Part shown: positions 1 to 64,000 of the stretch, one piece after another
How positions within the stretch are numbered: position 1 is the first letter of the stretch
How the letters are laid out: the number at the start of each line of letters is the position of its first letter
From: Haliotis cracherodii
Taxonomy: Eukaryota
Assembly: GCF_022045235.1 (NCBI RefSeq)
Contig: NW_027266286.1
Span: 74,710,001 to 74,774,000, forward strand
Direction: 5' to 3'
DNA: 64,000 bases
Notes under the pieces: model-generated
The model's input: the letters and a program-made list of their open reading frames with translations, nothing else
Told to the model about the DNA's origin: nothing
Database searches by the model: none
Made by a program: the position numbers and the translations under genes

Positions 1-486
1 CAAGGATGGAGACTGGACTTTTAGAGTCAGTTAACTCCCTTGCCATGGCAATTTGGGAAAAAATAGTTGTTTTATTCAAAATTTGGATTTTTAAACAGTT
101 CTTTTGTTCTTAAATTCAGACCAGACCAGGCATGCAAAACATACAGACATGTTCCTGACTTGATAATTGCTTTCTCTCTTCCTGTAGATGAAATTTAGGT
201 AGCCTAACCACATAAGTAATCACTGGATCAATTGTAATCAATCATTGTGATCAACTGTCAAAATACTCATCCAGGTCCTTACATTCCTACTTCGGAAGGA
301 TCATTATTGTAACTGGAATATAATTTGATTGTCTTTAATCCCCAACACTCCATGCCTGGCATAATATTATACAGATGACTTCTAACTGAAAAACATCAAT
401 GCAATTGGAGTTTGGGTATCTGTACTTTGGTAATAAGTAAACAGACCGGGTCAACAAAATACTTTCATCCCCAAAAGTGGAGTTAC

Positions 487-578
487 CTTTACTTCCACTG
501 AGCAGCCAATTGTTGCAGAGGGGTTTGATTGTGGTTCATTGTGACAGATCAGATGGACTAGTGATGTTTTACCCACAC
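487..578 (-). CDS. RABL3: Rab-like protein 3, coding exon 2 ([31 protein letters not shown]); gene continues left of the window
   Basis: TTGCAG acceptor and AAG|GTAAC donor. The 92 nt are in phase with exon 1, complete the GDSGVGKT P-loop and give the RABL3-typical 'TIGCSVEV' motif. Confidence 0.9.
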
Positions 579-1576
579 CTGCAATAAAGAACAGTGATGA
601 CTTGTGTGTGCTGTGCTGGGTACATTGTGAGATCCCACAGGTCCATCACATCCTGTTTCTTTAAACTCGTTGTCAGGCACACAACTCTGAAATGTGTACC
701 GGGTACCTACTTTTATTTTGTTTGTTTTCCATTAAATCTGAGACGTAGCCTGAATTTATTTGAATAATTTGTCACCAGATGCCTAAAATAATGCTGATGC
801 AACGATAAAAGCTAAACTCACTCACTACAGGTAATAGGATTGGTTTTGTTTTGATTTAGATGGATTTCTGGGATGCATAATCTAACTGGATAGGAAGTTA
901 GAAAGTTTATATTTTTATGAAATCTCACAGAGCAATGCTACAGTGACAATGTAACAAGATGACAGTGGGTTTTTTCCCAATTGTTATGTCTTAGAAGGCA
1001 GGAAAGTAGACATCAAAATCTTCACTCTGGCATAGATAATGGTAATGGCATAAGAAAAAAATTAACAATATTGCAAACTATTCTATCAGAGTGTGTGTGT
1101 GCATGCCCTTATGTGACAACCTGTGTCAATTCCCCTACTATTTTTTTGTTCACTTCAAGATTTGTATTTGTGACCACTGTATTTTTTCCACAAAAACCTG
1201 TATCCATCTCTTTGTATAGTTACATCCCTTGTCAGTGCCTGGATCCAAATCTCAGCGATCATGGGTTCACACCCTAGATCCACACTGATCAGAATCCAGT
1301 GAAACGATTAAAGGTCAGTCAGCTGCGTCTCTGATTAATCTGTAATAGTCCGTTGTAACTGAAATACTGTTCAGACTATCTTAACTCAAACGCATTTGCA
1401 TCAATTTAGCAGACAGCCAAAGGGAAATAACCCCAAACGTATCACTATTAACTATTCTTGCTGACGTGGCAATCAAATTCTGTTGACATACGGCTTTGCA
1501 GAATTTTGGTAATGTTTGGTTTGGAGCTTGAGTAGAATATGTAGAGTATCTACCGTCATGTTCATTGTCATCTTAC

Positions 1577-1622
1577 CAGAATCGCCGACCACTACAACTT
1601 TAACTTTGTCTATAGCTGCCAT
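1577..1622 (-). CDS. RABL3: Rab-like protein 3, coding exon 1 (MAAIDKVKVVVVGDS-G)
   Basis: ATG at 1622, 46 nt, ends in G|GTAAG donor. The peptide matches the RABL3 N-terminus (human MASLDRVKVLVLGDSG) and the start of the P-loop. Confidence 0.9.
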
Positions 1623-1760
1623 CTTGCCTACTTCCCGTTTCTGGCCTCGGTTAGTATCCGTGATGCGAGGAGCTCTCACTCCATCATTCGGAAAGTCTCG
1701 TAACTTTTCGGGTGTTTAAGTTAGTTGCGTAGCCTAAAACGGCACCCAACCAAATTAACA
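1623..1760. promoter_or_regulatory. Probable bidirectional promoter / 5' UTR region shared by RABL3 and GTF2E1
   Basis: Locally CpG-rich segment just upstream of the RABL3 ATG, with an ETS-like ACTTCCCG and a CGGAAA. The GTF2E1 ATG exon is preceded by an acceptor (TTTTGTAG, ~3262), which implies an upstream non-coding exon. TSS positions are not determined. Confidence 0.45.
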
Positions 1761-3280
1761 TCGTGTTATTTGCTTAAAACGTCGCGATTTGGCTATTTGT
1801 ATTCATTAATCTGAACTGCTAACATATATAGGTTTCTAAAATTGGTAATAGAATTCGCATCGTTTTGTGGCGTTCAAAAAGGTATGTTCAACAAATGTAA
1901 TCGATTAAAATCTGGTGCATGCCCAAAACTTTGGATTTTACTTCCAAAGATCTACTTTTCAGAAATAAAAGGACACTTATGTTACATTGCACCAAATTTT
2001 GGTTCAGACAAGATCGTCACACTTTATTTCACCGACGGTGGGGCTGTGCCAAAGATGTTATGAATAATTTGCGATGCGTCATTTAGGTCGTGGTGCTGAT
2101 TTAGTATGGATACCCAAAGGTCGGTGTGAATATCCAATTGACGGGTTATCGAAAAGTGCAAATGCCAGGGAAATTATTATTTCCTTTAGTAGTGGATAAG
2201 AATGAATCATCCATATAACTAAAATAATCTATGTTATATTTAATATTTTATCACCAGTGCTAATCCAGCAAAGCCTATAATTCACGTCATTCCCCCCAGC
2301 CCCCACCCAAAACAGGGCGATGGGTTTTTTATATAACCTCAAAAGGGAGGTAACACAAATTTCAAAATGGCGTCGAAAATTATTTTGCGGGAAATATTTT
2401 CATAAAGTTATTGTTTGTTGTTTTGACCCTTCTCCTGGACTATACAGCACAACCCCATTTTTAAGTTTACATGTGATCGACTGCGACGCCGAAGGTCGTG
2501 AAAGTAGAAAAAGGATTCACCCCTGGAGCTTCCACATCAACAAACACAAAAGTAGGCTGGATTCAAATAGTATCAGGATATTTAAAACATTCCAAGTTTA
2601 TCTCAGGAGCTAACTCCTATCTGTCGGCGACCGCTGTGGTGGAGAGTTAGGCACAACCTGCCAAAAACAAACACGCCCGAAGCGAAATATAATGATACAT
2701 ATATCATAAAAACACTTATCTTTGCGATTAAATCCAATGCAATTTAATCTTTGATGAAAACACTTGTCATGAAATCATACATTGTAACACACTAAACAAG
2801 TTAGGGCTGGGACGATTCCAAATTTACTACCCGGAACCCGCTGTAGGTCTCAAGAGATAGGTACAAAATGTCTGATTGGGAAACGTTTGACTGTACTCCT
2901 TTCAAAATAAATTTAGATGGAACATGTGTAAACTGATCTGGTCATGCATTCACTGAAATTGACTAAAGTTCTATCTTTATGCAAACGTATAAAGTCAGAA
3001 GGAATGCGAACATTTGTCACTTATCATGCTTATAGTGAAACAATAGAGTTCTAGATAACTGTTGCCATTAAACAATATAATCATGTGACATAGCAGGCAT
3101 ATAGTATACTGCCCAGCATTTTATAACTAAAATGTTGACTTTAAAACGGTCAGTATCAAGTGGTTTATCTGAAGGGCTTTTGTGAATCAGACACATGTTT
3201 TGCTTGTCAGTGTTTCTGAGTAATTGGATGAGTAGATCTAACTTTACTTGATGTTTTTGTAGAGTACAAACAATTCCACA

Positions 3281-3927
3281 ATGGATACTGATGTGGCAAC
3301 TGAAGTTCCGGACTCCCTCAAGCGACTGATCCGGCTGATAGTGCGGGGATTTTATACAGTTGAAACAGCCATTGTTATAGACATGCTGGTGAGGAATCCC
3401 TGCATTAAGGAGGATGATATGTTGGAGTTGCTCAAGTTTGAGAGGAAACAACTTCGAGCAATTGTCAACTCCTTGAAAGTAGACAAAATACTGAAAGTGA
3501 GGATGAGGGTTGAAACTGATAGAGAAGGAAAAACCACAAGACACAATTATTATTTCATCAACTACAATGTGTTTGTGAATGTGGTCAAATATAAACTAGA
3601 CCACATGAGAAGAAAGATTGAACTTGAGGAACGCGATAACACAAGTCGTGCCTCGTTTAAATGTCCGAACTGTTTAAAGTCATTTACTGACTTGGAGGTT
3701 GGGCAGCTTGTAGACCCAATGACAGGCTCCTTACAGTGCACCTACTGCCACACAGAGGTGGAGGAGGATGAGAGCTCCATGCCGAAGAAGGATGCTCGCA
3801 CCACCATGGCCAAATTTAATGAACAGATTCAGGTTATTTATGACTTACTACGGGATTGTGAGGATATCAAACTTGCACCTGAAATCTTAGAACCTGAACC
3901 CATTGACATCACAAAGTTATTACCAAG
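3281..3927 (+). CDS. GTF2E1: General transcription factor IIE subunit 1 (TFIIE-alpha), coding exon 1
   Basis: [25 protein letters not shown]... winged helix plus zinc ribbon FKCPNC..CTYC. Ends at AG|GTAAG. Confidence 0.97.
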
Positions 3928-4022
3928 GTAAGTTATGTGTCAATAATCCCTTTTTGCATGTGTTGTTTTACTGTCATCATGGTCATATTCATAATGATAA
4001 TCATGATATCGAGGTTGAAATC

Positions 4023-4186
4023 GGGTGGTCGGGTAGCCCAGTGGTTAAAGCGTTCGCTCGTCACGCCGAAGACTCGGGTTCGATTCCCGACATGGGTACA
4101 ATGTGTGAAGCCCATTTCTGGTGTCCCCCGCCGTGATATTGCTGGAATATTGATCAAAGCGGCGTAAAACCATACTCACTCACTCA
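4023..4186 (+). mobile_element. tRNA-derived SINE (family A) with (ACTC)n tail
   Basis: A box TAGCCCAGTGG, B box GGTTCGATTCC and ACTC tail. Perfect 13-bp TSD CGAGGTTGAAATC at 4010-4022 and 4187-4199. Confidence 0.9.
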
Positions 4187-4457
4187 CGAGGTTGAAATCA
4201 ATATTTCATGACTTTAATGCAGAGGTAGAGAGAGGCAGAGGTTTCATGGTAGGTATATGAACATGAGGAACCATAATTACTGATGCAGTGGGATTACCAT
4301 GGTTACGAAATATAAATTTATTCAGGTTCCTGTGAGTAGTTTTGTGTTAAAATCACCTTTGCATCAGCATCATCTCAGCCATATAAATGATATAGTGACT
4401 GCAGATTGTGATTATTGGTTATCATGATGTATTGTGTTTAGCATGTTTAGTTTTGAA

Positions 4458-5564
4458 CAATCTCATTAAAATCAGATCTTAGTTCTCTCTACCAATAAAC
4501 AAAGATCTGAGGACATCCCATTAGAGGTCACGTCAGAATGACCTTTCATCCAACCAATCAGAGCGTCGCTTACCAGATCATGAAAGTTTGCAATCTCAAA
4601 AACTTTAACTTCGGGTATTCCGAACGATAGTTGTGGGCTTAACGACTGAACACATACAATCTAGACCATCTATTAGTCATTCCAGAATTTTCTTTTGTAT
4701 AGGTTTCAATCTCATTAAAATCAGATCTCAGTTCAAGCTATTGCTAAACAAAGATCTGAGGACATCCCATTACGGGTCACGTCAGAACGACCTTTCATCC
4801 GACCAATCAAAGCGTTGCTTACCTGGGCCCACTTGCACAAAGTGATCTTAGCGCTAAGATGATCGTAACTCCCATACTTTAACATAGGCTTACAATAGTC
4901 GTAGCGCTAAGATTCCTTTGTGCAAGTGGGCCCAGATCATGAAAGTGACAGTCGGAATGTTTATTCTAATCATGCAAACTAAAAAATGTTAACGACAGTT
5001 GCAGCCCGTACGACTGATACTGTCAAAATTATCGTCTATCTTTCACTTCCGTGGGATAAACATTTGAACGGAGGAGGCGTTGCACAGTTTGTGGGAAAAA
5101 CTGCCATACAATCTCAACCATGTATTAGACATTCCGTAATGTTCGTTTGTCCAATTTTTCAAAATTTTAATCGAGAACTGTGTCAACATATTTTTAAGCG
5201 TAGTCTGAAATGGAAGTCGCCAGGTTGAAACGAGTGCCGTAAAGCTCGAGAAAGCTGCTTTCTTATTGGCTGATGTCGACTTCTTGTTAGTCATTTCAGT
5301 GGTCAGTCAAAGTTCACGAAAGGTCGTTCTGACGTGACCCGTAATGGGATGTCCTCAGATCTTTGTTTAGTGGCAGCGAGATCTTATATCTGATTTTAAT
5401 GAGATTGCCTTCCGATTGGCAAATGTCGACTTCTTGTCCGTCATTCCATTGGTCGGTCAAAGTTCGTGCAAGGTTGGTCTGGCATGACCCGTAATGGGGT
5501 GTTCTTAGATCTTTGTTTAGCGGTAGCGAGAACTAAGACGTAAGATCTGATTTTAATGAGATTG
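4458..5564. mobile_element. Nested non-autonomous DNA transposons: outer MITE, a second copy of the same family inside it (~4707-5407), and a ~110-bp palindromic MITE inside that (~4823-4935)
   Basis: TIR CAATCTCATTAAAATCAGAT.../...ATCTGATTTTAATGAGATTG occurs twice in each orientation. The innermost TIR is CTGGGCCCACTTGCACAAAG/CTTTGTGCAAGTGGGCCCAG. Confidence 0.8.
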
Positions 5565-5650
5565 AGATTTGAAGGATATAAAATGGTTTGGGAAAACATC
5601 CAACATATATGGATTACTGTGATGCTCATGGTAATTTACATGATCTGCAG

Positions 5651-5861
5651 GGCACCAAGTGACAAGAACAGGCCAAACATTGATGCTGAAAAGATGGTCT
5701 GGAGTGGGGAACTGTCTCGGAACAACCGCTTCGGCTACACAGACAACAGCATCACCATCAGCATGGATGAGGATGAAAAGAAGACGACAGTGCAGAAGAA
5801 GGAAGTGCCAGAATGGATGGCCAAGAGCACGGTGGAGGGTGCCACAGTCACTGACTCACAG
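5651..5861 (+). CDS. GTF2E1: TFIIE-alpha coding exon 2 (RAPSDK...KKEVPEWMAKSTVEG...SQ)
   Basis: CTGCAG acceptor and CAG|GTAAC donor, phase-consistent. Contains the conserved KExPxWMxxSTV motif. Confidence 0.9.
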
Positions 5862-6636
5862 GTAACATCATCACCAGATACTGTCTCATTGAACGCTCCA
5901 CGTAGTAGTTTAACCTTTATACATTCCTTACCCGTTATCATGTTTATGTCTTAATCAGTGTTGAGTAGGGTAAGAAAAAAAATCCTTTGAAGACAGTGAA
6001 GAGCAATTGTATTTATACAGCAAGTGTTTTGCAGTCTAGTTTCAGATTCCTGAAATATAAACAGTTTGCTTGGATTAATACTTTGGTCTTTGAGTCTCCT
6101 AGGCTCAACTTGGCTCTTAGGATAGTTTTTCGAACCATTTAGTGTTAATCATATGGTGTTTTATTAGCTGACCTTACTAGACTGATCTGAATTTTACTGG
6201 ACAGGGGCTTCAGACTTCTGGCTCAAGTCTGAGCCTGGTTTGTCCTGTCTGTAGTAAACTATCTCTGAGTCTTGCCTTGATATGTCAGCACCCAACGCTT
6301 GGTTGTGGTTTCACCAAGGGGTTATGTCTGTGACAAGTATTACGTCAGGCTTTCCTTTCACTTTAACTGCTTTGATGTCACTGAAACTCTGCTCACAAGG
6401 GGGTGTTAAACACTACATCATTGTGTAGACTGAAGTTCATGATGTCAAGCAGTGGATTTTTCTGGTTCACACTCAAATATTTACAGATCGCTGTCATATA
6501 ACTGGAATATTGCGAATTGCAGCATTAAACAACAAACAAATGAAAAAATATCAATAATGATCATGATTATCTCACATGGTACAACCACTCCCTTATTCTC
6601 CTTTGATATGGATGTACACAGATTTATTGTGGAAAC

Positions 6637-8316
6637 GCCCTCCTGTCTGATGGAGGAGAGATTCCAGGTTACAATAGGTCCCTTGTGGCCCTCCTGTCTG
6701 ATGGAGGAGAGATTCCAGGTTACAATAGGTCCCTTGTGGCCCTCCTGTCTGATGGATGAGAGATTCCAGTTTACAATAGGTCCCTTGTGGCCCTCCTGTC
6801 TGATGGAGGACAGATTCCAGTTACACTAGGTCCCTTGTGGCCCTCCTGTCTGATGGAGGAGAGATTCCAGGTTACACTAGGTCCCTTGTGGCCCTCCTGT
6901 CTGATGGAGGAGAGATTCCAGGTTACACTAGGTCCCTTGTGGCCCTCCTGTCTGATGGAGGAGAGATTCCAGGTTACAATAGGTCCCTTGTGGCCCTCCT
7001 GTCTGATGGAGGAGAGATTCCAGGTTACACTAGGTCCCTTGTGGCCCTCCTGTCTGATGGAGGAGAGATTCCAGGTTACACTAGGTCCCTTGTGGCCCTC
7101 CTGTCTGATGGAGGAGAGATTCCAGGTTACAATAGGTCCCTTGTGGCCCTCCTGTCTGATGGATGAGAGATTCCAGTTTACAATAGGTCCCTTGTGGCCC
7201 TCCTGTCTGATGGAGGACAGATTCCAGTTACACTAGGTCCCTTGTGGCCCTCCTGTCTGATGGAGGAGAGATTCCAGGTTACACTAGGTCCCTTGTGGCC
7301 CTCCTGTCTGATGGAGGAGAGATTCCAGGTTACACTAGGTCCCTTGTGGCCCTCCTGTCTGATGGAGGAGAGATTCCAGGTTACAATAGGTCCCTTGTGG
7401 CCCTCCTGTCTGATGGAGGAGAGATTCCAGGTTACACTAGGTCCCTTGTGGCCCTCCTGTCTGATGGAGGAGAGATTCCAGGTTACAATAGGTCCCTTGT
7501 GGCCCTCCTGTACGATGGAGGAGAGATTTCAGGTTACAATAGGTTCTTTGTCGCCCTCCTGTCTGATGGAGGAGAGATTCCAGGTTACAATACGTCCCTT
7601 GTGGCCCTCCTGTACGATGGAGGAGAGATTTCAGGTTACAATAAGTCCCTTGTGGCCCTCCTGTACGATGGAGAAGAGATTCCAGGTTACAATAGGTCCT
7701 TTGTCGCCCTCCTGTCTGATGGAGGAGAGATTCCAGGTTACAACAGGTCCCTCGTGGCCCTCCTGTACGATGGAGGAGAGATTCCAGGTTACAATAGGTC
7801 CCTAGTGGCCCTCCTGTATGATGGAGGAGAGATTCCAGGTTACAATAGGTCCCCTGTGGCCCTCCTGTCTGATGGAGGAGAGATTCCAGGTTACACTAGG
7901 TCCCTTGTGGCCCTCCTGTCTGATGGATGAGAGATTCCAGGTTACAATAGGTCCCTTGTGGCCCTCCTGTCTGATGGAGGAGAGATTCCAGGTTACAATA
8001 GGTCCCCTGTGGCCCTCCTGTCTGATGGAGGAGAGATTCCAGGTTACACTAGGTCCCTTGTGGCCCTCCTGTCTGATGGAGGAGAGATTCCAGGTTACAA
8101 TAGGTCCCTTGTGGCCCTCCTGTCTGATGGAGGAGAGATTCCAGGTTACTATAGGTCCCCTGTGGCCCTCCTGTCTGATGGAGGAGAGATTCCAGGTTAC
8201 ACTAGGTCCCTTGTGGCCCTCCTGTCTGATGGAGGAGAGATTCCAGGTTACACTAGGTCCCTTGTGGCCCTCCTGTCTGATGGAAGAGAGTATCCAGGTT
8301 ACAATAGGTCCTTTGT
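6637..8316. repeat. 51-bp minisatellite (~33 copies) in a GTF2E1 intron
   Basis: Unit GCCCTCCTGTCTGATGGAGGAGAGATTCCAGGTTACA(A/C)TAGGTCCCTTGTG. A variant pattern recurs at a 407-bp offset. Confidence 0.97.
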
Positions 8317-8636
8317 GACATGGTCAGACTCAGAGACTTGGTTGATTGCATGTCATCGTGACCCATGAAGATCCGGGTTAGAATATGTCTTCAGCAACCC
8401 ATGCTTGTACTTGTAGTAGCATGTCATCATATCGCAATTGCGTGGAACTGCGTGCTGTCAATCACTAGCATGTCATCGTCCCCCAATGATGTTGATTGTT
8501 GCTCACAATATCAATCACTAGTTTGCCTGGTCCAGAGCACATTAGTTAAAGGCTGTCAGGAAATAGCTGTAATCTTACTGAGTGCAGCACAACATACACC
8601 AGAAATAATGCCAACATCTTCCCTCCATGTTTTTAG

Positions 8637-8832
8637 ATGGAGAGCAGTTACGAGGCCGGTCCATCTCAGGACTTGTCCCAGCTGAATGCCAATGATGAGG
8701 TGATGAACGCCCTGCTGGTTCACGAGCAGTCCAAGCCGGGAGCTGGGCTCCGGATCCCCACAGACAGGGTGGAAGACAACTCCAGCAGCTCATCGGAAGA
8801 CGAAGCCCCCAAACCTGGCCCCTCACATGGAG
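8637..8832 (+). CDS. GTF2E1: TFIIE-alpha coding exon 3 (MESSYE...EVMNALLVHE...PSHG)
   Basis: TTTTAG acceptor and G|GTATG donor. Contains the conserved EVMxALLxHE motif and a Ser/acidic stretch. Confidence 0.9.
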
Positions 8833-8844
8833 GTATGTGTATTG

Positions 8845-10189
8845 TTATGTTTGTGTCACTGACTCACTGTATCAGAGAAACTTGCCAACATCTCTCACGT
8901 TGGAGTAATGTTGTATGTGTGTTGTGTGTCACTGTATCAGAGAAACTTGCCAACATCTCTCACGTTGGAGTAATGTTGTATGTGTGTTGTGTCACTGTAT
9001 CAGAGAAACTTGCCACAATCTCTCACGTTGGAGTAATGTTGTATGTGTGTTGTGTGTCACTGTATCAGAGAAACTTGCCAACATCTCTCACGTTGGAGTA
9101 ATGCTGTATGTGTGTTGTGTCACTGTATCAGAGAAACTTGCCAACATCTCTCACGTTGGAGTAATGTTGTATGTGTGTTGTGTGTCACTTTATCAGAGAA
9201 ACTTGCCAACATCTCTCACGTTGGAGTAATGTTGTATGTGTGTTGTGTCACTGTATCAGAGAAACTTGCCAACATCTCTCACGTTGGAGTAATGTTGTAT
9301 GTGTGTTGTGTCACTGTATCAGAGAAACTTGCCAACATCTCTCACGTTGGAGTAATGTTGTATGTGTGTTGTGTGTCACTGTATCAGAGAAACTTGCCAC
9401 AATCTCTCACGTTGGAGTAATGTTGTATGTGTGTTGTGTGTCACTGTATCAGAGAAACTTGCCAACATCTCTCACGTTGGAGTAATGTTGTATATGTGTG
9501 TTGTGTGTCACTGTATCGGAGAAACTTGCCAACATCTCTCACGTTGGAGTAATGTTGTATGTGTGTTGTGTGTCACTGTATCAGAGAAACTTGCCACAAT
9601 CTCTCACGTTGGAGTAATGTTGTATGTGTGTTGTGTGTCACTGTATCAGAGAAACTTGCCACAATCTCTCACGTTGGAGTAATGTTGTATGTGTGTTGTG
9701 TGTCACTGTATCAGAGAAACTTGCCACAATCTCTCACGTTGGAGTAATGTTGTATGTGTGTTGTGTGTCACTGTATCGGAGAAACTTGCCAACATCTCTC
9801 ACGTTGGAGTAATGCTGTATGTGTGTTGTGTGTCACTGTATCAGAGAAACTTGCCAACATCTCTCACGTTGGAGTAATGTTGTATATGTGTGTTGTGTGT
9901 CACTGTATCGGAGAAACTTGCCAACATCTCTCACGTTGGAGTAATGCTGTATGTGTGTTGTGTGTCACTGTATCAGAGAAACTTGCCACAATCTCTCACG
10001 TTGGAGTAATGTTGTATGTGTGTTGTGTCACTGTATCAGAGAAACTTGCCAACATCTCTCACGTTGGAGTAATGTTGTATGTGTGTTGTGTCACTGTATC
10101 AGAGAAACTTGCCACAATCTCTCACGTTGGAGTAATGTTGTATGTGTGTTGTGTGTCACTGTATCAGAGAAACTTGCCAACATCTCTCA
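8845..10189. repeat. 63-67-bp satellite, left arm (GTF2E1 last intron)
   Basis: Unit TCACTGTATCAGAGAAACTTGCCAACATCTCTCACGTTGGAGTAATGTTGTATGTGTGTTGTGTG. Confidence 0.97.
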
Positions 10190-13100
10190 TGTATCAGTTT
10201 ATTCATATATAACTGTAAGGCCACAGGCCCATAGTACAGAATACGTGACAATGTGGAAGCGGTTAGGAATGTTACAAGGATTCATTTCTTAATAACATGG
10301 CATGATATATAAAGAGAGAGAGATTTTGTATAGCCGTTTTGCTCACATGTGAAATTAAAGAGATAAACTTGTATTTATTTGGATGTACATAGTATTTCTG
10401 TTCAATATATTTTTTCCTTAAATTGTCATATTTACAACATACAAGTAGAAAATGAAATTCATCTTCGACAACATTTAAAGAACATTGTTTACATAATCTT
10501 AAACATTTGGGTATTTTGTTGTGCCTGCCAACTTCAACCATTAACCTGTGTGAGCTGCATCTAAATTGTGTTGATGATATTCTGCATTTTCTTATATTTA
10601 CATCAGTTAAATATTTTTCTGCGCATATTTGCATTTTAAAATATCTATAATATTCACATTTGCTAGAAACATCTACAGTAGATCTCCATGTTTGAAAGTA
10701 CATGTCAAAAAGCGTCTGCCTTATTTTCGATATGAACATGGCATGATTCTCTAAGAAACATTGGTTTTCCCAGATGTAACCATACCCACATTTATACAGT
10801 AGACATTTAACATTGTATGCCCAATTTTGATCTCCATTCTTTTCATACAATAGCATCATATTATAACATTTTTTTGGCAATCTACTTACTGGCATTTTTA
10901 GTAATTTTAACCAGTATCTTATGATTTTTAAGTTGTGATATATATACAAGGGCATGCGACCACATTCACCATAAACCATTACGTTAGACTTACTATGTTT
11001 AACACCAAGAAATCTTTTGCATACGTATAAATGTACGGATTCAATTTCTTTAGCCTCTGCAAAACCCCATATTTCTGAACCATAGGAAAGAATAGGAGCT
11101 ATTTTTGTGTCAAAGATTTTGAAAAAAGATTTATAAGCACACTCGCTAAAATGTTCAAACGTTTGTAAAATGCCCAATAGCATCTTTTTAGCTTGGATTG
11201 CTGCATTACATATATGTCGGTTCCATGATAATTTACTTGAAAATATTACACCAAGATATTTATATGAGGTTTCAGTTTGGAGTAATTGTCCCCGAAAGTA
11301 CCACTTTTCGTTTTTTGACAGCGTATTTCCTTTGCTAAATACAACAATTTTTGTCTTATCTAGATTAGCATTAAGTTTCCACGTATCACAGTACAATTCT
11401 AGCTGATTTATCAAAGTTTGTAAACCTTTCACAGTACTCGAGAACATGATTATATCATCTGCAAATAGTAACATAAATATTTTTATAAGTTCAGGATGTA
11501 ATTGTATACCATCATCATAATTTCTTTTGATTTGGGCTGCAAGCTCATTAATAAAAAAACAGAACAAAAAAGGGCTTAATACACATCCTTGGCGTACACC
11601 AGTATGACATATAAAAGAATCTGAATACATGCCGTTTTGTTTAACACATGATTTAACTTCCTTATAAATACCACATAACAATTTACCCATTTTATTACTG
11701 ACACCATGTGAATTAAATAGATACCATAACTTATCTCTACAGACTGAATCGAATGCTTTCGAAAAATCTACAAATATAGCATACAATTTTCCACGTTTAC
11801 GTTGAATATACCTATCTATAAGAGCCTGGAGAATAAACATATTATCAGTGGTTGAGTAACCTTGTCGAAAACCTGCTTGCTCTTCCTCAATCTTATCAAG
11901 TGCTTCCGACCACAATACCAAGCGTTTATTAATAATGCTAAGAAATATCTTACTGAATATACTGGTAAGTGTAATCCCCCTATAGTTTTCAACATCAGTC
12001 ACTGAGCCTTTTTTGTGAATTGGAACGATGGTTCCAAGTGTCCAACCTTTTGGAAAGTAAGAGGTATCCATTATTGTATTGAATAATATTTCCAAATACG
12101 ACAGGGTATTATCAAGAGAGTATTTAAAGAATTCTGTTATAAGTTTATCAAATCCCGGGCTTTTCAAGTTTTTCAGATTTTGAATAACAGATTTAATTTC
12201 TTCTTTTGAGATTGGGGAATCTAATATTTCCGTTGCAAAATTGGTTTCATCATTATCAAAAGAGTTCAACTGGAAGTTATTTGTGGAATCATCACCGCTG
12301 AAAAGATTTTTGAAGTAATTAAACCACTCATGCATTTCGATGTTACTTTTAGTTTCTTTCTTTTTGCTGATGTTTTTCAAGGTCGTCCAAAACTGTTTTG
12401 ATGAGCTGATACTTTCTTCTAGTTTTTCTCTGCTTCTATCCATGAAATTTTGTTTCTTTTTTCTGCAAGTAGCTTTATACTTATTTTTCGAATCAGTGTA
12501 CTTAGCAAGTGAGTCTTTATCCTTTAATTTTCTGAAATGGTTTAAAAGTGTGCATCTTTCCTTTTTTAACAACTCACATTCCCAGTCAAACCACTGTTTA
12601 CTTTCTCTGTTAGGGGTTACTTCCCTTTTCATTACATTCCCTGCATATGTAATAGCTTCTGTAAATAACGATACACTTTCATCAATATTTGTAAAAACAG
12701 AATCAATAGCTTCTCTTAGGAGGCATGCAAAGGTATCTGATAACAGTCGTTCTTGGAAAATATCTGCTTTGCTGTTATCCCACTTAAACATTGAATGACT
12801 ATGGTAGGCGTTTTCAAATGATGTTTTTCCACCTGAATGAAGCGCTCGTAATGACATTGTGATAGGCAGGTGCTGTGATTCGTGGCGTGACTCAATATCA
12901 AAATTTTGGCACAAGTCAAATATATCTATGGTGCTTATAATGTAATCGATAACACTTGCTCCAGCATTGCCAACAAATGTAAAATCACCTTTCTCGGAAT
13001 CACTTCCACAGCGGCCATTCATAATGTGTACATTTAAAACAGCACATAAATTGATAAAACATTTTCCAAAGTTATTAAGAACAGTATCGTTTGAATATCT

Positions 13101-13711
13101 TCACAGATTAAACCTGTCTAAGAGAAAGTCCCAGTATGAAGTGTCCTGGCCATGGAGATATTCAAGTATATCATCCTCTACATAATCTGGCTCTTTGCCA
13201 GTTCTTGCATTAAAGTCACCCCCTAAAATGCACGAAACGTCACCAACATCACCTAGGATGTCAAGCAGTTCATCCTGAAATAGCAATATACCGTTTTTAG
13301 ATCCAACATTACTGTCGTACCATGTAGATCCTTCTGGGTGAATATACACACAGCAGTATAACACGTGTTTTTCAAGTCCAAACAGTGACCTGTCTAGTAA
13401 TAGATATACACCATTTGCTGTGATCCATGAGTTTTTAACATACGCTAAAAGATGCTTTTTTACGAAGACACAAATTCCACCTGAAGGTCTTCCAAAATTT
13501 GCTATCTTGTCTGCTGTCTTAATAAAGTCGGTGTATTCGCAGAACGTATCATCAAAATTTAGTTTCTGGGTCCATGTCTCTGTCAAACCAATTATGTCAA
13601 ATGTTTTTAAAAATGATAGACACTCACAGTCTGATAACTTTGAGAGCAACCCTGAGATATTCCAAAACACTAGTTTCACAGCATTACTGATACTACAAGT
13701 AGGTTCAGACG
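10190..13711 (-). mobile_element. Near-intact 5'-truncated non-LTR retrotransposon (APE endonuclease + RT + C-terminal CCHC; RTE-X-like) inserted in the satellite
   Basis: ORFs 13101-13679 (WNISG, LTETW, GDFNAR) and 10272-13022 (QAGFR, VDFSKAFD, GVRQG, LFADD, RLCKQC..EDEFHFLLVC) are in the same frame, separated by one TGA at 13101-13103. The 3' UTR carries AATAAA. The clade assignment is from motif recollection only. Confidence 0.92.
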
Positions 13712-16700
13712 AATGTTGTATGTGTGTTGTGTGTCACTGTATCAGAGAAACTTGCCAACATCTCTCACGTTGGAGTAATGCTGTATGTGTGTTGTGTGTC
13801 ACTGTATCAGAGAAACTTGCCAACATCTCTCACGTTGGAGTAATGTTGTATGTGTGTTGTGTGTCACTGTATCAGAGAAACTTGCCACAATCTCTCACGT
13901 TGGAGTAATGTTGTATGTGTGTTGTGTGTCACTGTATCAGAGAAACTTGCCACAATCTCTCACGTTGGAGTAATGTTGTATGTGTGTTGTGTCACTGTAT
14001 CAGAGAAACTTGCCAACATCTCTCACGTTGGAGTAATGTTGTATGTGTGTTGTGTGTCACTGTATCAGAGAAACTTGCCACAATCTCTCACGTTGGAGTA
14101 ATGTTGTATGTGTGTTGTGTCACTGTATCAGAGAAACTTGCCAACATCTCTCACGTTGGAGTAATGTTGTATGTGTGTTGTGTGTCACTGTATCAGAGAA
14201 ACTTGCCACAATCTCTCACGTTGGAGTAATGTTGTATGTGTGTGTTGTGTGTCACTGTATCAGAGAAACTTGCCAACATCTCTCACGTTGGAGTAATGTT
14301 GTATGTGTGTTGTGTGTCACTGTATCAGAGAAACTTGCCAACATCTCTCACGTTGGAGTAATGTTGTATGTGTGTTGTGTCACTGTATCAGAGAAACTTG
14401 CCACAATCTCTCACGTTGGAGTAATGTTGTATGTGTGTTGTGTCACTGTATCAGAGAAACTTGCCAACATCTCTCACGTTGGAGTAATGTTGTATGTGTG
14501 TTGTGTGTCACTTTATCAGAGAAACTTGCCAACATCTCTCACGTTGGAGTAATGTTGTATGTGTGTTGTGTGTCACTGTATCAGAGAAACTTGCCAACAT
14601 CTCTCACGTTGGAGTAATGTTATATGTGTGTTGTGTGTCACTGTATCGGAGAAACTTGCCAACATCTCTCATGTTGGAGTAATGTTGTATGTGTGTTGTG
14701 TGTCACTGTATCAGAGAAACTTGCCAACATCTCTCACGTTGGAGTAATGTTGTATGTGTGTTGTGTGTCACTGTATCAGAGAAACTTGCCACAATCTCTC
14801 ACGTTGGAGTAATGTTGTATGTGTGTGTTGTGTGTCACTGTATCAGAGAAACTTGCCAACATCTCTCACGTTGGAGTAATGTTGTATGTGTGTTGTGTGT
14901 CACTGTATCAGAGAAACTTGCCAACATCTCTCACGTTGGAGTAATGTTGTATGTGTGTTGTGTGTCACTGTATCAGAGAAACTTGCCACAATCTCTCACG
15001 TTGGAGTAATGTTGTATGTGAGTTGTGTGTCACTGTATCAGAGAAACTTGCCAACATCTCTCACGTTGGAGTAATGTTGTATGTGTGTTGTGTGTCACTG
15101 TATCAGAGAAACTTGCCAACATCTCTCACGTTGGAGTAATGTTGTATGTGTGTTGTGTGTCACTGTATCAGAGAAACTTGCCAACATCTCTCACGTTGGA
15201 GTAATGTTGTATGTGTGTTGTGTCACTGTATCAGAGAAACTTGCCAACATCTCTCACGTTGGAGTAATGTTGTATGTGTGTTGTGTGTCACTGTATCAGA
15301 GAAACTTGCCACAATCTCTCACGTTGGAGTAATGTTGTATGTGTGTTGTGTCACTGTATCAGAGAAACTTGCCAACATCTCTCACGTTGGAGTAATGCTG
15401 TATGTGTGTTGTGTGTCACTGTATCAGAGAAACTTGCCACAATCTCTCACGTTGGAGTAATGTTGTATGTGTGTGTTGTGTGTCACTGTATCAGAGAAAC
15501 TTGCCAACATCTCTCACGTTGGAGTAATGTTGTATGTGTGTTGTGTGTCACTGTATCAGAGAAACTTGCCAACATCTCTCACGTTGGAGTAATGTTGTAT
15601 GTGTGTTGTGTCACTGTATCAGAGAAACTTGCCACAATCTCTCACGTTGGAGTAATGTTGTATGTGTGTTGTGTCACTGTATCAGAGAAACTTGCCAACA
15701 TCTCTCACGTTGGAGTAATGTTGTATGTGTGTTGTGTGTCACTTTATCAGAGAAACTTGCCAACATCTCTCACGTTGGAGTAATGTTGTATGTGTGTTGT
15801 GTGTCACTGTATCAGAGAAACTTGCCAACATCTCTCACGTTGGAGTAATGTTATATGTGTGTTGTGTGTCACTGTATCGGAGAAACTTGCCAACATCTCT
15901 CATGTTGGAGTAATGTTGTATGTGTGTTGTGTGTCACTGTATCAGAGAAACTTGCCAACATCTCTCACGTTGGAGTAATGTTGTATGTGTGTTGTGTGTC
16001 ACTGTATCAGAGAAACTTGCCACAATCTCTCACGTTGGAGTAATGTTGTATGTGTGTGTTGTGTGTCACTGTATCAGAGAAACTTGCCAACATCTCTCAC
16101 GTTGGAGTAATGTTGTATGTGTGTTGTGTGTCACTGTATCAGAGAAACTTGCCAACATCTCTCACGTTGGAGTAATGTTGTATGTGTGTTGTGTGTCACT
16201 GTATCAGAGAAACTTGCCAACATCTCTCACGTTGGAGTAATGTTGTATGTGTGTTGTGTGTCACTGTATCAGAGAAACTTGCCACAATCTCTCACGTTGG
16301 AGTAATGTTGTATGTGAGTTGTGTGTCACTGTATCAGAGAAACTTGCCAACATCTCTCACGTTGGAGTAATGTTGTATGTGTGTTGTGTGTCACTGTATC
16401 AGAGAAACTTGCCAACATCTCTCACGTTGGAGTAATGTTGTATGTGTGTTGTGTGTCACTGTATCAGAGAAACTTGCCAACATCTCTCACGTTGGAGTAA
16501 TGTTGTATGTGTGTTGTGTGTCACTGTATCAGAGAAACTTGCCAACATCTCTCACGTTGGAGTAATGTTGTATGTGTGTTGTGTGTCACTGTATCAGAGA
16601 AACATGCCAACATCTCTCACGTTGGAGTAATGTTGTATGTGTGTTGTGTGTCACTGTATCAGAGAAACTTGCCAACATCTCTCACGTTGGAGTAATGCTG

Positions 16701-17345
16701 TATGTGTGTTGTGTCACTGTATCAGAGAAACTTGCCAACATCTCTCACGTTGGAGTAATGTTGTATGTGTGTTGTGTGTCACTGTATCAGAGAAACTTGC
16801 CAACATCTCTCACGTTGGAGTAATGTTGTATGTGTGTTGTGTCACTGTATCAGAGAAACTTGCCACAATCTCTCACGTTGGAGTAATGTTGTATGTGTGT
16901 TGTGTGTCACTGTATCGGAGAAACTTGCCAACATCTCTCACGTTGGAGTAATGTTGTATGTGTGTTGTGTCACTGTATCAGAGAAACTTGCCACAATCTC
17001 TCACGTTGGAGTAATGTTGTATGTGTGTTGTGTGTCACTGTATCAGAGAAACTTGCCAACATCTCTCACGTTGGAGTAATGTTGTATGTGTGTTGTGTGT
17101 CACTGTATCAGAGAAACTTGCCAACATCTCTCACGTTGGAGTAATGTTGTATGTGTGTTGTGTGTCACTGTATCAGAGAAACTTGCCAACATCTCTCATG
17201 TTGGAGTAATGTTGTATGTGTGTTGTGTGTCACTGTATCGGAGAAACTTGCCAACATCTCTCACGTTGGAGTAATGCTGTATGTGTGTTGTGTGTCACTG
17301 TACCAGAGAAACTTACCAACATTTACTCATGTTGGAGTAATGTTG
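13712..17345. repeat. 63-67-bp satellite, right arm (~55 units), with a ~1231-bp higher-order duplication
   Basis: Same unit as the left arm. Diagnostic variants recur 1231 bp apart, e.g. CACTTTATC at ~14509 and ~15740. Confidence 0.97.
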
Positions 17346-17994
17346 AAACTTACGGACATTTACCTCACAGAGTAATTTTGTAAATTGTTTTCGTTGAGAT
17401 TTGAAACAAAAATACGCTTTTGCAATAACCCTGCAACATTTCATGAATTGATGGTTCCTGGTTTTCTCTGTTTATTGGACAGCTCTAGGAAAGAATAACT
17501 ATGGTTATTACGAAGGGATCACTAATTTTAGTTCGTTATGACCATAGTTCATTATAAGCTTATGGACAGCAAATATACAGCAAAAGGCCGGGGCCAAAAA
17601 TTAAGTTCACTAATAAACATAGTTTATTGTATGTCTATGAAGCACATCAAATAATGTAGGACCTATCAGGCAATATGTTGAATGGTATTTGTTTGAATAA
17701 GATTAATTATAATAGTGAAATATTTTTCAACATGCAATATCTTTTGACATGAGGGAGTAACAAACAAATTGTTTCACAGAAATATTGCATTATATACTTG
17801 ACTCTTCTAACTGCAGTACCACACTGAAAGCAAATGTCAGTCCTTTCTCAGGATTCCATTTGGCGTGACTTGAGAACTAATTGTTCTATATTTTACTCTA
17901 TGAGTGTTGCATGGGTACATAATCTATAAGTATGATATCTAAGTGTAAATTGTAATGCAAGTTAATGAAGACGTTTTTTTGTTTTGTTTCCCAG

Positions 17995-18170
17995 TTGTTG
18001 AAGAAATGGACAGTGATGATGAAGAAGAGAGTGTTCCCATGGTAACAATTGGCATCCGCAAGGTGCCCTACCAGGAAGTGACCCCTGACATGGTGGAACA
18101 GATGACCCCAGCGGAGAAGGACGAGTATATACGTATTGGCCAGGAGTTGTATTCAGATATGTACGAATGA
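17995..18170 (+). CDS. GTF2E1: TFIIE-alpha last coding exon (VEEMDSDDEEE...QMTPAEKDEYIRIGQELYSDMYE*)
   Basis: Polypyrimidine tract with CCAG acceptor, conserved acidic C-terminal domain, and TGA followed by AATAAA at 18173. Exon lengths sum to 1230 nt (409 aa). Confidence 0.93.
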
Positions 18171-18528
18171 TGAATAAAGTGAATGTTTTTGTAAAGAATA
18201 TTGTGTTGATGTTCCAGTATGTGAGAGGCTATGAGGTAGGCAGGGCGCTGGTGTGTCCACTCATCACAGACAAAACAGGGTGTTCTTCCCACCTGGTTGT
18301 ATACCTTGGTGTCATATCATATCATGGGGTTGATGCTGTTTTGATCAGTTTTAGCACAAAACCAGTGCTTCAACTTGTGCTAAAAGATCACAGTAGAGCC
18401 ACAGTGATCCATGTGTAAATATTGCTGATGCAGAGGTCAACAAAAAAGACTCATCCTGGGGGCATTCCAGTAGTCTCATGGTTGAGGTATTGGAAATACA
18501 ACTCGGGTCAATTCATAGATTTAAGTGC

Positions 18529-18678
18529 GTGAGTTTGGTTTTAGGCCACTTTTTGCAATATTCCATCAATGTCACGACGGGAAACACCAGAAATGGGCTT
18601 CACACATTGTACCCATGTAGGGAATCGAAGCCGGGCCTTTGGCATGACGAGCAAACGCTTCAACCACTAGGCTGCCCC
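18529..18678 (-). mobile_element. SINE family A copy (diverged)
   Basis: Reverse complement matches 4023-4186 (CACCAGAAATGGGCTTCACACATTGTACCCATG..GGGAATCGAA). Confidence 0.85.
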
Positions 18679-19109
18679 ATCTACATTGAAGAATAACTCT
18701 ACAAGATGATTGGCTTGATATGAGGGAGTTCCTGGTTATCACATGGTCAACCAGGCAAAATTGAGTGAAATACAGGTTAAGCAGAACCATACAATGAGAT
18801 ACAGAATAATTCATTTTATTGAGCCATGGATTGTTGAACCTTATTGTCAAGTATCTGTTGGATTGTAGTCGTATATAACATGACTTGGTGCTGTGGATAT
18901 TTTCATGACAGTAACATTTCAACTGTCATATATTTCAAATATCTGCACCAACAGCGAATGCAGTCTATGTACTAACAACTTCAGGATTCCTGGGGATGGA
19001 AAAAAAATCTACTGATAGAACAACACAGAAGATAACCATGGTAACACCTAGCACCCCAACTACTGCTTAGTATCATTAATATACTGAATGATACACTGCT
19101 TTTGTTCTA

Positions 19110-19365
19110 CAGTCAAACCTCATTATCTTGAACCCCGTTCTCTCGAATGTACCGATATCTCGAACCTTGTCTCCGGTCCAGACAACCTTTCTATACCATG
19201 TTCATGCCTCATTATCTCGAACCCCGTTATCTCAAATGTACAGATATCTCGAACCTTGTCCCCGGTCCAGACCACCTTTCTATACCATGTTCATGCCTCA
19301 TTATCTCAAATGTCCGGATATCTCCAAGTTACAAGACGGCCCCTCTAGAATCGAGAGTTTGAATG
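19110..19365. mobile_element. Tc1/mariner-pogo-like MITE with an internal ~84-bp duplication
   Basis: TA-CAGTCAAACCTC ... GAGTTTGAATG-TA termini, TA flanks. Confidence 0.65.
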
Positions 19366-19631
19366 TATTTACTAAAGTGGCAAACATTCGTCATCTTTGA
19401 AATACTGGTACATACTATATGCCTTGTCATGCTAACCTTGACATCTGTCCCGTTTTTTCTTTCCTTCAGTATATGACATTGCAGACTGTCAAATCAGTTA
19501 GCCCAATTTAGCTCTTAACCAAAAAAATTATATTATAAAAAAATATCCAGTTATAAGTAGTTAGTGTTATGTATTAACATCTGCCAACAAAATGCGTAAA
19601 AGAAGGACCAAATTAAGTAAAATAAAGTTGC

Positions 19632-19995
19632 AATGCTACATCATAGAACACACTGATGACAAGAAACGTTACAGTGCTACATCATATAACACACCGATGA
19701 CAAGAAACGTTACAGTACTACATCATATAACACACCTATGACAAGAAACGTTACAGTGCTACATCATAGAACACACTGATGACAAGGAACGTTACAGTGC
19801 TACATCATAGAACACACTGATGACAAGAAACGTTACAGTGCTACATCATAGAACACACTGATGACAAGGAACGTTACAGTGCTACATCATAGAACACACT
19901 GATGACAAGAAACGTTTCAGTGCTACATCATAGAACACACTGATGACAAGAAACGTTACAGTGCTACATCATAGAACACACTGATGACAAGAAAC
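19632..19995. repeat. 41-bp tandem repeat (~9 copies) overlapping the PKS stop codon and 3' UTR
   Basis: Unit GTGCTACATCATAGAACACACTGATGACAAGAAACGTTACA. Confidence 0.95.
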
Positions 19996-22900
19996 ACTTA
20001 TTGGAACCCCTCTCTTCCAAGGTCATGTACCTTTGTTGTCTAAGACGCCCTACAGTAGATCCGGGGTTGTTCAAAGCATCAGTCACAAGACCCAGGAATG
20101 CCTCCACAAGGACACCTGCTCTGGAGGTTGTGAACAGGTCCCTCCTCAGGTGAAACTTGATCTCCATGAGCCTCGTCTCCTTCCTCTGCCAGATGTACAT
20201 GAATGTTTCAGTGGAAGAATCAAAGATAACCGGCATGTCTACTGTCAGCTGGTTGGATGCACTGGTGATGATATCAGTCTCATATATGAAGTAGTTCGTA
20301 CCAAGATTTTTGACCTCGGGAACAAGCTTCTTGATTTCTTCCGATGGATATATTGCATACTTTGTGAAGTGTTGTATAGCCTTGCTGTTGCTCTGTAGGA
20401 ACTCCTGCACAGTGGTAGTTTCCTCTGGCACTTGACAGATTAGAGGAATGAAGTTCGTGCATCTCCCCAACGATCTGGTCAGAGCAGGAACCAGGCCACG
20501 AAGGTCAACCGAGGTTGTGATGGTTGATGTTGTTTTGCTGCTGACAAAGGCAAGAAAGAGCTGGTAGATACTGGCAAGATAGTCAAAGGGTGTGAGACCC
20601 ATATCTCTCGCATACTTCAATATTTTAGTGTACAGGACATTGTTGATTGTTCTTGTGATGAAGATGTGGTCAATTTGCACATTGTGTTTTGTGGGACCTT
20701 TCGAAAGGCTGTTGTATGATATGTACATTGTCTTTGTTTTCCAAAACTGGCTTACTCTCTTGAAGTTTGGAGCAAGAATTTTCTGTATTTCCTTTGCTAT
20801 ATCCTTGTCTGTGTCAGTTACAACATCTACCAGGGGCTTACCCTGTTGTACTGCATTGGCCATGTTTTCAAGTTCTTTTACCAAGATTGTAATTGCTTTT
20901 AAATCAAATGCAAGTCTGTGGAAAACCATTCTGAGCTGTAAAGATCTTCCAAGGAATATGAATCGTAATGGACTCTGGTGTTGAAGATGCATTGGCTCTT
21001 CTGTATGCTTCTTGACCTCAGACATGTCATCTCCAGATAAAATACGGAAGTCGAACGCATTCTCCAAAGTCAACGTGTTTGTGGAGACATTTTCATGGCT
21101 GAAGATGTAAGTTGTTCTAGTGATTGGATGACGTGACACACACTCTTTCGCCACAGCAATCAATGTCGATACGTTTACCACATCCGGTACTGAAATGGTG
21201 CTGACAATTACAAAACCCATGTTGTGTTCACAGTCTGCCCTAAATCCACAGACTGACCTCGCGATTGACATGCTTATTGCCTGCTTACTGATTACAGTCT
21301 CCATGTCACTTGCCTGTGCCTGTTCCTTCTCTGTACCTGACAGGATGTCCAGTATTCTTTTGGCAATGTTGCATGTTGATTGAAGCTGTATTTCGTGAGT
21401 GGACAGCTTTACTCCAATGTCTGACAAGATTCCACCTGTAATTTCCATGGCATACATCGAGTCCACACCTTGATCCTTCATATTGGCGTCCATCTGAAAA
21501 CTGTTTACATCCAACAAAGCCTTATCACACACAAGATGTTTTACATATTCCCGGAGCATCTGCAGCCCTTCTTCCGCTGAGCAGGTACGTAGTTTGTCAA
21601 CATCGCAAGATCGTTTGCCGTCTTCTGATGTTGCCTGTTCATTTAGGATCTTCATGGCAGGTTCCAAATATGTCTTTAATCGCATCATCAAGGTTGTTTC
21701 TTTATCCCTTTGTAATTGTTCTGCCATTTTCTGTCTGTCTATTCTGCACACCAAGGCTTGGGGCTCGTTCAGCATCAGCATGTGTGTAAGACACTGACTG
21801 ACATCCTTCTTATTAATGACCATGTACCCTTGACTCTCCAACTTCTTCAATACAGATCCCTTTTTCTCCAGCATCCCAAGATCGAGAGGTCCCCAATTGA
21901 TACTCTGGCCACTCATTCCTCGCTGTCTTCTGTACACTGCCAATCCATCCAGGAATCCATTACCAGCTCCGTAGTTTGATTGACCAGCATTCCCCAGAAC
22001 AGCTGCCCCAGAAGAATGCAGGACAAAGAAGTCAAGAGGAAGATCTGCGGTCAGGATATGAAGATTCCAAGCACCAGTTACCTTTGGAGACATGGCTGTG
22101 ACAAGTTTTTCCTCTGTCATTTCAGCAAGGGAAGCATCCTGTAAAACAGCTGCCCCGTAGAATATGCCCTTGAGAGGTTTCAGATGTTTCCTTATCTTTA
22201 GTATAGCTGTTTCTATATCCTTGTAGACTGTGACATCAGTTTGAATAGATGTTATGTGACAGTTATGTTGCTGAGATAGATGGTCCATATCCACTTGTGT
22301 TTCAGGATTAGGCTTACGTCTACTCAGAATGATCACGCTTCCAGCGCCTCCTGCTGCAAGGGATGTCACACATTCCCATCCTAGTCCTGTCAGTCCCCCA
22401 ACAACCACATAAGAACCTGTGTCCTGGAACAGGTGGGTACTTGGTGTCATCATGGTTTCCATGTCAAAGTTGCTGTCTGAAGACAAGGACAACTCGGTGC
22501 TATTAAGAACTTCTGAGATGTTTAGTGGGATGACTGTTCCCTGTAGTTTTGAAACCCGGAAGTCATTGAAGCTGTCGCATATTTTGAAGACAGTTTCACT
22601 GTGGGATTTGATCCATTTAATCATTCTGGGTACTGTCTCAAGCATTACCCTCTGAGAAAATATTTCAAATGGTCGTATGACCTGAAGTTGAACGTCTTGC
22701 ACTGCCCCAAACAGGTTCTGGAGGACAGACTTTTTTGTGATTGGTTCAAAGCAAATGATTTTCCGTACATTTGTAAACATTTTCCAAAGTCTTTTGGCTT
22801 CTACTTCTGTCAGTAAAACTGTAGGAATCAATGTCACAAAATCGTCTCTTTGTAGTACAGTTTCATCTGGTTTGACTAATGACACATGTTTTGCCCCTTG

Positions 22901-25900
22901 TGAAAGAAGCAAGTGTGACATTGCATTTGCAAAGGTTTTACTGCTGCTTGAATACAAAATGACTACATTGTTCTTTGCAGTGTGAATGGACATCGACCAC
23001 ATAAGATACAGTGTGGTTAGCTGACTTGGGACATAACCAGGCATGTGTCTTGCATCTATGGTGCAGCTCTTTGGAACTTTGATATTCTTGCAAACATGTG
23101 TAGGAAAGAGGGTAATTTTGTCAGGATGGTTACTTCTTGATTTGGCTGATATTTTTCCAATTGCTTCGAGACACAGAATTGGGTGTATATCTGTTGTGGA
23201 TGCTCTAGGGCGTCCACTGTGAACTCCATGCAACAAAGGGCTATGCACCACCACAGAAGTCACAACAATATCAGTCATATCTTTTGTGGAAGTTGTTGTC
23301 TTTTCTTTTGGGTAGAAAAATGGATTAACTATTGATGTTTTTGATTTTGAGCAGAGCAAACCCTCAGTGTGTTCATCCATTGTAGCTGCCCGAAACACAG
23401 GCTGTGGGTTTGGGTGTGGCAGAATTGTGTTCATGTACATTTTGTCATTGTGGAATTTCATCTCAGGATACCTCATGAAGTCCTCGGATGTGCTTTGTGA
23501 TAATATCCCTGGGAGGCTTGCTAAGAACTTCTCGTCATTGTCGACTAGAACATCCACAAGCTGAATGTGGAGAGCTCTATACTCCCTCAAGACACACCTC
23601 ATGAAACCTTTGACAGCTTCACTAAGACAGCCACTGGCAGCATTATCTCCTGCGTCTCGTATCTCTGAAATGATCACCAGTGGAACAGACACTCCTCTGC
23701 TGGCAGCGTAAAGGGCAATCAGTCTCAAGGACATGATCCTCCTTGTGAGTTCTTTTTGCAGCGATTCTCCCGTGTCTGTTATGAGGTCAGTTACTGCAAA
23801 GACAAAGCAGATTTGCTTGATGTTATGTATGACAGAGTCAAGCGCACGTTTTGTGCCTTCAACTCCCATGTGATCCAATTCATGTATGACACAGGCTAGA
23901 TCCACATTGGTTAGATCTACGTTGGTGAAGATGACTAATCCAGTGTCAACATTGTTCTGAGAAACGTGAAAGGAACCCAAGGGAACCAAGCTTGTTTTGA
24001 ATGTTGCATTGTGAATATCAAAAGTGTCTGATCCTATAAATTTTGTTGTGAATCTTTCAACATGTGCTATGACAGATCCATCAGGTGAAAGAAGTGTCAA
24101 GGTAAATGAGGTGTGTGATCTGGTGGAGTCTGTCATTCTTGCATAAACAAACATTTCGGTCTTCACTGAATGTCTGACAGTTACATTCTTAAGCTCGACT
24201 GGAAGAAATTCTTTTTCTTCCATGTTGAACGCAGCTGCTGACTGCAGCATTCCATCGAGTATTGCCGGATGAATTACAGTGTTGGTCATCTCCTCTTTCA
24301 GCTTTTGTCCAACTGTTAACTTTGTTAGACTTTCAGATTCCCCCCTCAGTGCATAGTTCATAGTTGCAAAGTTAGGACCGTATGTAAATCCTGAATACTT
24401 CAGAGCTTGATACACCTCGTCGCCAGTGACTGTTTCGGTACATCGCTCCTGTATGGCCTCCATGTCCATCCGCTCCTCATCAGGTGCACTGTCGCACACC
24501 AGTATTCTCCCCTTTGCAATGGCAACACCTGTACTTTGGATGGTGAAAGTTTTCGTACAGTCGTTCGCAATTTGATCCTCAACCTCAACATCTAGTTGAA
24601 CAGACATTTCTTTTTTTAAAGTAACTGGATTCAGAAAGCTGACTGATATGATCAGATTTCTAACATTGGCAATATTCATTGACCTTGCGAATCCAAACCC
24701 TGCCTCGACGTAGGTTGCACCTGGGACAACAACAATGTCCTTGATCTTGTGTTCATAGACAGTTCCAAACGTAGATGGGCGGATGTTCAGCATGCATTTG
24801 TCTGTGGAAGATGACAGTTTTACAAAGAGATGATTGCCAGAGTTTCCACTGGATCCAAACACTTCTTCTTCCGTAATTACAGGCAGGATCATTAGGTACT
24901 TGTGCGAGAAGGCATAACACGGCATTGGTGTTGGAGGTTCTGTGTGCGTGAATATTTCCTGCCAGTTTATGTTCACCTTCAGCTGGTACAGCTCAGAGAG
25001 GGTCACCAGCATCGTGTTCTCACTAAACTTAACTGTCAAGGAAGGAAGGCATAGACATGATGGCGAACCTTTTGTAAAAATATCATCCATGTGAGCTTTC
25101 AATACTGGCTGAGGGCCAATCTCTATAAATACATTGAGATGATTGTCAGAGGTAGATCTTTCTATTGCTGATGCGAACTGAACAGGGTTTCGAACATTCT
25201 TACCCCAGTATTCTGATGAATTAACATCCTTCTCTGTGAGGTGAGCATCAGCTGTTGATATCATAGGTATTCTTGCCGGTAACGACTTCAGATTGGCTAG
25301 TACACTGTCCAACTGTATCTTGCTCTGATCCATGTGGTGGCTGTGGTACGCAGCACCAACATGAAGATCAGTCAGTGTAAGATTGCTGTGAGAAAGTTGA
25401 AGACGTGACCTCAAATCATCCACGGCAGCAGAGTCACCACTAACTGCACACGACACAGGACTGTAAGAAAGTGCAATGTTCACGCCTGCAATGTCTTCAC
25501 AAATTTCCTGTACATTGTCCGTTTTAAGGTTTCTGACAAGAAGCATCTTACCACCTGTGGCTTCAGCTAGGATTCGAGACCTGTGGTAGATGACCCTCAC
25601 AGCTTCACTCAGGGACAGGATTCCAGCCATGTGTGCTGCAGCCACCTCTCCCACTGACTGGCCCACAACAACTGCTGGCACCACTCCCCAAGATTCCCAC
25701 TGTTTGGCCAGCGCAACCTGACAAGCAAATATGGCGATCGGACCAAACAGAGGGTCTTCTACGTCATAACCGCTTCTCAGCCTTTTGGTCAATGACCAGG
25801 ACACGAACCTTTTCAAGGACACATCAATCATGTTGATTGTTTTGGAGAAAGTTTTGTTCATTTTCATGAAGCCATCACACATTCCTGACCAAGCAGTGCC

Positions 25901-36829: not shown

Positions 36830-37830
36830 TATCTCCCCTTACATGAAGCAAATTCTTAAATTGTGTAACGGTCTCTGTCCCCGTTAGGTTTTCTGGTAAC
36901 ATATTCCAAAGTTGTGTTGTAGCTGGTATAACTGAATCTGCATAAGCTTTTGTTTACCACTTCACTGTTTGAGATAAGTTTTATCCCTTAAGTCATAATT
37001 TGTGTTTTCCGAAACTTTATTAAGAATAAGCCTACAGGGATATTCTGGGGAAAAAATATAATTCATTTAGTAAAACATTACCAATTTTGAACTGTAACTT
37101 CTGCCTTTTAATGACTTACAATTTGTTTCATTGTAAATTTTCTGATGACATGTACCCCGGACAGCGCCACATAAGGTGCTAAGAGCATCTAAGTATATTT
37201 TTTCAAGGAAGTTAGTTTGTTCATTACTACAGTTGTCCCAAATATGACAACAATAATCCAAATTTGTAAAATAAATGATTTGTACATAGTTTCTAAGGTA
37301 GTTCGGGATAGACGATATATATAACTTCTTAAGCAATTAACCAGGGGACAATATTTCCTTTCAATATCATCATGTACAGACACTTTGTAAAGTAATACCT
37401 TGGTGCTTATCACTTTGTACATCTTTTTTTCCTTCTGTGCCATTCATATATGAGTTCAGTTTGAGGCTAGGGTTTACTATACGGGTAAATTAAAAAGATT
37501 CAGTTTTATCGGGACTAAATTTAACTTGCCATCCAGCAGCCCATTCTTAAATTCTGTCCAAGTCATTACGAGCAGCTATATCGGGATCTTTTATGATCAC
37601 ATACAAAGATGTGCCATCAGCAAATAGTCTTATATTACTATTTATTCCTTCAACAATGCCATTGATATAGATAATAAACAATAATGGTCTCAGAGTAAAA
37701 TAAATGATTTGTGCATAGTCTCTAAGGTAGTTCGGGAAAGACGATACCAAAAACTTCTGGAACAATTAACCAGAGGACAACATTTCCTTTCAGTATCATC
37801 AATGTATTTTCCATGTACAATTACTTTGTA
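36830..37830 (-). pseudogene. Degenerate CR1-like LINE RT fragment
   Basis: PLLFIIYING...NIRLFADGTSLY and LDYCCHIWDNC, broken frames. Confidence 0.75.
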
Positions 37831-38495
37831 AAGTAAAACCTAGGTGCTTACTTGCTGGGAATTCCCTGTGAACGGCCTCGAGGAGTCTTTAGTAACACGG
37901 ATGTCGGCCTGTTGTCCTCTACCCAGAGGAAGTCATGTCTGCACTCAACACACATCGGGTTCCACCCTTATATCGAGATATCAGAGCACAAGTTGTCAGT
38001 GCGAATGGAGGGTACTAGCAGTGTTTGAATGCTTCCCGTGAAGATGCTCCTTGACCGTTGTCCCTATCAGCTGAAGTGCTGGTCAAACGAACGGACGCAC
38101 TCGCGAAATGCTGGATGATACTCAGGGTAACATAACATGCATATCAGCGATAACGCTACTCGCAACATGCATGTACTGGACCATTCCACAGTCTCCATAC
38201 ACAACAAAGAGAAATCACACAGCAATTTATAAATAATTTAATTCTGGCAGACTAAACAAACATCACATTAGACACAAAAATCAAGAGCAAGTATCAGTGA
38301 TTACATTTACTTCATGTTGAAATATTCTCTCATGTCCCAACAAGATCAATTGAATTTGTCATTGAACAGAATCCACTGCAATGCATTTGAAGCACAAACT
38401 TCACATATTGCCGATATGGCATATACAATTAAGTTTCAAATATGTGGCACATTTGTTCACAACCAGTAGGGAACTTACCACTTTGTCTTGATCTA

Positions 38496-38646
38496 CAGTA
38501 AACTAAGGTTATAACGAACTCAAAGGGACCACTAATTTTAATTCGTTATAACCATAGTACGTTATATGTACAACATCTATACAGAATATGGACGGCATCA
38601 AGAAACAGTTCGTTATAAGCGTGTTCGTTATGAATGTAGTTTACTG
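38496..38646. mobile_element. Short Tigger/pogo-like MITE
   Basis: TA-CAGTAAACT...AGTTTACTG termini with internal GTTATAACGAA/TTCGTTATAA inverted motifs. A related piece lies at ~17500-17560. Confidence 0.55.
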
Positions 38647-39014
38647 AAGTTTGCAGTGACAAATAGCCAAGCTACAATGACATAACATCAGCCTTCACTT
38701 TGGCTTTCAAGGGTTTAAATTTAAACAATGTATAAATGTGTAATTAGTGAATAAAGGGTCAGTGTTTATAACTGGCAATCTCTTGTTATATGGCAGTGTA
38801 TTTTCTTGTTCAACAATGATTGTAACTGTGTTGCATTGTTTCTGTTGAGAACCGGTAGACGCTCATTGCATTGTGTTTGGACAGTGATTAGTCGTCGGGA
38901 ATTAGTGCCATTTAATCTTAGCAGTCGTCAGGAAGTAAGTATATTTAGAGACCAGTGTGGTGTGTTAACTTCCGGTATACCGTGGGGTGGTATCGAATAT
39001 TCTGTTGTTTTTTG

Positions 39015-39265
39015 GAGTGAGTGAGTGAGTGAGTTGGGTTTAACGCCTCTTTTAGCGGTATTCCAGTCACATCGCGGCGTGTCAGCTTAATGTGGGAGGA
39101 AAGCCCGAAGTGATGCAGGTTTCAGACGTTTACCACTTTGGTGAAACCCACGAGCACGGGTATGGTGCTGACAGACCTAGAAACATAATCGGGGCGAACT
39201 GGGATTCGAACCCACAATCATAGGTTTCTGGCGTGCCCGAGAGACGCAACTCCGCACTGCGGAAG
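39015..39265 (-). mobile_element. tRNA-derived SINE (family C) with (ACTC)n tail
   Basis: (GAGT)n end, B box GGTTCGAATCCC on the minus strand, and a second copy at 39765-40750. Confidence 0.8.
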
Positions 39266-39761
39266 GGAGTCGGACTGTATATAAGGGGAGAGTAGCGTGT
39301 TTCCGCCTCTCCCGCACATTTAGTACCACAGGCATTAAGATCACATCACATTGAGTTATTTTACGTACACATTCCTGGATTAACATATTGTTTCAATTTG
39401 GGAATCGACAGGTAGCACTATACACAAGTAACATAATATTTATAAACAGATGAACAGTAAGTATGTTTAATACATTCGTCGTGAAAGTAAATATATTTAT
39501 AAATATCATGGATTCTCAATCCAGTCTATAGTAAATATGCTTACTTTTCATCCTTGTTGATAGATTATGTTGTTGTGTACAAGTTCAGACGCTCAGTGCA
39601 TTCATATTTTGCGATGTTGAATTGATTTTCATTCGAACTTATTTGGAACTTATGTTATACGTGATGATGGATGATGATCATGATTATCATAATGGGACTT
39701 AAAGAAGCACAGTACCCAACCGTCGCAAATATTGACGATGCGAAATAAATACATTTTCTTT

Positions 39762-40752
39762 GAGTTAGTGAGTTGAGTTTAATGCCGCTTTGAAGAATAT
39801 TCCAGTTATATCACAACGTGTCAGCATAATGTGGGAGAAAAGCCCGAAGTGATGAAGGTCTCAGACGTTAACCACTTTGGTGAAACCGGCGAGCACGGGT
39901 ATGGTGCTGACAAACCTAGAAACATAATCGGGGCGAAGCGGGATTCGAACCTATAGACAAAGATGTCTGGCATGCCCAAGGGACGCTACTCTGCACATGA
40001 TGTAGCAGTGCCTAGGGCCTCAGTCACACTTTCAGGATTTTTACTGCCGTCCTTGATAGGACCATTCCCGATTAAAATTTGTCTAAGGTCTGATCAAGAT
40101 CCTGTGATTCGTGGCGGGAAATTCACAAACAATCAGATATGGTTCAGGAAGAGTCCCGAATTCGTACCGATTCTCCCATTCTCAATCCGACCCGAATTGT
40201 ATCTTCCGCATGGTCAAAAACGACAGCGTCCCGATTCTCCCGAATGCGATCCGACAGAGATCAGACCGTGACCGGATAGTGAACCGACAAAGACGGTTTG
40301 CATTCGGCAAGATCTGGACGCAATCTGACTCAATCGACAAGAAACGGTAATGAACAATTCATGCTCGTTCATCACGACAGCGTCCCGATCCACAGGACGT
40401 AGTCCGGACAACACAGGACACTGTTACGATTTTGATCTGATTCAGCAGAATCTGTCACGACATAGTCACAATTGTATTCCGACTAGACACAATCGACTGA
40501 GTTTTCCGAATGTTACGGGACGCACCATACTGTCGGGAGTGCTTGGCCGACCTCTCTGAACCTTTCCCGATCCGTAGGACTCTGTTACGAACGTATACGA
40601 CTGCGTTTAGACGATGCAAGGACATTCCAGATCATTGAGGATAGTAATCCGACTTTTTCACTTCGTGTCGTAGCGCTGTCTGATCTCAAACCGGAGCCAT
40701 AGTCGGCACTGTGTAAACCTGGCCTTAGACGACTGAGACACCTGTGCCTCCT
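39762..40752 (-). mobile_element. SINE family C copy whose tRNA head is split by a ~710-bp MITE (40015-40725)
   Basis: 39765-39990 matches 39015-39240. The insert has imperfect TIRs GGGCCTCAGTCACACT / AGTG..GTGTAAACCTGGCCT between TA dinucleotides, and an A-box-like segment resumes at 40726. Confidence 0.65.
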
Positions 40753-41070
40753 GACACAATCAGGAATTCACCAACAATCTAAGACAATTTGTATTTTTTT
40801 CTAATGTTAACTGTATAGAATATGCTTTGAAATACCTAACAAAAGTCATTCGTACTTAACTGGCAATAATTATTTTCCATTTACTATATACATATTGATT
40901 GACTATTATATGTGGTGATACTTTATCTACTTATTCTACACTGAAAAAACAAAGAAACTCTGGGAATGTATGGCTAGGTGACAAGCACGTGGCACACGAG
41001 TGTATACACCATTGATGGTCATGCGTTAGTATTAGTAGTGGTCGTGGCAGAAGATTCATGGTAAAAAAAT

Positions 41071-42069
41071 CTATTTTTTCCATATAACATCATATGGCCA
41101 AGTTTTGAATAGCTTCGGGTCGAGTTTTTCGCCCCCAATACGTGGCTCGTAGGCAGAATAATTTAAACTTAATAATAAATCTACCAGTCTGTTTCCATTG
41201 ACATCTGATTTCATAAGTACCCATTCCATAAGAATTGCTGGAACATCTATCTCCTTGAAAAACCTCTTGGCACCTGAGATAACATAGTATTCGTACTCTT
41301 GTATGTCCATTTTTATAACTGCCTTCTTGAAAGGCAGATAGGGCAAGGTGTCGTCAAGAGTTATTGTAAACGAGTCTGCTGATTCCTCGCACGGTGATGC
41401 AGGGGACGAACCCGACGACGCCACAACGTTTGTACCGCCAACGTTGTCCACTTCCCGTTTGAAATTGACAAGGCTATTGTTTGCCCCGAGAGGGTTGAAT
41501 ATGATGGTCATCCTGTCTGTGTAGCCACCCTTCTGAATAGACTTACACAGTCGCTGGACATTCTCTATGAGCGGATCTACAGATACCACCTTCCTCCCGA
41601 ACTTGGCCACAGACAGGGAGTAGGCGCCAACATGAGATCCTAGATCCATGAAGCCAAGCTCAGGGTCCTTGTTCAATTCCGAGCCAATAAGATCGATATT
41701 TTCTGGTTCCCATGTCCCAACCTCCTTTAAAGTTTTGGACACAAACCTGTCGACCACGACGTCGTGTATATGTATCGGTATCGCGCCCGACGACGTCCTC
41801 AGAGGAACGCAGTCCAGGTGAACGGTCCACGTACAGAACTCGTGGAGTTTCTGCATCTGACTACCGTTGAATCTGTACACCTGCGTCTTGCCAGAACTTG
41901 AGCGGGGCTGGGCCCAGTCAATTTTCTCCCACGTCTTTCTAGGTCTGGACGTAGTATCAGCTCCCATCATACTCGTGAAAGGCGGCAGCACAACGTGTTC
42001 TAGGATCAGCAGGATGCATGCGCCAGTGAGCATCATAAGGACAAAAGGCTTCCGGCGTTGCATCGTCAT
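41071..42069 (-). CDS. FkbM-family (Methyltransf_21) SAM-dependent methyltransferase with an N-terminal type II membrane anchor, ~332 aa, single coding exon
   Basis: Acceptor TTTACAG at 42111, then MTMQRRKP and the hydrophobic FVLMMLTGACILLILEHVVL. Motifs: G.WE, FMDLGSHVGAYSL (SAM motif I), VSVDP, ITLDD, IKMDIQEYE, ILMEW. Confidence 0.85.
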   Translation of the reverse strand: MTMQRRKPFVLMMLTGACILLILEHVVLPPFTSMMGADTTSRPRKTWEKIDWAQPRSSSGKTQVYRFNGSQMQKLHEFCTWTVHLDCVPLRTSSGAIPIHIHDVVVDRFVSKTLKEVGTWEPENIDLIGSELNKDPELGFMDLGSHVGAYSLSVAKFGRKVVSVDPLIENVQRLCKSIQKGGYTDRMTIIFNPLGANNSLVNFKREVDNVGGTNVVASSGSSPASPCEESADSFTITLDDTLPYLPFKKAVIKMDIQEYEYYVISGAKRFFKEIDVPAILMEWVLMKSDVNGNRLVDLLLSLNYSAYEPRIGGEKLDPKLFKTWPYDVIWKK

Positions 42070-42377
42070 CGCTGGTTGTGGCTGACTTGATCTGTGGTTA
42101 CAGCTGATGCCTGTAAAGTAGACAACACCAGAATATGACATAGACACAGTGCAACGTACGGTTTTCAGTGAAGTAAGACAAATTAAAGACAATCATAATA
42201 ATAAATTTCAATAAAAAATAAAATAAATAATATTGGACCATAAAGATGTTTATCTGCGGTCGTTCAAAGGTATTACGTTACACAATTTGAAGGACAGGCT
42301 TATATCATGGTGAGTGAGTGAGTAAGTGAGTGAGTGTGGGTCAATATCGACGGTTCGTAGGATCTCCTATCTTGTCA

Positions 42378-45300
42378 ATCAGTTTATTCAGTACATAAAA
42401 GGCCACAGGCCTATAGTACAATGTGTATTTACATGTAGGTGACGTGGTTGTTAACTAACAATTCTGTTTCTATGTGACATCGCGTGATAAACATATGTTG
42501 ATAGGTTACATAACATAGTATCATTAGATGAAGTTAAAAGATCTACAAACTTATGGACATTCGGGTGTACAGAGTAGAAAGATGGTAAATATTCATCACG
42601 TAAATGTTTGTAACCTTGACATACCAGGAGAAAGTGAAACTCAATTGAATTTGTGTTACACAATGTGCATATTCTGTCTCTTCTATCAGTGTGATTATAT
42701 CTACAAGTCTCTATATACAGGTTGTGAGAGGAACATCTAAATCGTGCTAGTACAATTCTAATTTTTTTAAACTCAAGTTTACAGAGGTACGCCTCAATTT
42801 CAATATTACTTTTCATGATTCTATATTTGATTTGGACATTAAATTCTAGCCATTTCTGCAAATACATATCTTTTAGTCTCTGGGTGAAGGACATTAAAAA
42901 GAGCGGTTATGATTCTAAACACTGATTATACCACGCATAATTAAAACCCGTAATAAATAATAATTCTTTTACGTTTGTTACCCAATTACGTTTTCCAGTA
43001 CTGTCGTAGAGTTTTAACATATCATAGCACTTCCTAGGGTTTCTATCATTAGTCATGTTCATCAAGCGAAGCCAGTATTTAATAACTTTTAAGTAGGATT
43101 GAATATACAGTGGATATCGTCCCGTTTCTCCATATACTATTATGCTGAACGTACTATTTTTAACTCCTAAATATTTCTTGCACACAAACAAATGTACTTT
43201 TTCAATTTGATCATGAATTTTTATACCCCAGATTTCAGTACCATAGTGTAGTATTGGAATTATCTTTGTATCAAAATTTTAAAATATGGTCTAAATGAGA
43301 TGTCTCTCAGAAATGGAGACTGTCTAAATATACCAGTCCAAACCTTTTTAGCTTGTATAGCAGCTTGATTGACTTGAAAATGCCATGAAAGTTGATTTGT
43401 GAAATAAACACCAAGATATTTATAGGAAGATGTGGTTTCCAAAATTTCTCCATGGTGAAACTATTTTTCAGTTGATGCTAGTTTTCCCCCACTTTTAAAG
43501 ACTATAACTTTTGTTTTTTAATCTCTATTAACAACTAAGTTTCATTCTTTACATTTTTATTTTATTTTTCATGTTCATTAATTAGCCTTTGCAAACCAAT
43601 CACTGTCGTGGAGCAATGTCTGAAATAATTCCGTAAGATCTGGATGTAACTAAATACCATGGGAGAAATTGTCTTGTATTTAAGTAGCTAATTCATTAAT
43701 GAAAAAAGAAAATAGAAACGGACTCATTATACAGCCTTGTCTAACACCTAAACCAATAGCAAAACTTTCTGACAGTTCGTTATTATTTCTCACGCAGGCT
43801 ATAACATTGGTGTATATACTTCTCAAAAGATTACTCATTTTCAAGCTAATTCCGTGCGATTCTAACACTGTCAATAGTTTTGTTCTATCTACCCTGTCAA
43901 ACGCCTTTGAAAAATCAACGAAAAGTGCATAAACCTTTCTACCTCTTTTACTAAGACATTTCTCTATTAGACTCTGTAGTGTAAAAATATTATCGATGGT
44001 AGAATATCCCTGTCGAAAACCAGCTTGTGCTTCACTAATTTTCCCCATTATATCTGCCCAATTCTGTAATCTTTTATTTATAATGTATATGAACAATTTA
44101 CTAAAGACGCTTAAAAGTGTTATACCTCGGTAGTTATTGGTACTGTTAATAACACCATGTTTATGGATGGGGACAATTATGCCAACCGTCCATGATTCGG
44201 GGAAATTCCCACTCTGTAGAATATGATTAAAAACAAGTGATAAATATGGTATTATGATATCTAAACAGTGTTTGAAGAATTCCGGTAGCATTTTGTCAAT
44301 TCCTGGCGATTTATTGTTTTTAAATTATCTATGCTATTCATTATTTCCTGAAAAGAAATTGGAGAATCTAAAAAGTCAGTTACGACATCATCGGTTTCAC
44401 GAATTCGGTCAAACTCTGTAGTATGTACATGGTCCTTATCCATATCATTACTATTTGATTCGAAAAGAGTTTTAAAGTGAGAAACCCATTCTCCTGAACT
44501 GATATCATAGCCCTGGGAATATTTTCCTCTAAGTTTTCTTAATATTGACCAGAACTGGGTTGAGTCATCTATACTGTTTGCTAAGAGTATCCTTTGTTTT
44601 TGGAAGTAGTTATTTTGTTTTCTATCTACAAATGGCATTGTACTTATTTCTTGCTGCATTATAGAGTTGTAATGAATCCCTGTCTTTAAGTTGTCTAAAC
44701 TTATTTAGGTACTTACACCTCTGTCGTTTCAATTCTTCACATTCTCTATCAAACCACTTATTAACCCTTTCCGAGTAATTAGAACTTTTAACTTTTCTTT
44801 TCATTTCACAGGCAGCTTTCGAGATTGCCTCAACCATACAATCGATACTCTTATTAATATTGACGGACACTTCTTCCTGTGACATGTTTAACACAGTCTG
44901 TGCCTCATCTGTAAGTAAATTTTCTCTGAAAGTTTCACAGCGCTGAACATCCCAAACAAACTTATAATGAGAAACTCTATCACAACGAGAACTATTGTTG
45001 CTACATGGGTGAGGATGAAGCGTCCGTAAAGTCACAGAAACTGGAAGATGTGGAGAGTCAGCACGTGATGAAATCTCGAAATCAGCTACATAGTCAAATA
45101 TAAAAGATGATGCAATTACATAGTCCACAAGACTGGCACCGAGTGATCCAATACATGTGTAATCTCCGCGTCCTGAGGCTGATCCACATCTCCCATTCAT
45201 GATATGTACGTTGAAAATTGAACATAAATCTAGTAAAGATCTACCCAAGGCATTAATGTTCTTATCCACAGAGTAACGTGGTTCTTTAAAATAATCTAGT

Positions 45301-46200
45301 ATAAAGTCGTAACGCGACTGGCAATGTTTTTCTGTTTGTTCAACTCTTACATCTTCAATAAAGTCAGCCTTTGTTCCTGTGCAGGCATTAAAGTCTCCGC
45401 CACAGAGAATATACATGTCATTTTCAGATGTTAAAATATTATACAGATTCTCGTGACACATATCGATTCCATTTTTACAATCTGCTGACATCTTAGTGTA
45501 CCATGTGGAACCTTCTGCATGGATGTAAGCACATGCATATAAGAAATTGTGATAAAACCAAACATAAACTTGTCAAATACAAAGAAAATAGCATTTTCTG
45601 TTATCTTAATAGAGATGAGATTCTTATAAAATATCCTTTTAATCAGAATTGTAATTCCACCAGAGAGTCTTCCATGGTCTGACCGCCTCCGTGGTCTAGT
45701 GGTAGAGCGTCCGCCCGGAGAGCGGAAGGTCCGGGGTTCGATCCCCGGTCACGTTAAAAGATGGTACTTGTTGTTACCCTGTCTGGCGCTCGGCATCAAG
45801 GGGCTAAAACAAGGACTGGTCAGCTCGGAGTCAGTATACTGTGTTTGAGTGGGGTATTTATGTTAAACTGCGGCATGGTATCTCAGTGAGCTATCACTAT
45901 AAATCGGCATCAGTCCGGACTAGTACAAGCAGCCACACACACACAAGTACTACACGTCGGTATATAAGTGCAATAATCTTGGACGCGACGTTAAACCCCA
46001 TTTCACCTCACCTCTTCCATGGTCTGCTAATTTGTCTGCACTTTTATACACATACTCACATTCTGTAAATATATCTGTGAGGCCAATTATATCAAACTGA
46101 TGTAGGTATGAAATAAAGTCATTGTCCATTAACCTATATACAAGTCCTGAAACGTTCCAAAAAATGAAACTAACAGTGGCTGTGTCATCACAGTCCTGGT
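42378..46200 (-). mobile_element. Degenerate LINE (EN-RT-CCHC) related to the 10190-13711 element
   Basis: FWNVSG, GGDFNA, HIMNGRCGS, QAGFRQGYST, VDFSKAFD, GVRQG, FRCSSH. Multiple frameshifts, and the same 3' UTR motif. Confidence 0.9.
45681..46012 (+). mobile_element. tRNA-derived SINE (family B) inserted in the LINE endonuclease region
   Basis: A box TGGTCTAGTGG, B box GGTTCGATCCC, (CACCT)n tail, and TSD TCTTCCATGGTCT at 45668 and 46013. Confidence 0.9.
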
Positions 46201-46951
46201 TACATTCACTGTCACTGTGAGGTGTCGTAAAATTTACCTGGACACCATTCACACCTTTGCCCTGGCCACACCCCTATTCAGTCTGGCCACCCCCGAAGCT
46301 AGCCGGTCATGAGTGATCTCAGTGGTCTCCTGGTATCTCGGGGGAATTTCCGGGGCACTCGCTGCTGACTGGGTGCTGAGATCTCCTATCATCACGATAT
46401 TATAGTAATTCCTAATCACATATTCATGATATAATCGGATTCGCACAATGGACTCGGCAGAGATATCTTATGAATGTGGAAATGTTTTGTCGCAGTTATT
46501 TATTTGAACAGCTCGAAGTAATGACCATATTCCAAATCTCAAAATCCCATAATTCTATATAAGCAACCCATAAAGCCCCACCTTGGGTTTCACAAACCAC
46601 TTTCGCACCTTTCGGAAATACATTAAATGGCCCAGCCAGGTCCGTGTGCGAAATACGTATCAGTCGGAAAGCGCACGTAAAATCTCCAAAGTAAGTGATG
46701 ATCGCTTTAAGCGTTTACCGCTTTTGTGAAAGCCACGAGCAAAGGAATCGTGCTGGCACACCCCGACACGTCGTCACGGGGATCACAACAAGCTATTACA
46801 GGTTTCTAGCACGCCTTTTTCTAATAAGAAACATATTCAATACCACGCCCATTTTCCAAGAATGCAACATACGATATGTGTGTCTGTGCTATGTGTGTAT
46901 ATGTCTGTGCATGTTTTTGACAACCTGGTACAAAGAACATTTCTAATTGCA

Positions 46952-47145
46952 NNNNNNNNNNNNNNNNNNNNNNNNNNNNNNNNNNNNNNNNNNNNNNNNN
47001 NNNNNNNNNNNNNNNNNNNNNNNNNNNNNNNNNNNNNNNNNNNNNNNNNNNNNNNNNNNNNNNNNNNNNNNNNNNNNNNNNNNNNNNNNNNNNNNNNNNN
47101 NNNNNNNNNNNNNNNNNNNNNNNNNNNNNNNNNNNNNNNNNNNNN
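46952..47145. other. Assembly gap (N run)
   Basis: N characters. Confidence 1.
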
Positions 47146-47528
47146 TATGCGAGTGCGTGTCGGTCCGAGGAGATGCGGTCACTCTGGATCCGCCTATCAC
47201 GTCTAAGACCTGCAACTGCAACCGCACCCACCCCCACCCCCACCCCACCCCACCCCATCCCCCCCCCCACACACACACAACAAAACAGAGAAAGAAAAGG
47301 TTAGTTTCTCACAATATTGATTACTGGTGTGTTTGGTCAAGTCTCAGTTATTTACAGTTTGCCGACACATAGCAGGAATATTGCTAAATGTGGCGTTAAA
47401 AAACAAACTATAATATTTAAAACCCGTAAAAATTTAAGGTGAAGTAAGACAAGTTCTATGGATGAACAACTTCTTTATTACAATTAATTGTAACAAAGAA
47501 GTTGTTCATCCATAGAACTTGTCTTACT

Positions 47529-47693
47529 NNNNNNNNNNNNNNNNNNNNNNNNNNNNNNNNNNNNNNNNNNNNNNNNNNNNNNNNNNNNNNNNNNNNNNNN
47601 NNNNNNNNNNNNNNNNNNNNNNNNNNNNNNNNNNNNNNNNNNNNNNNNNNNNNNNNNNNNNNNNNNNNNNNNNNNNNNNNNNNNNNNNNNNNN
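47529..47693. other. Assembly gap (N run); 47146-47528 is duplicated at 47694-48079
   Basis: N characters, with near-identical sequence following both gaps. Confidence 1.
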
Positions 47694-47990
47694 TATGCGA
47701 GTGCGTGTCGGTCCGAGGAGATGCGGTCACTCTGGATCCGCCTATCACGTCTAAGACCTGCAACTGCAACCGCACCCACCCCCACCCCCACCCCACCCCA
47801 CCCCATCCCCCCCCCCCCCCCACACACACAACAAAACAGAGAAAGAAAAGGTTAGTTTCTCACAATATTGATTACTGGTGTGTTTGGTCAAGTCTCAGTT
47901 ATTTACAGTTTGCCGACACATAGCAGGAATATTGCTAAATGTGGCGTTAAAAAACAAACTATAATATTTAAAACCCGTAAAAATTTAAGG

Positions 47991-48082
47991 TGAAGTAAGA
48001 CAAGTTCTATGGATGAACAACTTCTTTATTACAATTAATTGTAACAAAGAAGTTGTTCATCCATAGAACTTGTCTTACTTCA
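47991..48082. repeat. ~92-bp near-perfect palindrome
   Basis: TGAAGTAAGACAAGTTCTATGGATGAACAACTTCTTTATTACAAT|TA|ATTGTAACAAAGAAGTTGTTCATCCATAGAACTTGTCTTACTTCA. Confidence 0.9.
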
Positions 48083-49467
48083 TCACACCAACTTCTAAAT
48101 GCCACTTAAAGAAGTTAAAATTTAAGGTGTTCAGAAAACAAAGAAATAATTACACTATTATCAGCCAATGTAAGATATGTTACTGTGTACAAAGGCTGTT
48201 TCGGATATATAATGCTACAAAACTGGTATAGTTAATAAGATATTAAATTACATAACAATTGAATAATAAGGTCCCTTACATTGCATCAAGCCCGACTAAT
48301 TGTACAGATAAGTCATTAGAAGATCAAAGATACCTCACTCATTTTGGGTTGGGAATTATTCGAGAAAGAGTTGTCCCAGAAATAATTATGCCTCAGGTTT
48401 AAAAAAAGAAGTCTAACACAAAAAAATGGTTATATTATTGTCTAAAATAAAAAACGATAAAAATCAAGGCTCATTAGTATAACTAAGTTATAATCGAAAT
48501 AAAATATCTCATCTCCATACCGAATATCCAATAGCCAGTCTTAGGAACAGTATTTGTCAGTCATCTCTTTGACATCAGATGCGGGTATGCACGGATAACC
48601 CGGAGGACCAGATCACACTGGAGGACCCAACTTCCCATCCCCGGTACATATCCACAGTTAGACCCGCACTAGATAGTAGATATACTCTTGGTATGTATAA
48701 TCCATCAACCCCCATCAACCCCCACCCCACCCTCGTGAATATCTATCCCCGTGAATATATCCCCGCATCAATTTGATACTGGTATCACTGTTTGTGAAAA
48801 CAGTACTGGTTGTGAAAAAGCGAATTGTCTTCACATATCAGTGCTGTCGTGACAGCTGGTAGATATTTAATTAATACATCACAAAGTCATATCGAGGTCA
48901 GTTGATAATCATCTGGTACATATGTTTTTTTAAATGATCGACGAATACCTGGAAAATATGAATGTAATCAGGAAATTCAATAATAATATACTGAACAAAA
49001 TAGCATTGATCGTTAATATTTATGGAGATGTTTTTTTTTTTATGAAACTGTGTAAATTCTTATATTCGTATATTTAAGATATTTTTTTCACATTCTAAGG
49101 CATGAAACCGACATGTTTTTTTCTAAATATTCAGTACTGAAACATCAGCTTGCTTGATCGGTTAGAAAAAACTATCAACTGAAATGTCCGGAACACAATA
49201 TGTATAAATGAGGGTATAATACTATTTTGAAACTGATGATTGGTTCAATTTTTTTAATACATTTTACAACTCTTGGTAGGTTATCGAACCTAAGTTCCGG
49301 AAAGCCAAAGCAAAATGTTAGCTCCATGTCGTAGTCATGTGAACCGTTTCAACATATGTGAAACATATTTATATTTTTATATTTCTAAAAAGCTCCTTAT
49401 ATGTCATAATATATTGGAACAATCGGATTTATTTTGAGGTCGGGTTTTTAAGTCGAAAAACTGATTC

Positions 49468-50125
49468 CAAGACTGTATGGAGCGTTATTCATTGACAAAA
49501 CACACATAGGGAACCGTATTACAAGTCTGTATGGAGTGTTATTCATTGACAAAACACACATAGGGAACCGTATTACAAGTCTGTATGGAGCGTTATACAT
49601 TGACAAAACACACATAGGGAACCGTATAACAAGTCTGTATGGAGTGTTATACATTGACAAAACACACATAGGGAACCGTATTACAAGTTTGTATGGAGTG
49701 TTATACATTGACAAAACACACATAGGGAACCGTATTACAAGTCTGTATGGAGTGTTATACATTGACAAAACACACATAGGGAACCGTATTACAAGTCTGT
49801 ATGGAGCGTTATTCATTGACAAAACACACATAGGGAACCGTATTACAAGTCTGTATGGAGCGTTATTCATTGACAAAACACACATAGGGAACCGTATTAC
49901 AAGTCTGTATGGAGCGTTATACATTGACAAAACACACATAGGGAACCGTATTACAAGTCTGTATGGAGCGTTATACATTGACAAAACACACATAGGGAAC
50001 CGTATTACAAGTCTGTATGGAGTGTTATACATTGACAAAACACACATAGGGAACCGTATTACAAGTCTGTATGGAGTGTTATACATTGACAAAACACACA
50101 TAGGGAACCGTATTACAAGTCTGTA
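49468..50125. repeat. 54-bp minisatellite (~12 copies)
   Basis: Unit CAAGTCTGTATGGAG(C/T)GTTAT(A/T)CATTGACAAAACACACATAGGGAACCGTATTA. Confidence 0.97.
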
Positions 50126-50149
50126 GAGATGATTTCCATAGTCCACATT

Positions 50150-52760
50150 GTGTGAACAATTTCATAAACGAATTTTTACACACAATGGAACAGGAGCAGT
50201 TATCTGAAGTACTACATCCTGATATTATATAAGGTTTTGTATTGCTCTTTGCAGATGATTTGATTTTAATTTCAGACACTATTAGGGGATTACAGAAGGA
50301 ACTATCTGTCTCATAAGTATTGTGTGGACTGGAGTATGTTGGTTAATATTGAAAAAACTGAAATTGTACTGGGTGGCTGAATGATAAAGTACTGTCGGAG
50401 ATGCTAGAAAACTGCTTTTTGCCTGTTGAAAAGGGATATAATTTTTCAGTCTGTTGTTATTGAAATATCGAGTAACTACCGATCGCCCTACCTGTGGTTT
50501 GAAGTTTTTCCGTCACAAGGAGTCCTGTCGACAAGTTTACAGGAGACAAATTCGAACGAAAACAGGAAGATCACATTTATTTTAAGTCTGAAACGGATTA
50601 TAGAAATATGCGCACATGACTCCGTTATAATGATAATAATGTAGTCTTCATAAAACATCTACTCCACAAACAAAAATCATTTTGAGAAAATTGTAGATGT
50701 GCAACTTCTAAAATGACAAAATGACGCTGCGTTTTTTTGTGTTAACATTGCTCCCATGATGCATGTTACATTACACTTGCATAGCCATAACCATGGTACA
50801 CGATATGGAGTCTGTAATGGGAAATGTATACAAGTTCTTTACACTTTAGAGAGATAGGGGGAAACCATTTATTGATTTAGATAGGGTGAAATACCGAATT
50901 GCCCTAGCTATGGTATTTTCAATTCATACTATCAAGTCTACTGTATGATAAGAAAACAAAACAGGTATAGGGGTGGTCTCAAAAACAAAACTGGGGCTTA
51001 AAAGGATATTAGACAGCTTTGATACAGGGTGATTAGGCGTATAGTGTACAAGCTTTATGAGCAGAAGTGTAACCCTGACTTGTAGTAAAATTTGGGAGGG
51101 ATTAAAGATACAATTGATGTTTCCCGGACTGCACTATTGCTCTCCAAGAGATGGGATTTCGATACACGGCGCGTGGCGACGACCGAACACTTTTCAGGGG
51201 AAAATATTCCATCCTGTCTATGAGGTCACATTATCTCCGAACCATTCATAACTATCACAGTCAGGGCGTCCAGATAATTTACCTTGGTGAATCATTCCAC
51301 TGACGACATGCGGCTATTGGCAGATGGACAAAAAGCTCCCATGGTCCCCCCACCTACGAGAATGCACGGGACGGTGTGAGGTCATCAGCTCGGGACAGGT
51401 GTTAGGTAATGACCTCAGGTTATAGGTCATTTCATACATGCATGACAACACACGGATATTTTCTAAGTTGATCATCATTCTTCCTGTAAATGTACATTTT
51501 AAGGGTAATCACAGTGTCAGTTAGGACAGGCTAGATTAGGGCAATTCACGTTATTTTGACATATGATCTTTTTATAGTCCCATGAATCGTATTTATTAAA
51601 TGAAGCCAGAAAAGCAGTTTTCTAGCATTTCCGACAGTACTTTAGTAAAAAATGATATTTGAATGGACAACTTGTGGAACTCACACAAGGGTATACATAT
51701 TTAGGTTTGTTTTAGGCAGCAGGCTGTCATGGACACACAAGCTTTAACTAACAAGGCAGTTCAAGCTACAATTGTATTAATTAACCTATTAAAAAGCATT
51801 AATTGTTTACAGTCTTATTCCCCAAACTTTCTTGTCAGATTATTTGACTCTAAGATATCACCTATGCTATTGTATGGGTCAGAAATATGGACATTTCATA
51901 AAATAGAAGAAGTTGAGAAAGTTCATTTATATGCGTGTAAATGGTTATTGAATGTTAAACAGCGTACATCAAGCAGCGCTGTATTGGGTGAATGTGGCAG
52001 ATTCCCTTTACATATCAATGCAAAGATGAGAGTTTTTAAATGTTGGCTACGTTTAATGTGTATGCCGGGTACCCGTTTACCCAAAAAGAGTTATGATATG
52101 TTGTATTTATACAATAGTCAAGGAAAGAAGAACTGGGTTACTTGTATCAGAACAACGTTATTGTCTCTCGGATTCGGTCATGTTTGGTTATCACAATCAC
52201 CAGGTCATGCACAGGTATATACTTCGATGTTTTTGCAATGTTTGAAAGACAATTTCTAACAACTATGACACAGAAGTTTATGTAAAAGTTCTAAAATATC
52301 CTTCTATTCTCATTTTAAATTAACGTTGAAGTGTGAAGAATATTTGTATTGTGTAACCGTGAGTAAATTCCGGTCATGTATGTCAAGGTTTAGATGCAGA
52401 GCACACTGGCTGGAAATAGAAACTGGTAGAAAACTTAACATCCTTCGTGAAGAAAGATTTTGCAAACTATGTCATGTTGGCCTAATAGAAGACGAGTTTC
52501 ATTTCCTGCTAGTGTGCCCTTCATACACTCACCTACGCCATCTCTATATTCCTTCAAAATATTATCTACACCCAAATGTCCATAAGTTTAATATTCTTTT
52601 ATCTACAACTAACACAAAGCTGATTATTAATATCGCTAAATATCAGTATCATAGTAAAGAAGAAAGAACACGTATTTTATCATTGTGAATGTTGCCATAC
52701 ATATGCCATACAGTTTGTACAAAGGGACTGTGGCCTGTATGGTACTGAATAAATAATACT
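50150..52760 (+). pseudogene. Degenerate LINE 3' half (same group as 10190-13711), interrupted by a DNA transposon
   Basis: FINEF..LHPDI..LLFADD (50160-50300), LLYGSEIW, GECGRFPL, FRCRAHWLEIETGR, FCKLC..EDEFHFLLVC, and the 3' motif CTGTGGCC..TGAATAAA. Confidence 0.88.
50386..51643. mobile_element. ~1.25-kb non-autonomous DNA transposon with ~35-bp TIRs (possibly Kolobok-like)
   Basis: AAAGTACTGTCGGAGATGCTAGAAAACTGCTTTT / AAAAGCAGTTTTCTAGCATTTCCGACAGTACTTT. LINE coding sequence resumes after it. Confidence 0.85.
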
Positions 52761-53989
52761 CGAACTCCCTACTTTATGCCCAACGTCAAGGTAAGAATGG
52801 GGCCATAATTCGTAATCAAAGCAGGGGTAGTATGTGATATTCCTTTGTGCATCGTATGTATCGGTCGACTGACAAACATGCGCGACAGACTGGCATAATG
52901 AAGCAAAATTAGAACATTGAACATTTACCAACGCTGCCCGAGAAAGCATATTTTTTCAAGCAATTTCAGAGACAATATATTGTTTTTGATAAAATACCTG
53001 GCCTTTATCCTCTGACATTATCAAATGGTCCGTGCTGGCGACAGATGCAGAGATCGATAGAGACAGGCGTGTGACCTTGAGGATAGGACGGGTGGAGACG
53101 GGTGGAGACGGGTGATATAGGCACGGTTCCACACAGTTAATATCAGTTAATTGCTATATGCGATCACCTTGGAGAGCGCATTGCCATTTTTTGGTCAACA
53201 GTTCATGCAATAACACATTCAAACATTTTTGATACGTTCAATATAGAAAACAGTTTGTTACAGTACTGTAAACACCACTGCAAGGACATAGAGTTACCTT
53301 GTTTTAGTAATCAATCCTTTTATCCACGGTCCATATTTGAAACTCTCGGCTTACTGTCCTCTTGTACTCGTTTGAACAGGTAGACGGGGATGTCACGTGA
53401 GGGGGTGTTAGGGGCAATGGCCGCCTTCGTTACAACACATCCACTATGAAATAACCTTCGCTTTATTTAACCTGTTTGACGATCTGCGCGACCCGCCCGC
53501 CTCACTGAATAGTGCCCACACTGGGAATTGATTCAACCATGGTACTAGAGGCTCTAAGCTCCCTTCTGTGCAATTCGACAAAGGGTCACACAGAGAAGCG
53601 CCACATTGGGAATAACCACTTTTGCCGAATGATACAAAAGAGTTTTAGAGTCTCTATCATCAGGGATTAAGCAGTTCCCTGTGTGGACACTGTGTTCAGT
53701 CAGGCGTAGGCAGGTCGGTGGCCATACTGGTTACCTGGGTATTGTGCTTATTTATATTTCTTATGTTTTAGTCCTATCCTTTTTTCTCATTATCCGAAGT
53801 GAAAAGATAAGGTGATATTGGGTCACCCTGTCTACAGACCTTTTCATTATAAAAAATAGATGACAAATGACCATTTGATATTACACAAGACGTAGTATTA
53901 TTAGTAAATATGTGAATACATCTGAGGGCCAAAACCATATTTTTCAAATTATTTCATCATTACTTTTGGGACACACTTTTTCAAAACAG

Positions 53990-55200
53990 ATAATAACTGG
54001 TTTCTCGTTTTTTTGCTTCAAACAGTCTGATGTTATCACTGGTAACTGGTGATTTTGTGACCTTCCTGGAATGAAACCTGTCTGGTTTCCATGAATTAAT
54101 AGTATTTAGAGTTAGATGCATAGTGTTGGCTGTACACGTACTTGGTATTTTATAAAGTAGCTTAAGTCGAGATATTGACCGCCAATTCTTCAAAGTGTGT
54201 CTGTCCTTGTTTGATATGGGATACGTGTGATAACACTCCTACTTATCATTGTGGTTAATTTATTGTTATTAATTTTGTGTGTGAAAAATCTGTAACACAA
54301 ATGTCTAAATCTTTTCTAAAGAAGTTGTAAGAGATTGACACGGAAGCCATGATTACCCGGGCTATTTGTATTTTTTTATGTTTTTACTCCTTTTGATATT
54401 TCTTGAAATTCTGTTGTTTTTTTCCTTGTTCACAAGAAAATCTATTCACTTGTTCACAACAAACGTAACTTCACAATTAACACATCGTTTTTATGGGCTT
54501 CAACACTATCAGTAAAAGCACTGCTGTGCGGCGCCTGGCGATAAGTGCCTACTGTTTAATGCAAATTGTGAGAATGGCGGGTGCTTTATACCTGTGGGGC
54601 AGGACATGTTTATCCTTTTCGAGAACACCTATTTCACAGCTATTTTGCTCCTTACGCCAAATATTCATCTGTTTCGGCGGATAATCTTAACTGGTTATTC
54701 TCTTGCATATCTCCTTGAATTATTACCTCTCCATTGTCAATAATTAGCATATTTATGAGTTAACTTGTGTAATTTCTGTTTTCAAAGTTTTTTAACTAGA
54801 TGTTGTTCATCCTCTACATACCACTGGATTTTATTTTAAATTTGTATTTTTCTAGATTCTTCCACACTTATTGATTTCTAAATCTGCTTTGTATTTTGAT
54901 AATACAGCAAAAGATTCTTCATCAATACGTTGAATACTTGTTTTCTAGTACATATACTGTATAACTGTTTTGTATTTTCTCTTCTTTCCTCTATGTGATT
55001 TCCATTGGTGAATCCTATCGTATTTCGGATGTTTAGTTGTTGTTTTCATTATCATATTCTTTGTTTCTTCTGATATTTTAGGTACAAGGTTCACATAACC
55101 TTCGTTTCGGAGCAGTGAAGTATTCAGTTTCCAGTAACCTTTGCCCATAGTTTGGCTGTTGGCATTAGACAATGTTAACATGGCAACAGGCTGACCTGAT
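53990..55200 (-). pseudogene. Highly degenerate L1/Tx1-like LINE remnant
   Basis: GKGYWKLNTSLL, a SPGNHG motif and KNWRSISRL..LYKI in the expected order. Confidence 0.6.
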
Positions 55201-56799
55201 TCACAACCCGGTAGAATGAATGATTCATAAGTTAAATTACATGTGTAGGACTCTGATCCGTGGCGGATTCTCAAATGTATGGCAGATTCCACATATTCGG
55301 CGCATACTCTGTGCCAGATATCATATATTCTTAATTAATGTCGATAGTTCCGTCGAAGTGTTATGTTCACCGCAGTGACGTACCAATATCACTTTTCTCA
55401 ACTTCTGAAAACTCGGTCTTTCACACTGAAGTATATAATAAAGTATTATAAAGATTTCATAAATAGCGGCAGACTTCCGATGATCAATGTTGTATTTTCT
55501 CTGGATTATTCTTATCATTTCCCCTTTGGAATAGCGTCGTCGGTGCAGGGATTGCATATCGGTACTTTTCTTAAAAACGTTCCCCGAAGTTTCATCATAG
55601 AAATAGGAATGGGCTGCAGACTGAGTGACATTAACCTGCCTAGATAAAATAATAATCATCATCAGTTCTGCCCCGATGTGGAGTAGTTTGCAACTGAAAT
55701 GTACACCTTATACAGACAAAACTGAAAATTTGAATTAAACCTGAAAATAATCTCAATCGAGATCTTGGTATTTAGTGATAGAGTGTTATGATATTGCTTT
55801 TGCAAATTATCGTTCCAGGGAGGGTCATGGAAATAGTGTACATAAAGAAACAATGTCCGCTATATCATGATCCTATTTTTAAGTATGACAAGCATAAGGG
55901 AAGGGTAATTATTTCAGTGCCGTAGTCAGCCCGGTGGGGGGCATGGGGGCAGTACATTTGTACGTGAAAAAGCTCTTCCCCGGTGTACAAAATGACCGGC
56001 CCAACACGTGGCCTAAGTAAGAGATTTTACGTCCGCCCCAGATGACTGGCATTGCTGTGTTGTGTCTGAGTGGGATCCATGTTGACCTCCCGGCATGGTA
56101 TCTCAATAGGCTGGCACCATTAAACCGGCATTAGTCCGGATTAGCACACACATACGCGTGCGCACACACATATACATACACACACACACGGCGTTATGTA
56201 ATCTTTAACGCGACGCTAAACATTATTTCACCTCACCGAATGTTATGTAGATGTAATCTAAGAGGAAGCGCAGCATTTCACCTATGGTGTTTATATCAGT
56301 ATTCTTCAGGTGACATTTGCTTCCATTTTTGACAACGTGCCCTGACCCTCTGAACATAGGTATATAGCTACTAGTAGATTACCCATTACAGATTCTCGAT
56401 CTGCAGCAACCCATGCTTGCCGTAAGAGGCGACTAACGGGATAGGGTGGTCAGGCTCGCTGTCTCATGCATGTCATCGGTCCCAATTGCGTGGATCGATG
56501 CTAATGATGTCAATCACTGGATTGTCTGGTCTAGGCCATCTTCCCGAGGCAAGAGAGTTAACTGACTTTAAAAGTCCAGCTTCCACCCTTGCCGAACGAG
56601 GCTGGGATTCCTGGGCTCGATCGCAGCGCCGCCAGTGGTTATTACGAGTTATGTCCCTTCCAAGCCTCTCCTATGGACCAATCAGATTCCACCTCTTGTA
56701 TCACTTGCTTTTGTTTCAAACAAAATGTTGGTGCCGAGTCAGGACGATCTGCTCGATAATCAAGATCTAAATTGTAATAAAACGGGTCTTACATGTCAT

Positions 56800-57281
56800 A
56801 GTTCTTGCTGCCGCTAAACAAAGATCTGAGGACATCCCATTACGGGTCACGTCTGACCGACCTTTCGCGAACTCTGACCGACCAATGGAATTACTGGCAA
56901 GAAGTCGACATTCGCCAATCAGAAGGCAGCTTTCTCGTGCTTTACGGCACTAATTTCAAATTGGCGACTACGCTTCGAAACATTTTGTCAAATTCTCGCT
57001 TAAAAATTTGAAACCTGAACAAAAGAACATTCTCGAATGGCTAATATGATCTAGATTGTATAGATTCAGTCGTTAAGCCCGTAGCTATCGTTCGGAATAC
57101 CCCGTTTTAAAGTTTTCGAGACTGCATGATGAGATATCACATTCCGACTGTCACTTTCATTATCTGATAAGCGACGCTCTGATTGGTCGGATGAAAGGTC
57201 GTTCTGACGTGACCCCAATGGGATGTCCTCAGATCTTTGTTTAGCGGTAGCGAGACCTAAGATCTGATTTTAATGAGATTG
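56800..57281. mobile_element. Further copy of the MITE family seen at 4458-5564
   Basis: CTAAACAAAGATCTGAGGACATCCCATTACGGGTCACGTC ... GATCTGATTTTAATGAGATTG. Confidence 0.85.
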
Positions 57282-57329
57282 GTCTTATCAATATTATCAA
57301 AATATATATGGCTTTTAGTATTCTCAAAT

Positions 57330-59290
57330 ATGTTGGGCTTAGGTTCACAGCCCGTCTTATTTTTCACTGTATTTGTAGTGCCGTTTAGACTTTACGAACA
57401 TTTTGATTTATCTAGAGAAAACCTCATTGAGCAATGTACATCAAAACAATGAACTGTAACTTTTAATTTCAAAATCTTTTAATAAAGGAAGACACATTGT
57501 CGACGAGATTACATAATCGACCACGCTCTTGTCCAGACAACCATTTTATCTTGACTCACACGCTCATTTCTGATTCTTGCATAGTTCTATCAATTTTGAA
57601 CCCGAGTTATAAACTCGTGATGCATCTTTTGACGACCTTACCCTTGGAAGAGAAAGATCATCGAGTACTGCTTGAGGTTCGAGTTCAGATCTCAAATCAT
57701 TTATGTCTATATCCAACTCATCAAGTATGTGTTTTTCTATGGTACAATAGTCACACAGGTTACAAGTTTTAGCGTTGAAATCGTCGATCAGTACAACATA
57801 ATCACTCAAGGATAGAGTATGTAATATGGATTGTTCAAGTTTATAGTATTCAACTTCATTAAAGTATTTAGAGTTTTCGGGTGGAATATATACTACTCCT
57901 AAATACAGGTCTTGCTCGGTTTCAAATAGCTCCTTAGAGATTTTAAGACAGAGAATATACTCACACATTTCCTCAATGGGGTGGGCATATTTAGCATATT
58001 TTTCATTTATTGCCAAACCGATACCTCCTGATTTTCTTAAAGCACTGCTTCTATGTTGGAGGTAGACATGGTAACCCTCAATATGGATATAAATAACCAA
58101 TATATCAGTTTTGGTTTCCTGGAAGCCTAGTATATCATTGTTATCAATTAGATCCATGAACTCGGGGTATTCTAATCGCCTCCTTATTAAACACACATTC
58201 AAATTTAAAAAGTGTAAAGAGGTAGGGCGATTGTCAGAAGCTTGGATATTGTCCTTAGTAATGCTTAGTGGTGGTATACATGTATTTACAGTATAATGGT
58301 GTATGTTGGGCAGTTAAAGAGACCCATCGTTGGAAGTGTTAAAACTAGAGTCATCAATATTGCAAACACTATTCATATTTATGGCATAATCTTCCGTTGT
58401 TCTCAGTCCCAGTTGAAGATTGCGACTGAGTGTAGCGCAACCAACATCACTGGTCTCGATCGCATCGACAGCATCATGTTTGCGGTATGGTGATAGTGTG
58501 GGGTTTCATCACCAACCCACTTCATACAAACAGAGTCATCAGCTGACACAGTGGAGTCAGGCAGTGTCTTAGTGATCCCAATTGGGGTATGACATAAAAC
58601 ATAATGAAAAGTTTCCTCCCTGTGCACTATGTACACAGGGTCACACACCATGTGGTCTACACTTGACAGCGGACTATCGCAGTTACCAACAGTATTTGAT
58701 ACTCTACAGCATACAGAATGAAATTGCCTCACCGGATTATCCTGCAGTGACTGTTATGGCTGTCAGAGGCAGTCACACTGGCTGGATGTGGTCGGGCATA
58801 GTTGGTGACAGGCTGGTGACAGGCTGGTGACATGGTGTGATCGCGTTCTAGCCATCTGCGTATTCCTACGCGCGGCTCGGCTTGGGTTTTGCAGATGAGC
58901 TCTGCTGGGGGTCCGGTATACGGGGGTGGTATAGCAGGTTTCTCAGGTACATCATCAATAAAGAGTCTATCTACAGATATGTGCGCTTTCTTGCCAGAAC
59001 GCCTTGCTTCCCTCAGTAGTGGCATTTATACTTCCCTTCTGTATTTACCAAGAGGAACCCCTAAGCCCCTAATGTTTGAATAAGTGCCACAAACAAGATA
59101 GTGTGGTACCCGCTCATTTGAAAAACAACATAATCGTGATTGAATTCATTTTGAATTCTGGAGATCTACAAGGTTCTTGTGTACCAAGTGGTGCATCCTC
59201 AAAACCAAAACATGAACATTTAACTGAAAAGTTACTTGATCAACTTTATTTCACGCCAAAATGCATTCAACAGATAATATAAGTTTACAG
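57330..59290 (-). pseudogene. 5' part of a LINE: ORF1 remnant (~58730-59280) and APE endonuclease (57564-58202)
   Basis: LNVC..ILGFQETK, SGGIG, VYIPPENS, DDFNAKT. ORF1 C-terminal signature AR.SGKKAHISVDRLFIDD. Confidence 0.8.
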
Positions 59291-59553
59291 ATGAACCTTT
59301 CATAGGGTAATGAGTTCCACTTGCACTTGTAGACATCCAGAGTAAGTTAAACACTTCCGGGTCTGTTCAATCTGGAAATGTATGCTGGCTAGTATACGTA
59401 TGAAAAATATTTAAAAAATAGATTGGAATAACTAACTTATTATCACATTGTATATCCGTTCCGTGAAAGATGAGAGGTGAAGCTGTAATATAGAAGTATA
59501 CACGGCCAGGGAATGGCAATCTTACAGGTGATAACACTCTAAACACCATAATC

Positions 59554-59730
59554 CACTGGGTGATTGGGTTTCACTGGGTGATCGGGTTTCACTGGGTGAT
59601 TGGGTTTCACTGGGTGATCGGGTTTCACTGGGTGATTGGGTTTCACTGGGTGATCGGGTTTCACTGGGTGATCGGGTTTCACTGGGTGATTGGGTTTCAC
59701 TGAGTGATCGGGTTTCACTGAGTGATCGGG
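59554..59730. repeat. 18-bp tandem repeat (~10 copies)
   Basis: Unit CACTGGGTGAT(C/T)GGGTTT. Confidence 0.95.
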
Positions 59731-60037
59731 GGATGTGTTTTCAACACAACTATCAAACCAAAAGTACTTCTAAGACTATGTATTTTTATTCACTGGCGTG
59801 TTAGCTGTGGGAATTAAGGAAAGAGAACTAATCTTTCTCTTCTAACATCAAGTGCTACGAGAATGTTCAATGTAAATACTCATTTGAGGGCACATAAGCG
59901 GATCCAGGCTGGTTGTAGTATTGTCATAGTGCAAACACTTGCTTAATAATTCATATCAAAATATAAAAATAATATTCAAAATTTATAAAATACTCAAACG
60001 TATCATTGCAGGCAAACCTCAGACATATCAATAAACG

Positions 60038-60277
60038 GGTGAGGTGAGGGGAAATGGGGTTTAACGTCGCGTCCAAGATTATTGCACTTATATAGCGACG
60101 TGCATGCACTTGTGTGACTGACTGCTTGTACTAGTCCGGACAGTCAGACACAGTATACTGAATCCGAGCCGACCAGACCTGGCAGGGTAACAACAAGTAC
60201 CATTTTGTAACATCTTTTGGTGTGACGCGGCCCGCCCTCCGGGCGAACGCTCTACCAAGAGACCGCGGATGAGGTCT
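60038..60277 (-). mobile_element. SINE family B copy (deleted, diverged)
   Basis: Reverse complement matches 45681-46012. Confidence 0.8.
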
Positions 60278-61319
60278 CAATAAATGGGAGTACCTTACTT
60301 TGGTTGTGAAAACATGCCGCGAGACATAACTTAGACAATAGATGCCTAGTTGTATTACAGTCCCCGGCTGCGTGTCACTTCCAGATTGACACGCTGACTT
60401 AAGTGCTCACGGAAATGAAAAAAACCTGTTTTTTCGACCTCAGATCTTAAATAAATGCAGTTAATATACAAAATATGTAAATATTCAAACAACTAAATTA
60501 GTATTAATTGGGCCGTGGCACAAATACAGCGTATCAAATGTAATTATGCCTTTTTACACGTAAAAGTGTGTAAAAATGTGAATAAAACAGACTATTGTGA
60601 AACGGCATAACCAGGTGTAAGTAGATCAAGGTGACCTATGACACCTTGACGACAGGTGAGAACAGGTGCATAATGCCTATAGTCTGTTTCTGCTATGTCA
60701 ATTTGGACTTAGTTTTATTTTTGAATGTTGAAAGTGCCGACAAATTACCTCCTGTAAAGTACATTTTGTATTGTACACTGAGATCAAACTAGCAAATCCA
60801 GACTAGTACTTTTCGAGTTGTTTTGTCATTTCGTATTTACAGCTACGTAACACTTTGTGTCGATTTTTAAATTGAGAAAAACAGTTGTTTTTTTCATTTC
60901 CGTGAGTACTTTAACAACGGTATTCCCCTTGACAAGTCGGCGGTAAGTCTGAAATGCTGCCGGCTCAACTGAACGCCAGCCTTTGTGTTTTTATTATTAC
61001 CATAATCCACTGTAGGTAGACATAAGTTAGGTAACCTATGATAATATTGTATCAACCAGGAACAACACATGCAATAACAAAGGAACTGAACTAATGGTGA
61101 CAAGAAATTATAACAATGTCTTCAAAACTATATGCGGCCCTCCACTCTATAAGTAGGTGCAGTTTGACTGCTAAACTCCTATATAAGCAACCCCTAAACC
61201 GTCTCTTGGGTTGCACAAATCCCTTCCTTCATATTTGGCAAATACATTAAATGGCCTGTCGGGCCCGTGTGCAACATACGCTTGCATTCGGAAAGCGCAC
61301 GTAAAATCCCCAACCTCAG

Positions 61320-62083
61320 TCAGTCAATCAGACTGCTAAACAAACATATAGAATATATGGAAAACAGATGTCAAAAAGACCTGAACGTATTACGGGCAAT
61401 TTCAGGTACATATTGGGGCACATCGAGGGACACTCAGCTACAAATCACATATCAGATAAAAAATAGACTATGGTTGTGAGCCGCCTAGACAGAATACAAT
61501 ACAAGCCCTAATGCTAGACACAGGTGCAGCAACAGGCACTTCCCTAGAAACACTGCAAGTAGAAACGGGAGAGCGCTAATTGAAACTAACAGGAGAGCAG
61601 GCAATATTATCGTTCTTGGGACGAACATCAAACCCTTTGGTTAAAAAGATATGGCAAGACCAAAAAATAACACCCGAGATGAAGCCCTAGCTCGGAAGAA
61701 TCCCCCACAAAAGCCATCTGGGATATTAGTATGAGGACTCATCCAAAGTCACAATTGTGATGACAAAATGAAAAAGCAGACACATGAAGCTATCTCTAGA
61801 CAAAGCGGAGATACAGCCTATTCCTTTTGTAAACTAGAGATAAATAGCAAAATCTAAGTCTCCATAGCTCAAAGGTGACTAGCCCAGCGGAACGCAAAGA
61901 AGATCGTCAGATGGTTATACAAAACTCAACCCAAGATCCACCAAAAGCCATACTCAAACTCAAAGGAAAGGAAAGTTGAAATTGCCATCTCACGCCTCAG
62001 ATTTGTCCATCTTGCAATCAACCTGAATCCATTGCTCACTTGTTACTGGAATGTCAAGACCACGCCCAAGCCCGGCTCGGTTC

Positions 62084-62122
<39 letters not shown>

Positions 62123-62150
62123 CTTCCAGGTCACACTACATCTCAATAAA
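61320..62150 (+). pseudogene. Degenerate I/Nimb-like LINE remnant with a (CAA)n microsatellite at ~62085-62122
   Basis: KHIEYMENRCQKDLNVLRAISGTYWG, IDYGC and LQVETGE motifs. Confidence 0.55.
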
Positions 62151-62639
62151 TCTTGGAACGCTTGCAACTCTGATGTCATCATTTATCCTCAATCCATCTG
62201 TTCTATGTTAAGGAGAAATTACAACACTTCTCAGTATGCCAAACTGAGGCTCTGGTGTAAGACAGCTCCAATCACAGACGGAAAATTCGCCAAGCCAAAC
62301 CCAAAACTGCCGTCACAAATGCAGTTACACTTGGATATTTGTTAATTCTGAAGTTTCATCTTTGTACAGATAACGCAATATACAGCCATAATTGTTTTCA
62401 TTTGTATAATCTGCCAAACACCTGTCTTTGACTACAGCTTATCATTACGTGCGGAGTTATAGACACTTGTATTTGTAGCACTATTAATTTACAAAACGTA
62501 CGTGATTTAGGGCGTCGAAAGTAAATTCACATTGATTATGGCCCTTATCTGTCAAGACAATACACGTAAGTGGCGAATATGTTGTGAATTGCCTGAAATC
62601 ATGTCAAGCGACCTTTAACCCAACTCACTCAAACAACAC

Positions 62640-62984
62640 AGTGAGGTGAAAATGCTGTTCACCGTCGCGTCCAAGATTATTGCATGTACATAGCGATGTG
62701 CATGCACGTGTGTGTGGCTGCTTGTACTCGTCTGGACACATTCCGATTGTATAGTGCTAGCCCACTAAGATACCATGCCGCAGTTTAACATGAATTAATA
62801 CCCTACGCAGACACAGTATACGGACTCCGAGCCGACCAGTTGTTGTTTTAGCCCTTTAATTCCCAACACCAGGCAGGGTAACAACAAGTACCATCTTTTA
62901 ACTTTTTGACGCGGTCGGGTATCGAACCCCCCACCTTTCGCTCTCCGGGCGGACGTTCTTCCACTAGACCACGGAGGCGGTCTA
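62640..62984 (-). mobile_element. SINE family B copy (near full length)
   Basis: Reverse complement matches 45681-46012, including the A and B boxes. Confidence 0.88.
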
Positions 62985-64000
62985 CCAGAAAAGTAATATA
63001 TTCTGAAATTTATGTTTCTTTGAAAGAATGGCGTATAGGCGAGTAGTAGATGGTTCTCTCTCTCCTGGACTAAACCCCAGGAAATTTGATAACCGGATAC
63101 TGTTTGAAAAAGTGAGATCATGATTTTTCCGCGTAAGGAAATAAACCTTCAAATATGTTTTGCCTGACAGCTTTTCCAAAAAATGTTAAAATTCCACGTC
63201 GAAGGACATCTGAAAAATGAAAGCAGGAAAGTTATTTAACATCGCCTATGCTGAGACCAACAAATACTCAGAAGAAAAGAAAATATCACTATTATGTAAT
63301 CTAATGCTACTAATCAATATAACTGGATGAGGTTGTTCTTGCTTGCAATAACATCAGATCATAATAGATGGAAATACTATTTTGGTTGACATATTTGGTG
63401 TCGTGGTGATCGAAGTCTCCACTCAGACAATCGTATGATAGATTGAACATGTATCACATGAACAACAGCCGTCAGATCCACGTGGAAGCTTTGGGTGTAA
63501 AATTTATATCTGAATTCTGCCGTTAGTAACACAGTCATGCATCAACTACAGAAAGACCAACGGACTCTTCATCGCTGACACCTAGCTCACCATGGTCAAA
63601 ACAGAATAAACTGACACTTCAACAACGTGTCAGCATCAGCAGCCGTACAGGACGGTGATGCTGTGTTTCCACAGACATATCAGTTACTTGGTAGCATTTA
63701 CTAAAAATGTTGAACCCACAAAAGAGAACTGTTTGGGCCAAGACAACATGATGAATCAAAGATTAATATAGATTGACAACTGATGAAAATGGTTTGCAGT
63801 AAATGTTTCAGATAGGAAAGGTTTCGGGCATTATAGAAAAGGTGGGACGGGGCTGCTTCTGCCTTTCCATTAAAATGCAAACATAATTACGCACATGGCA
63901 CAAGTATGATGGCTTTTTAAACAGTGTAAGATGTTAATGGAATCATAATATATCTGAAGAATTATGTTTACCGCTGAACGTGTTGCTGTTCTCTGCCAGA

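What the first reader, a model, noticed from the sequence alone, without database searches (positions are those of the whole stretch)
20030..21250. C domain has HRxxxD instead of HHxxxDG
Seen: the active-site motif reads V-F-H-R-L-A-F-D-L (20920-20903), so the catalytic second His is replaced by Arg. Established: HRxxxD(G/D) motifs occur in non-elongating C-superfamily members, namely the terminal CON domain of lovastatin synthase LovB and the P450-recruiting X domain of glycopeptide NRPSs. Inference: this domain may be non-canonical (docking, structural role or unusual release chemistry) rather than an ordinary amide synthase, which would imply a trans-acting release or tailoring partner.
Basis: partly seen in the sequence, partly recalled or inferred. 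Interest (0 to 1): 0.8.

Follow-up and report, generated by a model that had tools for sequence, protein, structure and literature searches.

The report
Non-canonical C domain ending abalone PKS
An intact abalone polyketide synthase ends in a well-folded condensation-type domain that has lost the usual catalytic histidine and glycine, a state kept by selection in all five gene copies and shared across molluscs, so the enzyme must finish or release its product by unusual chemistry.

Summary
Codons 20920-20903 (minus strand) read H-R-L-A-F-D, followed by L. They align to HHxxxDG of solved C domains, so both the second His and the Gly are replaced.

The domain is the last domain of an intact six-exon KS-AT-DH-(mid)-KR-ACP-C polyketide synthase. 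The genome is an abalone, probably Haliotis cracherodii.

This is not decay:
- All five Pfam Condensation hits in this genome are PKS-terminal paralogues, and all carry HR at 27-35% identity.
- The Arg codon differs between paralogues (AGA versus CGT).
- dN/dS over the C domain is 0.25-0.53.
- The H. asinina orthologue keeps the C domain at 80% identity, as well as AT and DH.

About 48 related mollusc domains form one clade without a single HH or DG. The Asp is invariant. The second-His position is K, R, A, P, S and others, or the first His is lost instead.

The AlphaFold model (pLDDT 90) is a complete C fold. It is closest to bacterial elongation C domains, not to LovB-CON or the X domain, so the HR motif is convergent.

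Mollusc PKSs with C domains are already published (Lin 2024); I found no mention of the motif state.

The mechanism is untested. My best guess is His-independent chain off-loading. No partner was found.

The parts
19964..30682 (-). Whole PKS gene with six exons. Exon bounds are approximate: 30682-~30488, ~30331-30170, 29811-29605, ~28510-28319, ~26935-26756, 26557-19964 including the stop. Architecture is KS-AT-DH-mid-KR-ACP-C.
   Evidence: tblastn of the H. asinina orthologue P0002 gives five HSPs covering residues 35-2561; the exon parts carry no stops, and the only two stops lie in intron 1, which the first HSP reads through. Introns only at the 5' end match the published pattern for mollusc PKS genes.
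21377..21547 (-). ACP (PP-binding) domain directly upstream of the C domain. It contains GVDSMYAME with the phosphopantetheine serine.
   Evidence: Pfam PF00550 at ORF residues 1642-1698, E-value 0.0032 and 18.1 bits, which is below the family's 20.8-bit cut-off. Identity to H. asinina over the ACP is 92%.
20015..21286 (-). Complete condensation-type (two-lobed CAT-like) fold. The Pfam envelope is 20045-21202.
   Evidence: Pfam PF00668, E-value 1.3e-16. AlphaFold2 gives pLDDT 90.1 and pTM 0.89. Foldseek TM-score is 0.77-0.79 to LgrA, Txo and fuscachelin C domains. VIA gives Z 38, rmsd 2.7 A over 402 residues to LgrA.
20900..20920 (-). Motif C3, H127-R128-L-A-F-D132-L133 in model numbering (ORF residues 1851-1857). 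It stands in place of HHxxxDG.
   Evidence: It is the densest invariant block among the five paralogues, with H, R, A, F and D all invariant.
21116..21133 (-). Motif C2, R56-H57-P-I-T-R61 (canonical RHExLRT), kept.
   Evidence: R56 and H57 are invariant in the five paralogues. The role of these residues is given in PMC1894796 Table 1.
20498..20506 (-). D265-L-R267. R267 corresponds to the structural Arg that pairs with the motif Asp (VibH R263 / EntF R278).
   Evidence: Conserved in at least 90% of the 31-sequence family alignment A1. Coordinates. Residue role from PMC1894796. The equivalence rests on motif order and is an inference.
20741..20743 (-). W186 of the FW motif (folding Trp of C domains), invariant in the family.
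   Evidence: Invariant column in A1. Coordinates.
19967..19978 (-). C-terminal CSMM, a CaaX-like box, followed by the stop codon at 19964-19966.
   Evidence: The H. asinina orthologue ends CSLM and paralogue L002 (= P0003) ends CSLL.
19627..19995 (-). 41-bp tandem repeat, 9 copies, starting inside the last ten codons and filling the proximal 3' UTR. Each unit repeats TGT TCT ATG ATG TAG.
   Evidence: RNA-like contigs break up into short, high-depth pieces here.

Best explanation
WHAT IT IS (confidence about 0.95). This is the terminal domain of an intact, apparently transcribed iterative type I polyketide synthase of an abalone. The gene belongs to the published mollusc 'PKS with C domain' clade. 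The domain is a full NRPS-type condensation fold placed directly after the ACP.

Its C3 motif reads HRxxxD(L/F/Y/R) in place of HHxxxDG. That state is fixed by purifying selection in all five paralogues of this genome and in the H. asinina orthologue. It is one version of a clade-wide condition in molluscs: Asp invariant, Gly never present, second His replaced by K, R, A, P, S and others, or the first His lost instead.

HOW IT MOST LIKELY WORKS (inferred, about 0.4 on its own). The domain is the synthase's only cis candidate for chain termination. I propose three steps:
1. It takes the finished acyl-S-ACP into the donor side of the C-domain tunnel.
2. It off-loads the chain without a His general base. 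Transfer would go to a nucleophile that is not carrier-bound (an amine, an alcohol or water) or to an internal nucleophile.
3. Catalysis comes from substrate positioning by the Asp-anchored C3 loop. In Haliotis the Arg supplies a positive charge that could bind an anionic acceptor or stabilise the oxyanion.

The CaaX-like C-terminus hints that this may happen at a membrane.

Shown: the fold, the motif state, selection, the family distribution, and the absence of any other release domain. Not shown: any activity, the acceptor, or the product.
For: Identity and integrity:
- Pfam finds the KS C-terminus, AT, DH, KR, ACP and Condensation domains.
- Six exons without stops match the H. asinina protein end to end.
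- In runs X1 and X5, single contigs of 7.4 kb and 5.2 kb from a relative about 97.7% identical run uninterrupted from the stop codon through C, ACP and KR. Depth is 0 at 19201-19600. The RNA status of these runs is only a guess.

Selection:
- Five PKS-C paralogues all carry HR. They are the only Pfam Condensation hits in the 1.18-Gb genome.
- The Arg codon is AGA in three paralogues and CGT in two.
- Only 47 of 380 columns are invariant among the five paralogues, yet H127, R128, A130, F131 and D132 all are.
- Nei-Gojobori dN/dS over the C domain is 0.25 for L004/L005 and 0.53 for L002/L003.
- Against H. asinina the C domain is 80% identical. For comparison: AT 79%, DH 78%, KS part 80%, mid region 71%, linkers 68-71%.

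Family:
- 48 related terminal domains show HK 14, HR 6, HA 6, NH 6, HP 5 and others. Asp is 48 of 48. Gly after Asp is 0 of 48.
- They form one clade (SH-aLRT 98) apart from HH-bearing NRPS domains.
- Named members are chiton, limpet, snail, scallop, mussel, clam and pearl oyster.

Release role:
- Every full-length member is KS-AT-DH-(mid)-KR-(ACP)-C with only a short tail and no TE or R domain.
- The C domain diverges faster between paralogues (35%) than AT, KR or DH (59%, 60%, 42%) while staying conserved between orthologues. This is what one expects of a specificity-bearing domain.
- The structural key residues listed by Rausch 2007 are kept: C2 Arg, first His, Asp, Trp and the pairing Arg.
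- A review notes that the second His is not always essential (PMC11546977).
Against: - No activity, product or acceptor is known for any member of the clade.
- The second-His position is not conserved across the clade (R, K, A, P, S, V, G, I). No shared catalytic side chain sits there.
- The Gly rated as catalytically important (PMC1894796) is absent in all members.
- In glycopeptide X domains the same two substitutions are described as inactivating the domain and blocking the access channel (PMC6565677).
[quoted passage not shown] There the Arg is dispensable and the Asp is required (PMC13492342).
- I could not inspect the model's coordinates, so I do not know whether the tunnels are open.
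- Transcription rests on contigs whose RNA origin is only guessed.
Confidence: 0.45

Rival explanations
1. CON-like accessory domain. As in LovB-type fungal iterative PKSs, the terminal C-like domain is needed for correct programming, folding or cyclisation of the ACP-bound chain but transfers nothing. A separate hydrolase releases the product.
For: The architecture is the same: reducing iterative PKS, then ACP, then a C-like domain with HRxxxD. In the A. clavatus LovB-like PKS the C domain is essential, the Arg is dispensable and the Asp is indispensable (PMC13492342). Here too the Asp is the only invariant motif residue (48 of 48) while the second-His position varies. The domain is under purifying selection.
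Against: By sequence and structure it is not a relative of CON beyond the shared superfamily. Profile bits are 59.9/54.1 for MokA/LovB CON against 123.6 for LgrA. VIA Z is 33.3 against 38. LovB-like domains keep the Gly, and the mollusc clade never does. No thioesterase-type (PF00975) or LovG-type (PF03959) gene lies near any of the five paralogues, though animal pathway genes need not cluster.
Confidence: 0.3
2. Catalytically dead scaffold. The domain is an X-domain-like docking platform for a trans-acting enzyme, or a dimerisation or localisation module, with the old active site filled in.
For: Both substitutions that define X domains are present: second His to Arg and loss of Gly. In X domains they are said to inactivate the domain and block the channel (PMC6565677; PMC1894796). 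The profile matches the X domain well (4tx2, 82.4 bits; TM-score 0.75).
Against: X domains sit inside an NRPS termination module, before a TE, and recruit Oxy P450s. There is no such context here. No partner was found nearby. The most conserved block among the paralogues is the old active-site loop itself together with canonical core motifs, not a surface patch. This is weak evidence, because these residues also hold the fold together.
Confidence: 0.17
3. Decaying relic. The C domain is a non-functional remnant of a former PKS-NRPS hybrid and is drifting.
For: The canonical catalytic His and Gly are gone. dN/dS is higher over the C domain than over KR (0.25 against 0.12, and 0.53 against 0.30).
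Against: - There are no stops or frameshifts in any of the five paralogues.
- HR is kept through synonymous codon change.
- Identity to H. asinina is 80%, equal to AT and DH.
- The model is confident (pLDDT 90) and shows a complete fold.
- The domain is retained across mollusc classes.
Confidence: 0.03

Closest known systems
Mollusc 'canonical animal PKS' clade with C-terminal condensation domains (Lin, Li, Krug and Schmidt, Nat Commun 2024, PMC10764717)
   Same: The architecture ends in a C domain. Few introns are present and all lie at the N-terminus. The clade occurs in Polyplacophora, Gastropoda and Bivalvia (one search compared).
   Different: The passages of the paper that my term searches returned describe the C domains only as 'from nonribosomal peptide biosynthesis' and say nothing about their active-site motif. 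I did not read the whole paper or its supplement. No product or function is assigned to these enzymes.
LovB-like fungal iterative PKS CON domain (LovB, MokA, A. clavatus clavaic acid PKS)
   Same: A terminal C-like domain follows the ACP of a reducing iterative PKS. The second His is Arg and the Asp is conserved. The function is not amide formation.
   Different: Fungal domains keep the Gly (HRxxxDG), and the abalone domain has Leu. Sequence and structure are more distant than to bacterial elongation C domains. The shared HR is therefore convergent.
X domain of glycopeptide antibiotic NRPSs (Tcp12, kistamicin)
   Same: A C fold with HRxxxD(D/E), in which both the second His and the Gly are lost.
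   Different: The X domain lies in an NRPS module before a TE and recruits Oxy P450s. Here the domain is the last domain of a PKS, and neither a TE nor a P450 partner was identified.
Bacterial LCL elongation C domains (for example LgrA, fuscachelin, TomB, SrfA-C)
   Same: These are the best sequence-profile and structural matches, and motifs C2, C4/5, C5 and C7 are all recognisable.
   Different: They carry HHxxxDG and join two carrier-bound substrates. Here there is no downstream carrier protein, no second His and no Gly.
Terminal or free-standing C-family transferases that use soluble acceptors (VibH; the truncated fungal PKS-C cited as Hai and Tang 2018 in PMC13492342; PapA5 from my own knowledge)
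   Same: The position and logic match: an acyl-S-carrier donor and a soluble acceptor. VibH aligns structurally with Z 32.4.
   Different: Those enzymes keep HHxxxDG. No acceptor is known here.

Membership tests
NRPS condensation-domain superfamily (Pfam PF00668) | Sequence match above the curated cut-off | tested here: met
   60.9 bits against a cut-off of 30.6, E-value 1.3e-16. The family profile scores 123.6 bits against the LgrA C domain.
NRPS condensation-domain superfamily (Pfam PF00668) | Two-lobed CAT-like fold | tested here: met
   The AlphaFold2 model has pLDDT 90.1. VIA gives Z 38 over 402 residues. Foldseek TM-score is 0.78.
Catalytically canonical C domain (LCL/DCL/starter) | HHxxxDG with the second His and the Gly present | tested here: not met
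   The motif is HRLAFDL. Not one of the 48 clade members has both.
Catalytically canonical C domain (LCL/DCL/starter) | A downstream carrier-bound acceptor (an A-T module after the C domain) | tested here: not met
   The protein ends 26 residues after the Pfam C-domain match, whose last residue is 2142 of 2168.
LovB-like fungal CON domain | Terminal position after the ACP of a reducing iterative PKS | tested here: met
   Domain order is KS-AT-DH-mid-KR-ACP-C.
LovB-like fungal CON domain | HRxxxDG motif | tested here: not met
   H, R and D are present but the Gly is Leu. Gly is absent in 48 of 48 clade members.
LovB-like fungal CON domain | Closer kinship to CON than to other C subtypes | tested here: not met
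   Profile bits are MokA 59.9 and LovB 54.1, against LgrA 123.6, X domain 82.4 and psoA C 73.8.
Glycopeptide X domain | HRxxxD(D/E/R) with the Gly lost | tested here: inconclusive
   HR is present and Gly is lost, but the replacement is hydrophobic (L, F or Y, with one paralogue carrying R), not acidic.
Glycopeptide X domain | Location in the last NRPS module before a TE, and recruitment of Oxy P450s | tested here: not met
   There is no A, T or TE context. P450 binding is not testable with these tools.
Mollusc PKS clade with C domain (PMC10764717) | Animal-type PKS ending in a C domain, introns confined to the N-terminus, mollusc host | tested here: met
   Kinship of the KS domain to their clade was not tested by a tree here.

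The most novel reading that the evidence does not exclude
Molluscs carry an ancient, expanded subtype of the condensation-domain superfamily. It always ends an iterative PKS and dispensed with both the catalytic His and the Gly before the mollusc classes diverged. A basic residue (R or K in 20 of 48 members) has appeared repeatedly at the old His position, as it did independently in fungal CON and bacterial X domains. If these domains are active, they define a new, Asp-dependent chain-release chemistry in animals. In some members this may be tied to membranes through a prenylated CaaX tail.
Probability: 0.3. Interest if true: 0.75.

Novelty: new variant of a known kind. Interest (0 to 1): 0.5.

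Why it matters
No product or function has been assigned to these mollusc PKS-C enzymes in the source I read (PMC10764717). How they release their product is the step that decides what kind of molecule is made: acid, amide, ester, lactone or polyene.

A whole mollusc clade keeps a full C fold under selection while lacking the two residues usually taken as catalytic. This gives a natural test case for the long debate on what the second His of C domains really does. It also gives a third, independent example beside fungal CON and bacterial X domains of His-to-Arg/Lys replacement.

In practical terms, genome-mining pipelines that label these proteins 'PKS-NRPS hybrid' or predict amide products are probably wrong.

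Tried and rejected
I therefore could not fetch the H. asinina or Logan DNA.
- Single-sequence phmmer against the PDB was too weak to rank subtypes (best E-value 0.0055). Only the 31-sequence profile resolved them.
- NCBIfam gave nothing useful for the domain.
- The search for a linked partner found nothing. The FkbM-like methyltransferase at 41071-42192 is one of at least 28 dispersed copies, and none is near another paralogue. PF00975 and PF03959 hits lie on other contigs. The remaining window ORFs are retroelement parts or TFIIE-alpha.
- Literature searches for abalone or animal PKS plus condensation domain found no paper on the motif. Only Lin 2024 mentions the architecture.
- I considered that His at the C7 'R(N/H)PLF' position might be a relocated base. 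I rejected this because LgrA has RH there too. The pairwise and family alignments also differ by one residue at that point, so whether the Haliotis Asn (N335) is equivalent to VibH N335 remains inconclusive.
- The careful tree did not finish in the time allowed. The quick IQ-TREE tree was used. P0012 and some other rows sit on long branches, so the count of independent HR origins (Haliotis, Patella, P0061) is tentative.
- Model coordinates cannot be read with these tools, so tunnel occlusion by R128 and L133 was not assessed.
Full report
OBSERVATION. The minus strand of 20929-20897 translates to MVFHRLAFDLK. The 18 bases encoding H-R-L-A-F-D lie exactly at 20920-20903 and occur once in the window. 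They sit inside a 2168-codon open frame, 19964-26470. Pfam places a Condensation domain (PF00668; E-value 1.3e-16, 60.9 bits against a cut-off of 30.6) in its last 400 residues. HMMER aligns FHRLAFDL onto SHHILLDG of the LgrA C domain. The register is therefore canonical: first His kept, second His changed to Arg, Asp kept.

THE GENE. The window is animal DNA.
- Upstream of the large exon lie five short exons that complete the ketosynthase. tblastn with the H. asinina protein P0002 covers residues 35-2561. The exon parts carry no stop; the only two stops lie in intron 1, which the first HSP reads through.
- Pfam gives KS (C-terminal part), AT, DH, KR, ACP and C, with a roughly 520-residue unassigned 'mid' region. 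The PP-binding match is weak: 18.1 bits against a cut-off of 20.8.
- The best database hits are Haliotis proteins: H. rufescens 98%, H. asinina 79%, and an H. cracherodii paralogue at 34%.
- The translation of paralogue locus L002 from this genome is identical to the last 956 residues of that H. cracherodii protein. The genome is therefore very probably H. cracherodii.
- Few introns, all at the 5' end, is the pattern published for mollusc PKS genes. The same paper records that part of the mollusc PKS clade ends in a C domain (PMC10764717).

TRANSCRIPTION. In public runs of a relative about 97.7% identical, single contigs of 7.4 kb and 5.2 kb run without joints from 12 bases (X1) or 5 bases (X5) past the stop codon through C, ACP, KR and the mid region. 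Depth is zero at 19201-19600. This looks like mRNA, but the RNA status of these runs is only a guess.

IS HR FIXED OR DECAYING? A six-frame search of the whole 1.18-Gb assembly finds four further copies of the domain. Three are in open frames of more than 2100 codons and one is in a frame of 770 codons.
- A Pfam PF00668 search finds these same five places and nothing else.
- All five read H-R-x-A-F-D: FHRLAFDL, FHRVAFDF, LHRVAFDR and FHRIAFDY twice. Identity to the window copy over the domain is only 29-34%.
- The Arg is encoded by AGA in three copies and CGT in two, so it has been kept through synonymous change.
- Only 47 of 380 ungapped columns are invariant among the five copies, yet H127, R128, A130, F131 and D132 all are. 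This is the densest invariant block.
- Nei-Gojobori dN/dS over the C domain is 0.25 for L004/L005 (KR 0.12) and 0.53 for L002/L003 (KR 0.30).
- Against the H. asinina orthologue the C domain is 80% identical. AT is 79%, DH 78%, the KS part 80%, the mid region 71% and the linkers 68-71%.
- Against the paralogue the C domain is among the fastest-diverging parts: 35%, against 59-60% for AT and KR.

The domain is therefore constrained within a lineage and diversified between copies. Simple decay is excluded.

THE WIDER FAMILY. A full HMMER scan of 1.84 billion representative proteins with the domain gave 198 hits.
- A local HMM built from the five paralogues ranks about 48 domains first. Nearly all of them end proteins of 2200-2800 residues with the order KS-AT-DH-(mid)-KR-(ACP)-C. 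Tails are short and there is no TE or R domain.
- Those that carry a name are molluscs: Patella, the chiton Liolophura, Pecten, Mytilus, Sinanodonta, Mya, Pinctada and Bradybaena.
- Their C3 motifs are HK 14, HR 6, HA 6, NH 6, HP 5, HS 2, SH 2 and single others. Asp is present in 48 of 48. The residue after Asp is L, M, F, I or Y, and never G.
- In a quick maximum-likelihood tree these 50 rows, including the five paralogues, form one clade (SH-aLRT 98). The clade is separate from HH-bearing NRPS domains and from an amphioxus PKS-C that has HH...DT.
- The Haliotis copies plus H. asinina form a subclade (SH-aLRT 97) in which all are HR. HR also appears in a Patella protein and in P0061 inside an NH subclade, which suggests repeated origin. 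This last point is tentative because of long branches.

Loss of the canonical motif is therefore old and clade-wide, and the HR version is the Haliotis state.

STRUCTURE AND KINSHIP. AlphaFold2 with a 31-sequence alignment (A1) gives pLDDT 90.1 and pTM 0.89. H127 and R128 end a strand and D132 precedes the following helix.
- Foldseek and VIA-align place the model on elongation C domains: LgrA with TM-score 0.78, Z 38 and rmsd 2.7 A over 402 residues.
- MokA CON scores Z 33.3 and TM-score 0.72. VibH scores Z 32.4. The X domain scores TM-score 0.75.
- The A1 profile scores LgrA 123.6 bits, X domain 82.4, MokA/LovB CON 59.9/54.1, TqaA CT 41 and VibH 30.8.
- The structural key residues tabulated by Rausch et al. 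2007 (PMC1894796) are kept: the C2 Arg (R56), the first His (H127), the Asp (D132), the folding Trp (W186) and the Arg that pairs with the Asp (R267). The two rated catalytic in the motif, the second His and the Gly, are gone.

The fold is whole. The likeness to CON and X is confined to the motif and is convergent.

WHAT IS KNOWN ABOUT SUCH MOTIFS.
- LovB-like fungal iterative PKSs end in a C domain with HRxxxDG. In the A. clavatus enzyme the domain is essential, the Arg is dispensable and the Asp is indispensable. The mechanism is unknown (PMC13492342. CON structure: PMC6260248).
- Glycopeptide X domains carry HRxxxD(D/E). They are described as inactive with a blocked channel, and they recruit P450s (PMC6565677, PMC11546977).
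- The role of the second His in ordinary C domains is itself debated, and it is not always essential (PMC11546977).

MECHANISM. Nothing here measures activity, so this part is inference.

I favour chain off-loading without a His base, at about 0.4. The reasons are:
- The C-type domain is the only candidate terminating domain in every member.
- It follows the ACP directly.
- It is conserved between orthologues as well as AT and DH.
- It diverges between paralogues as a specificity domain would.
- It keeps the core of the old active-site region.

The main rival, at about 0.3, is a CON-like accessory role with release by a separate hydrolase. The parallel 'Asp invariant, second-His position free' fits it well. 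Against it, no thioesterase-type or LovG-type gene is near any paralogue, which is weak evidence in an animal.

A dead X-like scaffold, at about 0.17, is suggested by the double loss of His and Gly. I found no partner.

A decaying relic, at about 0.03, is close to excluded.

NOVELTY. The gene is annotated in relatives, and mollusc PKSs with C domains are published. I did not find in the searchable literature that these domains lack both the second His and the Gly across the clade, with HR fixed in Haliotis and basic residues recurring. I rate it a new variant of a known kind and of moderate interest. It sharpens a testable question rather than revealing a new system.

I confirm that.

Noticed in passing
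window 19967-19978 (minus); L002; P0002; P0018: The protein ends in CSMM, a CaaX-like prenylation box preceded by basic residues. The H. asinina orthologue ends CSLM and paralogue L002 (= P0003) ends CSLL, although the tails are otherwise poorly conserved. P0018, whose cluster includes a land-snail (Bradybaena) protein, ends CAVQ. Paralogues L003, L004 and L005 lack it. A prenylated, membrane-anchored PKS would be unusual.
   Followed up: partly
window 19627-19995: A 41-bp tandem repeat of 9 copies at 95% identity starts inside the last ten codons of the PKS. Every unit re-encodes TGT TCT ATG ATG TAG (CSMM-stop). The gene's 3' end has therefore been amplified into its own 3' UTR. RNA-like contigs fragment here at high depth.
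   Followed up: partly
P0001 compared with window 22435-23515 and 19964-20050: The H. rufescens database protein (2201 aa) omits about 360 residues of the mid region and has a different C-terminus. Contigs of a close relative cover these stretches without any joint. The database model probably contains false introns.
   Followed up: partly
window 41071-42192 (minus): An intronless 373-codon ORF with an FkbM-type methyltransferase domain (Pfam E-value 3.7e-5) lies about 10 kb upstream of the PKS on the same strand. It belongs to a family of at least 28 copies scattered over the genome, and none is near the other PKS-C paralogues.
   Followed up: yes
G000:C23:14403586-14404842 (L005): One of the five PKS-C paralogues has an open frame of only 770 codons, starting inside KR. 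The others exceed 2100 codons. This could be an extra intron or a truncated copy. Its C domain still shows dN/dS 0.25 against L004.
   Followed up: no
window 13800-17345: A 65-bp satellite of about 55 copies at 95% identity lies between a LINE-like element and the PKS 3' end. It explains the series of 104-106-codon ORFs on the plus strand.
   Followed up: partly
window 10272-13679 and 43680-44291: A LINE-type retroelement with a 916-codon ORF carrying reverse transcriptase and an adjacent endonuclease/exonuclease/phosphatase ORF. A second reverse-transcriptase fragment lies further on.
   Followed up: partly
window 30750-31250 and 31791-32559: A CA/TG-rich microsatellite tract lies directly upstream of the PKS start codon. 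A 20-bp minisatellite of about 38 copies lies a further 1 kb upstream.
   Followed up: no
window 3281-3931 (plus): An ORF with TFIIE-alpha and a TFIIB-type zinc ribbon (Pfam E-value 1.4e-25), probably an exon of the general transcription factor gene.
   Followed up: no
P0062 (Branchiostoma floridae, 3113 aa): An amphioxus PKS also ends in a C-type domain but keeps HH (LHHIATDT). In the tree it groups with NRPS C domains rather than with the mollusc clade. Terminal C domains on animal PKSs may have more than one origin.
   Followed up: partly

What the first reader, a model, noticed from the sequence alone, without database searches (positions are those of the whole stretch)
22450..24050. Dead ER and missing MT predict an unmethylated polyene product, a candidate shell or tissue pigment synthase
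Seen: between DH and KR there is a short psiKR-like segment and an ER-sized region with no Gly-rich NADPH motif (VVILYSSSSKTFANA where HxAxGGVG is expected). No GxGxG SAM motif is evident. The KR has LQD (B-type-like), consistent with feeding an active DH. Established: KR+DH without ER yields conjugated polyenes (parrot psittacofulvins via MuPKS), and Raman studies report non-carotenoid polyenes in many mollusc shells. Related animal PKSs also act in biomineralisation (fish otolith PKS, urchin pks2). Inference: this could make a polyene pigment or a biomineralisation lipid, unless a trans-ER (LovC-like) acts.
Basis: inference. Interest (0 to 1): 0.75.

Follow-up and report, generated by a model that had tools for sequence, protein, structure and literature searches.

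The report
Dead enoylreductase domain in abalone PKS
This stretch of an abalone polyketide synthase gene encodes a structural ketoreductase half plus a reductase-shaped domain that has lost its cofactor-binding loop, so the enzyme probably leaves double bonds unreduced, but nothing yet ties it to shell colour.

Summary
Window 22450-24050 (minus strand) lies in one 2168-codon exon of a Haliotis type I PKS with the order KS-AT-DH-[540 aa]-KR-ACP-C. No Pfam, PDB-sequence or profile search recognises the 540 aa.

AlphaFold models are confident (pLDDT 82-83). They show a psiKR subdomain (ORF 817-1023) and a complete MDR/enoylreductase fold (ORF 1029-1330). The ER part aligns to JamJ ER at Z 15.6, and all top PDB hits are ER or quinone reductases. 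In 45 of 45 family members the NADPH pyrophosphate loop has at most one glycine. There is no room for a methyltransferase.

The domain is conserved across molluscs and under purifying selection. It is retained in four runs' contigs, although two RefSeq models splice it out.

A dead ER with intact-looking KR and DH makes an unsaturated or polyene chain plausible, following EcPKS1. "Unmethylated" is only a lean, based on AT motifs. The pigment role has no evidence, and tissue expression could not be tested. I file it as a new member of a known kind (ER0 reducing PKS; the mollusc PKS clade is already published).

The parts
23402..24022 (-). psiKR: the structural (N-terminal) subdomain of the ketoreductase, ORF residues 817-1023
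   Evidence: AF2 model residues 18-224 align to KR structural subdomains: 7s6b_D Z 14.5, rmsd 4.9, 194 aligned; 3mjt_A Z 13.0. No Pfam hit.
22481..23386 (-). ER0: a degenerate enoylreductase (MDR) fold domain, ORF residues 1029-1330
   Evidence: Whole-domain structural matches: JamJ ER 5dov_B Z 15.6 with 262 of 338 aligned, CurK ER 5dp1 Z 14.9, human FAS ER 4w9n Z 13.0. Domain-only model has pLDDT 82.9 and pTM 0.85. All top Foldseek hits are MDR reductases, TM 0.41-0.53. No sequence-level hit.
22922..22966 (-). Degenerate cofactor loop VVILYSSSSKTFANA (residues 1169-1183): strand bA, loop, start of helix aA
   Evidence: Position, secondary structure. In an alignment of 45 family members, 41 have no Gly in the 8 loop columns, 4 have one, and 0 have two or more.
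23156..23167 (-). Conserved E-x-x-G (E1102, G1105) in the GroES-like half. It may be a vestige of the MDR GxExxGxV motif (motif recalled).
   Evidence: E1102 is invariant in 45 of 45 and G1105 is present in 42 of 45. A non-significant hhalign run places it on the FDTAG of an own-genome quinone-reductase-like protein.
24035..24790 (-). DH domain (about residues 561-812), with H574 in HxxxDxxxxP, YGPNF at 697-701 and D739xxxQ743
   Evidence: Pfam PS-DH 4.9e-24. Motif positions; the motif definitions are recalled.
21884..22417 (-). Catalytic KR domain (residues 1352-1529), with GGLTGLG at 1358, LQD at 1443-1445 and Y1500
   Evidence: Pfam KR 4.2e-56. Motif positions.
22599..23471 (-). In-frame 873-nt GT..AG piece that the H. 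rufescens RefSeq model P0002 treats as an intron
   Evidence: P0002 sequence, tblastn mapping, junction DNA. Contigs of 4 runs run straight through both junctions with no joints.
22477..23361 (-). A different in-frame 885-nt GT..AG piece that the H. cracherodii RefSeq model P0061 treats as an intron
   Evidence: tblastn of P0061 on the window, junction DNA. Contigs of 4 runs are unbroken here.
19964..26557 (-). Giant last exon holding KS C-end, AT, DH, psiKR, ER0, KR, ACP and C. The upstream KS exons lie at about 30682-30170, 29811-29605, 28549-28319 and 26941-26741.
   Evidence: ORF, Pfam, tblastn of the RefSeq models.

Best explanation
The stretch encodes two non-catalytic pieces of the reducing region of an abalone iterative type I polyketide synthase, KS-AT-DH-psiKR-ER0-KR-ACP-C. 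The first is the structural half of the ketoreductase. The second is a domain that keeps the two-lobed enoylreductase (MDR) fold but has lost the glycine-rich loop that holds NADPH.

Shown here: the fold, the loss of the loop in the whole family, the conservation across molluscs, the purifying selection, the absence of any methyltransferase, and the retention of the stretch in assembled contigs.

Inferred: the domain is a scaffold that keeps the MAS-like geometry of the reducing region and does no reduction. KR and DH look intact, so each fully processed cycle would end at an alpha,beta-double bond. The chain would therefore be unsaturated or polyene-like, unless a separate reductase acts in trans. 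It is probably built from malonyl units and is handed off by the C-terminal condensation-like domain. Its biological role is not known from this evidence.
For: Architecture. Fold: the 561-aa model has pLDDT 81.9. Foldseek top hits are the MAS DH-ER-KR regions 9d2y and 5bp4 at E 1e-16 to 5.5e-17, then the KR-ER didomain 3slk, LovB 7cpx, FAS and EcPKS2. VIA gives whole ER domains at Z 13-15.6 over model residues 230-531. The domain-only model has pTM 0.85, with 376 PDB matches at E<=0.001 whose listed top rows are all MDR reductases. Atlas features point to the ADH_N, ADH_zinc_N and DUF2855 families at 0.84-0.86, a lead only.

Dead cofactor loop: 0 of 45 members have more than one Gly. The 17 own-genome PF00107 matches include none at this locus or at the paralog loci.

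Coding and constrained: 6 own-genome paralogs cover the full region in open frames. There are 38 relatives in the representative library. The 7 of 10 clusters looked up that carry a name are all molluscs, both gastropods and bivalves. Identity to the H. asinina orthologue is 68.9% with no indels. Paralog-pair dN/dS in ER0 is 0.42, 0.26, 0.65 and 0.30, similar to DH at 0.23-0.48.

Retained in contigs: records of 7575 and 5220 nt span 21500-25000 without a joint, and 4 of 4 runs show no joints. Relatives of 2297-2689 aa sit on contigs of 7.1-8.2 kb, which fits mRNA.

Precedent for ER0 giving a polyene: PMC7280274.
Against: There is no statistical sequence similarity to any ER: Pfam 0 hits, PDB phmmer and a 7-sequence profile find nothing relevant, and hhalign probability is below 1% against two real MDRs of this genome. 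ER identity therefore rests on predicted structure.

Foldseek TM is only 0.41-0.53 with rmsd 6-12 A for the domain-only model. Two RefSeq models leave the domain out. The runs laid are only guessed to be RNA, and contigs cannot exclude a minor spliced form.

ER0 is the least conserved domain against H. asinina. Against the close relative in the runs it shows 11 non-synonymous and 6 synonymous changes, from a table that listed only 40 of 96 differences.

Product, starter and extender units and release chemistry are untested. The C domain has HRxxxD where HHxxxDG is expected (motif recalled).
Confidence: 0.78

Rival explanations
1. The ER-sized piece is an intron, or an exon-internal intron removed in most transcripts, as the two RefSeq models have it. 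The enzyme would then be KS-AT-DH-psiKR-KR-ACP-C with no ER-like domain.
For: P0002 (H. rufescens) and P0061 (H. cracherodii) each omit about 291-295 residues. Both use canonical GT..AG sites that keep the frame.
Against: The two models use different junctions for the same job, which looks like model building rather than one real intron. The frame stays open for 2168 codons. The piece is kept in the H. asinina model, in 6 paralogs and in 37 further relatives. dN/dS is 0.26-0.65. It folds confidently. Contigs of 4 runs from 4 studies pass through all four junctions without a joint.
Confidence: 0.07
2. The ER-fold domain is dead, but a separate MDR enoyl reductase acts in trans (LovC-like). The product would then be partly or fully saturated, not a polyene.
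For: LovB with ER0 works this way (mentioned in PMC7280274). The genome has stand-alone MDR genes, including a quinone-reductase-like ORF (L010) and an MECR-like ORF (L012).
Against: No MDR match lies in the window or near any PKS paralog. The nearest hits on the same chromosome are more than 33 Mb away. Animal pathways are rarely clustered, so this is weak evidence either way.
Confidence: 0.15
3. One reading: the enzyme makes an unmethylated polyene that colours shell or tissue, or a lipid used in biomineralisation.
For: ER0 with active-looking KR and DH. The host is a mollusc. In a pearl mussel, pks15 and pks-like 1 transcripts rise in coloured nacre donors (PMC12652611, passages).
Against: There are no expression, genetic or chemical data for this gene. 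No paper was found on abalone PKS and colour. An abalone pigmentation genomics paper does not mention PKS or polyenes (PMC13544226, term search). The family has at least 7 copies in this genome and occurs across molluscs of many colours. The C domain predicts an amide or ester, not a free polyenal or polyenoic acid.
Confidence: 0.08
4. The domain is not ER-derived. It would be an unrelated alpha/beta insert that AlphaFold draws as an MDR because of its place in a PKS.
For: All sequence-based tests fail. TM is only about 0.5.
Against: Both lobes (GroES-like and Rossmann-like) are present in the right order. Whole target chains are covered (-2..335 of JamJ ER) at Z 15.6. pTM is 0.85. The insertion point between psiKR and KR is the canonical ER site in MAS and FAS, which are the best hits. 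The language-model neighbours are MDR families.
Confidence: 0.06
5. The ER domain still binds NADPH in a non-canonical way and is active.
For: Several residues are nearly invariant across the family: E1102, G1105, P1123, P1133, Y1146 and G1149. This shows constraint beyond bare folding.
Against: No member has a glycine-rich loop. There is no PF00107 signal. Charged or bulky residues fill the loop in many members.
Confidence: 0.04

Closest known systems
Mollusc PKS clade with a C-terminal condensation domain (Lin et al., Nat Commun 2024, PMC10764717; section 8 read)
   Same: Mollusc host. Type I PKS ending in an NRPS-type C domain. Few introns, all at the N-terminus, followed by one giant exon.
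   Different: The text I read does not mention an ER-like domain in this clade. Their tools (antiSMASH, InterPro) would probably miss it, as Pfam does here. Their Fig. 4A and Supplementary Data 11-12 were not visible to me.
Mycocerosic acid synthase (MAS) and MAS-like PKS modifying region DH-psiKR-ER-KR (PDB 5bp4, 9d2y)
   Same: Best structural match for the whole 561-residue stretch, at E 5.5e-17 to 1e-16. No psiMT between DH and psiKR. RefSeq names these genes 'mycocerosic acid synthase-like'.
   Different: The MAS ER is active and its AT takes methylmalonyl-CoA (recalled). Here the cofactor loop is gone and a C domain follows the ACP.
EcPKS1/EcPKS2, sacoglossan animal FAS-like PKSs with an inactive ER (PMC7280274; PDB 9cq9, 9ctl)
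   Same: Mollusc iterative PKS whose ER lacks NADPH-binding residues and which gives polyenes. Structural match to their modifying regions at Z 13.1-14.3.
   Different: AFPKs keep a psiMT, have many introns, lack a C domain and belong to the FAS-like branch. Their ER is still recognisable by sequence, according to that paper's own annotation.
LovB (lovastatin nonaketide synthase, PDB 7cpx)
   Same: Both have an inactive ER and end in a condensation-type domain. The order is KS-AT-DH-...-ER0-KR-ACP-C. Foldseek E 1.6e-11.
   Different: LovB has an active C-methyltransferase and a known trans-ER partner, LovC (recalled, and mentioned). Neither an MT nor a partner is seen here.
Stand-alone and in-line PKS enoylreductases JamJ, CurK and CurF ER (PDB 5dov, 5dp1, 5dp2)
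   Same: Same two-lobe MDR fold over the whole domain, Z 14.7-15.6.
   Different: Identity is 9-12%, there is no Gly-rich loop, and there is no Pfam ADH_zinc_N signal.

Membership tests
Reducing iterative type I PKS with an inactive ER (ER0) | Domain order KS-AT-DH-...-KR-ACP on one polypeptide | tested here: met
   Pfam on the 2168-aa ORF gives KS C-end, AT, DH, KR, PP-binding and Condensation. The upstream KS exons were mapped.
Reducing iterative type I PKS with an inactive ER (ER0) | An ER-fold domain inserted between the psiKR and the catalytic KR | tested here: met
   Model residues 230-531 match whole ER domains at Z 13-15.6, and residues 18-224 match psiKR. The domain-only model confirms this. 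This is a predicted structure, not a solved one.
Reducing iterative type I PKS with an inactive ER (ER0) | Loss of the NADPH-binding residues | tested here: met
   0 of 45 family members have more than one Gly in the bA-aA loop. There is no ADH_zinc_N hit. The equivalence of the loop to the cofactor loop comes from the model's secondary structure, not from a residue-level alignment to a real ER.
Reducing iterative type I PKS with an inactive ER (ER0) | No enoyl reduction by the enzyme itself | not testable with these tools
   Needs enzyme assays.
MDR-superfamily enoylreductase (Pfam ADH_N / ADH_zinc_N) | Significant match to the family profiles | tested here: not met
   0 families at E<=10. 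hhalign probability is below 1% against two real MDRs. It has the MDR fold but is not a sequence-level member.
C-methyltransferase domain of HR-PKS, or psiMT of FAS/AFPK | A SAM-MT fold or profile match between DH and psiKR | tested here: not met
   No MT family. DH ends near residue 812 and psiKR starts near 817, so there is no room.
Animal FAS-like PKS (AFPK) | psiMT retained and introns spread along the whole gene (PMC10764717, section 8) | tested here: not met
   There is no psiMT, and one 6.6-kb exon holds everything after the KS. This is not an AFPK.
Mollusc PKS clade (Lin et al. 2024) | Few introns, concentrated at the N-terminus, with an optional C-terminal C domain | tested here: met
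   Placement on a KS phylogeny was not tested.
B-type (DH-feeding) ketoreductase | LDD-type motif with the last Asp kept, plus the catalytic Tyr and the NADPH motif | tested here: met
   LQD at 1443-1445, Y1500 and GGLTGLG at 1358. The rule itself is recalled, and stereochemistry was not tested.
Polyene pigment synthase (parrot MuPKS type) | Expression in pigment-forming tissue and a coloured polyene product | not testable with these tools
   Run metadata are coded. No literature link was found.

The most novel reading that the evidence does not exclude
The sequence-invisible ER-fold domain has been kept for the whole history of gastropods and bivalves, with a handful of invariant residues (E1102, G1105, P1123, P1133, Y1146, G1149). 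It may therefore not be a mere spacer. It could have a new non-redox job, such as shaping or gating the growing unsaturated chain, or docking a partner. The abalone enzyme would then make a conjugated polyene amide or ester that contributes to the non-carotenoid polyene signals reported from mollusc shells.
Probability: 0.1. Interest if true: 0.75.

Novelty: new member of a known kind. Interest (0 to 1): 0.38.

Why it matters
Inactive ER domains are the usual reason why reducing PKSs give polyenes, and mollusc PKSs with C domains are already described. The basic kind is therefore known. Three things are added here.

First, the roughly 540-residue "gap" that domain finders leave between DH and KR in this mollusc clade is a psiKR plus a complete but sequence-invisible ER fold. 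That changes product prediction for the whole clade.

Second, two RefSeq gene models cut this domain out with different in-frame introns. That looks like an annotation error worth correcting.

Third, the enzyme is a concrete target for expression. Abalone are farmed, and the origin of mollusc polyenes is an open question. A product assay would be informative even though no pigment link exists yet.

Tried and rejected
Sequence routes to the ER identity all failed.
- Pfam on residues 800-1360 gave nothing.
- PDB phmmer gave only a chance Fab hit at E 0.15.
- A 7-sequence profile against PDB gave only chance hits.
- hhalign of that profile, and of a 42-sequence profile, against two real MDRs of the same genome gave probabilities of 0.1-0.5%.
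- PDB phmmer with the C domain gave nothing at E<=0.01.

The idea that the neighbouring FkbM-type methyltransferase (41071-42192) replaces the missing MT was considered and set aside. The family has at least 28 copies, and none lies beside a PKS paralog.

A clustered trans-ER was looked for and not found.

Rows dropped from alignments:
- P0002 was left out of alignments A1 and A3 and of the local alignment, because it lacks the region.
- A3 also leaves out P0003 and P0004, which match own-genome paralogs (P0003 contains the L002 segment exactly; P0004 judged from the alignment blocks), and the fragments P0024 and P0034.

Limits of two calculations:
- The synonymous/non-synonymous tally uses only the 40 differences that one search listed out of 96. 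It covers 21620-23600.
- The paralog L007 (679-aa open frame) and the KR+ windows of L004 and L006 include decayed sequence, so their dN/dS values are rough.

Papers:
- PMC10764717: section 8 and term passages.
- PMC7280274, PMC11739604, PMC11414698, PMC13544226, PMC12652611 and PMC11989308: term passages only.
- Li et al. 2022 (SpPks1) was not held.
- Supplements were not opened. Supplementary Data 11-12 of PMC10764717 may already show or omit an ER in this clade.

The claim that no paper links an abalone PKS to colour rests on the searches only.

Full report
WHAT IS THERE

The finding sits inside one open frame of 2168 codons on the minus strand, 19964..26470. This is the last and giant exon of a gene whose KS exons lie upstream, at about 30682-30170, 29811-29605, 28549-28319 and 26941-26741.

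Pfam reads the exon as follows:
- KS C-end, residues 1-39
- KS-AT linker
- AT, 184-478
- DH, 570-812
- no hit between 812 and 1352
- KR, 1352-1529
- ACP, 1642-1698
- an NRPS-type condensation domain, 1757-2142

The best database relatives are RefSeq models named "mycolipanoate synthase-like" (Haliotis rufescens, P0002) and "mycocerosic acid synthase-like" (H. asinina, P0001). The H. cracherodii model P0061 is 100% identical to the window over 1065 residues. The window is therefore abalone DNA, from that species or something indistinguishable from it here.

CHECK OF THE OBSERVATION

The finding's coordinates are ORF residues 808-1341, exactly the interval that Pfam leaves blank. Scanned alone, residues 800-1360 match no Pfam family even at E<=10 and nothing meaningful in PDB sequences.

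The quoted peptide VVILYSSSSKTFANA is at residues 1169-1183, window 22922-22966. LQD is at 1443-1445 in the KR. No methyltransferase family is found.

RELATIVES

The same genome holds six paralogs that cover all 561 residues at 24-32% identity inside long open frames, plus two partial copies with TGA stops. A full HMMER pass over 1.84 billion representatives finds 38 proteins at E<=0.001, of which 13 are at E<=1e-10.

Of ten clusters looked up, seven carry names and all seven are molluscs: Haliotis, Patella, Physella, Bradybaena, Mytilus (two clusters) and Argopecten. Three clusters are unnamed. Several relatives of 2297-2689 aa sit on contigs of only 7.1-8.2 kb. That fits mRNA-derived assemblies which include this region.

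FOLD

An alignment of 45 sequences (the window piece, 6 paralogs and 38 database proteins; P0002 left out because it lacks the region) gave an AlphaFold model with mean pLDDT 81.9.

Foldseek against PDB puts ER-containing modifying regions first:
- mycocerosic acid synthase 9d2y, E 5.5e-17
- MAS-like DH-ER-KR 5bp4, E 1.3e-16
- the KR-ER didomain 3slk
- LovB 7cpx
- insect and human FAS
- EcPKS2
- then free-standing ERs

The second-look aligner splits the model cleanly. Residues 18-224 (ORF 817-1023) lie on KR structural subdomains (7s6b Z 14.5, 3mjt Z 13.0). Residues about 230-531 (ORF 1029-1330) lie on entire ER domains:

| Target | Z | rmsd (A) | Aligned |
|---|---|---|---|
| JamJ ER 5dov_B | 15.6 | 4.9 | 262 of 338 |
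| CurK ER 5dp1 | 14.9 | 4.5 | 261 of 332 |
| CurF ER 5dp2 | 14.7 | 4.6 | 259 of 335 |
| human FAS ER 4w9n | 13.0 | 3.8 | 234 of 310 |

A second model of the ER-like piece alone (41-row alignment) has pLDDT 82.9 and pTM 0.85. It gives 376 PDB matches at E<=0.001, and the listed top rows are all MDR enoyl or quinone reductases. TM is a modest 0.41-0.53 and rmsd is 6-12 A. I attribute the high rmsd to lobe orientation, but it is also a caveat.

Language-model neighbours are ADH_N, ADH_zinc_N and DUF2855 clusters at 0.84-0.86, which the tool rates as a lead only.

Against this, every sequence-based comparison with real ERs fails. This includes hhalign of a 42-sequence profile against a quinone-reductase-like ORF (L010) and an MECR-like ORF (L012) of the same genome. 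ER ancestry is therefore supported by predicted structure and by position in the architecture, not by sequence statistics.

THE COFACTOR SITE

In both models the peptide VVILY is strand bA, SSSSK is the loop, and TFANAMSHLLLSQ is helix aA of the Rossmann-like lobe. MDR reductases carry a glycine-rich loop at this place (recalled).

Across the 45 aligned members, 41 have no glycine in these eight columns, 4 have a single one, and none has two. Many have acidic or bulky residues there.

A genome-wide six-frame search with PF00107 finds 17 matches. None is at this gene or at any paralog.

A few positions are almost invariant: E1102 in 45 of 45, G1105 in 42, P1123 in 43, P1133 in 42, Y1146 in 43 and G1149 in 44. 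The E-x-x-G pair may be the remnant of the MDR GxExxGxV motif (recalled; only a non-significant alignment supports it).

IS IT REALLY CODING?

Two RefSeq models remove the domain. P0002 skips 22599-23471 (873 nt). P0061 skips 22477-23361 (885 nt). Both use GT..AG sites and both stay in frame. The H. asinina model keeps the domain.

The evidence that it is exon:
- The frame is open throughout.
- The orthologue is 68.9% identical over 302 residues with no gap. This is the lowest of all domains, but not far below psiKR at 74.4%, AT at 77.6% and DH at 78.2%. KR is 88.2%.
- Paralog-pair dN/dS in the ER-like part is 0.42, 0.26, 0.65 and 0.30. The DH part of the same pairs gives 0.48, 0.31, 0.35 and 0.23.
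- Contigs of four runs from four studies cross all four annotated junctions with no joint. Two single records, of 7575 and 5220 nt, span the whole of 21500-25000.

Those runs differ from the window by about 2% and are only guessed to be RNA. Their assembled size of 74-107 Mb, against a 1.18-Gb genome, fits transcriptomes. Contigs cannot exclude a rare spliced isoform.

Against that close relative, the listed substitutions in the ER-like part are 11 non-synonymous and 6 synonymous, compared with 4 and 9 in the KR stretch (only 40 of 96 differences were listed). This suggests looser constraint in this orthologue, though the numbers are small.

HOW IT MOST LIKELY WORKS

Shown: an MAS-like reducing region (DH-psiKR-ER-KR, no psiMT) in which the ER keeps its shape but not its cofactor loop.

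Inferred: the domain is a scaffold. The following motifs are present (the motif rules are recalled):
- KR: GGLTGLG, the catalytic Tyr1500 and LQD
- DH: His574 in HxxxDxxxxP, YGPNF and D739xxxQ743
- ACP: its Ser1671

Fully processed cycles should therefore stop at the enoyl stage. That gives an unsaturated, possibly conjugated chain, as shown for EcPKS1, whose ER lacks NADPH-binding residues (PMC7280274, passages).

Extender choice is uncertain. The AT has GQSVGE. Its AAYH aligns with the YASH of five methylmalonyl-type bacterial ATs that also have GHSQGE. By recalled bacterial rules, Val in the first motif and an aromatic third residue in the second lean towards malonyl. However, Torres et al. 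state that animals have no model for AT selectivity, and EcPKS1 gets methyl branches without SAM. "Unmethylated" is therefore a lean, not a prediction.

Release presumably goes through the C domain.

A trans-acting reductase cannot be excluded, but none is nearby.

COMPARISON WITH WHAT IS KNOWN

Lin et al. 2024 already describe a mollusc PKS clade with and without C domains, and with few, N-terminal introns (PMC10764717, section 8). This gene fits that clade.

It is not an AFPK, because it has no psiMT and no dense introns.

Functionally it resembles EcPKS1/2 and LovB (ER0). Structurally it resembles MAS.

Echinoderm PKSs warn that layout does not fix the product. They make aromatics through an inactive KR (PMC11414698). 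Here the KR Tyr is present.

THE PIGMENT IDEA

I found no evidence for it. Run metadata are coded, so tissue could not be read. No paper links abalone PKSs to colour. A recent abalone pigmentation genomics paper has no occurrence of polyketide, PKS or polyene. One abalone gonad study lists a "PpsB" PKS in a table of genes with fold-change values, and I could not tell which gene it is.

The only indirect lead is a pearl-mussel study in which pks15, pks-like 1 and a patched-domain gene rise in coloured nacre donors. It echoes an earlier scan note of a PKS-Patched pair at the paralog cluster of this genome (s1-843354, untested).

VERDICT

The dead ER and the missing MT are supported. A polyene product is plausible. 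An unmethylated product is a lean only. The pigment role is unsupported.

This is a new member of a known kind. Two small additions are useful. The clade's "blank" linker is a psiKR plus a sequence-invisible ER fold. And two RefSeq models probably mis-splice it out.

Noticed in passing
window 22477-23471 (-): Two RefSeq gene models (H. rufescens P0002, H. cracherodii P0061) remove the ER-like domain with two different in-frame GT..AG introns, of 873 and 885 nt. The H. asinina model keeps it. Contigs of four runs show no such joint. This is probably an annotation artefact, though a minor isoform is not excluded.
   Followed up: yes
window 20903-20923 (-), ORF residues 1850-1856: The condensation domain reads FHRLAFD, that is H-R where the recalled HHxxxDG motif has H-H. 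Its catalytic competence is open. PDB phmmer with this domain found nothing at E<=0.01.
   Followed up: partly
window 41071-42192 (-): A 373-aa ORF with a weak FkbM-type methyltransferase match (PF05050, 24.3 bits) and an N-terminal hydrophobic stretch lies about 10 kb upstream of the PKS on the same strand. The family has at least 28 copies in the genome, none beside a PKS paralog, so the adjacency is probably chance.
   Followed up: partly
G000 C23:14.02-14.42 Mb and 17.06 Mb; C3:4.25 Mb (L002-L009): The genome has a paralog family of the same PKS type. Five copies have open frames of 1758-2223 aa, one has only 679 aa (L007), and two are partial copies with two TGA stops each (L008, L009). 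Most sit in one cluster on the window's chromosome.
   Followed up: partly
window 25646-25663 and 25334-25354 (-): The AT active-site motif is GQSVGE (Gln where bacterial ATs have His), and it is conserved in the family consensus. The specificity motif is AAYH, neither HAFH nor YASH.
   Followed up: partly
L010 (G000 C11:11.19 Mb) and L012 (G000 C23:40.21 Mb): These are intron-free ORFs for a quinone-oxidoreductase-like MDR (339 aa, with GASGGVG) and an MECR-like enoyl reductase (387 aa). They are the kind of protein that could act as a trans-ER, but nothing links them to the PKS.
   Followed up: no
window 3281-3931 (+); 10272-13022 (-); 43680-45491 (-); 6.8-10.2 kb, 13.4-17.1 kb, 31.8-32.5 kb, 49.4-50.1 kb: A TFIIE-alpha exon (Pfam 1.4e-25), LINE-like reverse-transcriptase ORFs, and several long tandem-repeat tracts that give spurious ORFs. 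N runs at 46952-47145 and 47529-47693 were left alone.
   Followed up: no
An earlier scan note reports a PKS next to a Patched-family transporter at the paralog cluster of this genome. This is an untested lead for a colour link of the family, not of this gene.
   Followed up: no
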